A stretch of DNA of 64,000 nt from Bacteroidota bacterium. Lineage in GTDB: Bacteria > Bacteroidota > Ignavibacteria > SZUA-365. The translations under genes were made by a program, and so were the position numbers. The notes below the pieces were generated by a model, which was given only the letters and a program-made list of their open reading frames with translations, was not told the origin of the DNA and did no database searches. The stretch lies in assembly GCA_014860565.1 (NCBI GenBank), contig JACZJN010000068.1, forward strand, positions 122,447 through 186,446, given 5' to 3'. Below, piece by piece: positions 1 to 64,000 of the stretch (its first letter is position 1; each line of letters begins with the position of its first letter).

Positions 1-2
1 CG

Positions 3-1307
3 ACCTTCGGTGAAATGCAGGTCATCGATATATACAAGCCGTGGCTCGGAGAATTGGGACTCAACAACGACATCTACAACGTACATCCCGCCACCGGCGC
101 CTTTTACGCACAGGACAACATCAATTTCAGCGGAATGATCCTGAATTTCGGGTTGCGTCTCGACTGGTGGATGCCAGGCAAGTTCGTCGACGATGCGGTC
201 AACAATCCGGAGGTCATCACGATTCCCGATGAGGTCCGTGCCTCGTACATGGATAATACCTTCGGGCTCTTTGACCGCAGGTTCAAGGCACGGCTCAGTC
301 CACGCATCGGAATCTCCCATCCGATCTCCGATAATCAGACGCTGTTTTTCTCCTACGGACATTTCACGAAACGTCCGCGGCCGCAGTTCGTGTATGCGAA
401 ACTCAATCCGGTGAGTGCGAAATCCACGTTCCAGAAATTCGGCAATCCAGATCTGGATCCTGAGACTACCGTGGCGTATGAACTGGGCCTGCGCAATCAG
501 TTCAGCGAAGACGACGTGTTGACGGTGACGGCCTACTACAAAGACATTTTCGATTACGTGAGCACGAAATCCGCGAAGATTTCCAGCTCCCGATTTTCGG
601 GTGGCTCCTTCATCACGTACGTAAATCAGGACTACGCGCGCACACGCGGCGTCGAACTCGAATACAAGAAGCGCATTGGTCGGTGGTTCCGCGGTATGGC
701 GAGTTTTTCCTACAGCATCGCCACAGGAAAGAGTTCTTCGCCTGACGAAGGCGCACTGGTGCAGCGCGGTGACCTTGAGGAAGCCATCAAGGAGAATTAT
801 TTGATCTGGGACCGTCCCCTGCAGGCGTCGGTGAGTGCAAGTTTCTATATCCCGCCCGGAGACGACCCGTTCGGCTTCGGGGTGTTCGAAGATCTGAACT
901 TCTACATTCGCGGATTTTTCCAGTCCGGCAAACGCTACACCCCCCAGTTGCTGGTCGGTTCGGATCCCCTCACCGGGCGTCCCATTTACGACAGTGACCG
1001 CAGCAATCTCTATGGCGAGACAGGTGAAGACTGGTTCTATATCGACCTCAACATTGAAAAGCATATCCGATTTGCGGGTCTCGATATCGGCATTCTCGTC
1101 GAAGTCACCAACGTGCTCGACGCCCTCAATCCTGCGATAATCAATCCCGTGACAGGACGCGCGTATGAGTACGGCGATCCGACGCCCGGCGGTTACAACG
1201 ATCCGCTCTACCCCGACCTGCAGGCGCCGCTCAATCCGTATCCCTACAATCCTGCACGCTACCTGTCGCCGCGAAACATTCGCGCGGGAATTTCGGTGAA
1301 AATATGA
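3..1307 (+). CDS. TonB-dependent receptor, C-terminal barrel (5'-truncated by window edge)
   Basis: Frame is open from position 3. TBDR barrel motifs SPRIGISHPISDNQTLFFSYGHF, GNPDLDPETTVAYELG, NVLDALN...PRNIRAGISVKI. Confidence 0.85.
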   Translation, partial: TFGEMQVIDIYKPWLGELGLNNDIYNVHPATGAFYAQDNINFSGMILNFGLRLDWWMPGKFVDDAVNNPEVITIPDEVRASYMDNTFGLFDRRFKARLSPRIGISHPISDNQTLFFSYGHFTKRPRPQFVYAKLNPVSAKSTFQKFGNPDLDPETTVAYELGLRNQFSEDDVLTVTAYYKDIFDYVSTKSAKISSSRFSGGSFITYVNQDYARTRGVELEYKKRIGRWFRGMASFSYSIATGKSSSPDEGALVQRGDLEEAIKENYLIWDRPLQASVSASFYIPPGDDPFGFGVFEDLNFYIRGFFQSGKRYTPQLLVGSDPLTGRPIYDSDRSNLYGETGEDWFYIDLNIEKHIRFAGLDIGILVEVTNVLDALNPAIINPVTGRAYEYGDPTPGGYNDPLYPDLQAPLNPYPYNPARYLSPRNIRAGISVKI

Positions 1308-2302
1308 TGCGCATGAATGTACAATCCCTGATTCTTGGTATCGCCGCGGTTCTGCTACTGAGTGCAGCCCCCGTGAAGGCGCAGCTCATTCCCCTGCTGG
1401 GCGGACAGCGCGCGGGTATTTCTTCTCTGCAATTCCTCAAGATCGGCGGATCCTCGCGCGCAGCCGCGATGGGCGAGAGCTTCATTGCAGTGGCCAACGA
1501 CGCCTCGTCACTGCAGTACAATCCGGCGGGCATGGTGCAGTTCGAAGGACATGAGGCAATCTTCACACACACGAGTTGGCTCGTGGATCTGAAGCACGAA
1601 TTCATGGGTGCGGTGTATCGCCTCACGCCCGAAGACGCTATTGGACTTTCCTTCACTTCCCTGCATACCGACGACATGGAAGTGCGCACCGAGACCCAGC
1701 CCTTGGGCACCGGCCGCTATTTCAGCTACGGCGATGTGGCAGTCGGGCTCTCTTACGCACGGCAGCTTACCGAGCAGTTCAGTTTCGGAGCGACCGTGCG
1801 CTACGTTGAAGAAACCATCGACGTACTTAAGACACGCGCCTTCATGGTAGATCTCGGAACATACTATTGGACAGGACTCGGGAGCACGCGTTTCTCAGTC
1901 GCGGTCAGCAATTTCGGTAATAACGTATCGCCGGAGGGGACGGTCGATCTTTCCCGCGGCGAGAGCGTTTCTTCGTTCCAGGAATTCTCGCCGCCCACCA
2001 CGTTCCGCATTGGCTTCGCTTTCGAACCGCTTGAGGACGACTACAACCGGATAACCACCAGCATTCAGCTCAATCATCCGAACGACAATAGCGAAAACCT
2101 CGCACTCGGTGTCGAATACGCCTGGAATCATCTGTTCTTCGTGCGCGCCGGCTACAAGCTGAATGTCGATGAGGAAGGCCTCACCGCCGGAGCGGGCATC
2201 AACGCCCCTCTTGGCTTCGCACGCGTCGGCGTCGATTACGCCTTCGCCGATTTCGACCGCCTCGGCGGCGTGCATCGCATCACTGTTCGATTGGGATTGT
2301 AA
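1304..2302 (+). CDS. PorV/PorQ-family (UPF0164-like) outer-membrane beta-barrel
   Basis: Signal peptide, then FLKIGGSSRAAAMGESFIAVANDASSLQYNPAG, the PorV-family N-terminal signature. ATGA overlap with the upstream TBDR. Confidence 0.8.
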   Translation: MMRMNVQSLILGIAAVLLLSAAPVKAQLIPLLGGQRAGISSLQFLKIGGSSRAAAMGESFIAVANDASSLQYNPAGMVQFEGHEAIFTHTSWLVDLKHEFMGAVYRLTPEDAIGLSFTSLHTDDMEVRTETQPLGTGRYFSYGDVAVGLSYARQLTEQFSFGATVRYVEETIDVLKTRAFMVDLGTYYWTGLGSTRFSVAVSNFGNNVSPEGTVDLSRGESVSSFQEFSPPTTFRIGFAFEPLEDDYNRITTSIQLNHPNDNSENLALGVEYAWNHLFFVRAGYKLNVDEEGLTAGAGINAPLGFARVGVDYAFADFDRLGGVHRITVRLGL

Positions 2303-2304
2303 TC

Positions 2305-3387
2305 ATGAACGCTACCATGTCATCTCGATACGCCATCATCCTTCCCATACTTCTCTTCCTCCTCCTCGCAGTTGCATGCGGCGACACCTTCGATTCGAAG
2401 GAACTTGGTGCGACCGCACCTCCGGATTCGTATGGCGATACCAGCTACGTACTCAAGCAACCGATCTGGACCGGATTCAGTGAACCTGCCGACGTTCATG
2501 TCGGTTTCGAGCCCTTTATTTATGTGAGTGAGCGGGCCGCCGACCGCATTACCATGCTGGACCTCTCCGGCCGCATCATCGGAAGTTCCGCCACGATCCG
2601 GCGGCCCGATGCCATTTCCCAGGATCACAGGCTCGACCTTCTCGTGTGTGCCGAGTTCGACACGACAATCGACGGACGCCTGGTGACTTTCGGAGCGATT
2701 TATCGTGTCGATCTGGTAGAGGCGATGCACAACATAGCAAACGCTCCCATCCGGCGCGTGTATTTCGATCCACTCAACCCCAATCGCCGGTACACAGGCA
2801 TCGCCGTACTGCCGGACAACAGTTACTATGTAACACGCACAGGACCGTCGAACAGCAGCCCGGTCGATCCTGATGATGCAATCATGGTTTTCAGTTCGCG
2901 CGACGAATTGCATCCCCGCGTGGAATGGCCCGCGCTGAGTGTCGACGGCACGGGTTTAGCCACGATCACGCGACCCTCGGGCATCGCGACTTTCACGCGT
3001 CCGACGAGCGATTTTGTCTACACGCAAACCGGTACGAAATCGCTCTTCCGCACACAATGGATCACGCAGCGCACAACGGGTGACGTCACTCAGTGGGAAT
3101 CCTATTACACACCCGCGCGTGACGGTGAATTGGATTTTCTGCGCGTATCCTTGTTTGATCACCCCGAGGACGTATCGATCGACGACGCAGGCAACATCTA
3201 CGTTATTGATGCCGGACGAGACAGCCTTTTCCAATTCAACCCATCGGGCTTTCTCACACAGGCATTCGGCGGCCCGCAGCAGTTCGCTTCCCCGGAAGGC
3301 GTGGCGCATTTCGATCGCACGCTTTATATCGCGGACACGCGCAACAATCGCATCCTGCGCTTCGTCCTTTCCACCGATCTTCAATAG
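2305..3387 (+). CDS. Lipoprotein with NHL-repeat/beta-propeller domain
   Basis: Lipobox LAVAC. NHL-like repeats FDHPEDVSIDDAGNIYVIDAG and FASPEGVAHFDRTLYIADTRNNRI. Confidence 0.7.
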   Translation: MNATMSSRYAIILPILLFLLLAVACGDTFDSKELGATAPPDSYGDTSYVLKQPIWTGFSEPADVHVGFEPFIYVSERAADRITMLDLSGRIIGSSATIRRPDAISQDHRLDLLVCAEFDTTIDGRLVTFGAIYRVDLVEAMHNIANAPIRRVYFDPLNPNRRYTGIAVLPDNSYYVTRTGPSNSSPVDPDDAIMVFSSRDELHPRVEWPALSVDGTGLATITRPSGIATFTRPTSDFVYTQTGTKSLFRTQWITQRTTGDVTQWESYYTPARDGELDFLRVSLFDHPEDVSIDDAGNIYVIDAGRDSLFQFNPSGFLTQAFGGPQQFASPEGVAHFDRTLYIADTRNNRILRFVLSTDLQ

Positions 3388-3411
3388 CGCTTGCGGCTAA
3401 CGTTTTTTTTT
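3385..3411 (+). terminator. Possible weak intrinsic terminator
   Basis: Short imperfect stem TAGCGCTTGCGGCTA followed by a T9 run after the NHL gene stop. Confidence 0.3.
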
Positions 3412-3456
3412 CCCAGATATACGATCACGCCTTCCGTCCCCTACGACCTGAACCGT

Positions 3457-3951
3457 TCAGTGTTGCTTCTTCGGATATTCATAATAGCGGATAGTGCCGG
3501 GTGAGACCGTCACCTCTTCCCAGCTCTCCACGTTGAAGTCGATACATACTATACCGCAGGTCGGGAGATTGTCGGCCTGAAACCCGCCCATGCGGTTAGC
3601 CACCATATGCATGGTGGGATTATGCCCGACGAGCATGACTTCCTGCACATCCTCCGGTAGGTTATGCACCACGCTGAGAATTTCCAGCGGACCCGCTCCG
3701 TACAGAGAAGCATCGATGTCAATGGACTCAGGCGGATATGCGAGCGATTCCGCCAGAAAACGCGCGGTTGTAAGTGCACGGTTGGCGGCGCTGCAGCGAA
3801 TCAGTTCAGGACGCGCACCGAGATCCTTCAACACTGTGCCCATCATCGGAGCATCGTGCTGTCCTCGCGTGTTGAGGGGACGCTCGAAATCGGTCAGTCC
3901 CGCATGGTCCCAGCTGGATTTTGCGTGACGTACGATGTACAGAGTTTTCAT
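3457..3951 (-). CDS. sixA: SixA-like histidine phosphatase
   Basis: LYIVRHAKSSW, DFERPLNTRG, SAANRALTTA and VMLVGHNP motifs; 164 aa. Confidence 0.85.
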   Translation of the reverse strand: MKTLYIVRHAKSSWDHAGLTDFERPLNTRGQHDAPMMGTVLKDLGARPELIRCSAANRALTTARFLAESLAYPPESIDIDASLYGAGPLEILSVVHNLPEDVQEVMLVGHNPTMHMVANRMGGFQADNLPTCGIVCIDFNVESWEEVTVSPGTIRYYEYPKKQH

Positions 3952-4063
3952 GCATGCTCTCCGATTGTGTCAAACGGAATAATCATATTTGGTGTGTCCC
4001 ATCGAAGCGCTTGCTCCGGTCAGACCCGATACGCGCCCGCAAATCAGGCGTTGGAGAAATGCG

Positions 4064-6358
4064 CTACAGGTCAAAAAACAACTTGTACGTAACGCGCGCG
4101 TTGATCCCAGCCTCGGGGAGAATCGCCTTTACACGCGACAGGTGATTGCGGTAGGGCTGGTTCAGCATATTCTCCAACACGAACGACAGATTGTGTACTT
4201 GATTGCCGGTTGCAAAGGAATTTTGCACCGAAGCGTTGAGTGTCACGTATCCGGCTGTCGGAGATTCGAATGTGTCGACCCGGTCCTGCCGCGCGGCCAT
4301 CACCACTTCGAGTCCTGTGCGCCATGTGCCCAGGGTCAGATTCATGCCGACCGTTCCCTTCAGGGGAGGAATCTGCGGCAGTGGATCTCCAGTATCCTTG
4401 AATTCTCCATGAGTGTAGCTGAATGACGCATCCAGGCGCATCACCGACGTGGCATCCCACTCCGCCTGCAACTCCGCTCCGGTCAGCAACGCCGCGACTC
4501 CCTGGGTCGCGTACACCGGAAGGAACGTGGCGTAGTTGATTTCTCCGGTATTCCGCGGGATAATGAACGATGTGAGATCATTCCGGAACAGGTTGACGTT
4601 GAAAGAGAAATGCTCCCATCGATGGTACAGGAATAATTCGGCACCGATTCCTGTTTCCAAACCGAGATCGGGATTGCCTACTTCGTAGGAATAGGCAGCA
4701 AGGTGAGGCCCTTCGGAAAAAAGTTCTTCGATCGTCGGCATCCGATTCGACCGGCTTATGTTTGCGCCGAAATGTACGATGTTCGTGATCTGATACAGCA
4801 CGGTTGCCGAAAGTGAGACAGCGTCGAACGTACGCTGCCGGATGAAGCCGATGCGGGCATCCGGTTTCTCCTGCTGCGGAGTGATCTGATTCCAGGTATA
4901 GCGGACGGCTGCTTCAACGCTGAGGTCTCCGAACGAAAGCCGCTCGAACAGGTAAGGCGCCAGGTTCAGTGAGGTCGAGGGCATGGTGAACACGAACCCG
5001 CCAACGGTAAAATCCCGATAATCAAAATCGATACCGAACATTCCGTCGGTCACGGCGCCGATCGAGTGGTGGATCGCCCGGAGATCACCCGAATAATTCA
5101 CGATGCGAAACTCCGAACCAATCACGCCCTGCGCTTCGTATTCCTTGTGCCGGTAGTACGCACGAGCGAAATGAAATGTAAGATCATGCAGCAGCGGTGT
5201 ATCGAAGAGGTACATGCCCCGGGCATTCAGCTGCCGGCGCTCAAGCTCGATATCCACACCGTTCGGATGGGCACCGACGAAGCCGCCGGGCACGCCGTAG
5301 TCGAGCGAGAAATCCCGAAGCGACGCGCCGATGAAACCCCAGTCGTCGATATGGCTCGCCCCGGCGCTGTAGTCCAGAGATTGTGCATCGGAGTTCTTGA
5401 GCCGCCCTTCCGGTGTGCGCATATCGCCGGTCGATCTTCCGCTCACCTCCGCTCGAAGCATCACGGGGTCGAGCGGAACTTCCGTGTAGAACGATCCGAG
5501 CACGCCGTCGTTGGCGGATTCACCGTACACACCCAGCGAGCCGAGAATATTTTTATGCCTGTCCTGAGGAATCTCATGCCGAACGACATTGACGATGCCG
5601 CCCAGAGTCGTCGGTGACTGTGTGAGCACCATGGGACCGCGGAGCACTTCGATGCGTTCCACGGCAAATGGTTCGATGGTCACGGCGTGGTCTGGGGACG
5701 TGGCAGACAGATCGGTTGTCTTGCTTCCGTCTTCGCTGAGCACGACGCGGTCACCGCCGAGTCCGCGAATCACCGGACGAGCGGGCGCCGGTCCCATCGC
5801 GCGCATGGCGATCCCCGTCTCGTTTTTCAATGTCGCCGCGAGCGTGAGACCGAGTTCCTTGTCGAGTTCCCTGCCATTGAGCACCGACGAAAGCTCATTG
5901 GTAGATTCGATGCGCGAATGCATGTGCGAGCCGGTGACGATCACGGGAGCTGTTTCATATGCACGCGGCTGCAGATACACGATCATATCGCGTTCATCGT
6001 TGTCCGGAATTCCTATTTCCATGATCTGCACCTTGTACCCCGCACAATTGATGCTGAGGACGTAAGGACCGGGATTGAGCTTGCTGAAAAGGAATCCGCC
6101 ATCCGATTCCACCGACTGATCCACACCCGCCTTGGGATGATCCTTCGGGTGCAGAAACAGATAGGCTTCCGGCACCGCCTGGCCGCTTTCCGCGTCCAGA
6201 ACCGTACCGCGCAGGGCAGACTGCCTCTGCGCGTGCACCGTTGTGGGAGAGAGCATGGCCGTGATCAGGAATAGCAAGAGGGCGGCAAGGATTGACACCG
6301 GAGGCCAGGCGTGTGGGACACGCCTGGCTGTCGGGTGGTTTTGATGGTACATAGGCAT
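4064..6358 (-). CDS. TonB-dependent receptor, ZnuD-like (metal uptake), with N-terminal carboxypeptidase-regulatory-like domain
   Basis: Plug motif GPAPARPVIRGLGGDRV...DLSATSPDHAVTIEP resembles the ZnuD family. C-terminal NQPYRNHLSRVKAILPEAGINARVTYKLFF. Confidence 0.8.
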   Translation of the reverse strand: MPMYHQNHPTARRVPHAWPPVSILAALLLFLITAMLSPTTVHAQRQSALRGTVLDAESGQAVPEAYLFLHPKDHPKAGVDQSVESDGGFLFSKLNPGPYVLSINCAGYKVQIMEIGIPDNDERDMIVYLQPRAYETAPVIVTGSHMHSRIESTNELSSVLNGRELDKELGLTLAATLKNETGIAMRAMGPAPARPVIRGLGGDRVVLSEDGSKTTDLSATSPDHAVTIEPFAVERIEVLRGPMVLTQSPTTLGGIVNVVRHEIPQDRHKNILGSLGVYGESANDGVLGSFYTEVPLDPVMLRAEVSGRSTGDMRTPEGRLKNSDAQSLDYSAGASHIDDWGFIGASLRDFSLDYGVPGGFVGAHPNGVDIELERRQLNARGMYLFDTPLLHDLTFHFARAYYRHKEYEAQGVIGSEFRIVNYSGDLRAIHHSIGAVTDGMFGIDFDYRDFTVGGFVFTMPSTSLNLAPYLFERLSFGDLSVEAAVRYTWNQITPQQEKPDARIGFIRQRTFDAVSLSATVLYQITNIVHFGANISRSNRMPTIEELFSEGPHLAAYSYEVGNPDLGLETGIGAELFLYHRWEHFSFNVNLFRNDLTSFIIPRNTGEINYATFLPVYATQGVAALLTGAELQAEWDATSVMRLDASFSYTHGEFKDTGDPLPQIPPLKGTVGMNLTLGTWRTGLEVVMAARQDRVDTFESPTAGYVTLNASVQNSFATGNQVHNLSFVLENMLNQPYRNHLSRVKAILPEAGINARVTYKLFFDL

Positions 6359-6374
6359 GAGCGGTTGTCCCGGT

Positions 6375-6830
6375 TCAATCGATTGCGACAGGAATTTTCC
6401 CCGACCGGAAGTCGGAATGTCCTTCGTGCATGATGAAGAGTTCGAGTGTGGTCGCCCCCACCTTCTCGCCCCGGAGGTGAAATTCGAATTTCCCCGTCGC
6501 CGCGGAATCCTGCACTACCGTGAGCATGGTGGGATCTCCGATCTCCCATGCCAGGGTCTTATTTGGATCCGCCGGCGGATCGACGATCTGCTCATCGTCA
6601 TTGTAAAAAAAGACGTCGATGTGATCGCCGAGCACTCCGACCTTCGCACGAAGCGTATCCGCGGTTTCTCCTCGCAGGATCGCGGCGACCGGAATTCCGG
6701 AGGTGCGCAGGACGACACCGATCGCTTCGAAGTGGTCTTCCTGCGGAATGATCGGATCATCCTCTCCGCAGGCGGTGACAAGGAAGAGTAAAAAGAGTGA
6801 AAAAACGGGTAAAACAAATCTATTTCGCAT
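6375..6830 (-). CDS. His-containing lipoprotein, putative metal-binding partner of the downstream TBDR
   Basis: Likely ATG at 6830 (MRNRFVL), lipobox LVTAC then acidic GEDD. His motifs EDHFE and MHEGHSDF. Stop is 16 nt from the TBDR start. Confidence 0.7.
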   Translation of the reverse strand: MRNRFVLPVFSLFLLFLVTACGEDDPIIPQEDHFEAIGVVLRTSGIPVAAILRGETADTLRAKVGVLGDHIDVFFYNDDEQIVDPPADPNKTLAWEIGDPTMLTVVQDSAATGKFEFHLRGEKVGATTLELFIMHEGHSDFRSGKIPVAID

Positions 6831-7018
6831 GTGAAATCCTATTCGAATATTACTGACGATATTGTGATACATGCGGCATCCTGAAGGAATAGAGGCTTGC
6901 CGTAACGCACCACCGACACAACGACGAATGTCGCATGTGGTGGACTCTCACCCACGTCGGACGGGTTTGGGCCAGTTGCGGAGAGGCCACCGTCGGAGCG
7001 GGAACAGCTGCGAGGGGA

Positions 7019-7369
7019 TCAGACGAGCGAAGGGGGAGCGCGGGAACTGAGACGAGCGCCGACGAACGAGGAGCAATGCACCCAGCTTGCCGGACGAACG
7101 AGATGCGAGGCGTGGAGGACGACAGGAGCCTGCTGTGTACCGGGCTCGGCCTGGAACGCAAACACAAGGTAGTATTGCAGGGGACAAACAGCGGCGGTGT
7201 GTCCGTGAGGCACCGCGCCAGTGTGCACAGGCTGCAGTTCGTCCCCGCCGGGCCATGAATAGTCATGCTGGTGAATCGCGAGCAGGAGCACGAGCGCACT
7301 GTACGAACACAGCACCACCAGGGCGATGTTTCTCTGGAACCGCGATGATATGCTGCTGAACGTGTGCAT
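7019..7369 (-). CDS. DUF2946/CruR-like upstream leader protein with C-terminal RAPP arrest motif
   Basis: SD AGGAG before the ATG. Hydrophobic segment at aa 15-32, then HQHD, HTGAVPHGH, CPLQ, and RAPP (codons 7042-7031) three residues before the stop. Confidence 0.75.
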   Translation of the reverse strand: MHTFSSISSRFQRNIALVVLCSYSALVLLLAIHQHDYSWPGGDELQPVHTGAVPHGHTAAVCPLQYYLVFAFQAEPGTQQAPVVLHASHLVRPASWVHCSSFVGARLSSRAPPSLV

Positions 7370-7402
7370 GAACTCCTGCAGTGTAGCGATGTCTATAAAA
7401 TT

Positions 7403-7431
7403 AACTTACGCCGAAAATCGTTCCATGACAA
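7403..7431 (-). promoter_or_regulatory. Sigma70-type promoter for the RAPP leader/TBDR operon
   Basis: Minus strand TTGTCA (7431-7426), 17-nt spacer, TAAGTT (7408-7403). Confidence 0.55.
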
Positions 7432-7568
7432 TGAAAAATGCTGCACCCTTCCGAAATGCGCATGCAACGGGAACTCCTGTTCCCGGCATCCCGTTTTGCT
7501 AATGTCCATCAGCTCTCATTGCTTATCCGGCGGCAGCAACCGCCCTTCACATAGATCGGAAGACATTC

Positions 7569-8366
7569 ATGAAGAACAACGGTATTGCCAGCAAGAACGG
7601 GAACGGCATTTCCTCACGTTCCAACGGCCTCTCTCTCAACGGGAAGCACCTCTCTCCTGAAAACAGCACCCAAAACGGAAACGACTCCCACGCGCATATT
7701 CATGATCTAGCTGATATCATTGCGATGGGAGACCATCATGTCGCCACATCCATCGACACTCCCCTGCACGACGATGCGTTTGCGTTGAGTGAAGAGCAGA
7801 AAATGGAACTGATCGAAAGACATTTCGAACAGATTATGCGCACACTCGGTCTCGATCTCACCGATGACAGTCTCGCGGGCACACCGCATCGCGTTGCGAA
7901 AATGTTCGTGCGCGAAATCTTCTATGGGCTCGATCCGGAGAAAAAACCGAACGCAAAAGTATTCGAAAACAAGTTTCAGTACGGCGAAATGCTCGTCGAA
8001 AAAAACATCTCCCTTCACACGACCTGCGAGCATCATTTCCTCCCCATCGTCGGCAAGGCGCATGTGGCCTACATTTCCACCGGTACGGTCATCGGACTGT
8101 CGAAGATCAACCGCATCGTGGATTACTATGCAAGGCGTCCGCAGGTTCAGGAGCGTCTGACGATGCAGATCGCCGACGAAATCAAACGCGCCCTCAACAC
8201 CAACGACGTGGCCGTGGTGATTGACGCCAAGCACTTCTGTGTCGCGGCCCGCGGGATTCAGGATACGCACAGCAGCACGATAACCTCGGAGTTCAGCGGC
8301 CGATTCAAGGAAGACGCGACGAGGAAGGAATTCCTGCAATACGTTCAGATGCCCGCGGTACTCTGA
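7569..8366 (+). CDS. folE: GTP cyclohydrolase I
   Basis: DDSLAGTPHRVAKM, CEHHFLP, GLSKINR, RPQVQERLT, HFCVAARG. Confidence 0.97.
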   Translation: MKNNGIASKNGNGISSRSNGLSLNGKHLSPENSTQNGNDSHAHIHDLADIIAMGDHHVATSIDTPLHDDAFALSEEQKMELIERHFEQIMRTLGLDLTDDSLAGTPHRVAKMFVREIFYGLDPEKKPNAKVFENKFQYGEMLVEKNISLHTTCEHHFLPIVGKAHVAYISTGTVIGLSKINRIVDYYARRPQVQERLTMQIADEIKRALNTNDVAVVIDAKHFCVAARGIQDTHSSTITSEFSGRFKEDATRKEFLQYVQMPAVL

Positions 8367-8457
8367 GTAAGTATATTTCCGGAGCAAAGAGGATCGGTGT
8401 GATGTTGTGCACGCCGCTCTCGCGGTACCTTCCCTGCGTGCCTCCTTGGTTCCTCCG

Positions 8458-9483
8458 TCACACCTCCGTTGCCACCTCTTCCTTTTGACGCAGCGCGTGC
8501 CAAAGCTCCGCTATCTGCACGGCGTTGGTTGCAGCGCCCTTGCGCAGATTGTCCGAGACAACCCACATGATCAGCCCGTTGTCGATTGAAGGGTCACGCC
8601 GCAGCCGCCCGACGAACACCTCATCCCTTCCGGTGGCCGTGCTTGCCAGCGGATAGGCGGTGGCCTCCGGATCGTCGATGACGATAACGCCCGGGGCATT
8701 CTCCAAGATGCTGCGAATATCCTCAAGCGCAAAGGGATTCTCCAATTCCACATGCACTGCCTCGCTATGGCTCGTGACGACAGGAATGCGGACACAGGTC
8801 GGTGAAACCATGATGCCCTGATCACCAAATATCTTCCGCGTCTCATCGATCATTTTCCGTTCTTCCGTCGTAAAGCCATCCCTCTCAAACGACGCGATAT
8901 GCGGCAGTGCGTTGCCAGCGATCGGATGTGCGAAAGCGCGCACCGAGGCGTTCCGGCCTTCCAACTCCGTTTGAAGCTGATCGACGCCCTTCTTCCCTGC
9001 ACCACTGACCGCCTGATAGGTACACACTACGATGCGGTGGATGCCATAGCGCGCACGCAGCGGTTCAAGGGCAACGACCATCTGGATGGTGCTGCAATTC
9101 GGATTAGCAATGATGCGCGGGGCGGTGTCGATCAATGCGGCGGCGTTTACCTCAGGCACGATCAACGGAACATCGCCATCCATGCGGAAGGCACTACTGT
9201 TGTCAATCACCACAGCCCCGCGTGCCGTGGCAGATGGCGCCCAGCGCTTCGCGGTATCGCCCCCGGCGGAAAAAAGTGCGATGTCCACCCCCGCAAAGGC
9301 CTCGTCGGAGATTTCGATCACCGGGTGCAGCGCTCCGCGGAAAGGGACCGACGTTCCTGCGGAGCGGCCAGACGCGATCGGACGCAGCGTGGCCACCGGG
9401 AAGTTGCGCTCCTCGAGCACCGCGAGCATCGTCCGACCCACGAGTCCCGTGGCACCAACAACCGCGACATGATATCCTTTCAT
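8458..9483 (-). CDS. asd: Aspartate-semialdehyde dehydrogenase
   Basis: VVGATGLVG, IANPNCSTIQMV, YQAVSGAG, SDNLRKGAATNAVQIAE. ATG at 9483 chosen as start. Confidence 0.97.
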   Translation of the reverse strand: MKGYHVAVVGATGLVGRTMLAVLEERNFPVATLRPIASGRSAGTSVPFRGALHPVIEISDEAFAGVDIALFSAGGDTAKRWAPSATARGAVVIDNSSAFRMDGDVPLIVPEVNAAALIDTAPRIIANPNCSTIQMVVALEPLRARYGIHRIVVCTYQAVSGAGKKGVDQLQTELEGRNASVRAFAHPIAGNALPHIASFERDGFTTEERKMIDETRKIFGDQGIMVSPTCVRIPVVTSHSEAVHVELENPFALEDIRSILENAPGVIVIDDPEATAYPLASTATGRDEVFVGRLRRDPSIDNGLIMWVVSDNLRKGAATNAVQIAELWHALRQKEEVATEV

Positions 9484-9504
9484 CGTCTTTCCTTCAAGCA
9501 TGGA

Positions 9505-12500
9505 TCAGAAATCCGCTCCCAGCGAGAAATAGAATATCGGACGCGAAAATCCACCACCGTTATACGACCACCCGACGTCGAACTTCAGAGGAAAGCCGAG
9601 GAACCACATGCGCGCGCCCATTCCGGTACCGATCAGCAGATCCTTGTTCATGAAATTGCCGTTCTGATCGCGCGTAAACGAAGAAAAGCCTTCGACTTCG
9701 TCGAATGCTGCGCCGATGTCGAGAAACATGACACCGTTCACGGACTGCAGAATGTATGGCAGGATGCCGCCGAGGAAGTATTTCACGATCGGGAACCGCA
9801 GCTCGAGATTACTCAGGCCGTAACGGGTCGCGATGCGTGCATTGTAGTTATATCCGCGCAGTGGAAGGGCCGCAGCAAGAAAAGCGAAATCTTCCGCGCT
9901 GTTGATGGGGATACGTCCGTTTTCGAAAGTGCGATTGATCCAGTTTTCCGTACCGCCGATGAAGAAGCGCTGGGGATTCGCACCGAAACTGCCGCCGCCC
10001 GATCCGCGAAGGACGAAGGAGAAGTCACCCCAGAAACGGTAATACTTCCGGTAGTCGAACGTGAGCGAGGCAAAGGTCAGCGTGGAACTTCCTATTCCCG
10101 GACTGCCAAGGACGCGCACTTCGTAGCGTGATCCGCGCACGGGAGACCACATGCCCCAGAGCGTGTTGTCATGCACGAAGCCGATGTTGGGAATGATAAG
10201 CGACTTCTCGGTTATCGGCACGCTGACCCGATCAAGGTTCTCCTGCGACACATTCATCCAGGTGAGGCTTCCCTCCATCCGATTGAATTTATCGAAGGGA
10301 TAGGCCGCGTTCACTCCAAAGCCGAATTGCCGGTAGCGTACAAGATCGTCGTACAATCCGCCATTGTATTGCAGCAGGAATCGCGCGCTATGGAAGCCCT
10401 GTACTCCCCAATCGATTCGTCCGGGAAGATAGGAATAGGCGAGCGCGTAATCGCTGTTTTTCAGATCACCGATCAGATTCGTGAGGAAAAGTATCTGATG
10501 GTTGCCCAGCATATCGCTGAAGGCCATCTGCGTCGTCCCGAGTACACCGTAAAACGTACTGTATCCCGCGTTGCCGTAAACTAGGTCGGCCGAGAAACTG
10601 AGCTTGTACTTGTTGATGATGAACTCGCCTTCCGGCGTCATGTTGTCGCTGAGAGTGAACGGACGCTTCGTGGGCCGGTCCTTGCCTGATTGTGCGTCAT
10701 CGGCGAACGACATACGGTTACCACTACGTGTCTCCGTCGTATCCGCCGATTCACCGCTGTTCTGTTCTCCCAGCGAAATCACTACTTCATCGCTGTGCTC
10801 ACGCTGCTCCGGGGCATGCGCATCGCGGCTGCTTATATCCGAAACGGGTGCTTCCTCCGTCCATGTATCCGTAAAAGAGCTTTCTTTCTTGCTCCGCCGA
10901 TCAAGAAAAACCGTTGGTGGGAGGTCTTCGATTTTTTCCCGTTCATATGGAGATTTCAGTAAAAAAATGTCAAAACCGGCCTCGTACATGGAGGCGAATG
11001 CCAGCTTATTGCCGTCCGCCGTCATCGAAATCTGATAAATGCCGGAGAGTGAATTCGTGACCGGGTACTCTGTCCCGCTCTCGAACTCGTGGATATAGAG
11101 GTTGTTGATGCCATTGCGGTCGGAGATGAACAGCAACTTGTTCTGAGGACCAACCACGGGATACGATTCCTCGGCGTCCGGCGTGTCGGTAATGCGCGAT
11201 ATCTTCCCGCTGAGGACGTCTACCGCGTAGATATCCATGTGGTCGTAGTCATGGTCGTAAATATTGAAATCCGCCGGAAGCGCGGTTCCGTCGAGGATAC
11301 CCTTCCGATCACTTATGAAATAGAGGGTCTTGCTGTCGGGCGACCAGGCGGGCTGCGCATCCGAGAACACATCGGAAGTCAGGTTCCGCGTCGTGCGGGT
11401 TTCAAAATCGTAGACCCAGATGTCAGACTGCGCGGTGGTGTTCCCGACATACGCGAGCTGCTTCCCGTCAGGTGACCACTGCACGGAGTAAATTCCATCT
11501 TTGACCACCGGCAATTTTTCATAATCCCCTGTCTCCACATTGATGATGCTGATCGCATCATCGGCACCCGATTTTGAGGAAAGCGCGATGTATTTGCCGT
11601 CCGGCGACCAGGAAAGCCCGGGCGTGAGCAAGTGCAGCTCTTCAAAATCATTGGTGTTCGTTCCCTCGACAAGCTTGTGCACATCACTGCCGTCAATCGC
11701 CGACATGACGTAGACCGAAAAGTAGTCATCCCGGTTGGAGATGAAGGCAATCCGATCTCCGGATGGGGAGATGGCGGGGCTGGTATTGTAAAATGAACCC
11801 GTTTTCGTATGATCGGTGAGTCGCTTCGCATAATCGGTCGGAGATACGCGGAGGGCCACGTCGGGATAATAGAGTTTCTTCTGTTCCTTCAACCAGCGAT
11901 CGGACAGTTCCTCGAGCGTCAGTCCGAGGGATTTTTTCAATCCCTCGTCGAGACTGCGCGATGCGCGCACGCTGTTGAGCACGTCCCCGACTTTCTTCTT
12001 CCCGTATTTTTCAGAGATGTACCACCATACGGATTGTCCGCCACGGTAGGCAAAGTAGCCGCTGAGATACGGGATCGGCGGAAGATAATTGCTGGTGGCC
12101 GCATCACGAAGAAACATGTCTGAATTCGTGTCCCACCCGTCAAGCGCCTGGTACTCCGCCATCCCCTCGTTCATCCACAGCGGCAGAATCAGGCGGATGC
12201 GATTGGTCACCGCCGCCTGCAGCGAGCCGCCATAAAACATGTCGTTGATGACAGCATGCACCAGCTCGTGGTGGATGACACGGCGAAATTGACTGTAGGA
12301 CCCTTCGAACGGCAGTACGACACGGTTCTTGAACATCTCCGTTACGCCGCCGATGCCTTCCTCGAGGTAGCTCCCCACAACATTGGTCTGCTGGAAATCG
12401 TTGTGCGAATTGTATATGATGAAAGGAACACGTGCCGTGATCTGATAGCCGAAGCTCTCCTGCACTTTTTTAAGCGCATCCTCGGCAACCCGCGCCGTAA

Positions 12501-12684
12501 ATGCAGCGAGATCGTAGCCTTCATTCGAGTAGTACACATCGAAATGCTCCGACTGTATGAAATACCAGTCGAAATCGGTGTACTGTACCTTGTTTTTGCC
12601 GAAATACTGTGCCGACGCCGGTGTATTAGCAGCGCAGATGGCGAACACGGCGAAAAGCAGCACGGTCTTAATAAAAGGCGTCAT
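9505..12684 (-). CDS. Fusion of gluzincin-type (peptidase MA-like) domain, PD40/TolB-like beta-propeller and C-terminal Omp85/BamA-type barrel
   Basis: Signal peptide. HELVH...WMNEGMAEY, then repeated PAISPSGDRIAF / WSPDGK motifs, LRGY-type barrel motif (LPLRGYNY) and terminal FSLGADF. Confidence 0.8.
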   Translation of the reverse strand: MTPFIKTVLLFAVFAICAANTPASAQYFGKNKVQYTDFDWYFIQSEHFDVYYSNEGYDLAAFTARVAEDALKKVQESFGYQITARVPFIIYNSHNDFQQTNVVGSYLEEGIGGVTEMFKNRVVLPFEGSYSQFRRVIHHELVHAVINDMFYGGSLQAAVTNRIRLILPLWMNEGMAEYQALDGWDTNSDMFLRDAATSNYLPPIPYLSGYFAYRGGQSVWWYISEKYGKKKVGDVLNSVRASRSLDEGLKKSLGLTLEELSDRWLKEQKKLYYPDVALRVSPTDYAKRLTDHTKTGSFYNTSPAISPSGDRIAFISNRDDYFSVYVMSAIDGSDVHKLVEGTNTNDFEELHLLTPGLSWSPDGKYIALSSKSGADDAISIINVETGDYEKLPVVKDGIYSVQWSPDGKQLAYVGNTTAQSDIWVYDFETRTTRNLTSDVFSDAQPAWSPDSKTLYFISDRKGILDGTALPADFNIYDHDYDHMDIYAVDVLSGKISRITDTPDAEESYPVVGPQNKLLFISDRNGINNLYIHEFESGTEYPVTNSLSGIYQISMTADGNKLAFASMYEAGFDIFLLKSPYEREKIEDLPPTVFLDRRSKKESSFTDTWTEEAPVSDISSRDAHAPEQREHSDEVVISLGEQNSGESADTTETRSGNRMSFADDAQSGKDRPTKRPFTLSDNMTPEGEFIINKYKLSFSADLVYGNAGYSTFYGVLGTTQMAFSDMLGNHQILFLTNLIGDLKNSDYALAYSYLPGRIDWGVQGFHSARFLLQYNGGLYDDLVRYRQFGFGVNAAYPFDKFNRMEGSLTWMNVSQENLDRVSVPITEKSLIIPNIGFVHDNTLWGMWSPVRGSRYEVRVLGSPGIGSSTLTFASLTFDYRKYYRFWGDFSFVLRGSGGGSFGANPQRFFIGGTENWINRTFENGRIPINSAEDFAFLAAALPLRGYNYNARIATRYGLSNLELRFPIVKYFLGGILPYILQSVNGVMFLDIGAAFDEVEGFSSFTRDQNGNFMNKDLLIGTGMGARMWFLGFPLKFDVGWSYNGGGFSRPIFYFSLGADF

Positions 12685-12736
12685 AGATGTTCCTGCGAAA
12701 TCCGATCAGTAAAATGCGTAAGAACTATAGATGTCA

Positions 12737-12765
12737 ATAATACACCGACTTCCGAGGCGTGTCAA
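12737..12765 (-). promoter_or_regulatory. Near-consensus sigma70 promoter for the Omp85 fusion-asd unit
   Basis: Minus strand TTGACA (12765-12760), 17-nt spacer, TATTAT (12742-12737). Confidence 0.75.
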
Positions 12766-12867
12766 GGGACAAAACGAGTGTCTAGACATCTGCTGTCACA
12801 TAAGACACTGTTTTGATATATTGGGTTACGGCCATCTTCCTTGATCATCATTCTTGTTCCAAACACC

Positions 12868-14601
12868 ATGCTGCGAATTCTCCCGCTCTTCGTTCTCACC
12901 GGATTGATCATGATCTCCTGCACAACGAAAAACCCCAGCGATATGTTGTTTTTCAATGGTATCGTCCACACGATGGATGACAGTTCGACCATCGTTGATG
13001 CATTTGCCGTGCGTGACGGACGGATCGTCGCGACCGGCAGCAATGAGGACATCCTCTCCGCATGGGAGGCTGCCCGCGTTATCGACCTGGAACAGCAGCA
13101 TGTCTTCCCTGGCTTCATCGATGCGCATGCGCATCTTTTTGGACTGGGCGAAGAGGACGTGATTCTTGGACTTCTCGGCACGACTTCTCCCATAGGAATC
13201 GCGGAAATGGTGCGTGACCGCGCTTCATCCCTTGCAGCAGGGACCTGGATTCGAGGGCGCGGGTGGGATCAGAATGATTGGGGCACCAAAGAGTTTCCGG
13301 GAAAGGAACTGCTCGATGCCACGGCACCCACTCACCCCGTGTTCCTCTCCCGCATAGACGGCCATGCTGCATGGGTCAACTCCAGGGCGCTTGAGCTGAG
13401 CGGCATCACACGTGCGACACCCGACCCAGAAGGCGGTCGAATCGTACGCGGAGCTGATGGTGAGGCGACAGGCATCCTCCTCGACCAGGCTATCGAGCTC
13501 GTTCGCGCAAATATCCCCCAGCCCGCTATTGACGAGATGGCGGAGGCCTACGCAACCGCCATTCAACGATGCCTCGCGGTTGGCATGACCGGCATGCACG
13601 ACATGGGCCTCACGGCCACCGGAATCGAAGCAATGCGCCTCCTGATCGCTCGGAATGAATTCCCCTTCCACGTTGTCGGATACATCGACGACACGAACCC
13701 AGCAACATGGGAAACTCTCTTGAAAGGTGGCCGACAAACCATTGGCAATCAACAACTTGTCCTCGCAGGTCTCAAGTTGTACGCAGATGGAGCTTTGGGC
13801 TCACGAGGTGCCTGGCTGCTGGAGGATTACACCGACGACGCCGGTAACAGGGGTATTCCCATACAGTCCGAAGAGGTGATCCGGCGCGAATCAGAAAGGG
13901 CTCTGAGGGCGGGTTTGCAGGTCTGTGTGCATGCGATCGGAGACGCAGCGGTTCGGCGCGTTCTCGACGCGTACGAGCAGGCCTTGAAGGCCGTTCCCCG
14001 GAGTGAGTATCCTCTGCGTATTGAACATGCACAGGTCATCGATATTGCCGATATTCCACGATTTGCCCGTCTCGGCGTGATCCCTTCCATGCAGCCCACC
14101 CATTGCACAAGCGATATGACCTGGGCAGAGGCCCGGCTGGGAGCGCGCCGCGTGCAGGAGGCGTATGCCTGGGCGGCTCTGATTAATAGTGGGGCGTGGA
14201 TTCCCGGAGGCAGCGACTTCCCCGTCGAGCGACCAGATCCGATTGCGGGAATCTATGCAGCCTCGTTCCGGAAGGATGCCGAGGGACGTCCCGCATCGCC
14301 AGAAGATATCAAGAGCTTTTTTCAAACGGACCCGTCGGTGCCCTTTCTCCCTGCGAGGTGGACCAACGGGTGGTTCGGCGAACAATGCATGTCGCGTGAA
14401 AATGCCATTCGGGCCTTTACCATATGGGCTGCGCGCGCGGCAGGTCTTGAGAAGGACCGCGGCTCGATCGAAAAAGGGAAATGGGCGGATTGCGTCATCC
14501 TTTCTGAGGATTTGGCGACGGTGCCCCGCAGCCGCTTTCTCAACACGCGCGTACTCGCCACCTGGGTAGCCGGGGAACAGGTTTTTACGGCCCCCGATTG
14601 A
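12868..14601 (+). CDS. Amidohydrolase family 3 (YtcJ-like), probable lipoprotein
   Basis: Lipobox-like LIMISC. PGFIDAHAH, KLYADGALGSRGA, VHAIGD, RIEHAQ, GSDFP motifs. Confidence 0.9.
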   Translation: MLRILPLFVLTGLIMISCTTKNPSDMLFFNGIVHTMDDSSTIVDAFAVRDGRIVATGSNEDILSAWEAARVIDLEQQHVFPGFIDAHAHLFGLGEEDVILGLLGTTSPIGIAEMVRDRASSLAAGTWIRGRGWDQNDWGTKEFPGKELLDATAPTHPVFLSRIDGHAAWVNSRALELSGITRATPDPEGGRIVRGADGEATGILLDQAIELVRANIPQPAIDEMAEAYATAIQRCLAVGMTGMHDMGLTATGIEAMRLLIARNEFPFHVVGYIDDTNPATWETLLKGGRQTIGNQQLVLAGLKLYADGALGSRGAWLLEDYTDDAGNRGIPIQSEEVIRRESERALRAGLQVCVHAIGDAAVRRVLDAYEQALKAVPRSEYPLRIEHAQVIDIADIPRFARLGVIPSMQPTHCTSDMTWAEARLGARRVQEAYAWAALINSGAWIPGGSDFPVERPDPIAGIYAASFRKDAEGRPASPEDIKSFFQTDPSVPFLPARWTNGWFGEQCMSRENAIRAFTIWAARAAGLEKDRGSIEKGKWADCVILSEDLATVPRSRFLNTRVLATWVAGEQVFTAPD

Positions 14602-14748
14602 AATTATCCGGGAAAGAAACATTTGCACAGCTGAACAGGTAGAATCTTGTTTCCGTCCGGTCACGAATTCCGACATTCGTTTACGCGCGTATCTTTCGTA
14701 TCTTAATTGCTTGAGAATAACGACCGATTATCCACTATCACGTTGTCC

Positions 14749-15633
14749 ATGACCCGCTTCGCCTATCTCGCCGCCATCATTTCACTTCTTGCCATCTCGC
14801 TACAGGCACAGCCGTACGAACTGCGCTATTCCCTGACGGAAGGCAAACAGTACCGATTCAAACAAATCGAGGAAACCACCGCCCTCGCACAATCCAGCGA
14901 TGGCCGGGGAACGCAGATCGAGCGTGAAACCACGCGTTATTTCACCATTGCCATCGAAAAATCCGGTATTGAAGGAGTACAGTATGTTTTTGTCCAGGAT
15001 ACGGCGATTGTGGGTGAAAGTGCGGATGACGCATCCACGCAGCGCCAGTACCTTGATTTTCAGAATATCATAACACGAAGACCTATCCGTGTGCGCCAAA
15101 CTCCCAGTGGTAAGATTCTGAGCACCGTACCGCTGGAACCACTCAACGTCGAAGCGATTCTCGGCCCTGGCGCTTCCGATGCCATGTTCACAAAGATCGC
15201 CGCACTCCTCCCCGCGTTGCCCACTAACGCGATCGAACCCGGCATGGGCTGGACGGAGACGAAGCGCGATACGCTCTTTCCCTCCAAGGAGATGCCGCGA
15301 CTCGGGCGCGGGTCCGGTGAGCGCTTTCTTGCGCACACGACGGAGTACAACGTCGGCAGCGTGGAAGACCTTGACGGTTACCGCTGCCTGAAGATTTCAT
15401 GGAGGGGCCATGCGAGCATGGAGGAGAGAATTATCTACGCGGCGCTGGAGGAATTTACGGAAGACCACACGGTGACCAGCGGAGACCTCTCCATTGCAAT
15501 CGAAAGCGGACTCCCTGTCAAGCTCGACGTCTATACGGACCAGGAGAATACCAGGGCGCTGTTCGGCGAACAGAATAATGTGATTCCCTCTTCGATCCGC
15601 ACGCACATGACGCTCGAACTTTTCTCTCAATAA
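14749..15633 (+). CDS. Secreted protein, DUF6263-like (paralog 1)
   Basis: Signal peptide (LQAQ). LRYSLTEGKQYRF N-terminus and beta-rich pattern; C-terminus IPSSIRTHMTLEL parallels the next ORF. Confidence 0.55.
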   Translation: MTRFAYLAAIISLLAISLQAQPYELRYSLTEGKQYRFKQIEETTALAQSSDGRGTQIERETTRYFTIAIEKSGIEGVQYVFVQDTAIVGESADDASTQRQYLDFQNIITRRPIRVRQTPSGKILSTVPLEPLNVEAILGPGASDAMFTKIAALLPALPTNAIEPGMGWTETKRDTLFPSKEMPRLGRGSGERFLAHTTEYNVGSVEDLDGYRCLKISWRGHASMEERIIYAALEEFTEDHTVTSGDLSIAIESGLPVKLDVYTDQENTRALFGEQNNVIPSSIRTHMTLELFSQ

Positions 15634-15651
15634 CGAATACCGGAGTTCAGA

Positions 15652-16467
15652 ATGAAACAATTATTTGCAGTGCTCCTCTGCGCCTTTCTGTTCGTGAGCG
15701 CAGCAAGCGCCCAGAATTCAGCCTACCACTTCGTGAAGGGGAAAGAGTACAAATATCTGATCGAACAGACGAGCATGCAGATGCAGGAAGTCAACGGCCA
15801 GACGAGTACCGCCAACAGCGAGGTCACCATGAGCGTCGTGTATACGTTGCTCGAGACGCTGGAAAGTGGCAATCTCAAGATGCAGGCGACGATAGAAAAC
15901 GCACTCATGATCAATGAGTCGGATAATGGGACGCAGACACTCGGTTCCGACATGAGCGGGAAAAGCGTCATTTTCGAAATGACCGGACGCGGTCAGGTCG
16001 TCGACGTCGACAGCAGTATCCGAAAGATCGACAGCGAAGGCATCGGCCTCCTGATCGGCGCGACCAGTATCTTCCCTCGCCTCGATGGCAGCAAGCTCAG
16101 CGACGGCAACAGCTGGAGCAGCACAGAATCCGATACCACCGGCGAAGGCGAAAGCAGTATCATCGAGGAAACCGAACGCAATTACGAAATCAAGGGAAAA
16201 AAATCCGTCAACGGCATCGACTGCTTCGAAATAGCACTTGTTTCAGAAGCCGACCGTGAAGGGAAAATGGTACGCGGTGACCAGGAGTTGATAGTAAACG
16301 GTACGCGCAACGGAAAAGCGACCATTATGTATGGCATTGAGGAAGGTGTGATCGTGAAGTTCGATGCGGAAATCAATACGGACCAGACGATCGTTGTACC
16401 GTCGAACAACATGCGCGTCCCCATCACTGCCACGCAGACCGTGAAGATTGAGCTGATCACCAAATAA
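15652..16467 (+). CDS. Secreted protein, DUF6263-like (paralog 2)
   Basis: Signal peptide (ASAQ). YHFVKGKEYKY N-terminus; C-terminus VPITATQTVKIEL. Confidence 0.55.
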   Translation: MKQLFAVLLCAFLFVSAASAQNSAYHFVKGKEYKYLIEQTSMQMQEVNGQTSTANSEVTMSVVYTLLETLESGNLKMQATIENALMINESDNGTQTLGSDMSGKSVIFEMTGRGQVVDVDSSIRKIDSEGIGLLIGATSIFPRLDGSKLSDGNSWSSTESDTTGEGESSIIEETERNYEIKGKKSVNGIDCFEIALVSEADREGKMVRGDQELIVNGTRNGKATIMYGIEEGVIVKFDAEINTDQTIVVPSNNMRVPITATQTVKIELITK

Positions 16468-16480
16468 TTGAGCTCCGAAA

Positions 16481-16524
16481 GGGAATCCCGCGGTGTGTTA
16501 CGCACAGCGGGATTTCTCTTTTTT
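16481..16524 (+). terminator. Intrinsic terminator
   Basis: AATCCCGC...GCGGGATT stem followed by a T run after the 16467 stop. Confidence 0.8.
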
Positions 16525-16546
16525 ATGGTAAAATCCCGGCACGTTC

Positions 16547-16577
16547 GAGAACAATTTCTCTTCCCCGGCGTATACCC
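16547..16577 (+). promoter_or_regulatory. Putative ECF-sigma promoter
   Basis: GAGAAC, 16-nt spacer, CGTATACCC. Same -10 string and spacing as at 39030-39060. Confidence 0.45.
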
Positions 16578-16583
16578 GATCAT

Positions 16584-18215
16584 ATGCCAATTTCACAAAA
16601 GAGGTACACCTCCATGAAAGCCTTCTTTACCCTGCCCATCCGATCCGTCATGCTGATGCTCCTGCTGGCCATGCCCGCAGGGGTTCTTTTTTCACAGGTG
16701 GAAGGCGCGGCAAAGGACAGCGTGCAGGCCGCGGAAGAGATCAAGGCAGAACAGGCGAAGCTGACCTACGAATTGCAGCAGCTTCGCTCAGAGCTTGAGC
16801 AAATCAAGACAGAGAGCGATGGGACTGCCAAGGACGATAAAATCGCGAACATCGAGCGCCGCATCTCTGATCTCGAGCTGCGTCTTGATGCGCTCAATCG
16901 AAGTATCGAGTCGGGCCAGTCCGATGATTGGGAAAACTGGGACAGCACATGGGAAGACGATTGGGATGCAGAAGCAGACGATGGCATCTCCTCCGATTGG
17001 AAATGGTGGTCCGGCGACGGCGACGACGAGCAGTTCGATGTCGGCGAGAGTTTCCTGAAAAAATATCCCGGCAATTTCCCCTGGCTTTTCCCGATGACGA
17101 CCCGGCTGCATGAGACCTTCCTACGCTACAATCGCGTTGAAGGACTGTATATCGGACTCACGCAGCCGAAGCGCCTCTACTGGCACAGCCAACCCTGGCT
17201 TGTGAGCACGGCATCGCTCGGCTACGGATTCACAAATCATACATGGCGCTACAGTCTGGGCTTGTATCTGCCTTTGTACTTCGAGAACCAGATCGTTGAG
17301 ATAGGTGCCGAAGGACACAGTTTTACCGATTCAAAGGACCAGTGGTCGTTCGATCGCGATGAAAACACCTTTGCGGCGCTCATCGCGCGGGAAGACTTCC
17401 TCGATTATTTCGAACGGAGAGGGTTCACCGCGTCGGCAGCCTGGTACTACCGTGGTGAGGCGGATCTCAATCTGCGTGCCAGCATCGGTTATGCGCATGA
17501 CACCTATGCGAACATGAACCGGGCGACCAACTGGTCGATTTTCGGCGGCGACAAGGTGTTCCGGGTAAATCCCCTGATCAATGACGGGAACGTGAACAGC
17601 ATCGTGTTTTCCGCGGGGCTTACAACACTGGCCAATCTGGATACCCGAGATCACGGATGGGACGCGCAGGTGCAGTACGAAAAGGCAGGCGATTTTGCAG
17701 CGGGCGATTTCTCATACTCCCAACTGAGCCTCGATCTTCGCCGCTACCAACCGCTGGGAGAACATCTGAATATCAATCTTCGCTTACGTGGTGGCGTCAG
17801 CGACGGATTACTGCCGCAGCAGCGCGCATTCGAGCTTGGGGGCCCCGGCACACTTCCCGGGTATCGATACAAGGAGTTTGCCGGCAGCAGCATCGCACTG
17901 GTCAATGCCGAGTTCATCATCCGCAGCACGATCGTGGGGAACGCGCGCGGATGGGCGCGCAATGTTCTCAGTAACACCAACATCATCTTTTTTGCCGATG
18001 CGGGCTCGACAAATACCGTTGTGCCGATTGTCGCACGCGATGTGACAAACGGTGCTCTCCCCGCGGCGTTTGGCGATGATTATATGAATAACTGGAAATC
18101 AGATGTGGGTGTTGCTATCGGCAGCGCAGACGGCGGCTTCCGCATCGGTGCGGCCTGGCGTCTCGATCGCTCCGAATCCCCGATGCTGGTTTTGCGCTTC
18201 TCCCGGCCCTTCTGA
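16584..18215 (+). CDS. Outer-membrane Omp85/BamA-like barrel protein with N-terminal coiled coil and acidic Trp-rich linker
   Basis: Signal peptide, coiled coil at aa ~45-110, RYNRVEGLYIG, ELGGPGTLPGYRYKEFAG, terminal LRFSRPF. Confidence 0.65.
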   Translation: MPISQKRYTSMKAFFTLPIRSVMLMLLLAMPAGVLFSQVEGAAKDSVQAAEEIKAEQAKLTYELQQLRSELEQIKTESDGTAKDDKIANIERRISDLELRLDALNRSIESGQSDDWENWDSTWEDDWDAEADDGISSDWKWWSGDGDDEQFDVGESFLKKYPGNFPWLFPMTTRLHETFLRYNRVEGLYIGLTQPKRLYWHSQPWLVSTASLGYGFTNHTWRYSLGLYLPLYFENQIVEIGAEGHSFTDSKDQWSFDRDENTFAALIAREDFLDYFERRGFTASAAWYYRGEADLNLRASIGYAHDTYANMNRATNWSIFGGDKVFRVNPLINDGNVNSIVFSAGLTTLANLDTRDHGWDAQVQYEKAGDFAAGDFSYSQLSLDLRRYQPLGEHLNINLRLRGGVSDGLLPQQRAFELGGPGTLPGYRYKEFAGSSIALVNAEFIIRSTIVGNARGWARNVLSNTNIIFFADAGSTNTVVPIVARDVTNGALPAAFGDDYMNNWKSDVGVAIGSADGGFRIGAAWRLDRSESPMLVLRFSRPF

Positions 18216-18216
18216 C

Positions 18217-19971
18217 CTATGCGCCGACGGCGCCGTCGTTTGACGCGGCGGCGCCGTTCGACATCTCCTCAATCGTCCCCTTGAGCAACTCCATCGCTTC
18301 CGCAGCCGAAGTGCAGCCTTCCACTTCGAGCACGACTGATTCGTCGCGCCGGGTCAGGCACCATGATGCAATGATCCGCATCTCGTCGATGTCCTCTTTC
18401 CCGCCCATGAACAGCTCCTCCTGTCGCGAGAAATACACATCCTCTATCTGCGTGAAAAGTTCTCGCTCAGGAACATTGCGCTGATCGACCAGCAGCTGCG
18501 CTGCCAGCATTCCCGACTTTATGAAGTGAATCTCGACGTTGCTCCTTCGCGCGTAGGTCACGAGAATCAGATTCTGTTTTCGCACCGAATGCACCATCAG
18601 CTGCTGCTGGCGAATGATGCGTTCAACGCCTGAGAGTCTGTCGCGGAGCACTGCAGCCCCTTCGAAATCCAGATCTTCGGCGCGGCGATGCATGCGTGCC
18701 CGCAAACGATCAAGGACACCGTCCTGCTCTCCCTGGAGAAAGAGAACGATATCGTCCACTTCCCTCTGATAGTCTTCGCTGCTCATGAGCTGGGCACATG
18801 GTGCGCCGCAGCGCTTGATATCGTGATAGAGGCAGGGCACGGCCGAGGGTGAAGGTTTGATCGAGCCATCACACTCACGCAGCATGAAAAGTTTGTTGAT
18901 GCTGTCCAGAGCGTCTTCGACCGCGAAACGTGAACGGAACGGTCCGAAGTACTCCGCTCCGTCGTCGACCAGGTCGTAGCACCACCCGATGGTCGGCCAG
19001 TCGTTCGTCGCGTCGATGCGTATGAAGGGATATTTCCGGTACCGTTTGAGCTGCGTGTTGTACGGAGGCTGATGCTGCTTGATCAGGCGTGACTCATTCA
19101 GCAGTGCGGACAGTTCCGTTTCCAGGGGCTTCCACGTGATCCCATGCACGCCCCGGACCAGGCGACGAATCTTTTCTGTGTGCCCGATATTGTGATAGAA
19201 ATACGAACTGACGCGCTCCTTGAGATCGCGCGCCTTCCCGATGTACAGCACGTCGCCGCGCTTGTCATGAAAAAAATATACGCCGGGACGGTGGGGTAGC
19301 TCAGCCAGGTTTTCCTGCAGCCTGGTGAAGTACTTCGGTGCTCCCGTGATGCGGTAGATCTGACGGTTCTGGAACGAGATCAGCTCGCCCGTTTCATGAA
19401 TATCAAATTCCTCATCGAGAATCTGCAGAAATTTCAGGAAGACCGTTGCAGTCGCCTCCGCGTCTCCCATTGCGCGGTGCCTGTTTTTGATGCGAATGTT
19501 GTAGTGCGCCGCCAGAGCGCCGAGCGATGCGCGCGATTTCTGCGGCATGAGACGGCGGGCAAGCCGGGCGGTGCAGAGATTCGGCACCTGCAGCGCCTCT
19601 ATTCCGCAGCGATGGAGTGTGGCATCCACGAAGGCACGGTCAAAGCGCACATTGTGACCGATAAAAACCGCATCGCCGATGAAGCGCCGTACGTCGGGCA
19701 TGACCTGGATGGCGTCGGGAGCAGTATATACCATCTCATTTGTGATCCCCGTCAAGCGCTGCACTTCTTCGGGAATGAATTGCCTCGGGTTGATCAGCGA
19801 ACTGTATCGATCCACGATTGCGTTGCCGCGAATGCGCAACAGAGCGATCTCCGTAAGCCGATTGCGCTCGGGATGAAGTCCCGTGGTTTCGACATCGCAT
19901 ACCACAAAGTCCGTATCCGCGATCTGGAGAATATGTTTGAAACTGGTGTCGTCCACCGTGCGTGCTTTCAT
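18217..19971 (-). CDS. DEDDh 3'-5' exonuclease fused to a GIY-YIG/UvrC-N-terminal (Cho-like) endonuclease
   Basis: VVCDVETTG...HNVRFD...HRAMGDA, then PGVYFF...LYIGKARDLKERVSSYF, a four-Cys cluster and the UVR motif LDFEGAAVLRD. ATG at 19971. Confidence 0.88.
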   Translation of the reverse strand: MKARTVDDTSFKHILQIADTDFVVCDVETTGLHPERNRLTEIALLRIRGNAIVDRYSSLINPRQFIPEEVQRLTGITNEMVYTAPDAIQVMPDVRRFIGDAVFIGHNVRFDRAFVDATLHRCGIEALQVPNLCTARLARRLMPQKSRASLGALAAHYNIRIKNRHRAMGDAEATATVFLKFLQILDEEFDIHETGELISFQNRQIYRITGAPKYFTRLQENLAELPHRPGVYFFHDKRGDVLYIGKARDLKERVSSYFYHNIGHTEKIRRLVRGVHGITWKPLETELSALLNESRLIKQHQPPYNTQLKRYRKYPFIRIDATNDWPTIGWCYDLVDDGAEYFGPFRSRFAVEDALDSINKLFMLRECDGSIKPSPSAVPCLYHDIKRCGAPCAQLMSSEDYQREVDDIVLFLQGEQDGVLDRLRARMHRRAEDLDFEGAAVLRDRLSGVERIIRQQQLMVHSVRKQNLILVTYARRSNVEIHFIKSGMLAAQLLVDQRNVPERELFTQIEDVYFSRQEELFMGGKEDIDEMRIIASWCLTRRDESVVLEVEGCTSAAEAMELLKGTIEEMSNGAAASNDGAVGA

Positions 19972-19981
19972 CTGGTCCGTC

Positions 19982-20638
19982 TCAGACCACGTCGTAGAAA
20001 TTGCGGTTCTGGATTTTAATGACGCGTCCCGGCCGCTGTGCAAGAAGGCTGTAATCGTGTGTCGCCATGATCACGGCGGTGCCGCGCTTGTTGATGCGGT
20101 CAAAGATAGCGAGGATGTCGCGGGATGCCGACGGATCGAGGTTGCCGGTGGGTTCATCGGCAAGGAGGATGACCGGATCGTTGACAAGGGCGCGTGCGAT
20201 GGCCACGCGCTGTTTTTCCCCACCGGAAAGGTCATCGGGCATTGCAAACTCTTTTGAAGACAGCCCAACCTCCGTGAGAAGCCGATGGACCTTCGATGCG
20301 ATAATCTGATGACGCGCACCGGTGACGTGCAGAGCAAAGGCGACATTCTCGAAGACGTTGCGATCTTCAAGAAGACGGTAATCCTGGAATACGATGCCTA
20401 TAGTGCGCCGCAGATAGGGAATCTGATGACGAGTGATAGTGGAGGAATCGTAGCCACCGATGCGCACACGCCCGAAGGTCGGCAGGGTATCCATATACAG
20501 CAGTCTGAGGAATGAGCTCTTTCCTATCCCTGTTTCACCGATGACGTATACGAATTCGCCCTCGGAAATCAAGAGATTGGCGTGATCGAAGATGTCCTGC
20601 GCCGCGAAGGTAAGACGGACATTGTGGAATTCGATCAT
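19982..20638 (-). CDS. ftsE: FtsE-like ABC ATP-binding protein
   Basis: GETGIGKS Walker A, IPYLRRTIGIVFQDYRLL, LSGGEKQRVAIARA, ADEPTGNLDP. ATG at 20638 with a GGAG SD. Confidence 0.85.
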   Translation of the reverse strand: MIEFHNVRLTFAAQDIFDHANLLISEGEFVYVIGETGIGKSSFLRLLYMDTLPTFGRVRIGGYDSSTITRHQIPYLRRTIGIVFQDYRLLEDRNVFENVAFALHVTGARHQIIASKVHRLLTEVGLSSKEFAMPDDLSGGEKQRVAIARALVNDPVILLADEPTGNLDPSASRDILAIFDRINKRGTAVIMATHDYSLLAQRPGRVIKIQNRNFYDVV

Positions 20639-20663
20639 GAAGATACTCCATGCTTGGGAAAGG

Positions 20664-21656
20664 TCACTGCAGCCTGTTCTGCGCGATGGTCCGCGCATAA
20701 TACACTGCCTCTTTCATACTTTCCGCGCTGGCGAGGCCATGCGCTGCAATATTGTACGCCGTGCCATGATCCGGAGAAGTGCGCACGATCGGAAGCCCGG
20801 CGCTGACATTCACGCCCCGTCCCTTCGCCTGCAGCTTGAACGGAATCAGTCCCTGGTCATGATACATTGCAACGATGAGGTCGTACATCTGTTTGCTGTG
20901 CGCGGAAAAAAATCCGTCCGCAGGGAACGGTCCTTCCACGTCGATACCTGCGGCCTGCATTGCTGCGATGGCCGGCCCCAGCACTGTGTATTCCTCCGCT
21001 CCCATCAGGCCGCCGTCGCCGCCATGGGGGTTGAGCGCGAGAACAGCGATTTTCGGATCTTCAATGCCGAAGTCAAGATCCATCGATTGATGTCCGAGAC
21101 GTATGGTCCGTTCGACCCGTTCACGCGTGATCAGAGGGGTCACATCGGCGATGGGCACATGGATTGTCACGAGACCGACATTCATCGTATTGCTGCTCAG
21201 GATCATTAGCACCTCGTCTCCTCTGCCGCTGAGGGCAGCGAGCATATCGGTATGTCCGCGGTACGGACTCCCGGCCATCGCGATCGCCTCTTTCGAAATC
21301 GGTGCGGTCACCATCGCCTGCGCTTCCCCGCTGGCCGTGGCGGCATATGCCGCCTCGATGGCCGCGACACTGATGCGCCCGCTCTCGGACGTGGGTTTGC
21401 CGATCTGTGCGGCGTCGAATGCGCCATCGAGACTGATGAGGTTCACCCGCTGCTCGAGGGCAACCGAAGGCCGGTCGATGCGATGGATATCGACGCCGAT
21501 TCCAATCGACTTCCGGAAATACTCCAGCGCCTCGTGGGGGCCGTAAACGACCGGGCGGCACAGATCGAACAGTTCCGAACGATCGAATGATTTCAGGATG
21601 ACTTCCGGGCCAATGCCGTTCACATCACCAATGCTTATCGCAATGATCGGCAGCAT
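20664..21656 (-). CDS. pdxA: 4-hydroxythreonine-4-phosphate dehydrogenase
   Basis: GDVNGIGPE, TAPISKEA, GHTD, LNPHGGDGG, GPFPADG, MYHDQGLIPFK, RTSPDHGTAYNIA. Confidence 0.96.
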   Translation of the reverse strand: MLPIIAISIGDVNGIGPEVILKSFDRSELFDLCRPVVYGPHEALEYFRKSIGIGVDIHRIDRPSVALEQRVNLISLDGAFDAAQIGKPTSESGRISVAAIEAAYAATASGEAQAMVTAPISKEAIAMAGSPYRGHTDMLAALSGRGDEVLMILSSNTMNVGLVTIHVPIADVTPLITRERVERTIRLGHQSMDLDFGIEDPKIAVLALNPHGGDGGLMGAEEYTVLGPAIAAMQAAGIDVEGPFPADGFFSAHSKQMYDLIVAMYHDQGLIPFKLQAKGRGVNVSAGLPIVRTSPDHGTAYNIAAHGLASAESMKEAVYYARTIAQNRLQ

Positions 21657-21659
21657 GCG

Positions 21660-22979
21660 TCATTCCTCCATCAGTCTGAAATTGCCGTTGTGGTCCTTGT
21701 CAACAAAGCGAAAAGTCTTCCCGAGCGAGGGATATTCCCAGATTTCCATCATCGGTTCTTCACGCTTCATGATGCGCTGGCTCTCCTCGGGCGGTCCGAA
21801 AAGAACGTAGACCTTCCCGCGGTCGGTCTGCGCACCGTTTCGCTCGAACACGGTCTGAAATTTGTAATAGGCCTGATCGACGCGGCGGAAGTACTCAGCC
21901 ATCATTTCGTTGTATTCCGTGTCGGGCGTGGCATCACGCTCTTTCCAGAAACGCCGAAACGCTTTCTGCATATCCCGATCATCACCGCGCTTCATCTCGC
22001 GATACTCCTCCGCCGTGAGAATAAAGCGCATCGCGTCGATGGCGAATTCGATATCACGCATGGAAAACGGCATATCGCGCCAGAATATTTCGATGGGGAT
22101 GCTGACGGAGTCACTCCCACCTTTCCAGTTGGCGGTCACCAGTAGCCGGTATTGCCCGACATCGAGAGCGGCAAAAGGCAGTTTAAGGATGGCGATATCA
22201 CCGACACAGGACGGTGATGAGAGAAGATGGAAATCCGAAACGATGCCGGACTGCCCTTCCGGAGTGGCGCCTGCGAGCACCGCCTCGGGCTGAACCGTAT
22301 CGTCGAAAACCGAATCCGAAATCTCGTCGCCGGAGGGGATCAGCTTCACGTTCCACGTCGCAGTCAGACCATGCGGAATGGGGATGCCGATGATCGCCTG
22401 TTCAGCGAATGGGAGCGAGCGAGTATACGCCACGACGCTGTACGCATCCTCACCGAGTTCCGGCTCCTGCTTCAGGGCGATCGGCTGCCCGATATGTCCT
22501 GCATCCGGATTCAACAACAGTGCCGCAATAGTTTGCTTCACCGTGCTCTGTCGCGTCGATCCCTGATCGGATATGAATACAGCAACCTCGTAATCGCCCG
22601 GCGACAGATAGAAGCTCTGCCGCAGGAGCACGAACTGGTCCCGCCTGTTTGTAGAATCGTAATCTCCGGCCGAGACCCTGGCGAAGTTGTTCTGGGATCG
22701 TATGGTCTTGCCGTCCTGCATGATACTGTAGCTCACCTCGACGCCCGCTGTAAAAAGGGAATCGGGGTGGACGCTCATCGAATGCGTAAAGATCATGAAG
22801 TCGTAGGAAATGCGCACGAAAACATCCACGCGCGCCATACCAACGGAATCGGACGGCAGTGCCGCGGCTTCCGCGTAAATCAGATCTCCGTAGCGAAGCC
22901 GCGGATCCGGCCTTCCCTGCCCCGGAAGCAGAGCGGGAAAGGTCAGAAAGAGCAGGAGGAAGACAACGCTTTTTTGCAT
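21660..22979 (-). CDS. GWxTD-domain secreted protein
   Basis: Signal peptide from ATG 22979. FWKERDATPDTEYNE and GAQTDRGKVYVLFGPP (GWxTD variant). Confidence 0.8.
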   Translation of the reverse strand: MQKSVVFLLLFLTFPALLPGQGRPDPRLRYGDLIYAEAAALPSDSVGMARVDVFVRISYDFMIFTHSMSVHPDSLFTAGVEVSYSIMQDGKTIRSQNNFARVSAGDYDSTNRRDQFVLLRQSFYLSPGDYEVAVFISDQGSTRQSTVKQTIAALLLNPDAGHIGQPIALKQEPELGEDAYSVVAYTRSLPFAEQAIIGIPIPHGLTATWNVKLIPSGDEISDSVFDDTVQPEAVLAGATPEGQSGIVSDFHLLSSPSCVGDIAILKLPFAALDVGQYRLLVTANWKGGSDSVSIPIEIFWRDMPFSMRDIEFAIDAMRFILTAEEYREMKRGDDRDMQKAFRRFWKERDATPDTEYNEMMAEYFRRVDQAYYKFQTVFERNGAQTDRGKVYVLFGPPEESQRIMKREEPMMEIWEYPSLGKTFRFVDKDHNGNFRLMEE

Positions 22980-23004
22980 ACGTACTCCGATGTATCGAAC
23001 TCTG

Positions 23005-25002
<1,998 letters not shown>

Positions 25003-25024
25003 CTATGAAAATGTGAAAAAGAGA

Positions 25025-26419
25025 TTATTTACCGATACAGAATCGCGCGAAAATTCCGTTGAGCACATCATCCGACGTCACCTCGCCGATCATTTCACCC
25101 AGTGCGTCGATCGCCTCGCGCACGTCCAGCGCGACAAATTCTTCCGTTCTTCCTTCGACCAGTGCCGCTTCGGCCCGGCGCAGCCCTTCGAGGCTCTTGC
25201 GCAGACATTCGGCATGACGCGTATTCGTCACCATCACGCTTCCCAGCTCCGACGGCGCTCGCATGCCCTGAGCAATCACGACGAGTGCATCTCGCAGCGG
25301 TTCAAGCCGAGTAAGGTCCCGTACCGAAACCGGTACACCGTCATTGGATAGCGCCGCACATTCCACTTCGTCAATGAGATCACATTTCGTGTACAGACGA
25401 AGAACCTGCTGGTCCGACCGTTCGAATTGTGTCAGAATATCCAGCGCGCCATGACCCGCCTTCCCTTCCGCTGCTTCGGAGAGGAGACAGACGACATCCG
25501 CCTGCCGCGCGATGGCATGGGTGCGTGCGATTCCTTCCCGTTCGACCGTGTCGCTGGTGGCGCGCAATCCGGCGGTATCGATGAAGCGGAACAGCTCTCC
25601 GCGCAGAAGCACAGCTTCCTCGATGAAATCGCGCGTTGTGCCAGGCACATCCGTTACTATCGCGCGATCCGAGCCGAGCAACGCATTCATCAGACTCGAC
25701 TTGCCGACATTGGGTCGACCAAGGAGTGCGACGCGAACGCCTTCACGGATGAGTCGACCACTGCCAAAGGAGTCGAGTGCACGCTGCAACTGCTGTCTGG
25801 CACCCGCAATCAGGCGCTGCAGGTCGCCCGGTGTCATGAATGCGACATCCTCTTCGACAAAATCGAGACTCAATTCCAGCATCGATGCGGCGTGCACAAG
25901 CTGTTCCCGTATCTGTCGCACATGCGTAGACAGGACACCTTCGAGCTGCCGAAGTGAGGCGAGGTGCGCATCACGGGATTGCGCATGAATCAGATCGGCC
26001 ACCGCCTCCGCCTGCACGAGATCGATGCGGCCGTTGAGAAACGCACGCCGCGTGAATTCACCCGGTTCGGCATGGCGTACTCCGCGCGCCAGCACGCTCT
26101 CAAGCACGCCCTGCGTCACCACCGTACCGCCGTGACAGCTGAACTCGACGCTGTCTTCGCCGGTGTATGACCGCGGAGCGCGAAAAACCGTTGCCATCAC
26201 TTCGTCGACAAAGCGACCGTCTGCGTCTTCCAGTCGTCCGTAATGCACCGTGTGTGTCTCTACCTCGGTCAGGTCCGCTCCCGTAAAAACGGCAGCGGCA
26301 AGTTCCACAGCACGATCTCCCGAAAGACGGATCACCGAAAGTCCTGCTGTACCCGGAGGTGTGGCGATGGCGGCAATGGTATCCAAACCCGCCGTGGCAG
26401 TGTGCGCGGATTGCATCAT
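25025..26419 (-). CDS. mnmE: tRNA modification GTPase MnmE
   Basis: DTIAAIATPPG, GRPNVGKSS, PGTTRD, DTAG, terminal FCIGK. Confidence 0.97.
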   Translation of the reverse strand: MMQSAHTATAGLDTIAAIATPPGTAGLSVIRLSGDRAVELAAAVFTGADLTEVETHTVHYGRLEDADGRFVDEVMATVFRAPRSYTGEDSVEFSCHGGTVVTQGVLESVLARGVRHAEPGEFTRRAFLNGRIDLVQAEAVADLIHAQSRDAHLASLRQLEGVLSTHVRQIREQLVHAASMLELSLDFVEEDVAFMTPGDLQRLIAGARQQLQRALDSFGSGRLIREGVRVALLGRPNVGKSSLMNALLGSDRAIVTDVPGTTRDFIEEAVLLRGELFRFIDTAGLRATSDTVEREGIARTHAIARQADVVCLLSEAAEGKAGHGALDILTQFERSDQQVLRLYTKCDLIDEVECAALSNDGVPVSVRDLTRLEPLRDALVVIAQGMRAPSELGSVMVTNTRHAECLRKSLEGLRRAEAALVEGRTEEFVALDVREAIDALGEMIGEVTSDDVLNGIFARFCIGK

Positions 26420-26709
26420 CGCAGGCGAATGTCCTTCACGATTTCCTCACCGAGGGCGGTGTTGATCTTCGCCACCAGTTCACGTCGCATCAGACTCAGT
26501 TCCTGCCTCCATGCGGAATCAACAACCTGCATCCAGAGCAGCCCATTGCGCAGGCGGTGAGGTGCTGCCTGTTTCGCGATCGCGCTTCCAACAATTTCTT
26601 CCCAACGAAGGAACAAATCCTGCTCGCGGATGCCTCTGTCGAGCCCCTGTTCCGCCAGGGCTTTCTTCATTGCCACTCCCATGGCGGTTATTTTCCAGAC
26701 GCGCTTCAT
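26416..26709 (-). CDS. dciA: DUF721/DciA-family helicase-loader protein
   Basis: 97 aa with W..IVG.AIA...P...GLL...V.DSAWRQEL pattern; canonical position after recF. Confidence 0.85.
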   Translation of the reverse strand: MKRVWKITAMGVAMKKALAEQGLDRGIREQDLFLRWEEIVGSAIAKQAAPHRLRNGLLWMQVVDSAWRQELSLMRRELVAKINTALGEEIVKDIRLR

Positions 26710-27842
26710 GCGACTACCGCAAGTTCGTGCACAATGCCGTCGTCAATACGCAAGGTCAGATTCTGCATTCCCCCCTGCGGAAAGAATCGCAGGGTAGCCT
26801 GGTTCGCGGAGGTGATGAAGGTCTGTCCCAGTCCATCCACGAGACGCAGCACATTGGCGAGACGTTCGTCGTCCAACTCACTGAACACATCGTCAAGCAG
26901 CAGAATGGGCGGCTCGTCGAGATGCATGTGGAGATACCGGTACTCCGCAAGCTTCAGGGAGATCAGGATGGTCTTGTGCTGTCCCTGAGATGCCTGCGCC
27001 CGCACGTCGAGGCCGTTGAGCAGGATTTCGAGTTCATCGCGATGGGGACCTATCGTCGTCGTTCCGCGCCGTATATCCATATCCATGCGCTGAGAAAGTC
27101 GTGCACGGTAGTCATCCACGGCTGTCTCCGAAAACGGATCGAGCTCCATGGAAGACACATAGCGGAGTGCAACTTCCTCCCGATCCTGAATCACGGCCTG
27201 CATCGCCTCTCCCAGGTACGGTACAAATTCATCGACAAAACCGTGGCGCCTGCGGAGAACGCGCACGGCTGATTCAGCAAGTGAAGCATCCCATACTTCC
27301 AGCGTACTGCGCACGTCTGCAGGACGTCGTTCATGATCCGCCAATAGCGCGTTGCGCTGTCGAAGCGCACGGCGATACGCGATAAGATCCATCAGGTAGA
27401 CATGGTGCAGCTGCGAAATGATGAAGTCTATGAACGACCGCCGTTCACCCGGTCCGCCCGCGGTGATGGGACGATGCTGCGGAGAAAGCGCCACCAGGGG
27501 GAACACGCCGATCAGGTCCGCGGCGGCAGGCAAAGCGGCATTGTCCATTTCGATCTGCTTGCGTCCGGGATCCGCATCGTAGGCAAGAGCAACGCTGCGG
27601 CGCGACGATGTCGTGCTCGTAAACCAGCCCTCGACACGATAGCCCTCCGCTTCGCGGCGCAACAGACTCTTATCCTGATGCGTCACGAAACTCCTCGATG
27701 TACAGAGGAGCGAGATCGCTTCCAGGACGGTCGTTTTGCCGGCGCCGTTTTCTCCGAGGAGAAGGAGCGTCCCTTCGGGACAGTCAATCTCTGTATGCCC
27801 GTGATTGCGGAGGTTTACGATGCGTAGGCGGTTGAGGATCAT
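26706..27842 (-). CDS. recF: DNA replication and repair protein RecF
   Basis: GENGAGKTTVLEAI, GGPGERRSFID, GPHRDE, SQGQ, LLLDDVFSELD. Confidence 0.96.
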   Translation of the reverse strand: MILNRLRIVNLRNHGHTEIDCPEGTLLLLGENGAGKTTVLEAISLLCTSRSFVTHQDKSLLRREAEGYRVEGWFTSTTSSRRSVALAYDADPGRKQIEMDNAALPAAADLIGVFPLVALSPQHRPITAGGPGERRSFIDFIISQLHHVYLMDLIAYRRALRQRNALLADHERRPADVRSTLEVWDASLAESAVRVLRRRHGFVDEFVPYLGEAMQAVIQDREEVALRYVSSMELDPFSETAVDDYRARLSQRMDMDIRRGTTTIGPHRDELEILLNGLDVRAQASQGQHKTILISLKLAEYRYLHMHLDEPPILLLDDVFSELDDERLANVLRLVDGLGQTFITSANQATLRFFPQGGMQNLTLRIDDGIVHELAVVA

Positions 27843-27844
27843 GA

Positions 27845-28972
27845 TTACGCGTTGAGGCGAAGCGGCATGACCAGCATGAGAATCTCGTGATCCTCCTCCT
27901 GATCCTTCGGTTGAATCAGACCGGCGCGGGTCGGCGCGCTGAAAAAGAAATTCACTTCACTGCTGTCGAGATGCTGCAGCGCTTCGGTGATGTAGCGTGC
28001 GTTAAAACCGATTTCCAGATCTTCATCTGCGGAAAATGCGCCCCGCACCACTTCGCGTGCTTCGCCGCCGATGTCCATGTCCTCGGCAGAGACACGCAGT
28101 TCCTCCTTGCCGACAGAGAAACGAATCTGGTTCGTGATGGCGTTCGAAAAGATCGAACACCGCTGCACGGCCGCGATCAAGGCGGGCCGATTGACAGTGA
28201 GCTGCTTGTCGTTCTCGAGCGGGATGACGCTTTCATAGTTCGGGTAGCGCTCGTCGATGATTCGGCTGGTACACATCATTTCATTGAAGGTGAAGCGCAC
28301 GTGCGAACGGCCGAACTGCACCGTCACCTGTCCGTCGCCAAGCGACTTCGAAACGATATGCAAGGCCTTGGCCGGAATGATCACGTCTCGATTGCCTTCG
28401 GTATTGGCTTCGGCGAGCGCACCGCCATGCTTGATGCGCACGAGGCGATGTCCGTCTGTTGCCACTGCATAGAATTCTTCGCCCTTCCACTGGAACAACA
28501 CTCCCATCATTGAAGGACGCAGGTCGTCTGTGCTCACCGCATATGCCGTGCGGGCGATAATGCCCTTGAGAACGTCAGTATCGAGCTGCAACGAAAACTC
28601 TTCCTGTATCCCCTCACTCTCGGGGAAGTTGATGGCGCCTTCACCGGCCATCTTGTATTCTCCCAAATCCGTCTTGAGTGTAAGGCGATTCGAAGTGTCG
28701 TCGGCGGAGAAGGACAGATCGACGCTGGGCAGTGCACGCAGCGTTTCATTGAATTTTTTCGCAGGGACAGCAACCTTCCCGTCGCCCTCACCGCTGACAG
28801 GAACGACAACGGTCATCGAGATTTCGAGGTCGCTTGCCGTCATGCGCAGATCATTCCCGTTCAGTTCGAACAGAACATTTTCGAGAATGGGCAGGGTCGA
28901 CTTGGCCGGAACGACGCTGATGATTTTCGAAAGCGCCTTCTGCAGATCGCTGCTCACTGCGGTAAATTTCAT
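27845..28972 (-). CDS. dnaN: DNA polymerase III beta sliding clamp
   Basis: KSTLPILENVLF, RPSMMGV, VATDGHRL, YPNYESVIP, IGFNARYI, LVMPLRL. GGAGG SD before ATG 28972. Confidence 0.97.
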   Translation of the reverse strand: MKFTAVSSDLQKALSKIISVVPAKSTLPILENVLFELNGNDLRMTASDLEISMTVVVPVSGEGDGKVAVPAKKFNETLRALPSVDLSFSADDTSNRLTLKTDLGEYKMAGEGAINFPESEGIQEEFSLQLDTDVLKGIIARTAYAVSTDDLRPSMMGVLFQWKGEEFYAVATDGHRLVRIKHGGALAEANTEGNRDVIIPAKALHIVSKSLGDGQVTVQFGRSHVRFTFNEMMCTSRIIDERYPNYESVIPLENDKQLTVNRPALIAAVQRCSIFSNAITNQIRFSVGKEELRVSAEDMDIGGEAREVVRGAFSADEDLEIGFNARYITEALQHLDSSEVNFFFSAPTRAGLIQPKDQEEDHEILMLVMPLRLNA

Positions 28973-29108
28973 GAAGTCCTCCGGTGGCAATCTATTATGG
29001 GATGCGGAAAATGTCTGTTGTCAGGCAACAACGAAACCACGTCGCCTTCAGGGTCAGGCACGGTCGGAATTCCCGTTCGTACGGGGCTGTCATAACCCTG
29101 AAATATAC

Positions 29109-29141
29109 AAAAAAACGGGGTGCGAAGCCACCCCGTTTGTT
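29109..29141 (-). terminator. Intrinsic terminator after the RNase E/G gene
   Basis: AAACGGGGTG-N6-CACCCCGTTT stem followed by a T7 run on the minus strand. Confidence 0.85.
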
Positions 29142-29205
29142 TACTGGAAATTCTTTGTTTTCAGATAGTTACAGGCGTCCCGCGAGGAGGGCGCCCGCGG
29201 ACATG

Positions 29206-30807
29206 TCAGACGATGAATTCTTTGGTGATATCGCGGTTGCGGCGCCGCGATATCATTCGAAATTCATCGACCGCAAGCGTATGATCCTGGTCGACACGAA
29301 TACGCACGAAATACTTGAGCATCATGCGGGAAATATGCGAGAGCGCCCCCTCTGTCAGAAATTCCGCCATGGTCGGATGGACCACCAACGCCAGCCGCAG
29401 ATCCTTGCTGTTCGCGCGGAAACGTCTCAGCCAACGCTCGATCTGTGTGAGCATCGATGACTTCGACAACACGCGGGCTGTGCCCTGGCAGGTCGGACAG
29501 GTTTCACTCACCGACATCTGCACGCTTTCCCGTACGCGCTGCCGCGTGATCTGCATGAGGCCGAAGTCAGAGAGAGGGAGAATCGTGTACTTTGCGCGGT
29601 CACGGCGCATCTCTCGGCGCACTTCGTCCACGAGCTTACGCTTGTTCTCCTCATGATCCATATCGATAAAATCGATCACGATGATGCCACCCAGATCACG
29701 GAGTCGGATCTGCCGTGCGATTTCCCGCGCCGCCTCCATATTCGTGCGCAGAGAGTTCAGCTCCTGTTCACGCTTCGCTGCGTAGCGCCCGCTGTTCACG
29801 TCGATGACCTTCATCGCCTCGGTGTGCTCGATGATCAGGTAGCCGCCACTCTTCAGCCAGACTTTGCGACTCATCGACTGCTGAATCTGTTTTTCGATAT
29901 CGTAGGCGTCGAAGATCGGAGCCCTGTCGCTGTGGTAGCTGAGCACATCGACCTTGTGCGGAGCCACGAGATTCAGGTACGCCCGGATCTCGCGGTACAT
30001 GCGGCGCGAGTCCACTGCCACACGTGTGACGTCCTCGGAGAAGAGATCGCGCATCGTACTCGAGGATGTATTCATGTCTTTATACAGCAGCGCAGGCGGA
30101 CGCGACTTGCGCAGGTTGCGCTCAATCTCGCGCCAGGTTTGTATCAGCGCCTCGAGGTCCGCACGCAGCACATCCTCGGGTTTCCCTTCGGCGACAGTGC
30201 GAATGATGATGCCGTATCCCGTGGGCAGAATGCCACGCACGAGACGGCGCAGACGCCGTTTCTCCTTGAAGTTCGCAATCTTCCGCGATACGCCGATTTT
30301 GTTGTCGAAGGGCATCAGCACCACGAAGCGCCCCGGTAGGGCGACTTCAGTCGTAACGCGCACCCCCTTGTTTCCCACCGGCTCCTTGAAAATCTGCACG
30401 ACGATTTCCTGTCCGCGTGTCAGCTGAACCTGCGAGGGTGGACGGCGCCTGCGGTGTGGCCGGCCCCCATTTCTATTCGCGGGTTTGCCTGTTTTCTCCT
30501 CTTCCTCATCGTCATCGTCTTCATCACTTACCCTGTCGAACTCGTCGTCATCACCGCTGGTGGTCTGGTATTCGCGGAATGCATCGCCGATATCGGAATA
30601 ATGCAGGAAGGCATCCTGCCCCAGGCCGATGTCAATGAACGAGGCTTGTATCCCCTGCATGACCTTGGCCACGGTCCCGAGATAGATATCTCCGACCATG
30701 CGCTCTTTTTCTTCGCTCTCGACAAACAGCTCCGCCAGTTTGCCATCTTCTACGATGGCGATCCGCTGAGCGTTGTCGGAAGCATTGATGATAATTTCTT
30801 TCTGCAT
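29206..30807 (-). CDS. Rne/Rng-family ribonuclease (RNase G-length)
   Basis: S1 domain GDIYLG...AFLHYSD, YLIIEHTEAMKVIDVNSG, RLRDLGGIIVIDFIDM, CPTCQG. No long C-terminal scaffold. Confidence 0.95.
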   Translation of the reverse strand: MQKEIIINASDNAQRIAIVEDGKLAELFVESEEKERMVGDIYLGTVAKVMQGIQASFIDIGLGQDAFLHYSDIGDAFREYQTTSGDDDEFDRVSDEDDDDEEEEKTGKPANRNGGRPHRRRRPPSQVQLTRGQEIVVQIFKEPVGNKGVRVTTEVALPGRFVVLMPFDNKIGVSRKIANFKEKRRLRRLVRGILPTGYGIIIRTVAEGKPEDVLRADLEALIQTWREIERNLRKSRPPALLYKDMNTSSSTMRDLFSEDVTRVAVDSRRMYREIRAYLNLVAPHKVDVLSYHSDRAPIFDAYDIEKQIQQSMSRKVWLKSGGYLIIEHTEAMKVIDVNSGRYAAKREQELNSLRTNMEAAREIARQIRLRDLGGIIVIDFIDMDHEENKRKLVDEVRREMRRDRAKYTILPLSDFGLMQITRQRVRESVQMSVSETCPTCQGTARVLSKSSMLTQIERWLRRFRANSKDLRLALVVHPTMAEFLTEGALSHISRMMLKYFVRIRVDQDHTLAVDEFRMISRRRNRDITKEFIV

Positions 30808-30913
30808 AACCTTTCCATATACTCATGCCGAAAACCCGCGAGGGCCGGACACAACATCGTATCCGGGACTCCCACAGGGATCCGGTTCATGCTTAAATAT
30901 TTTTCAAAAAATC

Positions 30914-32527
30914 CTATAACTGCGACAGCAGCGAAATGCGAACCCCGTCGAAGGGCAGTATTTCGCGGCATATGCCGCTCGTACAGACCAGACCGCCGCG
31001 TTCGGTACCGTAGCTGATCGTTGCGATGTGATCATTGCCGAGACGGTAGGCGAACTCGATCGTACGCCAAAAATCCTTGCCCGTGGCGTCGGTCTTGTCT
31101 GTCGTGTATTCCATACGCACGGTGGCTGACCACTGTGCGGCGCGTGCGAAGGTCAGAGAGATGTACTCATTAAAGTACTCTGGTGACTCACGGCTGAAAC
31201 TGTCATGATATAACTGTGATTCAACACTTACCCCGACGCTGTATTCGTCGCTGAGCATGTGCTCGACTCGGATCGGGATGGTCGTGCTGGATTGCTCATG
31301 CGCGAGGTTGCCCTCGTACGGCGCGTCATACCGGCGGTTGAAAGCGGCACGGACGTAAGACTGTCCGTCATAATACCACTCCACCTCACCATACAATTCC
31401 CAAAACGGACTGAATTTCTCGTCCATCGTAGGCATGATGGAGTTCTCTCTTTCGTATGTCACGAGAAAACCGTTCCTGGAAGTGTAGCCGAAATGCCGAC
31501 TGGCGGCGGCGCCGTTAAGATTCAGTGTGATCTCCGGTGTGAGCGAATAGAACACATCGACCTGCATGCCGACTTCATCATTGAAATCGACAACGTGCGG
31601 ATTGCGAGAGAGCAGCGTGAAATAGTGTTCCTTGTGCACGATAGGCGGATTCTGCATCGGAAGCATGCGCGAGGGACGGTTTGGATCGCGCTCTTCCTCA
31701 CCCACCGTATCGAAGCTGTAATCCTTGTACTCGACCGTGACTCCAAGGCCGAAGTCCGCAGTGTACGACAGGCTGCCGTAGAGCGCATCTCCGTTGCTGC
31801 TGCCCGAAGCAAACGTACCGTCGGCAGTGGGCTGGAGGAACGTCGTCCGCTTCCAAGCCTGCTGCATGAAAAGCTCGAATCCGAGTCCGCGAAGCGAGGC
31901 CATCAGCTCCGGAATGTCTGCATGCACCTGATCGATGCCGAAAGCGACCGGAAGTTCGCCATCCGCGCCGACGATGCTTCCGCCGATACGCAGGAACTCC
32001 AGCGGCTTGATTTCGAGATGCCCGCTCTTGACTGAATACGTTTCGATGCGCTCGGAATTGAGCAGATCGTAATAGCGCATCTTCCCCATCGCAAAAATGG
32101 CGTTGACGAAGTCGTTGCGATAGCTGCCGCGCAATCCGTCGAGACGCGTGTCGTAATTGATGCCGCGATTCTCGAAGAGATTCATCGCGAGTCCTTTCCC
32201 GAACAGCGTATAGAAATCACCCGCGCGCAGTTCGAGCCCCTGGCGGGAAAATTCGACATAGCGTTTGCGGATGCCGTTGAAATTGGGGCCGAACTCAGGA
32301 GGATCGTCGTACAGATACTCGAATCCGATGGTAAAATTATCCCAGAACAGGCGTACGTTCGTCTGGTTTTCGATGTACTCCTTCGCGCGCGATTCGCCGC
32401 CGATGACCTGGTCACCATTGCCATAGCGCATGAAGTTGCCGACAGAATACTGCACCTGCGCAAGAGCAGGGGCCGCAAAGGTGATCAGAAGCAGCCAGCA
32501 ATAGAGAAGCAATTTTTTCATGTTCAC
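30914..32527 (-). CDS. DUF6029-like outer-membrane beta-barrel protein
   Basis: Signal peptide. LRAGDFYTLFGKGL...YDTRLDG and C-terminal GGLVCTSGICR. Start is GTG 32527 or ATG 32521. Confidence 0.65.
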   Translation of the reverse strand: MNMKKLLLYCWLLLITFAAPALAQVQYSVGNFMRYGNGDQVIGGESRAKEYIENQTNVRLFWDNFTIGFEYLYDDPPEFGPNFNGIRKRYVEFSRQGLELRAGDFYTLFGKGLAMNLFENRGINYDTRLDGLRGSYRNDFVNAIFAMGKMRYYDLLNSERIETYSVKSGHLEIKPLEFLRIGGSIVGADGELPVAFGIDQVHADIPELMASLRGLGFELFMQQAWKRTTFLQPTADGTFASGSSNGDALYGSLSYTADFGLGVTVEYKDYSFDTVGEEERDPNRPSRMLPMQNPPIVHKEHYFTLLSRNPHVVDFNDEVGMQVDVFYSLTPEITLNLNGAAASRHFGYTSRNGFLVTYERENSIMPTMDEKFSPFWELYGEVEWYYDGQSYVRAAFNRRYDAPYEGNLAHEQSSTTIPIRVEHMLSDEYSVGVSVESQLYHDSFSRESPEYFNEYISLTFARAAQWSATVRMEYTTDKTDATGKDFWRTIEFAYRLGNDHIATISYGTERGGLVCTSGICREILPFDGVRISLLSQL

Positions 32528-33033
32528 TCCAGCAGCTTCTTGATGTCTGCTTCGATCTCATTCTCGTCGCCGGCAATATACCCGGTACGTTTGGCAACGA
32601 GCTTCCCGTCCTGGCTGACGATGAGAGAATACGGCATACTCTGGCCGTTGAGCTTCTTGAACACTTCGCTGTTCGGATCAAGCAGAAAGTCGTAGGGCAA
32701 CTTCTGCGCGCGAACGTATGCCTTGACTTTCGCCAGGCTGCGTGGGTTGTCGAGGTTGACGGCCAGATAGTGCAGGTTCTTGTCCTTGTACTTTTCGTAC
32801 ACGGAGACGAGCGCCTTCATTTCCTGTTTGCAGGGTTCGCACCACATGGCCCAGAAGCTGATCAGCACAGCGCCTTTCTCTCCGCCCTCTTTCACGGAGG
32901 CGAGATACTTCTGGAAAGAGAATTCATTTCCGTCTACATCGCGCAGGCGAAAATCGACGGACGTAAGGTCCTGCGCCGCGACCCTCCCGACTAAGGCGAG
33001 AAGGATTGCGGCAAACAACACAAGCTTTTTCAT
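32524..33033 (-). CDS. TlpA-family thiol-disulfide oxidoreductase (exported)
   Basis: ATG at 33033 (MKKLVLF), signal peptide, SFWAMWCEPC, and a cis-Pro-type MPY motif. Confidence 0.88.
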   Translation of the reverse strand: MKKLVLFAAILLALVGRVAAQDLTSVDFRLRDVDGNEFSFQKYLASVKEGGEKGAVLISFWAMWCEPCKQEMKALVSVYEKYKDKNLHYLAVNLDNPRSLAKVKAYVRAQKLPYDFLLDPNSEVFKKLNGQSMPYSLIVSQDGKLVAKRTGYIAGDENEIEADIKKLLE

Positions 33034-33076
33034 ACAGAGATTCCTTGTCATTCTTATGGAATTCTGGTTGGATTCT

Positions 33077-33691
33077 TCATAGGGGAAGGACGTCGTACAT
33101 GCGCAGCACGTCACGGGCTCCTTCGATGGAAACATATTGGTACCCATGCATGCCGAGCGCGGAAGCGGCATCGGCATAGGCAGCGATGTCGTCAAAATAA
33201 ATGGCCTCGTCAGCTTCGCAGCCAGCGCAGAGCAGCGCCTCGTTGAACATTGCTCGTTCCGGCTTGCTCTTTCCAGTTTCATAGGAAAATACCGTTCGCG
33301 AAAACAGGTCAAACACTTCCGGGAAGCGCTTTCGCGCGAATTCGATATGAAGCGGATTGGTGTTCGAAAGCATGACCAGCGTCACCCGCTCGCGAATACT
33401 GGAAAGCAATTGGAGGAATTCCTCATTGGGCCAGAAAATATCAGCCCAGATCATTCGAAACTCTTCTTCAGACATCGACTGCGGGAGGCAAAGCGCCCGT
33501 CCCGTCCGGGCGAGAAATTCTGGTGTATCAAGGCTTCCGCACTCGAACTCGTGCATCAGAGGCCAGAATTGCTGCTCCTGCTCGTGATCCCACACAGTGC
33601 CCGGGAGATGCTTGGCAAGCCTCTGAATGATCAACCGGTGATCGAAATGCAAGAGTACGTTGCCAAGATCACTGATCACTGCACGGATCAT
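33077..33691 (-). CDS. HAD-superfamily phosphatase (YihX-like)
   Basis: ISDLGNVL, MLSNTN, KSKPE, YFDD motifs. Confidence 0.88.
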   Translation of the reverse strand: MIRAVISDLGNVLLHFDHRLIIQRLAKHLPGTVWDHEQEQQFWPLMHEFECGSLDTPEFLARTGRALCLPQSMSEEEFRMIWADIFWPNEEFLQLLSSIRERVTLVMLSNTNPLHIEFARKRFPEVFDLFSRTVFSYETGKSKPERAMFNEALLCAGCEADEAIYFDDIAAYADAASALGMHGYQYVSIEGARDVLRMYDVLPL

Positions 33692-34015
33692 GCGTGTCGC
33701 TCCGGATTGCGGCGAGGAAAGGCATCGCGAAGAACGCCGCCGGGAAGGGTTGACTGCGATACGCGGGTATCGGAGAATTCTACGTGTGTGAAATCAGGTG
33801 CCAGGGTGTTTGTTGGGAGCATGAAAATCGAGTCGCACAATGCAATATGGCAAAATACGGAACCCTCTGTCCTGAAACAACTTCTGTAAAATCAACGCGT
33901 AACGGCAAGGACAGACTCATTGTACCGGAAGAATCAGCGATCGGTTCCGGAAACTTGCGAACCTCCTCTCCGCTTGCGATGTTGAGAGGGAATCTGCAAT
34001 CATCTAGAGGAGCAA

Positions 34016-34483
34016 ATGGCAGCGAAACGATATTGGTTATTCAAGACAGAGCCGGAATCCTACGGCATTGCTGACCTGAAACGAGATACCGCAACATTCT
34101 GGGACGGCGTACGGAATTATCAGGCGAGAAATTTCCTGCGCGACGCTATCAAAACCGGTGACGGCGTCCTTTTCTACCACAGCAACGCATCTCCTCCGGC
34201 GATCGTGGGTGTCGCTCGCGTCACCCGTGACGGCTATCCCGATCACACGCAGTTCGAACAAGGGCACCGTAAATTTGACCCCAAAGCATCTGAGGACAAT
34301 CCCAGATGGTATATGGTGGATATCGCTTTTGAAACCGAGTTTCCTCGGGCATTACCGCTGGATGAACTCCGCGGCATCGAGGCGCTGGAGGGGATGGAAC
34401 TCCTGCGAACAGGGAGCCGCCTCTCGATACAGCCTGTCAGAAAAGCGGAATGGGATACGATACTGCGTCTCGCGAAAAAATAG
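34016..34483 (+). CDS. EVE-domain (Thy28-like) protein
   Basis: YWLFKTEP, WDGVRNYQARNFLR, FYHSN, RLSIQPV. GAGGAG SD. Confidence 0.93.
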   Translation: MAAKRYWLFKTEPESYGIADLKRDTATFWDGVRNYQARNFLRDAIKTGDGVLFYHSNASPPAIVGVARVTRDGYPDHTQFEQGHRKFDPKASEDNPRWYMVDIAFETEFPRALPLDELRGIEALEGMELLRTGSRLSIQPVRKAEWDTILRLAKK

Positions 34484-34502
34484 CCCGCGCGTCGCCCCAC
34501 CC

Positions 34503-37500
34503 TTACTTGATAAGCTTCATGCGCTGCACCTTCACCTGTGTGGGTGTGCGCAGCACGGCGGTATACACTCCTGAGGACAATTCCCCGGCGTTGAAATACA
34601 CGCGGTAGCGGCCCGGCTCCCGGTCGTCATCGACAAGTGTTGCGACCCGCCGTCCGAGCATGTCGAGCACGAAGAGTTCGGTGCGCCCCCGTTCAATCGT
34701 TTCGTAGGTCAGCATGGTCATGCTGTTGAAGGGATTTGGATGATTGGGCTCGAGCGCGATTCTGCCTTCGGAGTCGAAAAGGCGTTCTCCTCCCTCACGA
34801 CACACGTCCATGCGCAGAATTCCGTCAATGCGCGTGATGAGGACTTTGTCCTGATCCCATGAAAAGGATTCGATGACCAGCGGCGTTTCAGAAGCAGTGC
34901 CGAGGGTGGCGACAAACTGCAACTCGGCCAGAACCTCCGCGGCGGATTCAAAATTTCCCGTCACGGATATGATACGTTCACCATCGATTACATCCCCGAA
35001 TGGCGTATTCCCTATCGGGACCAGCATGCTTTCGTTGAAGCGGATACGTGCCTCGTAGCGCTTCACACCTGCCCGTCCAAGGTTATTCTGTTCAGGCATT
35101 GTGAGAGCAATCGTGACCGGGTCGCCGGGGGTGGCCTGAAGCTGAGGCAAGGCGATCGTTGACGCCGCGACAAAAAGATCCTCGTAACGGAACGGTTCGG
35201 AAATCGCCGTGCAGCCGTTCACATCGTGAATTCGCACACGATACCAGACATCGGGCAGCCCCGGATAGCGCTGTCCGGTAGCGCCGGGTATTTCGTTCAG
35301 CACGCCACTTTCATCCTCATACCATTGGTATGCGATGGCCGGTGTCGATTCCAGATCCGCCGCAGGTCGAGAGATGACAGGCGGAGGCGGAAGTGGATGC
35401 ACAATCACGCTGACAGGTACTGCCACAGCTTCGCAAGCATCCGCATTCCGCACGGTTACGGAATACGTCCCGCTGCGTCGCACCAAGATAGACGAGGCGG
35501 CCTCACCTGACGACCAGGCGTATCGGGCATAGCTTTCGGTTGTGCTCAACTGCACGCTGTCGCCTTCACAGAATTCCAGCGGACCGTCCGCGACGATCTC
35601 CGGTTCCGGCAATGGAAGAAATCCAACAGTGATGGGCTGCGCCACTCCTTCACAGCCTTCGGAAGTGCGCACACGGAGAGTGAACGTACCGGGATCGTGC
35701 ACGACGATTGTCGCACCGGTCTCGCCGGTCGACCACGCATATGAGGAATAGCTGCCGGTAACCCCGAGTAAAACACTGTCGCCTTCGCAGACCGGAATGG
35801 GAGTCTGCGCAACGATTTGCGGATTCGGCAAGGGGAACACGGTGACCTGAATGGCAGGGGACGTTCCAGTGCAGCCGATCGCGTTCGTAACCGTCACGTA
35901 ATAGCTGCCCGGACCATTGACCTCGATGGAAGACGTCGTGTCGCCGGTGGACCAGCGGTAGCTTTTGAATCCCATCGGAGCGTCGAGCCGCACGCTTCCC
36001 CCCTCACAGAATTCCACGGGACCAGATGCGGTCACCAGAGGCTGCGGTGCAGACAGAACCGTAACGGTGATCGAGGTGTCACCGCGGCACGTCGCGGAGC
36101 CGAACAATTCCGTTATCCCAACTTCATAGGTGCCCGGCGTATCCCAACGCACAGTGATGCTGTGAGTATCATTTCCTTCAAGAATAAAACCTCCGAATAC
36201 CTGCCACTGATAAACGGCACCAGGGATCTCGGATACGGAGTAACGCACCGAATCTCCGGCGCATAGCGTCAACGGCCCTGCAATCGAGGGAACAGGCCGA
36301 TTCGTCACGGTGACTGCAATGCTGTCGACTCCGGCGTCGCAGCCATCCAACGTCCGCGCCGCCACCACGTAGGTCCCGGCATCGCGCACGACAATGCGCT
36401 GCGTCGTCGCACCAGTCGACCAGGAATAGGAGAGGTATCCGCTTCCTGCATCGAGTACGACACTGTCCCCTTCACAGAGGACGGTGCTGCCTTCCACATC
36501 GATCTCGACCTGCAACTGCGGCCAAACGGTGACAAGCACCGAATCATGATCGACGCAGCCGTTGCCGTCGATGACCGTCAGTCGATACCAGGTGCTGGAC
36601 GTCGGCGAGACGACAGGATTGCGGATAGTAGAGTCGCTGAGTCCGGCCGAGGGCGACCAGCGCCACAGGAAGGGATTGGTTCCGCGGCTGACGCTCCCCT
36701 GCAACTGTACGCTTTCGCCCGGACAAATGGACAGGTTGCTGCCAGCATCGATTGCAACGTCATTCACCGTTACGATGACGGTATCGTAAACAACACAGCC
36801 ACGGCTGTCAGTGACCGTCACCACGTATTCCGTCGGGTTCGCCGGTGACGCCGTCGGCATCGGACTCCTGGAATCGTCGAGACCGATGGCCGGCGTCCAT
36901 AAATAGCGCACCGGGGGAGACGGACTCCATGCCGTGTCGCCAATCACCACGGATGAGCCTCGGCATATTCGCCTGTCAGGTCCGGCATCGAACACAATAG
37001 CGTTGACCGTCACCAGCACGCTGTCCTCTATGATGCACCCCTCGCCGCTTTGCATGACGACGTGATACATGGTCGTGATCGAAGGGGACGCTGTTGGAGT
37101 GGCGATGGACGGATCACTTAAACCATCGGGCGGAGTCCATTCATAGGAATACGGTGGTCGACCGTTCGTGGCGGGACTACCAATGACGATCGCACTGCCC
37201 TGGCATATGGTTGTATCGGGACCGGCTTCGAACGCAATATCCGAGACAGTCACGACGACCGTGTCGCGAACAATGCAGCCCGCCTCGGTGCGGAGTGTCA
37301 GAACGTACGTCGTGGTCACGGACGGCGATGCAAACGGCATTTCTATATTCGGATCACTGAGTCCGTTTTCTGGGGTCCAATGCACGGTATACGGTGAAAT
37401 TGCGTCCAGCACGGGGGTTCCGATCTGGACGATGCCGTTCGGACAGCGAATGGTGTCGAGGCCCGCGTCGATGAGTGGAAGGCTGTCGACGCGCACCCGT

Positions 37501-38843
37501 ACGCTGTCCAGCGCCTCGCATCCTGTCAGGGAATCACGCACTGTAAATATATACATTCTCGTGGCGGAAGGGCTGACACGAATCGATAGCTGCTCTGATT
37601 GGGCAGGGTCATCCCAGTGATAGCGAAGCACACCCGAGCCTCCGAGAATGGCCGCGGCGAGGTCTACTTCATCACCTTCGCAAAGCACGACGTCGTCCGG
37701 CATGTCTATCTGAAGCGGCGCTGCCTCGAAAATGCGGATGGAGTCGCGTACAAGTCCCGTCTTGCACAGATCGTCGATGTAGATCGTTACCCACTCCCCG
37801 TTGTCCGCGATACCGTCTGCCAGGGCGTTGATCGGTATGATATAGGAATCCTGCCCGGGCAGAAAGGTGACCGTGTTACCGATGGTGGTGTAGTCTGTTC
37901 CGTTCGTGGCTGAGCCGCGCACCTCGTAGGTGACCGTCAGGGATTTTTCAAGATTGCCCCCGCGGAGGATTTCGATGAGTCCCGATTGGCACCCGCCTTC
38001 GGGCGCGTCACGGAGGCCGATGACGCTCAGTGCGTCCCCTGCGTCAAAACTTCCCGACCTGAGAAAAACGCCGGAGTCGAGGAACGGGTCCGCCACGTCA
38101 GTAATAGCGAGCTTGAGGTGATACGTCTCGCAGGGCGTAACGTGTGCGACGGCTTTGAAAACTTTCGTGAATCCATCGTACTCGACGCTGGTACCCAGAT
38201 AGTTATTGACGTAGTACTGCGTATTGAGGATGTGGTTGACGTTATTGATCGAAACCGGGATGGCCGTCCCCGGGATGAGAGCGATATTCTGCTTCCCTGT
38301 GATGCCAGGTCCGCTGATGAAGAAGGCAAATACGTCATTGAAGGGTGAACCGACGTACTCCGTGTATTCATCCGAGCCAAACACGTATTCGAAGGTTACC
38401 GAATCCTGGTACGGAACGAAATCAAACTGCAGCACTGCTGCGTCGAATGTGAGTGCGTTCACAATCTGTGCAAGGTCCGGATCCCCCGCCGCCAATGCGG
38501 CGAAACTGATATCGTCCTTGCTGTTCGGACCGACTGCAAAACCGACCCATCCGGTTGTCAGCAGGACACCAGAGCTGATCCCGATATTGCTCTTCGTCCC
38601 GTCGAAATAGCCGATTGCCCGCGGGAAGCCTCGAAACTGGAGATTGCTGACCTGTGCCCCACCACCAATGAAGTGGTTTCGCACCAGTTCCTGGAGCGGA
38701 ATATCTTCGCGTACCACCAGCTGCGCCTTCGCGACATGCGTCAGCGGCGGCAGGATGAGCGAAAGCAGAAGGAGTAATTGTGCAAGAGGAGGTATCTGCA
38801 ATCTCATAGGCAAGTGGAATGACGTCTTTCGTGAATGCATCAA
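34503..38843 (-). CDS. Large T9SS cargo/adhesin: choice-of-anchor L, Calx-beta-like, tandem Ig/PKD-like repeats, cohesin-like segment and type A CTD
   Basis: FDYVFGSDEY-type motif (TFEYVFGSDEYTEYV...NDVFAFF). About 4 DAG..ICxG...WTP..GL.DP...P.ASP..TT.Y repeats and about 4 FCEGDSV.L...WSTG.T repeats. Terminal NHPNPFN...VLDMLGRRVATL...LSSGVY...MKLIK. Confidence 0.85.
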   Translation of the reverse strand: MMHSRKTSFHLPMRLQIPPLAQLLLLLSLILPPLTHVAKAQLVVREDIPLQELVRNHFIGGGAQVSNLQFRGFPRAIGYFDGTKSNIGISSGVLLTTGWVGFAVGPNSKDDISFAALAAGDPDLAQIVNALTFDAAVLQFDFVPYQDSVTFEYVFGSDEYTEYVGSPFNDVFAFFISGPGITGKQNIALIPGTAIPVSINNVNHILNTQYYVNNYLGTSVEYDGFTKVFKAVAHVTPCETYHLKLAITDVADPFLDSGVFLRSGSFDAGDALSVIGLRDAPEGGCQSGLIEILRGGNLEKSLTVTYEVRGSATNGTDYTTIGNTVTFLPGQDSYIIPINALADGIADNGEWVTIYIDDLCKTGLVRDSIRIFEAAPLQIDMPDDVVLCEGDEVDLAAAILGGSGVLRYHWDDPAQSEQLSIRVSPSATRMYIFTVRDSLTGCEALDSVRVRVDSLPLIDAGLDTIRCPNGIVQIGTPVLDAISPYTVHWTPENGLSDPNIEMPFASPSVTTTYVLTLRTEAGCIVRDTVVVTVSDIAFEAGPDTTICQGSAIVIGSPATNGRPPYSYEWTPPDGLSDPSIATPTASPSITTMYHVVMQSGEGCIIEDSVLVTVNAIVFDAGPDRRICRGSSVVIGDTAWSPSPPVRYLWTPAIGLDDSRSPMPTASPANPTEYVVTVTDSRGCVVYDTVIVTVNDVAIDAGSNLSICPGESVQLQGSVSRGTNPFLWRWSPSAGLSDSTIRNPVVSPTSSTWYRLTVIDGNGCVDHDSVLVTVWPQLQVEIDVEGSTVLCEGDSVVLDAGSGYLSYSWSTGATTQRIVVRDAGTYVVAARTLDGCDAGVDSIAVTVTNRPVPSIAGPLTLCAGDSVRYSVSEIPGAVYQWQVFGGFILEGNDTHSITVRWDTPGTYEVGITELFGSATCRGDTSITVTVLSAPQPLVTASGPVEFCEGGSVRLDAPMGFKSYRWSTGDTTSSIEVNGPGSYYVTVTNAIGCTGTSPAIQVTVFPLPNPQIVAQTPIPVCEGDSVLLGVTGSYSSYAWSTGETGATIVVHDPGTFTLRVRTSEGCEGVAQPITVGFLPLPEPEIVADGPLEFCEGDSVQLSTTESYARYAWSSGEAASSILVRRSGTYSVTVRNADACEAVAVPVSVIVHPLPPPPVISRPAADLESTPAIAYQWYEDESGVLNEIPGATGQRYPGLPDVWYRVRIHDVNGCTAISEPFRYEDLFVAASTIALPQLQATPGDPVTIALTMPEQNNLGRAGVKRYEARIRFNESMLVPIGNTPFGDVIDGERIISVTGNFESAAEVLAELQFVATLGTASETPLVIESFSWDQDKVLITRIDGILRMDVCREGGERLFDSEGRIALEPNHPNPFNSMTMLTYETIERGRTELFVLDMLGRRVATLVDDDREPGRYRVYFNAGELSSGVYTAVLRTPTQVKVQRMKLIK

Positions 38844-39029
38844 GGCGGAACGCGTCCTACCATCGATAGATAATCAAATTTGCATTCAGAATCACCTTAC
38901 AAATTCATCTGATGGCGCGACGTTTGTTGGAGCACATTCGAGGATTGAAATGCAGCCGCGTGCTTAGGGACATCGAAACCGTGGAAAGCAGGTCATGAAA
39001 TAGTGACCTGAAAAAAATCTGACTCTGAA

Positions 39030-39060
39030 TGAAACCCAGCGCGTATGGTCCCGTATACCC
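39030..39060 (+). promoter_or_regulatory. Putative ECF-sigma (SigW/RpoE-type) promoter
   Basis: TGAAAC, 16-nt spacer, CGTA(TACCC), matching the Bacillus SigW-type consensus TGAAAC-N16-CGTA. Confidence 0.55.
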
Positions 39061-39111
39061 CCCTGTTCATCACTAAAAAACGCATTCAATGAACCTCGAT
39101 TGGAGTCTGCC

Positions 39112-39573
39112 ATGAAAAAGCTCACGTATACCCTGTTTGCATTGCTCGTCATCTGTGCAGTTCCGAGCGCCCTGTTCGCAGAGACCATCAATCCCCCGCT
39201 CTCCCCCGAAAGACAGGAAATAATCAAGACGAACATTATCGCAGGTCTGCAGCATTCATCCCAGGAAGTACAGGCAGATTACGTGCAGCTTATGATCGAT
39301 CTGAAACGCGCCTATCCCCAGTACAACTTCAACTATGCCATCATCCCTCTGATGGACAAACTGAAAAACGAAGACAATTGCGGAATGCGCATCCTCGCCG
39401 CACTGGCACTATACGAATTTCAGGATTCCCGCATGGGCCGCTTCGCAGTGGAGCAGACAATTGACCACTGCAAATCACAGCGCCTTGCGAAGTTCTGCCA
39501 GACCCTGATCCGCAAATGGGACAAGCGTACCGAGCGGGCCGTCTACACAGCGCAGGTTGTCTATCCTTTCTGA
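39112..39573 (+). CDS. Secreted small helical (HEAT-like) hypothetical protein
   Basis: Signal peptide MKKL...LFA. HEAT-like segment AIIPLMDKLKNEDNCGMRILAALALYEF. Confidence 0.65.
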   Translation: MKKLTYTLFALLVICAVPSALFAETINPPLSPERQEIIKTNIIAGLQHSSQEVQADYVQLMIDLKRAYPQYNFNYAIIPLMDKLKNEDNCGMRILAALALYEFQDSRMGRFAVEQTIDHCKSQRLAKFCQTLIRKWDKRTERAVYTAQVVYPF

Positions 39574-39620
39574 TCTCGCTGGAAGCGGCATCCCCCTCTG
39601 AAAAATGTGCAGTACAATCG

Positions 39621-39655
39621 AAGAGGCTGTCTTCAAAAAAGACAGCCTCTTTTTT
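39621..39655 (+). terminator. Intrinsic terminator between convergent genes
   Basis: Perfect 13-bp stem AAGAGGCTGTCTT-CAAA-AAGACAGCCTCTT followed by a T run. Confidence 0.88.
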
Positions 39656-39693
39656 ATGTTCATGTACGTGCGTGCAATGTGGATCATCCCCTT

Positions 39694-40296
39694 TCAGGAG
39701 ATCGGCTTCGGGACATCGCCGATCATTCCAAGCAGAGTAAGGAAGTTTCTGATCATAAGCGCAGTGGCCCCCCAGATTGTTTCCCCGTCCCATGGATAGA
39801 AAAACACTTCACGGTTGACGCCCTCGTGCCGAATGAACTGACGCTGTACGGTCGTATCATCGGCAAAGAATGAGAGCGGAACCGTGAACAGGCGCGTCAC
39901 TTCGGCAGGATTCGGCTGCAGTCCTTCCGCGTCGGGAAGTACCCCCACGACCGGAGAAATGACGAATCCCGTCGGCGTCCAGATATCGTCGTGACATCCG
40001 AGCACTTCAACCCGCGATTCATCGAGACCGATTTCTTCATGTGCCTCCCGCAATGCGGTTTGCATGCAATTCTCCCCTTCGTCCACGCTGCCGCCGGGGA
40101 AGGCAATCTGTCCGCGGTGATGCGGCAAATCACTGTTTCGCCTCGTCAGCAATATTTCCCAGTCACCGCTCACAGGAATGAGCGGCAGCAGCACGGCGGC
40201 GCGTCTGAATCCATCGCGATGCTGCAGGCGCCGGTTGATGGAGGCCAGCTGTTCGCGGATGAAATCAAGAGACGGGAACGGTGACTGCACGATCAA
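39694..40296 (-). CDS. Nudix CoA pyrophosphatase (NudL-like)
   Basis: AAVLLPL, HRGQIAFPGG, TALREAHEEIGL, NPAEV, IWGATA. Confidence 0.9.
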   Translation of the reverse strand: MIVQSPFPSLDFIREQLASINRRLQHRDGFRRAAVLLPLIPVSGDWEILLTRRNSDLPHHRGQIAFPGGSVDEGENCMQTALREAHEEIGLDESRVEVLGCHDDIWTPTGFVISPVVGVLPDAEGLQPNPAEVTRLFTVPLSFFADDTTVQRQFIRHEGVNREVFFYPWDGETIWGATALMIRNFLTLLGMIGDVPKPIS

Positions 40297-41168
40297 TCCT
40301 TTCGCTCCGTGATATTGAATGAGATATCCAGTGCGCGCACAGAATGCGTCAGCGCGCCGACGGAGATCATATCCACGCCGGATTCAGCAATCCCCCGCAC
40401 CGTCTGTTCGCTCACATTCCCCGAGGCCTCGATTTTCACTCCGGGCTTTCGTGAGCGAATGAGCTTCACGGCTGTCGCCATTTCATCAATGGAGAAATTA
40501 TCCAGCATGATGATATCTACTCCCTCGCAGGAAATCGCTTCGATGACCTGATTCAAATCCGCGACTTCCACTTCGACCTTGATTTTCCTGTCGGGGCCGA
40601 GCCGGCCGACGACGAGTTCCACCGCGGAAGCGAGTCCACCCGCGGAAGCGATGTGATTGTCTTTGATCAGCACCATATCGTCCAGCCCGAAACGATGGTT
40701 GGTGCCGCGGCCGTGCTTAACGGCCAGCTTGTCGAATGCGCGCAGTCCTGGAACCGTTTTTCGCGTATCGAGAATCTGAACGTCCGTGCCGTCCACCAGC
40801 TTCACGAATGCGGCGGTCGCGGTCGCAATGCCCGACATCCGCTGCAGGAAATTGAGCGCCACGCGCTCCGCCGTCAGCATCGAAGCAAGGTTGCCGTGCA
40901 CGACGGCGATATCAGCGCCTCGCAGTACCGGCATCCCGTCGGTGTACTTCGCATCGATCACGAGGTCCGGATCCATAAGGTGAAAGACGGTTGCCGCCAC
41001 CTCGATGCCCGAGAGGATCCCGTTCGCCTTGGATGTGAAAATCCCCTCGCCCTGCAAATCTGTCGGGACAGTACATTCCGTGGTGATATCGCCGATGCCC
41101 ACGTCCTCGCGGAGAGCGGTCTCTAGACGTTGAAGCATTGTGCTGTCATGCAGGATGGAAAGTCTCAT
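40293..41168 (-). CDS. nadC: Quinolinate phosphoribosyltransferase
   Basis: EDVGIGDITT, AERVALNFLQRMSGIAT, DTRKTVPG, HRFGLDDMVLIKDNH, IMLDNF, ISVGALTHS. Confidence 0.97.
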   Translation of the reverse strand: MRLSILHDSTMLQRLETALREDVGIGDITTECTVPTDLQGEGIFTSKANGILSGIEVAATVFHLMDPDLVIDAKYTDGMPVLRGADIAVVHGNLASMLTAERVALNFLQRMSGIATATAAFVKLVDGTDVQILDTRKTVPGLRAFDKLAVKHGRGTNHRFGLDDMVLIKDNHIASAGGLASAVELVVGRLGPDRKIKVEVEVADLNQVIEAISCEGVDIIMLDNFSIDEMATAVKLIRSRKPGVKIEASGNVSEQTVRGIAESGVDMISVGALTHSVRALDISFNITERKD

Positions 41169-41737
41169 ATACGTCCTGTGCGTTTGTATTCGAGATATGA
41201 ACGGAAGTCCAATCCCCGCTCGATATCCTTGTGCTTCCGGTACTGCTCCACGTAGAACTGATAATTGCCGGCGGACTCCCGCAAACGCGCCCGCTCATCC
41301 TCCCGCAGAGGGCGGATCACCCTGGCCGGCACTCCGGCGACCAATGAACCGGGAGGCACCTCAAATCCCTCGAGAACGACTGCACCGGCAGCGACGAGCG
41401 ACTCAGTGCCGACGGTTGCGTTGTCGAGTACCTTGGCACCCATGCCGATCAGGCAGGCATCGCCGATCGTGCATGCATGCAGTATCGCACCATGTCCCAC
41501 GGTCACATCCGCACCGACGGTGAGCGGATATTTCTTCCAGGTTTCGTGCAGGGTACAATTGTCCTGAATGTTGGTGCGCTCCCCGATGGTTACTCGGTGA
41601 ACGTCCCCGCGAATCACGGTTCCGAACCAGATGCTTGCATCCGCGGCGATATGGACATCGCCGATTACGACGACGTCTTCGGTCATGAACACACTGGGAT
41701 GAATTTCAGGGTACCTGCCCTGGTACGGATAGATCAT
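41165..41737 (-). CDS. Gamma carbonic anhydrase-family (YrdA/CaiE-like) left-handed beta-helix protein
   Basis: IRGD, NIQDNCTLH, VGHGAILHAC motifs. Confidence 0.9.
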   Translation of the reverse strand: MIYPYQGRYPEIHPSVFMTEDVVVIGDVHIAADASIWFGTVIRGDVHRVTIGERTNIQDNCTLHETWKKYPLTVGADVTVGHGAILHACTIGDACLIGMGAKVLDNATVGTESLVAAGAVVLEGFEVPPGSLVAGVPARVIRPLREDERARLRESAGNYQFYVEQYRKHKDIERGLDFRSYLEYKRTGRI

Positions 41738-41755
41738 TCCACTACCTCGGTCGTT

Positions 41756-42673
41756 TTAGTCCGTCGCGCGAGGGGGCTTCCACCCCTTGCGCTTCCATTT
41801 GACAAGTTCGATGTGTACGCTCCCGATCAGGACGTGCATTTTCGCCCGAATGGGAATGGCAGCGGCATCATCGCTGAACCAGCCCTCGAAACCTCCCGTC
41901 AGTCCGAATATTCCCGTGAAGCCGGTTTCGCCCTCGAGCTTCCGGCAGCGGATATCATAATCCACTGCATCGATATCCTCCTCCTCTTTCTCGACACCGA
42001 AGTGAATGGTCGTCGTGGCCTTCGTCAGATACATCAGGACCGGAACATGACGGTTCTGTGTGGTATGTGCGTAGGCGCGCGCGAAGAAAAACAGCGACAA
42101 CCCGTCCTGCCAGCGTTTGCCTTCAAGATACAGAGTGTCCTTTTTATCCCAACTCGGGTCGTTGTCGAAGGTCTCCGAAACAACGACGCGGTTCTGGTTT
42201 TTCGGGAAGCTGTATTCGATGTATTTGTATGCAGAGTCTTCCGGGAAGAATTCCTTGTTCCTGAAGAACACGGATTCGAGGGAATCTCCCATGACGGTCT
42301 GAAACAGCGTGTTGAGCGTGACGAACGGCACGCCGCGATATGTGCGGATGAGACATTCAGCGGCGATGCGCCGACGTCCGTGAGCGGTATCGACCGAGGT
42401 GAGGCGGGTACTGATGCTTCCGAGCCCCATGCCGAGATAGCTTACTTCGTAGAGGAGTTCCTCACCGGCCTGAAACACCTGAATATTCGGCGTGGAGAGT
42501 GGGAAAGGCAGCGGACGTTCGCCCTGTTGACAGGCGAGCGGAGTGCTCGAAGCGAGAAACGCGAGCAGCGCTGTGAATACCAATCCGGCACGCGCCGCCA
42601 ATCGGTGCGATGGGAAAAAGGAAACGTGGTTCCCTTGGAAACCACGTTTCAGCCGATGTTCGGAACGCTTCAA
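41756..42673 (-). CDS. DUF3108-like secreted protein (start uncertain)
   Basis: GEELLYEVSYLGMGLG...WFSDDAAAIPIRAKMHVLIGSVHIEL. TTG at 42673, just after the ctpA stop, assumed as start. Confidence 0.6.
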   Translation of the reverse strand: MKRSEHRLKRGFQGNHVSFFPSHRLAARAGLVFTALLAFLASSTPLACQQGERPLPFPLSTPNIQVFQAGEELLYEVSYLGMGLGSISTRLTSVDTAHGRRRIAAECLIRTYRGVPFVTLNTLFQTVMGDSLESVFFRNKEFFPEDSAYKYIEYSFPKNQNRVVVSETFDNDPSWDKKDTLYLEGKRWQDGLSLFFFARAYAHTTQNRHVPVLMYLTKATTTIHFGVEKEEEDIDAVDYDIRCRKLEGETGFTGIFGLTGGFEGWFSDDAAAIPIRAKMHVLIGSVHIELVKWKRKGWKPPRATD

Positions 42674-42683
42674 GATAGTTTGA

Positions 42684-44285
42684 TCAGCGAAGTCCTGCGA
42701 TTTTCTTTGCTTCAGGGAAGAGTGTGAGCGCCTTCTGGAACTGGGGATCGATATCCAGAAGAACGCGGAACTGCCCCTCGTTGCCGTAAAGTGTCCGCGC
42801 AACCTGCGCTTCGATCGAGGCACGCAGCCATTCCTTGTCCACATTGTATTCGTCCTCGTTGAACTCGACGCCGCGCGTCTTTCCGAATTCGATGAAATCC
42901 TTCATCATGCTGTCGCTGACATTGAAGTCGGCGGCAAACTGCTTGGCATCGGCTTTCTCGAATTTTGTACGGAGCTGTGCGCCGGCCTTGTCGAGGTAGG
43001 ATGTCGTGAATTCAAAAATATGCAGGCGCATATGCATCGCATATGCTTTCAGCGGATCATATCCCACAATGTAATCGGGTGTGATGCCGCCGCCGCCATA
43101 GACCACGCGGCCACCGTCGGTCTTGTACTTGGGACGCGTGCTGTCGGCTTCTTCGGTATGCGCAATGTTGTCGCCTGCCTCTTCCTCGCGGTCATAGGCA
43201 CCGCGATAGTATTCCTCATCCGTCCCGTCGTAGGGACGCTGGATGATGCGTCCGCTTGGTGTGTAATACCGCGCCGTAGTCAGCCGGAATGCGGAACCGT
43301 CCGAAAGCTCGAACTGCCGCTGCACAAGTCCCTTTCCGAAGGACGTTTCTCCGACGATGAGGCCGCGGTCATGATCCTGCACCGCACCGGCGACGATTTC
43401 GCTTGCGGAGGCGCTTCCGTTGTTCAGCAGCACGATGAGCGGCAGATCCTGGAACTCGCCACCGCCGGTCGCATTGAAGTTTTCATCGAAATCCGCGCGC
43501 CGTCCCTTGGTATAAACGATCTTCTGCCCACGGCCGAGGAATTCATTCGCCATGCGGAAACTCTGCTCGAGATAGCCGCCGGGATTACTGCGGAGGTCGA
43601 GCACGAGTTTCGTCATGCCCTTTGCCTTCATGTCGCGGAGTCCGTTGAGAAACTCGTCATATGTGTTTGCCGCGAAACGGTTGATGCTCATATACCCGAC
43701 GCCCTCGTCGAGCATGAACGACGCGTTGACGCTGTAGAGAGGAATCTTGTCGCGGGTGATCGTGATGTCGATCGGGGAGGTAATTCCGGCACGCATGACG
43801 CCAACCGTGACCTTGGTCCCCTTCTCGCCGCGCAGCTTCTTCTGCACATCATCGTTCTGAATCTTGACGGAGCTTTCTCCGTCGATCATGACGATTTTAT
43901 CCCCGGCCAGCATCCCGACTTTCTCGGAAGGTCCACCGTAGATGACGTTTGCCACGGTAATCGTATCGTTAACGATGCGGAATTCTATGCCGACGCCTTC
44001 GAAGCTGCCCTTGAAATCTTCCTGCACCTTTTCAAGCTGCTTGGGGCTGATGTATACGGAGTGGGGGTCCAGCGACTTGAGCATTCCTTCGATGGCATGC
44101 GTCACAAGGTCACCGACCTTCACCTCGTCGACGTAATACTTCTGCGTGTAGTTGAGCACATCCTTAAACTTGTTGAACTGTTCGTAGATGTTGTCTTCGG
44201 AAATGGCACGAATCTGCGTGCCCATGAAAATGCCGAAGACAAGCAGGATGAAAACGCTCACTACGGAAAATTTCTGCTTGAACAT
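42684..44285 (-). CDS. ctpA: S41-family C-terminal processing protease with PDZ domain
   Basis: LKSLDPHSVY, GVGIEF, PDZ, LDLRSNPGG, SASASEIVAGAVQD, SFGKGLVQ, RYYTPSGR. Confidence 0.93.
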   Translation of the reverse strand: MFKQKFSVVSVFILLVFGIFMGTQIRAISEDNIYEQFNKFKDVLNYTQKYYVDEVKVGDLVTHAIEGMLKSLDPHSVYISPKQLEKVQEDFKGSFEGVGIEFRIVNDTITVANVIYGGPSEKVGMLAGDKIVMIDGESSVKIQNDDVQKKLRGEKGTKVTVGVMRAGITSPIDITITRDKIPLYSVNASFMLDEGVGYMSINRFAANTYDEFLNGLRDMKAKGMTKLVLDLRSNPGGYLEQSFRMANEFLGRGQKIVYTKGRRADFDENFNATGGGEFQDLPLIVLLNNGSASASEIVAGAVQDHDRGLIVGETSFGKGLVQRQFELSDGSAFRLTTARYYTPSGRIIQRPYDGTDEEYYRGAYDREEEAGDNIAHTEEADSTRPKYKTDGGRVVYGGGGITPDYIVGYDPLKAYAMHMRLHIFEFTTSYLDKAGAQLRTKFEKADAKQFAADFNVSDSMMKDFIEFGKTRGVEFNEDEYNVDKEWLRASIEAQVARTLYGNEGQFRVLLDIDPQFQKALTLFPEAKKIAGLR

Positions 44286-44322
44286 AACGACGGCCTCTAT
44301 ATCGGATGATCGTTTACGAAAA

Positions 44323-44364
44323 AAACTATTAATGCAGTGTACGCATTGCCTTGATTGAAATCAA
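44323..44364 (-). promoter_or_regulatory. FNR/Crp-family box with class II promoter geometry
   Basis: TTGAT-TGAA-ATCAA at 44351-44364. Minus-strand -10 TAGTTT at 44328-44323 places the box centre at -41.5. Confidence 0.6.
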
Positions 44365-44497
44365 TGTGCTTTTCGGTGCACAAAGCCGGTGCGGAATCCA
44401 CCAATCCGAACCCGGGTTGAGCGGTTTCGGTTCCGCGACCACAGTTCCATCACCACTGAGAAAACGTGGCGTGGAATAGCCCTTGCACAGCAGCGGG

Positions 44498-45319
44498 CTA
44501 GGTTGCCTTCCGCACGATGCGGATTCCGATGTCGCGGCTCGGGATGGTCGGCTTGAGCATCGACCGGAAGGACGACCGGCAGCCGAATTCGTACACGAAA
44601 TAGGATCCACCACGGCAGACGCGCTCGGAACCACCGGTGGGCCCCAGGGGATTATTATTCTCTCCGCTGCTGTAGTAATCGGATTTGTACCAGTCCCAGC
44701 ACCACTCGAACACGTTGCCGTGCGTATCGTGCAGCCCGAAGCTGTTGGCGTCCTTCTGCCCGACATCGTGTGTTCCGCCTGCCGCATTGCCGGAATACCA
44801 GCCCGCCCGAGCCAGATCGGTTTCGGCGTTGCCGGTGTAATAGGAAGTCGCGGTGCCTGCCTTGCAGGCGTATTCCCACTCAGCTTCGGTGGGGAGACGA
44901 TACCCGTTGGCGTTCATGTTGACCTGCACGCTGCCGCTGATATCGGTATAGCAGGGTTCATATCCCTCTTTCACCGACAGAGCGTTGCAGAATTCGAGCG
45001 CTTTGAACCAGGTGACATTTTCGACCGGATGGTTGTCCCCCTTGATGATGCTCGGGTTCTCGCCCATGACCGTCTGATACATTTTCTGCGTGATCTCGTA
45101 TTTGCAGATGAAGAATCCATTGAGCGAAACCGTACGGGTTGGTTTTTCCTCTCCGACACCGTCGCCTCTCTGATCACCCATCGTGAAACTGCCCGCGGGG
45201 ATCAGTACCATCGGAACGTCGGAGCTGGCAGGATCGTCTCCGTCGTCACTGCAGCCGGAAAAGGGGATGCTCGCCGCCACTATCAAAAGAGTAACAGCCA
45301 GGAATGTTGGTATTTTCAT
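44498..45319 (-). CDS. FGE-sulfatase (SUMF1/PvdO-like) domain lipoprotein
   Basis: Lipobox FSGC. IPAGSFTMGD, YRLPTEAEWEYAC, NSFGLHDTHGNVFEWC, RGGSY. Confidence 0.88.
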   Translation of the reverse strand: MKIPTFLAVTLLIVAASIPFSGCSDDGDDPASSDVPMVLIPAGSFTMGDQRGDGVGEEKPTRTVSLNGFFICKYEITQKMYQTVMGENPSIIKGDNHPVENVTWFKALEFCNALSVKEGYEPCYTDISGSVQVNMNANGYRLPTEAEWEYACKAGTATSYYTGNAETDLARAGWYSGNAAGGTHDVGQKDANSFGLHDTHGNVFEWCWDWYKSDYYSSGENNNPLGPTGGSERVCRGGSYFVYEFGCRSSFRSMLKPTIPSRDIGIRIVRKAT

Positions 45320-45379
45320 GCCAAAACCTCGCGTAATAACCATTGGGAAAAAAGTCTCATAATCAAAAAGATACGGAAT

Positions 45380-46102
45380 TCAGCGCACGGCTTCCCACTC
45401 TTCGCTGGAAGATTTGTTGCGGAAAATCACGGCCAGCGCATTGCGTGACCAGCCCCAGAGGATGTGCAGGTATCCGTATTTCCTGAAGCGTCGCGGAGAT
45501 TCGTACACGGTCACTCCAGGAATCATTTTGATACTCCCGTGTGCGCGCACCCGGCGAAAAAGGTCATAATCCTCACCCGCCACCATCGATGCGTTGTATC
45601 CCCCGACACGGCGGAACATTTCCGCGGTCAGTATCTGGCATTCGCCCCGGCCCATTCCTTCTCCGATGAGGTTGAGGAAACGGACATAGCTGTTATGCCA
45701 GAGATGGAAGAGGCGGTCCGCGAATATTTCCTCTTCGGGGAACACGTGCACGACGCTGGTCACACCCGCGATGCGCGGATCGGCGGTGAGGCGCGCGGCC
45801 TCCGCCAGAAAACGGTCCGCATCGCTGATGCGAACATCGGCGTTGATGAAAACCAGTACGTCACCCCTTGCGGCGGCGGCACCGCAATTCCGGCCCTCGG
45901 CAATGGTCTGACGCCGATCCTCCTCATGACGGACGACAATAGCGTCCAGGCTGCGTGCGATATCCACGGTGCCGTCGCTGCTGCCCCCGTCGCTGACGAT
46001 GATCTCGGCGTCCCGGCGCTCGAGCAGATCGGTTGGGAAATGTTCAAGTATCCGCGGAAGCAATTTTGCTTCGTTATAGGCGGGAATGATGATGCTGATC
46101 AA
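45380..46102 (-). CDS. Glycosyltransferase family 2
   Basis: SIIIPAYNE, VSDGGSSDGT, RNCGA, FINAD, GEDYDL, ESPRRF. Confidence 0.9.
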   Translation of the reverse strand: MISIIIPAYNEAKLLPRILEHFPTDLLERRDAEIIVSDGGSSDGTVDIARSLDAIVVRHEEDRRQTIAEGRNCGAAAARGDVLVFINADVRISDADRFLAEAARLTADPRIAGVTSVVHVFPEEEIFADRLFHLWHNSYVRFLNLIGEGMGRGECQILTAEMFRRVGGYNASMVAGEDYDLFRRVRAHGSIKMIPGVTVYESPRRFRKYGYLHILWGWSRNALAVIFRNKSSSEEWEAVR

Positions 46103-46117
46103 CGCCGCGTATCCCTT

Positions 46118-47113
46118 TCAGAAATACAGTCCATAACTCACGAAATTCGGTGAGATCCGAATTGCGGGAGAAGGGAAATGGATAAAGTTGAGACCCTCCT
46201 TCAGCGCGACGAGCAGCCAACTGTCGCCCGGGATGATCTTCGTCATGTCGTAGTCGAGCGCCAGGATAATGTTGCGTTCAAGAGGATTTCCGTAAATGAC
46301 ATTTCCATCCACGCGCATCGGCATGTTCCGTACCGACACGCCAACCGCTATGCCGAGCCACTCGGGCCAGTAGGGCTTCCAGGAGCGCGGCAGCAATCCA
46401 TGCACGTGCACTCCCATCCAGAAGGTCTGCCCTTCGTAGTCGTCAATCATGTTTCCATCGTGATTCCCGTCGAGAAGCGCCTGCGAAGGGAAATACGAGA
46501 ATTTCGGATGCACATGTTCGAGTCCGGGAATGTAATATTGGGCCAGCGGCCACGCCGCGCCCACGACGTCCGCCGTCGCATCGCCGGGACTGAACCCCCA
46601 GTCCTGTGCGAAGCCGTCCTCGAATTCCACGTACAGTTCGAAAAGCGCACCCATGGCAAAGCCACCCCAGAGCGCGGTACTCCTTGACGCGCCGGACCAC
46701 TCCAGCGACTTCCTTCCGAGGAAGGTACCGACGGCCCCCCCGAAGAAGTGGCCGGCTTTATCGACGTTCAGCGCGTACTCGTTGTCCGACTGGAAGTGGA
46801 AACTCGTGCGCTGATCCTTCCACCATGCGTTCTGCTGATAGATGTGTATGCCCGTGACGGTGGCGCCCAACACACCGCCCACGATCGCGGCACGATCCCA
46901 TTGCCAGTGTGACTCGTTCGGGTCATAGCCGTCGAACGGCACCGGCGGCTTGAGGCTGTCCTGCTCAAGTGCAACGGAAGTTTGGGTGGGCTCTTCTGTC
47001 CCCTGTTCCTGCGCATGAAGCACAGCTTCAAGTGGAAGAAAAAGGAGAAAAACGATAAGCAGGCGTTGACGCACGATGACTTTATTTGTGTGAAGAAATG
47101 CTGTTTCGGGCAC
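46118..47113 (-). CDS. DUF2279/YfiM-like protein
   Basis: WWKDQRTSFHF, DKAGHF, GFSPGDATAD, DYEGQTFW. Confidence 0.75.
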   Translation of the reverse strand: MPETAFLHTNKVIVRQRLLIVFLLFLPLEAVLHAQEQGTEEPTQTSVALEQDSLKPPVPFDGYDPNESHWQWDRAAIVGGVLGATVTGIHIYQQNAWWKDQRTSFHFQSDNEYALNVDKAGHFFGGAVGTFLGRKSLEWSGASRSTALWGGFAMGALFELYVEFEDGFAQDWGFSPGDATADVVGAAWPLAQYYIPGLEHVHPKFSYFPSQALLDGNHDGNMIDDYEGQTFWMGVHVHGLLPRSWKPYWPEWLGIAVGVSVRNMPMRVDGNVIYGNPLERNIILALDYDMTKIIPGDSWLLVALKEGLNFIHFPSPAIRISPNFVSYGLYF

Positions 47114-47185
47114 ATTCTATGTAATGTAGCATCACCGGCAGAGGTGTACAAGTCGATTTTCAGCGCGAATTTACTACATTCACAC

Positions 47186-48313
47186 ATGGATCAGATTCCG
47201 AATCAGCACACACCACCCACTGCGACGGCAGCGGGCCCCAATCTCTTCGGAGAAACACTCGAGGAACTGCGTGAAACCTGCGCCTCCTCCGGTCTTCCCC
47301 GATTCCGCGGCGACCAGCTTTTTCACTGGTTATATCGTCGCGGTGTGACCTCGTTCACTGAGTGCGCGAACCTGCCCATACCCCTGCGTGAAACCCTCGC
47401 CGCACAATACGTCATCCGCCATCCGGAAATCGTGCAGGAACAGCGAAGCAGCGACGGAACGAGGAAGTTTCTCCTGCGGCTGGCGGACGGACGCGATATC
47501 GAGACGGTACTGATTCCATCGGAGAGTGAAGACGAGGGACAGCCGCGACGGCTGACGATTTGCGTTTCCACGCAGGTGGGTTGTCCGCTCGACTGCAAAT
47601 TCTGCGCAACTGCCTCGATGAAGCTCAAGAGGAATCTCACCCCGGGAGAGATATTCGGGCAGTACCTGGCCGTGCAGCAGCGCACCGATCAGCGCATTAC
47701 CAACCTGGTGTTCATGGGCATGGGCGAACCGCTGCTCAATTATGAAAACGTGATGCGGTCCGTCGACATTCTCACACATGAGAAAACCGAAGGGATCGCG
47801 GCGAGCCATATTACGCTCTCCACGGCGGGACTCGTCGAAGGTATCCGCCGCATGGCGAACGAAGAGCGGAAAATCAAACTCGCGGTCTCGCTGCATGCCA
47901 CCACGGACGAGTTGCGTCGGCGTCTTATGCCGATCAACAAGAAGCACCCGCTCGACGAGATTCTCTCCGCCATCGAATATTACTATCAGCACACACGTCG
48001 GCGCATCACCTGGGAGTACATTCTCTTCGACGGACTCAATGACAGCGAACTGGATGCGCGACGGCTTGCGCGTCTTTCACGACGCGTGCCGAGCAAGGTG
48101 AACATCATTCCCTTTCATCCCATCGCGTCCGCCTACCCTGACGGATTGCCCCTCGCACTGCTCTCTCCACCGCGAGCGCATATCGAGGAATTCGCCCGGC
48201 AGCTGCGCGAAATGCGTGTAACCGTCATGCTCCGCTCCAGTTCCGGCAAGGACATCGACGCCGCCTGCGGACAGCTGGCGGTGCGGCACGCCGATACCGG
48301 CGGTGTGCGGTGA
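47186..48313 (+). CDS. rlmN: 23S rRNA/tRNA m2A radical SAM methyltransferase
   Basis: CVSTQVGCPLDCKFC, VFMGMGEP, SLHA, VNIIPF, DIDAACGQL. ATG at 47186. Confidence 0.96.
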   Translation: MDQIPNQHTPPTATAAGPNLFGETLEELRETCASSGLPRFRGDQLFHWLYRRGVTSFTECANLPIPLRETLAAQYVIRHPEIVQEQRSSDGTRKFLLRLADGRDIETVLIPSESEDEGQPRRLTICVSTQVGCPLDCKFCATASMKLKRNLTPGEIFGQYLAVQQRTDQRITNLVFMGMGEPLLNYENVMRSVDILTHEKTEGIAASHITLSTAGLVEGIRRMANEERKIKLAVSLHATTDELRRRLMPINKKHPLDEILSAIEYYYQHTRRRITWEYILFDGLNDSELDARRLARLSRRVPSKVNIIPFHPIASAYPDGLPLALLSPPRAHIEEFARQLREMRVTVMLRSSSGKDIDAACGQLAVRHADTGGVR

Positions 48314-48445
48314 GCCACATGATGACCTCTATCCAAAGATCATCGAAGATATCTGATTTGTTCCCTGTCTGAAAATCCGTACTTTCTTTGCTTAAAATTC
48401 CCTTTCGCTCATCACGCAGAACCTATCCATTACTTCGAGGACGAC

Positions 48446-49000
48446 ATGCGGCTTCTGATATTTGGACCTCCCGGTGCGGGCAAAGGAACACAGTCCCTGA
48501 TTATTTCGAAGCATTACAGCATCCCTCACATCTCCACCGGAGACCTCTTCCGGGAACACATCCAGAACAATACGCAGTTGGGTATCGAAGCCAAACGGTA
48601 TTCCGAGGCCGGGGAACTGGTTCCGGACGTCGTGACCAATGAGATGGTGCGGACACGCCTTCTTCAAGCGGACACTGCACACGGCTTCCTGCTTGACGGA
48701 TTCCCACGCACCCCCTCGCAGGCTGAAGCACTCAATGTGATGATGCCCGACGGTACGCATATTCATGCTGTTTTGAACATGATCGTCCCCGAGGAGGAAC
48801 TGCTCAAACGGCTCAGCACCCGCGGGCGCCAGGATGACGAATTGGAGACCATCCGGCGGCGCCTCCGCATCTATCACGACACAACGGAACCGCTCGCGGA
48901 ATATTATCGCGGAAAGGGCATTCTGCTCGATATCATCGGCGTCGGTACCATCGAAGACATTACAAAGCAAATCATAGACGGCGTCGAAAGCCTGAGGTAG
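48446..49000 (+). CDS. adk: Adenylate kinase (short, LID-less type)
   Basis: GPPGAGKGTQ, HISTGDLFR, GELVPD, LDGFPRT, GRQDDE; 184 aa. Confidence 0.95.
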   Translation: MRLLIFGPPGAGKGTQSLIISKHYSIPHISTGDLFREHIQNNTQLGIEAKRYSEAGELVPDVVTNEMVRTRLLQADTAHGFLLDGFPRTPSQAEALNVMMPDGTHIHAVLNMIVPEEELLKRLSTRGRQDDELETIRRRLRIYHDTTEPLAEYYRGKGILLDIIGVGTIEDITKQIIDGVESLR

Positions 49001-49009
49001 GATTATCCC

Positions 49010-49942
49010 ATGAAGCGGATTCGAAACACATTCGCGTTCGCTGCAAGCCTCTGCTGCGCAGCGATGCTGTTCGCGATACTGCCAACTCCCGCAAAGTCGC
49101 AGGACCTTGGCGGATTAATCGAGCAGCTCGGGGTCAAGGAACTCGCGCGCGATTATCTCCGTCCCGGCGTCGATGCCGTGGGCTATTCTATCAACAGCGG
49201 GTATTCCCATACGGCCCGCGTCGATTCGGTTTTTCACATCTGGCTCGGCGCTAAAGTGATATCGACGTACATCCCCGAAGCGGACCGTGTATTCACCGCC
49301 AAGCTCCCTTCCCTGCTTGTTTCACAGGGTTATCCGTCGGAATTCCAGACCGCGACCGTGGTGGGTGGCAGCGGGACGACGGTCGTATCCGACCAGTCCT
49401 CCAACCCGCCGATCGAGTTTCCCGGCGGTACCGGACTCAATGCATTCATGATGGCCATGCCGCAGATTTCGGTCGGTCCGCTTCTGGGTACCGATCTCAT
49501 TCTTCGCGGACTCCCGCCATCGCGCTTCGACGACAAGGTCGGCAAGTTCAGCTTCTATGGCGCCGGCATCAAGCACGAACTGACACATTATCTCGACGTT
49601 CCCTTCGACCTTGCGGTTGTCGGTGGATATCAGGTCTTTGCGATCGGAGAGGTTGTTGACGGCACCAGCCTGGCCGGCATGCTGCAGGCCAGCACCATGT
49701 TCGGTGGACTCACGCTCTTTGGTGGCATCGGGTATGAGTCATACAACATCGACATCTCTTACACGTACGTCTCAACCGATCCCGCGATTCCCGACGAGCC
49801 TGTCACGCTGAACTTCGAGCGGCGGAATCTTCGATTCTCCTTCGGCGGTGCGCTGTCGCTGTTTTCTCTCATAGACCTCACCGCCGAATACAGCTTCGGC
49901 ATCCAGGACAATCTTGCCATAGGATTCGGTCTTACACTCTGA
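49010..49942 (+). CDS. DUF6588-like outer-membrane protein (paralog 1)
   Basis: Signal peptide. PQISVG...ILRGLP...GAGIKH pattern; beta-strand-rich C-terminus ending GFGLTL. Confidence 0.6.
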   Translation: MKRIRNTFAFAASLCCAAMLFAILPTPAKSQDLGGLIEQLGVKELARDYLRPGVDAVGYSINSGYSHTARVDSVFHIWLGAKVISTYIPEADRVFTAKLPSLLVSQGYPSEFQTATVVGGSGTTVVSDQSSNPPIEFPGGTGLNAFMMAMPQISVGPLLGTDLILRGLPPSRFDDKVGKFSFYGAGIKHELTHYLDVPFDLAVVGGYQVFAIGEVVDGTSLAGMLQASTMFGGLTLFGGIGYESYNIDISYTYVSTDPAIPDEPVTLNFERRNLRFSFGGALSLFSLIDLTAEYSFGIQDNLAIGFGLTL

Positions 49943-49953
49943 AAGGGCTTTCC

Positions 49954-51066
49954 ATGTGGTTGCTGTGCATCGGACTTTTCATTTCCCTGCTTTCCTTGAA
50001 CGCCGCGGCGCAGGTGCAAATTGACACCAAGGCGCTGCTGGAAGATTATTCGCGTGAACTGTTCGAAGCGAATGCAACCGGCTTCATGAGTCCGCTGGTG
50101 ATCGTCTCGAACATCGGTGCCAACGATGCGTTTTATAACCGCGCCTACGTACCTAAGGAAAACAAGCTGTACTTCGACATTTCCGCGCGCACGATGATGG
50201 CATTCGTGCTTGACGACGAACGCACGTTCACCGCGCATCTGCCTCTGGAAGACAAGCCGAATCCCTACCCACTGCTATCGCAGGAATGGCTCCGCGTGGT
50301 TCAGCTCAATTATTTCAAGACGCAGCTGCGCGGCGCCGTCGCCGCGGGGGAACTGGAAACCGAAGTCACCACGGCGACCGTTTTCGGCAGCGAAGGCAGC
50401 GGTTTCACGATTCCCAAGGAGTACATCAAGAAGAATGTTTCCGGTATCGACAGCATCACGCTCGCCCGGCTCCCGAGTCAGCTCGCCCTTACTCCCGGGA
50501 CCAATCAAGATATGGTCATCGCCGCCGTACCGCAGCTGACCATCGGTGCATATTACAGCACCGAAATGCTTGTGCGCTACATCCCCCCCGTCGTTTTTGA
50601 CGAGAACATCGGCAAGTTTTCCTTCTTCGGTGTCGCCGTCAAACATGCGTTTACCAACTGGATCGAGCACTCCCCCGTCGATGGGGCGGTACAGATTGGA
50701 TTCCAGCACTCGACAATCAAGAATGAAGTCGGCATCACGAAGGCGAAGCTTGAAGCGACGACCGATCTGTTCGCCATCAACGTCCATGCCAGCCGACGAT
50801 TTGACTGGATAGAACCGTATGCAGGATTTTCATACGAGAGCCTGTCGTCGGAAGGGAGCTACACGTTCACCTTGCCAGCGAACATCCGGGAGGAGATCGG
50901 CTACGACATTGATCCGCAAACCGTTCCCGTGTCGCTTGAAGACTCGGCGGTGAAACTGACGCTCGGTGTCACCGGTTACCTCGGACCTTTGCAGATTTTC
51001 GCCGGAACGGGGATCGCGAAGCATCTCATCTTCAGCGGCGGCATCGCCTACCGCTTCGCTCCCTGA
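49954..51066 (+). CDS. DUF6588-like outer-membrane protein (paralog 2)
   Basis: PQLTIG...LVRYIP...GVAVKH pattern; ends GGIAYRFAP. Confidence 0.6.
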   Translation: MWLLCIGLFISLLSLNAAAQVQIDTKALLEDYSRELFEANATGFMSPLVIVSNIGANDAFYNRAYVPKENKLYFDISARTMMAFVLDDERTFTAHLPLEDKPNPYPLLSQEWLRVVQLNYFKTQLRGAVAAGELETEVTTATVFGSEGSGFTIPKEYIKKNVSGIDSITLARLPSQLALTPGTNQDMVIAAVPQLTIGAYYSTEMLVRYIPPVVFDENIGKFSFFGVAVKHAFTNWIEHSPVDGAVQIGFQHSTIKNEVGITKAKLEATTDLFAINVHASRRFDWIEPYAGFSYESLSSEGSYTFTLPANIREEIGYDIDPQTVPVSLEDSAVKLTLGVTGYLGPLQIFAGTGIAKHLIFSGGIAYRFAP

Positions 51067-51125
51067 CCCTTTCCCTGATTCCCTGATGCCTTTTTCCCTG
51101 ATTCCCTGTTTCCCTGTTTCCACCC
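51061..51125. repeat. TTCCCTG(A/T) tandem repeat / 8 GGG tracts on the minus strand
   Basis: Five exact TTCCCTG copies (51071, 51079, 51094, 51102, 51110). CCC tracts start at 51061, 67, 73, 81, 96, 104, 112 and 123. Confidence 0.85.
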
Positions 51126-52175
51126 TTACGAGCGGTATCCGCCCTTTCCGCGCCGCAGTTCCTGCAGCATGCGTGCCTTGACGCGCAGGTCGACGTCGCG
51201 GTCATGCTCATCCACGATTTCCCCCACGAGCTGCTCGAGCACATCCTCGAGTGTGATCACCCCCGCCATTCCCCCGTGCTCATCAACGACGACGGAAAAA
51301 TGTTCACGGTTTTTCAGGAAGCTCTGCAGGAGGCGGTTCGCGCTCACCGTGTCGGGAACGAAGCTCACTTCGTCGGCGAAATCGCTGAGCGTTTTCTGTC
51401 CGCGACCCCGTGCCAACGCGGCCAGCAGATCGCGAATATGCGCAACGCCCACGATGTCATCGAGATCCTCCTCATAGAGCGGAATGCGGCTCACCGAGGC
51501 CCGGTAGAGTTCATCGGCCGCCTCCTCGAGCGTCATTGCCGCGCGAAGCGCAAACACCACGGTACGCGGCGTCATGATATCGCGCGCCATGATGTCGTCG
51601 AGTTGAAACACCTGTCGAATAAGTTGGCTCTCGATTTCAAGGATGTTGCCGTGGCGATGGCTGAGTCGGGCGAGCACCTTGATCTCATCCTCATCGAGCT
51701 TGGTCTTCGCTTCGGTGGTGATCCCGAAGGGTTTGATCAGGAGGTTGATGAGCACGATCACGGGCTTGAAAACAATGCGGAGCAGAAAGACGAAACGCGC
51801 GGTATGCCTGGCGTATTCCGCCGCGTGTCGCTCGCCGATCGTCTTGGGTACGACCTCGCCGAGCAGGATGATCATGAACGTCAATGCCGCGGAAAAAACA
51901 CCGACCCAGATATCCTCGAACACATCCACCGCCATGGCGCCGACGATGATGGATCCGGCGATGTTCGCGAGATTGTTCATGATCACCACGGCGATGATCG
52001 ATTCCTGGATGTTTTCCTTGTTCGTCCTGAGCAGCCCCGCCCCGCCCCTCTTGCGTTCGATCATCTGTTCGATCTGCACGTGCGAAACGGTGAACAATGC
52101 GGCCTCGATGCTCGATGCCAGGAAGGAGAGCAGCAGGATAACGAGACAGATGGTGGCGAGGAGAATCATGGCCAA
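51126..52175 (-). CDS. CNNM/CorC hemolysin-family membrane protein (DUF21 + CBS pair)
   Basis: SFLASSIEAALF, GEVVPKTIG, IMTPR, SRIPLY, VVDEHGGMAGVITLEDVLEQLVGEI. Confidence 0.92.
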   Translation of the reverse strand: MAMILLATICLVILLLSFLASSIEAALFTVSHVQIEQMIERKRGGAGLLRTNKENIQESIIAVVIMNNLANIAGSIIVGAMAVDVFEDIWVGVFSAALTFMIILLGEVVPKTIGERHAAEYARHTARFVFLLRIVFKPVIVLINLLIKPFGITTEAKTKLDEDEIKVLARLSHRHGNILEIESQLIRQVFQLDDIMARDIMTPRTVVFALRAAMTLEEAADELYRASVSRIPLYEEDLDDIVGVAHIRDLLAALARGRGQKTLSDFADEVSFVPDTVSANRLLQSFLKNREHFSVVVDEHGGMAGVITLEDVLEQLVGEIVDEHDRDVDLRVKARMLQELRRGKGGYRS

Positions 52176-52345
52176 ATCTATCGGAAACAGCCACGAGAAG
52201 CAACTGCCCGCAGATTACCACCTCCGCGAGGCCGCTTCCCTGGAAGCAATGGACTACCGTCCTCTTACCTTGTTTCCACTGACGCACTTTTGTAATTTTA
52301 ATGTTCAGGTCATAATCAGTCCATCAGAAACAATTCACGGCACAC

Positions 52346-53908
52346 ATGTCAGACAGCAAGGGGCACATTCTCTGGGTCGATGATGAGGTGGAGTTTCTTC
52401 GCTCCCACATCCTCCTGCTCGAACAGCGCGGTTATACCGTAAGTACGGTCACGAACGGCGAGGACGCCATCGATTTCGTCAAGGGGAATTCCGTCGACCT
52501 CATGTTTCTGGATGAGTCCATGCCGGGCATCGGCGGACTCGAGACACTGAGCACCATCAAGGAAACACAACCCGACCTCCCCATCATCATGGTGACGAAG
52601 AACGAGGAGGAAAGCGTGATGGAGGAGGCGATCGGGGAGAAGATCAGCGACTACCTGACCAAACCGGTCAATCCGAGCCAGATCCTGCTCGTGGCCAAGA
52701 AATTCCTCCAGGGCAAGCGCATCATGGGCGACAAGACGGCCCAGGATTACATCCGGGAATTCAACGAAGTCTCGGTCAAGCTGTTGGGACCGATGGATCT
52801 CGAGGAATGGACGGATGTCTACAAGAAACTCGTCGAGTGGGAACTCGAACTCGACCAGCATCCGGAACTGGGATTGCAGCAGACCATGACCGCGCAACGG
52901 AAGGAATGCAACCAGGAATTCTGCAAGTACGTCGAGAAGAATTACCGCGACTGGGTGATGGACGAATCGGTCACGCTTTCGCCGCATGTGGTGGACCGTT
53001 TTCTCATCCCGCATCTGAAATCGAAGGGGCCGGTGTTTTTCTTCGTAATCGACTGCATGCGTTACGATCAGTGGCTGGTCATGGAGCGACATCTTCGCGA
53101 CCTGTACACCATCGAAAAGGAATTCTACCTCGGCATCCTTCCTTCCGCCACGCCGTATGCGCGCAACGCCATTTTCTCGGGCTATTTCCCGAGCGACATC
53201 GAACGCGTGTTTCCCGACCTCTGGGCGAGCAAGGATGACGACGACTATTCGATGAACAAGCACGAAAAGGAATTCCTCGAGAAACTGCTCGACCGGCGGC
53301 ACATCAAGTTGCGCAACGACCTGAAGTACATCAAGATCATCGATCCGGAATACGGCAAGCAGATGGTCGGCAACATCTCGGCTTTCGTGAAAAATCATCT
53401 GACCGCTATCGTCGTGAACTTCGTCGACATGCTCGCGCACAGCCGATCCGATTATCCGATTCTCAAGGAGATTGCCCCGGACGAATCCGCGTACAGATCA
53501 TTGACCAACACATGGTTCACGCACTCTTCGCTGCTGAGCATGTTCCGTCAGATCGCGCGGACACCCGACGCGACGATTATCGTCACGACCGATCACGGCA
53601 GTGTCCGCTGTCTGCGCGGGAGCAAGGTGCTCGGCGACCGCGAGACCTCAACCAACCTGCGCTACAAGTATGGACGTAATGTCAAGTGCGAGCCCAAGCA
53701 GGCGATGCACATTAAAAATCCGGAAGAGTACAAACTGCCCCGCCGCGGCATGACGGTCAATTACGTGATCGCCAAGGAAGATTATTATTTCGTTTACCCG
53801 ACGGATTACAACAAGTACCTGACCTACTATCGCGACAGCTTCCAGCATGGCGGCATGTCGCTGGAGGAGCTGGTGCTCCCGGTCATCACCATGAAACCGC
53901 GCACCTGA
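52346..53908 (+). CDS. porX: PorX-type response regulator (REC + PglZ alkaline-phosphatase-like domain)
   Basis: ILWVDDE, FLDESMPG, YLTKPVNPSQ, FFVIDCMRYDQW, LPSATPYARNAIFSG, TTDHG, FQHGGMSLEE. Confidence 0.9.
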   Translation: MSDSKGHILWVDDEVEFLRSHILLLEQRGYTVSTVTNGEDAIDFVKGNSVDLMFLDESMPGIGGLETLSTIKETQPDLPIIMVTKNEEESVMEEAIGEKISDYLTKPVNPSQILLVAKKFLQGKRIMGDKTAQDYIREFNEVSVKLLGPMDLEEWTDVYKKLVEWELELDQHPELGLQQTMTAQRKECNQEFCKYVEKNYRDWVMDESVTLSPHVVDRFLIPHLKSKGPVFFFVIDCMRYDQWLVMERHLRDLYTIEKEFYLGILPSATPYARNAIFSGYFPSDIERVFPDLWASKDDDDYSMNKHEKEFLEKLLDRRHIKLRNDLKYIKIIDPEYGKQMVGNISAFVKNHLTAIVVNFVDMLAHSRSDYPILKEIAPDESAYRSLTNTWFTHSSLLSMFRQIARTPDATIIVTTDHGSVRCLRGSKVLGDRETSTNLRYKYGRNVKCEPKQAMHIKNPEEYKLPRRGMTVNYVIAKEDYYFVYPTDYNKYLTYYRDSFQHGGMSLEELVLPVITMKPRT

Positions 53909-53934
53909 TCCACGCGGAAAAGCCGACCCCGAGC

Positions 53935-54414
53935 ATGCACGAACGATTCGAAACATACAGCGAGGAAGAAACACGCGCCGCCGGCCGACGTCTCGCCGCC
54001 CGACTCCCCAAGGACGCACTTGTCGCCTTCAGTGGCGACCTCGGCTGCGGCAAGACAGCGTTCATCCGCGGCATGTGCGAACATTTCGGCTGTGAACGCC
54101 AGGTGACGAGTCCGACCTTCACGATCATCAACGAATACATGGGTGACAGCACGGTGACCCACTGCGATCTCTACCGACTCAACACCATGGAAGAGATGCT
54201 TCAGATCGGACTACAGGAACTGTTCACCGGCGAGGGGCTCGTACTTATCGAATGGGCCGAACGCGCCCGTCCCCTTCTCCCCTTCCCGCGCTACGAAGTC
54301 GCGGCCTGGCATGGCGATCGGGAAGAACAGAGGCGATACGAAATTCGTTTTGTCCAAGAAGAGGATGAAAGCATCCTTTTCGTGCCCGCAGAACTCTTCG
54401 CGAGGCAGGCGTGA
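53935..54414 (+). CDS. tsaE: t6A biosynthesis ATPase TsaE
   Basis: GDLGCGKT, VTSPTFTII, HCDLYRL, LIEWAE. Confidence 0.95.
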   Translation: MHERFETYSEEETRAAGRRLAARLPKDALVAFSGDLGCGKTAFIRGMCEHFGCERQVTSPTFTIINEYMGDSTVTHCDLYRLNTMEEMLQIGLQELFTGEGLVLIEWAERARPLLPFPRYEVAAWHGDREEQRRYEIRFVQEEDESILFVPAELFARQA

Positions 54415-55100
54415 TTCTGGCCATCGAGACCGCGACCACACGCCTGGGCGTTGCTCTGATCGATGGCGATGTCATTCGGGCATCGATGCTCGTCAACCGC
54501 GGGAACGCACATGACGAACTGCTTGCGCCTCTGTGCAGCGACATCGTCGCGCACGCGGGACTGACAATGAGGGAACTGACAGGCCTGGCGGTTTCCGCCG
54601 GTCCCGGTTCCTTCACCGGCCTGCGCATCGGCCTGGCCGTGGCAAAAGGCATGGCTCTGGCGCTTGACATCCCGCTCGCGCTCGTGCCCACCCACGACGC
54701 CATTGCCGCGGGCATGGCGCACAGCTGGGCGCACGTCGGCAGCACGCACATTGCCGTCTGCATCGACGCGAAGCGCGACGACATTTACGCCGCCACGTAC
54801 CATCTCGAAGGAAACAGCTGGAGCGCGGAGTACGCGATTCACGTTTGCGATGCCGGCGTGCTCCTCGGAGAACTTTCCGAAGGCACGGTTCTGGTGGGCG
54901 ACGGTGCGGCGAAGGTACACGCCCGTGCTCCGCATGCACTGCGCATTCTGCCCGATCCGGCAGCGGTATTCGATGCGCGTTTTGTCGCCTTGCTGGGAGC
55001 GCGCATGCTTGCCGATGGAATGGCGGCGGATCCCGATACCTGCGAACCGCTGTACGTGCAGGAGTTCGAGGTGAAGCCGGCGAAAAATATTCTGCTCTGA
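54411..55100 (+). CDS. tsaB: t6A biosynthesis protein TsaB
   Basis: ILAIETAT, AVSAGPGSFTGLRIG, IDAKRDDIY, EPLYV. Confidence 0.95.
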   Translation: MILAIETATTRLGVALIDGDVIRASMLVNRGNAHDELLAPLCSDIVAHAGLTMRELTGLAVSAGPGSFTGLRIGLAVAKGMALALDIPLALVPTHDAIAAGMAHSWAHVGSTHIAVCIDAKRDDIYAATYHLEGNSWSAEYAIHVCDAGVLLGELSEGTVLVGDGAAKVHARAPHALRILPDPAAVFDARFVALLGARMLADGMAADPDTCEPLYVQEFEVKPAKNILL

Positions 55101-55128
55101 TTTCGAAAACACCTGGAGACCAATACAC

Positions 55129-55974
55129 ATGGCCTGGTTCAAGCGCAGCAAAAGCAATATCGAGGGCTCCTCGGCAAAGCGTGAAGTCGTCGACGGTGCG
55201 TGGGTCAAATGCGACCATTGCGGCGAAATGATGCATCAGTCACAGCTGGGTGCGGCACTGTATACCTGCATTCACTGCGACGCATCCTTCCGCGTTTCCG
55301 CGAAACAGTACATCGACATCCTCGTCGACGAAGGCAGCTTCAAGGAATACGACAAGAAAATGGTGGCGACGGACCCCTTGGGTTTCAGTGACACCAAGGC
55401 CTATGCCGACCGCATTGAGACGACGGTGCGAAAAACGGGGATGTATGACGCGATGCGCAGCGGCATGGGGAAGATCAAGGACATCCCTGTTTCCCTCGCG
55501 GTCATGGATTTCGGATTCATCGGCGGAAGCATGGGTTCGGTGGTCGGCGAGAAAATCGCGCGTTCCATTGACCGGGCTATCAAGAACAAATGCGGATTGA
55601 TCGTCGTCGCGGCGAGCGGCGGCGCACGCATGATGGAAGGCGCGTTCTCTCTGATGCAAATGGCGAAAACCAGCGCGCGGCTGACGCTTCTGCATGACGC
55701 AGGTCTGCCGTACATTTCGATCATGCTCGATCCGACAACCGGCGGTGTCACTGCCAGCTTTGCGATGCTCGGCGATTTCAATATCGCGGAACCCAAGGCG
55801 CTGATCGGCTTCGCCGGACCACGCGTCATCAAGCAGACGATAGGACGCGACTTGCCGGAGGGCTTCCAGCGTGCCGAATTCCTGCTCGAAAAAGGTTTCC
55901 TCGATCTGGTCGTGCCTCGCAAGGAGATGCGGGATACTGTAGCCAAACTCCTCATGCATTCGACCGGGGAGTAA
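55129..55974 (+). CDS. accD: Acetyl-CoA carboxylase carboxyltransferase beta subunit
   Basis: WVKCDHC...CIHC zinc ribbon, FIGGSMGSVVGEK, SGGARMMEG, PTTGGVTASFA, IGFAGPRVI. Confidence 0.97.
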   Translation: MAWFKRSKSNIEGSSAKREVVDGAWVKCDHCGEMMHQSQLGAALYTCIHCDASFRVSAKQYIDILVDEGSFKEYDKKMVATDPLGFSDTKAYADRIETTVRKTGMYDAMRSGMGKIKDIPVSLAVMDFGFIGGSMGSVVGEKIARSIDRAIKNKCGLIVVAASGGARMMEGAFSLMQMAKTSARLTLLHDAGLPYISIMLDPTTGGVTASFAMLGDFNIAEPKALIGFAGPRVIKQTIGRDLPEGFQRAEFLLEKGFLDLVVPRKEMRDTVAKLLMHSTGE

Positions 55975-55984
55975 CGAAGCGGCG

Positions 55985-56851
55985 ATGATGCGTTTCATCA
56001 GCAGGATCCGAGAAATGCAGCAGGAGTCGGACAGATTGCGCGGCGAAGGACTGCGTATCGGTTTCGTCCCGACTATGGGCGCGTTGCATGAAGGACATCT
56101 CGACCTCCTCCGCCTCTGCCGCACGCACTGCGACGTGACGGTGATGTCGGTCTTCGTCAATCCCACACAATTCGGCGCGAACGAAGATTTCGGCCGGTAC
56201 CCGCGCGATCTCGACCGCGACGCCATGCTGGCCGCCTCCGCAGGCTGCGACATTCTCTTCACCCCGCAGGCTGAAGAAGTATATCCGCCGGGATATTCCA
56301 CCTGGGTGCAGGAGGAAATACTGAGTGCAACGCTCGAGGGCCGCTCGCGACCCACGCACTTTCGCGGAGTGACCACGGTGGTTACCAAACTCTTTCTCAT
56401 GGTCAAACCGCACTGCGCCGTGTTCGGACAGAAAGACGCGCAACAGGCGGCGATCATCAAACGCATGGTGCGCGACCTCCATTTCGATATCGAACTGCTG
56501 ATCGCACCTATCCGCCGTGAGGCCGACGGACTGGCAATGAGTTCAAGAAACATGTATCTTTCGGAATCCGGGCGCATCGAGGCGCTTGCACTTTCGCGCT
56601 CCCTGCGCCTTGCGGAACAGTTCGTGGCAGGTGGCGGACGCGATGCGGACGCGATACGCGCGCTGGTGAAGGATGAACTCAACCGCAGCGGCGCGGTCAC
56701 CGTGGATTATGTCGCTCTCCTCGACGCGGAAACGCTTGATGAAGTCGACATGCTCTCAGGGCAGGCGACACTGCTGGCGATCGCCGCGAGAGTCGACCGC
56801 ACACGATTGATTGACAACACGATATTGAGAGTCGAGACGATAGAGCGATGA
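55985..56851 (+). CDS. panC: Pantoate-beta-alanine ligase
   Basis: [44 protein letters not shown]. Confidence 0.97.
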
Positions 56852-57204
56852 AACGCATCATGTTCAAATCCAAGATCCACCGGGCCCGCGTGACCCAGGC
56901 GGAACTCTATTACGAGGGCAGCATTACCATCGACCAGGATCTGATGGCCCGCGCCGATATTCTCGAATATGAGAAGGTCCAGGTTGTGAACGTGAATAAC
57001 GGGAACCGTTTTGAAACCTACGCCCTGAAAGGCGAATCCGGCAGCGGCACGATCTGTCTCAATGGCGCGGCCGCACGTCTCGGCCACATCGGCGATGAAG
57101 TCATCATCATCACCTACGGCGAGTACGACAATGAGGAAGTCACTGGACACAAGCCCACGATCATCCTCGTGAATGAACACAATCGTGTGAAATCCGTACT
57201 CTGA
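56848..57204 (+). CDS. panD: Aspartate 1-decarboxylase
   Basis: [32 protein letters not shown]. Confidence 0.97.
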
Positions 57205-57274
57205 TGCATTCTCCCTCCTCACACCCCTGCATCCCGCATTAGTCATGCTTCACCGCTGGAATCCCTGATCCCCC

Positions 57275-58051
57275 ATGAAGAATTCCGATATACAGCAGCG
57301 CCCGCTCGCAGCCATAATCATGGCCGCAGGACAGGGCAAACGCATGAAGAATCCCGACAAGGCAAAGGTCATGCATGAACTCGCTGGCGTGCCCCTTGTG
57401 GCGCATGTCGTCGATCTGGCGCACGGACTTGGCTGTACACGGGTAGTGGTCGTCGTGGGACACCAGCGAGAAAGCGTCATCGAATATCTCTCTGCCTACG
57501 ATTCCTCCGTGGAATTCGCCGTCCAGGCTGAACAGCTGGGCACTGCACATGCGGTACAGATGACGGAACAGGGACTTGAGGATTTTGACGGTGACATTGT
57601 GATTCTCTCGGGCGATGCGCCCATGATACGTACTGCAACTCTTGAGAATGCGCTTCTGCAGCATCGCGGCCGTCAGGCCGCTGTAACCGTGCTCACCGCG
57701 GTACTCCCTGATGCTTCAGGCTATGGACGGGTGATTCGTGACGGTGACGGCGCCATCGTACGTATCGTCGAGCACAAGGATGCGAACGAAGATGAACGCG
57801 CAGTGCGCGAGATCAACAGCGGGATTTACATCTTCGACCGGCGCTTACTCTTCGAAGCACTCAAGAAGGTCGACAACAACAACGCCCAGGGTGAGTACTA
57901 TCTCCCTGACGTTTTCGGAATCTTCCAGCGTGACGGTCGGGTGATGATTCCGTTCGTGGTCGACGACGTCGATGAAATCCGCGGCGTCAATACAATCGAG
58001 CAACTCCAGGAAATGGAATTATTGTACACACAACGACGTACGGAACGCTAA
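57275..58051 (+). CDS. GlmU-type sugar-1-phosphate nucleotidyltransferase, N-terminal domain only
   Basis: IMAAGQGKRMK, QAEQLGTAHAV, GYGRV, IVEHKDA, EINSGIY, GEYYLPD, GVN. Ends at 258 aa with no hexapeptide domain. Confidence 0.88.
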   Translation: MKNSDIQQRPLAAIIMAAGQGKRMKNPDKAKVMHELAGVPLVAHVVDLAHGLGCTRVVVVVGHQRESVIEYLSAYDSSVEFAVQAEQLGTAHAVQMTEQGLEDFDGDIVILSGDAPMIRTATLENALLQHRGRQAAVTVLTAVLPDASGYGRVIRDGDGAIVRIVEHKDANEDERAVREINSGIYIFDRRLLFEALKKVDNNNAQGEYYLPDVFGIFQRDGRVMIPFVVDDVDEIRGVNTIEQLQEMELLYTQRRTER

Positions 58052-58106
58052 ACCGTTCCGAGTCGGTGTTTTTCCAGATCTTCACCCATAGACAGACGAA
58101 AAGACC

Positions 58107-58745
58107 ATGGCAACCCGGTACAACATCCATCCGGAAAATCCGCAGATGCGACTCATCAATCAGGTGGTGGACCAGCTTCAGAAGGGAGCTGTCATGCTTT
58201 ATCCCACCGATACTGTCTACGCGATTGGCTGCGATATCAACAGCAAGGCCGGCCAGCAGCGTATACGGAAAATCCGGAATCTCCCTGACAACAAACCGCT
58301 GACCTTTGTCGCGTCTTCCATATCGCAGATCTCCGATTACGCGAAGATTTCCGATTCAGCGTACCAGGTGATCCGTCAGCTTGTCCCGGGTCCGTATACC
58401 TTCCTGCTTCCTGCCACCCGGCTCGTCCCGAACCTGGTGCTGAACTCGAAACGCACGACGACGGGAATCCGTGTTCCCGATCATTTTCTCTGCCAGCTGC
58501 TGATCGCGGAACTCGGGAATCCACTTGTGTCCATGTCAGCCAAGCTCGAGACATGGGATGAGCCGACCTACAACGAAGAACTGTTCGATACATTCGAATC
58601 ACTTGTCGACATCATCATCGAGATCGATGCCGAGTATCGTTCCCCGTACGGCGATCACCTCTCCACCATGATCGACTTCACCGGCGACGTCCCCCAGCTC
58701 GTTCGCGAAGGACTCGGTATCGAACTCGCGTCCCAGATCGTGTGA
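58107..58745 (+). CDS. Sua5/YciO/YrdC-family protein (YciO-like)
   Basis: IHPENPQ, YPTDTVYAIGC, PGPYTFLL, GIRVPD, STMID...VREG.G. Confidence 0.88.
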   Translation: MATRYNIHPENPQMRLINQVVDQLQKGAVMLYPTDTVYAIGCDINSKAGQQRIRKIRNLPDNKPLTFVASSISQISDYAKISDSAYQVIRQLVPGPYTFLLPATRLVPNLVLNSKRTTTGIRVPDHFLCQLLIAELGNPLVSMSAKLETWDEPTYNEELFDTFESLVDIIIEIDAEYRSPYGDHLSTMIDFTGDVPQLVREGLGIELASQIV

Positions 58746-58797
58746 GAAGAACGCTAATTACACGAATGCAACGGATGTACGGGGATTATCATGCAAC

Positions 58798-58827
58798 GAG
58801 AAAGGCACCCATGCGGGTGCCTTTCTC
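58798..58827. terminator. Bidirectional terminator hairpin between convergent operons
   Basis: Perfect 13-bp stem GAGAAAGGCACCC-ATGC-GGGTGCCTTTCTC. Confidence 0.85.
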
Positions 58828-58880
58828 GTTGATTAATAATCTGTGTGAATCCGTTCAAACTGTGAATATCCGTGTTCCTC

Positions 58881-59171
58881 TTACACCGTCTGTGGACGGC
58901 GATGCGACCAGAAATATCCACCGTACAGCACGGACTCGAAAAGTGTCACGAGGATGAGGGAAATCGTATCGGCGTCGAGCCAGAGACCGAAGCCCTTTTC
59001 CGGGAAGAAAAAATGCACGATGAAGCCGGCCATTGTCCATCCGACCGAGAAAATGATGCCGACGAAAGCGACGGACATGAAGGCATCCGCGAGCTTGTGA
59101 TCGACATATCCGCGTGCGAACGCATAGGCCGCGGCAACGATGTGGAGATAGAAAATAAATGATGCAATCAT
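58881..59171 (-). CDS. Small three-helix membrane hypothetical protein
   Basis: 96 aa with three hydrophobic segments; starts 2 nt after the upstream glycosyl-1-phosphate transferase stop. Confidence 0.7.
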   Translation of the reverse strand: MIASFIFYLHIVAAAYAFARGYVDHKLADAFMSVAFVGIIFSVGWTMAGFIVHFFFPEKGFGLWLDADTISLILVTLFESVLYGGYFWSHRRPQTV

Positions 59172-59173
59172 GG

Positions 59174-60586
59174 TCAGTATGCGTCTTTTCCAAAAAGAAT
59201 GGCGTAAAGGGTCTTGAAGATGATGCGGATGTCCAGCTTCAGCGACCAGTTTTCAATATAAAACAAATCGTACTTTGTCCGCTCCGCAATCGGCACCTCG
59301 CCTCGTAATCCGTTGACTTGCGCCCACCCCGTGAGGCCGGTCTTCAGGCGGTGGCGTTCAAGATATTTCGGGACATAATTCCGGAACTGATCGACAAACT
59401 CCGGGCGCTCAGGACGCGGTCCCACGACGCTCATCTCTCCGCGCAGCACGTTGATGAACTGCGGGATCTCATCCAGAGAAAGACGGCGCAGCACTTTGCC
59501 GATACGTGTGACGCGCGGGTCGTCCCGTTTCGTCCATGTGGGTCCGGTTGCACGCTCAGCATCCACACGCATGGTTCGGAATTTATACAGATCAAACTCA
59601 TCTCCCTCGAGTCCGACGCGCCGTTGGGTGTACATCACAGGCGATCCCGACTCGATACGGATCAGCACCATGATCACAGCGGCAAAAGGAGCGAACAGAA
59701 TCAGGACCAGCAGGCTGAACACGATGTCGAAACTTCGTTTGGCGATGCGTGACCAGGTCGACATCGGGATATCTTTTACACCGATCAGATGTGTGTTGAA
59801 CACCTCTTCGACCCGCAGGCGGGCGGGCGTGATGCCGATGACTTCGGGCTGCAGCAGAATCTGCACGCTCTTCCCTTCCATAAGGGAAAACAGCGTCGCA
59901 AGCTTGTCCTTTTCTTCCGCGGCGATACACACGATAATGGTCTCGATGCGATGTTCCTCCGCCACCGCCGGAAGATCTTCCAGCGTGCCGAGCCGCTGAC
60001 TGACGACGCTTTCTATGCGCTGGTCCGGCTCTGAAATGTACCCGACCAGCCGATAGCCCAGGACCGGCTGATGCGTAATGCGCAGCGCCAGATCCTGCGC
60101 GAGATGGTTGGTTCCCACGATGAGAACATTCCGCAGTTCCTTCCCCTTTCGGTACAGATGTTTCTCATAGGCCAGCACCAGCATGCGTCCGATGAAAATC
60201 AGCACAACCGCGAGCACCCAGATAAATACGAATACGATGCGGGAATAGGAGAAAGCGCGGTAGAAGAACGTGAGTCCCAACACGATCAGCATGCCGAAAC
60301 TGACCTGTCGGATGATATGGAAAAACTCCAGGCTCAGATCGACGTCACGTCGGGTACGGTAGACCTTTCTTCGGCTGAACAGAAACACCCAGACAGGCGC
60401 GATGCAGACGGCACCGACGAGATAGGCCATGAGCGGGGGAAAGCCCTTTGTCACCGGCACCCAGCTTGCGACGAAACTCTCGAAACGGAGAATGTAGCTG
60501 AGGTAAAAAGATGCAACGATGGCGACGACGTCAGAAATGACGGCCAGCAGCGGAATCAGCAGATCGTTGCGACGTGGTTTCGCCAT
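59174..60586 (-). CDS. Undecaprenyl-phosphate glycosyl-1-phosphate transferase (WcaJ-like)
   Basis: N-terminal TM bundle, IVGTN, KRSFDIV, KFRTM, DPRVTRIG, SLDEIPQFINVLRGEMSVVGPRPE, GLTGWAQVNG, DLFYIENWS. Confidence 0.92.
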   Translation of the reverse strand: MAKPRRNDLLIPLLAVISDVVAIVASFYLSYILRFESFVASWVPVTKGFPPLMAYLVGAVCIAPVWVFLFSRRKVYRTRRDVDLSLEFFHIIRQVSFGMLIVLGLTFFYRAFSYSRIVFVFIWVLAVVLIFIGRMLVLAYEKHLYRKGKELRNVLIVGTNHLAQDLALRITHQPVLGYRLVGYISEPDQRIESVVSQRLGTLEDLPAVAEEHRIETIIVCIAAEEKDKLATLFSLMEGKSVQILLQPEVIGITPARLRVEEVFNTHLIGVKDIPMSTWSRIAKRSFDIVFSLLVLILFAPFAAVIMVLIRIESGSPVMYTQRRVGLEGDEFDLYKFRTMRVDAERATGPTWTKRDDPRVTRIGKVLRRLSLDEIPQFINVLRGEMSVVGPRPERPEFVDQFRNYVPKYLERHRLKTGLTGWAQVNGLRGEVPIAERTKYDLFYIENWSLKLDIRIIFKTLYAILFGKDAY

Positions 60587-60599
60587 GACTCGCCGGAAC

Positions 60600-62837
60600 T
60601 CAGAATTCGACGCGCAGATTCACCGTGGGGAGAATGGGCAGCATATCGATACGCTCGCCTGTCGTGCGGTCATAATAGAACATGTTGTTGCGGTCGTACA
60701 CGTTGAGCACGCTGACCTCGGCCACGAGGCGCACCCACTCGAACTGGAAGGCCTTTGAAGCGCTCACGTCCATACGATGGTACGCCGGGAGTCGACCGGT
60801 ATTCTTCGACCCGAGCATCGTGTAGGGCTGTCCGGCTTCTCCGATGTAACCGCTGCCGTCAAACAGTCCGTTGAAAAACAGGCGGTCGTAGAAACCGGTG
60901 ATCTGCGAGAACGGCAATCCAGACCCGTATTCCCAGCGCACGTTGATATCCCAACCCTCGGCGGGCTTCCACCCTACGATGATGTTGAAACTGTGGCGGC
61001 GATCGTAGCGAGGACTGTACGTGAAGTCGCCTACCGTGCGTTCAGTGTAGCTGAGCGAATACGATATCAGGCCGTAGTACCGCGGATGTTTCTCCTCGAT
61101 AAAGGCCTCGAACCCGTAGCTGCGCCCTTCCGCGCGCACGAAATCCGGATCTTTGGAATCTACTTTGTCGCGGTTATACTCGACCAGGTTCCGCATATCC
61201 TTGAAATAGCCCTGCAGATTGAAGTTCAGTCCCGGAACCCAGCCCACATCCCCATCGACGCCGATGATGTAGTGGTCGGCTTCCTGCGAAGGCTGGTCGT
61301 CAAGAATCGGGATCCAGGTCTCGAACAGCGACACGACGTCGTCTTCATTCGTGATGGTCACGAGCCGCTGATGCACGCGAGCGTAGGAGGCCTTGAACGA
61401 CAGGGCCTTCGATACGTCATATCCCAGACCGATACGCGGTTCGAATGCGTCGGCACTGTTCGGGGAAAGCACGGAAAAAATATCAGAGCGAATGCCGAGT
61501 TCGAGCGAAAAGGGACGGAACTGCTTGAGCTTGTACTTGAACCAGATGCCGGTCTCGCTGTTTTTTCGCGACTCGTCGCGTTTGTAGTTCGCGGAATTGA
61601 CGAAGGCGAAATGGTACTCCGGCAGACGGAACATGAAGCCGGCACCGTACTGATCACCGTTGTCACGGAAGTACGTGACGGCACCGTTAAAGTACACGTC
61701 GTTGACTTCCGAGAGCCGTGGATTGATGAGCGAATTCGCCCGGGGCTTCAGTTCGCCCTTGAAATTGCTGAAGCTGAACGTGGTCTCGATGAGATACTTA
61801 TTCTCGAGCACCTGGAACCAGCTCATGCCGTAGGCGGCATTGCTCCACTGATACTCCGGATCAAAATCCGAATCCGAGCGGATGTTGTCTCCGCTGAAAA
61901 GTGTATGCAGAGAGAGACGGCCACTCTCGCCGGTAGACACGTTGGCGCGTCCGATCACGTCATAGAAATCGAAGGGCGTCTGCTGGCGCACGAATTTCTG
62001 CAGTACCTCATCGAAGAAGCTCTTTCGTACGGAGAGCATCCACGAGCCGTCCCACGGAGTGGGTCCTTCCACCAGCGCCTTGCCACTCACCTGGCTTACG
62101 CTCAGCTTGCCTGAGAAGCGGTTTTTGTTACCCTCGCGGGTACGGATGTTGATCACCGAGGAGAGACGGTTGCCCCACTGTGCGGGGAAGCCACCCTTGA
62201 GAATCTCGGCTTCCTTGATCGCATCGGCGTCGAAGATGGAGAAGATGCCCAAAGCATGGAAGGGATTGTAAATCGTCATGCCGTCGAGGATGATCAGGTT
62301 CTGATCTCCGCCTCCCCCGCGCACATAGAATTGGCTGCTTACGTCGCTCGTGGCGACCACGCCGGGGAGAACCGCAATCGTGCGAAAGAGATCGGCCTCG
62401 ACGGCCTTGGGAACGATGGAGATTTCCGCGGCGGAAATCGGCTGCGTGCTGATTTCCGTGTCGTAGCGGACGCGGCGCTCGGCCGTGGTTTCGACCACAT
62501 CCATTTCGAGCACCGCCGGGGACATCTGGAAATTCAGGGTCACGATTTTCCCCGGCACGACTTCAAATTCCCTTACCTGCTGTCCGTAGCCGATTAGCGT
62601 CGCGCGCACGCTGTGCTTCCCGGCAGGAATGTTTCCGATGAAATAGAAGCCGTTGCCGTCGGTGGCGGCGCCGATGCCCTGCGCGGTGATGTAGACGTTT
62701 ACGAGTGACAGACGTTCCCCGGTCAGGGAATCCGTCACGACGCCACGAACTCCGCCGCTTGTCTGGGCATGCCCGGTAAAAACGCTGGAAGAAAGCAGGA
62801 CGGCAATAAAAAAGCAGGCGGTCGCGAAACGCTTCAT
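60600..62837 (-). CDS. TonB-dependent receptor with N-terminal carboxypeptidase-regulatory-like domain
   Basis: GAATDGNGFYFI, LPGV...SSQFYVRGGGGDQNLIILDG, KGGFPAQWGNRLSSV, terminal LPTVNLRVEF. Confidence 0.88.
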   Translation of the reverse strand: MKRFATACFFIAVLLSSSVFTGHAQTSGGVRGVVTDSLTGERLSLVNVYITAQGIGAATDGNGFYFIGNIPAGKHSVRATLIGYGQQVREFEVVPGKIVTLNFQMSPAVLEMDVVETTAERRVRYDTEISTQPISAAEISIVPKAVEADLFRTIAVLPGVVATSDVSSQFYVRGGGGDQNLIILDGMTIYNPFHALGIFSIFDADAIKEAEILKGGFPAQWGNRLSSVINIRTREGNKNRFSGKLSVSQVSGKALVEGPTPWDGSWMLSVRKSFFDEVLQKFVRQQTPFDFYDVIGRANVSTGESGRLSLHTLFSGDNIRSDSDFDPEYQWSNAAYGMSWFQVLENKYLIETTFSFSNFKGELKPRANSLINPRLSEVNDVYFNGAVTYFRDNGDQYGAGFMFRLPEYHFAFVNSANYKRDESRKNSETGIWFKYKLKQFRPFSLELGIRSDIFSVLSPNSADAFEPRIGLGYDVSKALSFKASYARVHQRLVTITNEDDVVSLFETWIPILDDQPSQEADHYIIGVDGDVGWVPGLNFNLQGYFKDMRNLVEYNRDKVDSKDPDFVRAEGRSYGFEAFIEEKHPRYYGLISYSLSYTERTVGDFTYSPRYDRRHSFNIIVGWKPAEGWDINVRWEYGSGLPFSQITGFYDRLFFNGLFDGSGYIGEAGQPYTMLGSKNTGRLPAYHRMDVSASKAFQFEWVRLVAEVSVLNVYDRNNMFYYDRTTGERIDMLPILPTVNLRVEF

Positions 62838-62937
62838 AAGCTCTGGTCGATTTTACGGAAATGGAAAAGACAGCGCGGAGAAAAGAAAAGCGAAATATCG
62901 TACCTTGGGATCGGAGCCATTCTCAGACGCTGACCCT

Positions 62938-63999
62938 ATGCACTTTCAATTCGACCGGGACCATATTGCGTTTTTTTCCTCAGGCCGTGCCACCGAAATT
63001 CGTGCGGAATATCGGAGACAGACTGAAAAATACGCCGATTCGCTCAGAATACAAACGGCGATCAGGTCACTCTGGAGCGACCTCCCGCCGTCGCTGATCG
63101 CCGCTTGCATGGAGCAGTTTTCGCTGCAGCATCGCGGGAACGTGAAATGCGCACTGCCGCCTGACTCCCTCTACACCGGTCCCGCACTCGAGATGGCCTC
63201 CTCTGCCGCTACAGCCCGTCTCCACGCTTCCCTTCTCGCCACGGCACTTCCTCCCGAAGGGGGACGCATTCTCGAAATCGCCGCCGGCATCGGCGCCGAC
63301 AGCATACTGCTCACCCGTGTGGCGGATGCCCTCGTCTGCATAGAAGCCGATCCGCTGCACGCGCGTATGTTGCGCCACAATCTCGATGCGGCGCAGGCGC
63401 GCAATGCCATGGTGTTGCGCGGGTCGGCGGAAACACTGCTGCAGTCGTTGAAGCTGCATTGCTTCGACGCCGTCTTCGCCGATCCGGCGCGGCGCGAGGC
63501 CCCGGGGCGTGGTCGCACGCGACGCAGCGTGGAGATTGAAAATTATTCTCCCCCATTTTCCTTTTTTCAGAGCCTGCCCTTATCCCTCCCCATCCTTATC
63601 AAGATCGCTCCCGCGGCGGAGGTCCCGGGCGGCTGGGGCGTTGCGACGGTTGCCGCGGATGGCGAATGCAAGGAACAGCTGCTGCATCGCGGGATGGCCC
63701 TTCCCCCGCTCTGTGCCATCGACGCCGACAGCGGAGAACGGTGGACGCCGGGGGAATCCCGCGAGGCGATCGTGGTGCGCAACCCCGCATGGCTCATCGA
63801 GCCGCATGCGGCCATTATCCGCACGGGAGCCGTGGCGCAGTACTGCCGGGAACACCACTGCGAACCGATCGATCCGATGATCGCGTACGGGTGGTCCGAG
63901 AGCGAACCGCAGGTGTCGCCCTGGCATCGGCGCTTCCGCATCCTGCGCGTCGAAAAATATCACCGAAAGAACCTTCAGCGCGGTGTCGACGAATTCGGA
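62938..63999 (+). CDS. Class I SAM-dependent methyltransferase with THUMP-like C-terminus (3'-truncated; missing from the ORF track)
   Basis: Frame read by hand from ATG 62938, open to the window end. EMASS, ILEIAAGIGADS, FADPARR, IKIAP, GECKEQLL. Confidence 0.75.
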   Translation, partial: MHFQFDRDHIAFFSSGRATEIRAEYRRQTEKYADSLRIQTAIRSLWSDLPPSLIAACMEQFSLQHRGNVKCALPPDSLYTGPALEMASSAATARLHASLLATALPPEGGRILEIAAGIGADSILLTRVADALVCIEADPLHARMLRHNLDAAQARNAMVLRGSAETLLQSLKLHCFDAVFADPARREAPGRGRTRRSVEIENYSPPFSFFQSLPLSLPILIKIAPAAEVPGGWGVATVAADGECKEQLLHRGMALPPLCAIDADSGERWTPGESREAIVVRNPAWLIEPHAAIIRTGAVAQYCREHHCEPIDPMIAYGWSESEPQVSPWHRRFRILRVEKYHRKNLQRGVDEFG

Positions 64000-64000
64000 T

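Follow-up and report, generated by a model that had tools for sequence, protein, structure and literature searches.

A candidate metal-sensing arrest leader upstream of a lipoprotein and ZnuD-like receptor operon in an FCB-group bacterium

In a stretch of 64,000 nucleotides from an FCB-group bacterium (hereafter, the window), a 116-residue open reading frame (ORF116; 7019..7369, minus strand, ATG 7369-7367, TGA 7021-7019) is probably an arrest leader of the CruR/CutF (DUF2946) kind that acts in cis, senses a metal and controls an operon encoding a lipoprotein and a ZnuD-like TonB-dependent receptor; we put the probability of this reading at roughly 60%. The course of events that we infer, from the arrest to the metal sensed, the direction in which it acts and the part played by Rho, is as follows. 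The N-terminal segment of the nascent chain would insert in the membrane, N-terminus in and C-terminus out, and the inserted chain would display H33-x-H35 and H55-x-H57-x4-C62 as a His/Cys metal site. The ribosome would stall 47 residues further on, at R110-A-P-P113, P112 occupying the P site and P113 the A site. When the metal, most likely zinc, is scarce, the stall would persist and the ribosome would cover a C-rich, G-poor tract around the stop codon; Rho would thus be kept from terminating in the 188-nt spacer and the operon would be expressed. The stalled ribosome may also keep open a helix formed between the leader end and the lipoprotein start. When the metal is replete, it would bind the nascent chain and release the stall, the leader would terminate and uptake would be switched off. 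Coordinates of the leader, spacer and operon features below refer to the minus strand.

ORF116 is a real, conserved gene. Protein searches, both word-indexed and exhaustive, returned few relatives among billions of proteins, and genome searches found the leader in 16 of 30 genomes of the window's own order, every one in a single family. Altogether, 27 homologues were found, 93-168 aa long and with conserved motifs. As claimed in a preliminary description of this DNA, the leader heads a co-oriented operon: the lipoprotein (6830-6375) and receptor (6358-4064) genes lie on the same strand, in an order kept in the 16 genomes. Indeed, a synteny of asd-folE / leader-lipoprotein-receptor-sixA is conserved in these genomes, which form one family of an uncultured Bacteroidota-type lineage; folE (GTP cyclohydrolase I, 7569-8366) lies upstream of the leader and is divergent. 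In some relatives, the genes found between the receptor and sixA are on the opposite strand and unrelated. Within the same synteny, identity between genomes is 31-45% for the leader and 56-76% for the receptor. Such a difference is what one would expect of a leader peptide with few positions that matter. In G003, a species of the window's genus, the leader has been lost and the operon kept; the leader is dispensable there, since the operon persists without it, and this loss counts against the arrest-leader reading.

The peptide features listed for this ORF in the preliminary description are all present in the sequence: a hydrophobic N-terminus, His/Cys clusters (HQHD at residues 33-36, HTGAVPHGH at 49-57, LHASH at 85-89 and WVHC at 96-99), CPLQ, and RAPP three codons before the stop. 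The hydrophobic transmembrane or signal-anchor segment spans residues 15-32 (7274..7327), and the positive-inside rule predicts that the protein is N-in and C-out, with R10 and R13 before the segment and D36, D43 and E44 after it. In the alignment, Y23 and L26 of this segment are nearly invariant. The segment falls within a helix (residues 7-33) that is the only confident part of the AlphaFold model of the leader (pLDDT about 90); everything after it is predicted to be disordered, and the geometry of a metal site is not readable from a model in which only this helix is ordered.

Two His-containing motifs follow the transmembrane segment. The first, H33-Q-H35 (7265..7273), comes right after it and provides candidate metal ligands; this HxH is invariant in alignments A1 and A4, and also in a proteobacterial group, A2, that is described below. 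The second is the putative sensor motif HxH-x4-C-P-L (H55-G-H57-T-A-A-V-C62-P-L, 7178..7207), in which C62 is invariant and H55 and H57 are at least 90% conserved; Q65 stands where the second Cys of a CxxC would be. The invariant residues of the family are H33, H35, C62, R110, P112 and P113. The His clusters of the preliminary description are therefore conserved only in part: the HxH pairs H33/H35 and H55/H57 are kept and are the only conserved His residues, whereas H49, H86, H89, H98 and C99 fall in variable sequence. The linker that leads to the arrest core (residues 65-109, 7043..7177) is fixed in length, unconserved in sequence and disordered in the AlphaFold model.

The candidate ribosome-arrest core, R110-A-P-P113 (CGC GCT CCC CCT, 7031..7042), is followed by S-L-V and the stop codon. 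Its conservation in orthologues, proposed earlier as a check, is complete: R[AG]PP sits 2-4 residues before the stop in 27 of 27 homologues, with A or G as its second residue and with R, P and P invariant. RAPP and RGPP are the most robust arrest cores, refractory to EF-P, and arrest in every tested context (Fujiwara et al., PMC12992588). Few tetrapeptides are avoided as strongly in bacterial proteomes, the exception being the C-terminal region of small exported proteins whose genes precede others, and uORFs with RAPP or RGPP precede TonB receptors in all Gram-negative phyla (PMC12992588). CruR arrests in vitro, and toeprints show its two Pro codons occupying the P and A sites (PMC12992588). 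ORF116 shows the features by which such arrest peptides are recognised (PMC12992588), namely a core near the C-terminus of a small membrane protein and a co-directional downstream gene. A six-frame count of C-terminal R[AG]PP versus A[AG]PP in the genome gave 10 versus 9, spurious ORFs dominating the count.

All 24 single-Cys members of the family have exactly 47 residues from C62 to R110, and the corresponding distance is 46-48 residues in the three members with CxxC. Counted from the position of the second Cys, these distances become 44 residues (24 of 24) and 43-45 residues, respectively. In CruR, 45 residues separate the Cys motif from RAPP, a distance conserved within 1-2 residues in DUF2946 leaders, and regulation was impaired when five residues were added between the motifs (PMC9426467, PMC12914433). 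The position of R[AG]PP near the stop and the fixed Cys-to-Arg spacing are more than chance.

CruR precedes the copper receptor BfrG/CrtA in Bordetella pertussis (PMC9426467, PMC12914433), and the preliminary description had likened ORF116 to it. ORF116 gave no Pfam or NCBIfam match even at E = 1, which counts against the arrest-leader reading, and PF11162 (DUF2946) gave no match at E <= 10 when run against the whole genome. Four of the 17 members of alignment A1 do match PF11162 at 16-20 bits, below the Pfam gathering threshold of 23.7 bits, in alignments that reach the last position of the profile. A profile search then led to the alphaproteobacterial group A2, with the motif HIH...HNEADCPLW...RSRAPP, three members of which score above the cut-off (P0028, 26.9 bits; P0019, 24.5 bits; P0027, 24.9 bits). 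At the sensor Cys, the group carries CPLW and P0028 carries CPLC. When A1 was compared to A2 with hhalign, the probability was 96% (E = 4.6e-9, 106 columns), and HxH, H-x4-C-P-L and RAPP all aligned. Because A1 and A2 match as profiles and A2 members exceed the PF11162 cut-off, the ORF116 family is, judging from these profile comparisons, a remote branch of the DUF2946 superfamily that fails one published defining feature, the CxxC motif. The HMM search suggested earlier thus had a mixed outcome: ORF116 itself did not match, while the family is linked remotely through A2 and through its four relatives with 16-20 bits.

The comparisons also support the proposed CruR-like architecture, which is paralleled feature for feature: transmembrane segment, sensor motif, spacing, RAPP, operon position and long spacer all match, and the hhalign result connects the family to genuine DUF2946 proteins. 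DUF2946 leaders are defined, among other things, as the first gene of a metal-homeostasis operon, as a rule followed by a long spacer, and this is how the ORF116 leader is placed.

A single Cys is found in all 24 members from genera g1, g6 and g8, and CxxC only in G007 (CSQC), G015 (CFIC, in the context HEHCFIC) and G026 (CIIC), whose leaders were found by searching upstream of more distant lipoprotein homologues. These three leaders head the orthologous lipoprotein operon, which in G007 also includes the receptor. Since CxxC and single-Cys leaders both head orthologous operons, the lost second Cys cannot mark a change of cargo, and we abandon the earlier suggestion that its loss reflected a retuning of the switch. 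The absence of the canonical CxxC counts against the arrest-leader reading, as does the fact that the characterised relatives all sense copper.

The first gene behind the leader encodes a lipoprotein of 151 aa (6375..6830), with a lipobox LVTAC (C21) and an ATG at 6830 (alternative, 6872). AlphaFold models it as an Ig-like beta-sandwich (pLDDT 86.9), and H33, H135, H138 and D140 are invariant. It matched no Pfam family and no PDB sequence, and Foldseek returned only generic Ig-like folds. The second gene encodes the receptor (764 aa, 4064..6358), with Pfam Plug and TonB_dep_Rec domains. Its best NCBIfam match is ZnuD (NF038289), with 188 bits, far under the 950-bit cut-off, and its best PDB match is ZnuD (4rdr), with E = 6.6e-27, as compared to 1e-10 for OprC. 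The zinc ligands of ZnuD are Asp99, His100, Glu340 and His499 (PMC6288298). In the receptor, SPDHA aligns to D99/H100 and EGPH to H499, assuming an inferred chain-to-mature offset of 14; E340 is outside the aligned stretches. EGPH is invariant in the 15 full-length receptor orthologues, and SPDHA is identical in 14 of them and replaced by SSDHA, which keeps D-H, in G007, so that the receptor behind this CxxC leader retains the ligand residues D, H and H. The earlier description of the receptor as ZnuD-like stands as far as the best family, the best structure and the kept D99, H100 and H499 are concerned, but the family score is 188 bits where 950 are required. The score far below the ZnuD cut-off and the unaligned ligand E340 count against the arrest-leader reading. 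The single-Cys proteobacterial leaders of group A2 also precede ZnuD-like receptors (278-283 bits), which speaks for zinc, as do the invariant H33, H135, H138 and D140 of the lipoprotein.

Zinc is plausible as both the cargo and the sensed metal, because ZnuD is the best solved relative of the receptor and three of its four zinc ligands are kept; on this evidence it is our best guess, and still a guess. In its full form, the proposal would be that a His4/Cys site (H33, H35, H55, H57 and C62), 47 residues from RAPP, binds zinc, which would release the stall and shut a ZnuD-type operon; we advance this form tentatively, giving it clearly less than even odds. Alternatively, the leader may sense copper, as CruR and CutF do, or nickel or cobalt, and the operon may import that metal, the likeness to ZnuD reflecting only the ancestry of the receptor. 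All characterised DUF2946 members respond to copper, Cys together with His makes a good copper ligand set, and CxxC, a recognised copper motif, is kept in the sister leaders. The low ZnuD score and weak matches of the receptor to the OprC and TonB-copper models point the same way, and His-only clusters of CutF-like proteins have been linked to nickel and cobalt (PMC9973294). However, ZnuD is by far the best solved match, the equivalents of D99, H100 and H499 are identical in all 15 full-length orthologues, and genes related to copper (PCuAC, YcnI, PepSY_TM and multicopper oxidase) are absent from all 16 loci. Moreover, CrtA copper receptors are said to form a cluster of their own, with PepSY_TM as the usual next gene. 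All together, a copper, nickel or cobalt leader seems to us somewhat unlikely.

How the stall would be converted to expression of the operon depends on the 188 nt between the leader stop and the lipoprotein ATG (6831..7018). Leader-lipoprotein spacers are 78-197 nt long in the 16 loci and about 470 nt in G005. Scans for promoter-like and terminator-like sites found none in the spacer of the window; a strong promoter there would have spoken against the proposed leader, as the preliminary description had recognised. The Bacteroidota-type TAnnTTTG box is missing from all 16 spacers, and a weak version of it is found upstream of the leader in six loci, the window not among them. No RNA family of Rfam was found in 6300-7700. 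The fold of the window's spacer is no more stable than that of shuffled sequence (z = -0.68), an observation that counts against the arrest-leader reading.

The promoter of the leader must lie in the region shared with the divergent folE (7370..7568), where there are weak candidates only: TAATTTTA at 7403-7396, and TTGTCA-N17-TAAGTT, identified by eye, with 8 of 12 consensus matches. The preliminary description had credited the ORF with its own sigma70 promoter and Shine-Dalgarno sequence. Neither is borne out: a consensus scan found no sigma70 promoter on the minus strand, the by-eye site being the best candidate, and the proposed GGAG (7376-7373) is just 3 nt from the ATG and not conserved in relatives.

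A C-rich, G-poor tract (C 50%, G 18%; 6995..7054) spans both the stall site and the stop codon, continues 24 nt into the spacer and is a candidate Rho-utilisation site. In 9 of the 16 loci, including the window, the 60-nt window of leader plus spacer with the strongest excess of C over G begins 26-51 nt before the end of the stop codon and straddles that codon and the stall site. A C-minus-G excess as high as that of this tract is reached by about 0.08-0.19% of the 60-nt windows of the genome. The rut assignment comes from base composition, which the obligatory Arg, Ala and Pro codons inflate, and this counts against the arrest-leader reading. Rho is encoded in the genome. The arrangement matches that of CruR, in which the rut site was located in a C>G bubble within the leader and Rho is blocked by the stalled ribosome (PMC9426467, PMC12914433).

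Alternatively, the same sensor may act as in CutF: the stalled ribosome would melt a helix between the leader end and the lipoprotein start, and control would be translational and not Rho-dependent. CutF operates by such helix melting (PMC9973294). In the window, both the MFE and the centroid folds contain a long-range helix, whose 5' arm (7016..7031, UUCGC..GU..GAUCC) comprises the last three codons, the stop and 3 nt beyond, and whose 3' arm (6824..6839, GGAUU..AC..GCGAA) includes the start codon of the lipoprotein gene (6830-6828) together with the preceding purine-rich stretch. When 12 loci were folded from stop to start, the last codons and stop were often complementary to the lipoprotein start, in sequences specific to each locus (stop region/start region: GUCUUCAU/AUGAAGAC, UGCAUGAU/AUCAUGCA and CAUAAUCA/UGAUUAUG). 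Of the 16 loci whose lipoprotein start was mapped, most show this complementarity in spite of differing sequences, and across the 16 a locus's own stop/start duplex is on average more stable than mismatched pairs (-13.9 versus -11.4 kcal/mol, permutation p = 5e-5). Moreover, in five loci with short spacers (L107, L108, L111, L129 and L131), a modelled stall footprint makes the start site cheaper to open, by 3.5-7.5 kcal/mol.

Against these points, the modelled stalled ribosome leaves the opening cost in the window unlowered (7.40 versus 7.34 kcal/mol), which counts against the arrest-leader reading as well, and the footprint is predicted to be without effect in the window's genus, where spacers are 105-197 nt long. 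In many loci, other windows in the GC-rich leader pair with the start site equally well or better. Over the 16 loci, the Wilcoxon comparison of free and stalled states gave p = 0.05, and that of stalled and control footprints p = 0.14. Finally, stem-loop unfolding has been argued to suit spacers shorter than 100 nt (Ozturk et al., PMC9973294). Unmasking of the ribosome-binding site is therefore a prediction of the model for short-spacer relatives only, not for the window. For the window we favour the Rho model, with unmasking as a close rival that is possible, if rather doubtful. In both output models a stall means that the operon is on, which suits an uptake operon repressed by its metal.

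It is very improbable that ORF116 is instead a stable small membrane protein that partners the receptor, as a periplasmic metal chaperone or a signalling partner, with RAPP as a structural or interaction motif. Conservation of the transmembrane segment and of the His/Cys residues would fit such a protein, and arrest at ORF116 is a prediction, but the 45 linker residues hold their length and not their sequence, disorder is predicted throughout beyond the transmembrane helix, RAPP/RGPP is strongly avoided in proteomes and arrests wherever it was tested (PMC12992588), and CruR and CutF are not detectable as proteins, CutF acting only in cis (PMC9426467, PMC12914433, PMC9973294).

Leaders of this general kind are known in the FCB group, and the earlier suggestion that the switch was undescribed in such lineages was too strong. 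Ozturk et al. (2023, PMC9973294) collected 5,334 CutF-like proteins, 19% of them from Bacteroidota (40% once normalised for proteome numbers), which fall in 29 clusters with Cys, His or a mixture of the two in their motifs. Among the genes that follow those of CutF-like proteins, the TonB type is the second most frequent (PMC9973294). The same authors stated that CutF-like proteins are not all copper-specific, and proposed nickel or cobalt for His-only clusters; zinc is unmentioned (PMC9973294). Our literature search for DUF2946 and zinc found no paper linking the two; in a Caulobacter Zur-regulon paper, a DUF2946 gene appears only among the indirectly down-regulated genes. What is new here is a variant of a known switch: its leader is single-Cys, His-rich and below the Pfam threshold, a lipoprotein precedes the receptor, the putative cargo is of the zinc type and the host belongs to the FCB group.

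Metal-sensing arrest peptides were recognised as a regulatory layer only recently, and CruR and CutF, both copper-responsive, are the only ones that have been studied. The ORF116 family is a natural series in which the same uptake operon stands behind CxxC leaders or single-Cys, His-rich leaders, at a constant or nearly constant distance between sensor and arrest motif, and is therefore a clean setting in which to identify the metal-binding residues. It also allows testing whether stall release depends physically on the fixed spacing, and whether the mechanism extends to zinc. If the zinc switch is true, the CruR/CutF class would gain its first non-copper member that can be tested directly, and the second Cys of CxxC would be dispensable for sensing. 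Current family models miss such leaders entirely.

Among known systems, the closest parallel is with CruR (Bp2923 of Bordetella pertussis, DUF2946/PF11162). Both leaders carry an export or transmembrane segment at the N-terminus, a Cys-bearing sensor whose spacing from the arrest motif is fixed (at 44 residues in ORF116 and 45 in CruR) and RAPP three residues from the end. Both are the first gene of a TonB-receptor operon, followed by a long spacer (188 nt here, 162 nt in CruR); both have a C>G tract at their 3' end, and both peptides are poorly structured. Unlike CruR, which has CxxC, ORF116 has a single Cys (CPLQ) and HxH motifs, invariant after the transmembrane segment and repeated before the Cys; it falls below the Pfam threshold and its host is an FCB-group bacterium. 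A lipoprotein gene separates the leader from the receptor, which is ZnuD-like and not CrtA-like, and there is no PepSY_TM gene. For ORF116, arrest, Rho dependence and a metal response are predictions.

CutF of Rhodobacter capsulatus (cutFOG; PMC9973294, bioRxiv 10.1101/2025.02.05.636593) is likewise exported, carries a metal motif and has a proline-rich stall motif at its C-terminus; it acts on the adjacent downstream gene, as is proposed here. In the short-spacer relatives of the ORF116 locus, the leader 3' end pairs with the next start site, as in the cutF-cutO stem-loop; the spacer of ORF116 itself (188 nt) is longer than those thought suited to stem-loop unfolding. The CutF motif is CxxxC, and the response differs in direction: copper induces the CutF stall and turns a detoxifying oxidase on, whereas here the metal should turn an uptake operon off.

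With ApdA, ApdP, ApcA, SecM and the Streptomyces lividans set (PMC12992588), ORF116 shares small size, a membrane or secreted location, an R-[A/G]-P-P core close to the C-terminus and a co-directional gene downstream, and its family switches freely between RAPP and RGPP, the two strongest cores of these peptides. Those peptides monitor export or have no known function; ORF116, by contrast, combines the core with a conserved His/Cys site at constant spacing and is followed by metal-uptake genes. Finally, ZnuD of Neisseria meningitidis (4rdr) is the closest solved relative of the receptor, its plug residues D99/H100 and barrel residue His499 aligning to identical residues; unlike ZnuD, the receptor has an extra N-terminal CarboxypepD_reg-like domain and is paired with a small Ig-like, His-bearing lipoprotein.

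The intergenic region between the divergent folE gene and the leader ORF contains a candidate promoter or operator element (7469-7498, forward strand), located 5' of folE and conserved across loci. Read in the folE direction, the element is GGGAACTC-N14-CCGTTTTG (GGAAC-N17-CGTT), and this arrangement is kept 5' of folE in most of the syntenic loci. From its sequence it looks like an ECF-sigma-type promoter of folE, with GGAAC as the -35 and CGT as the -10 motif. Read on the leader strand, the same positions give ACAAC(G/C)..N..GAGTTCCC, and the element could alternatively be an operator common to both divergent units, folE and the leader operon. A search of Rfam returned no family match for it.

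FolE is a zinc-dependent enzyme, and its gene is divergent to the putative zinc-uptake operon in most syntenic genomes examined. In the protein encoded in the window, the Pfam domain begins only at residue 82; it is preceded by an N-terminal extension, about 80 residues long (7569-7810, forward strand), which is rich in Asn, Ser and Gly and contains SHAHIHD and GDHH.

In a species of the window's genus (G003, contig C6), the lipoprotein-receptor operon directly adjoins the divergent folE with no leader ORF between them; this species has lost the leader and retained the operon. In G005, where the locus is divided between two contigs with a near-identical overlap (C93 and C385), the spacer separating leader and lipoprotein genes is about 470 nt, as compared with 78-197 nt elsewhere.

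Outside the window, the same genome encodes a second small RAPP ORF of 112 aa (contig C79, 31631-31969, forward strand). Its N-terminal part includes a hydrophobic segment, its RAPP stands three residues ahead of the stop, and it lacks a His/Cys cluster. About 50 nt 3' of it, a short ORF (about 37 codons) encodes a hydrophobic peptide. This 112-aa ORF may be a further arrest leader, of a different kind.

Finally, for the proteobacterial single-Cys leaders (P0015, P0016, P0019 and P0027), the match to DUF6153 (PF19650) nearly equals that to DUF2946, both being near threshold; the two families may be related.
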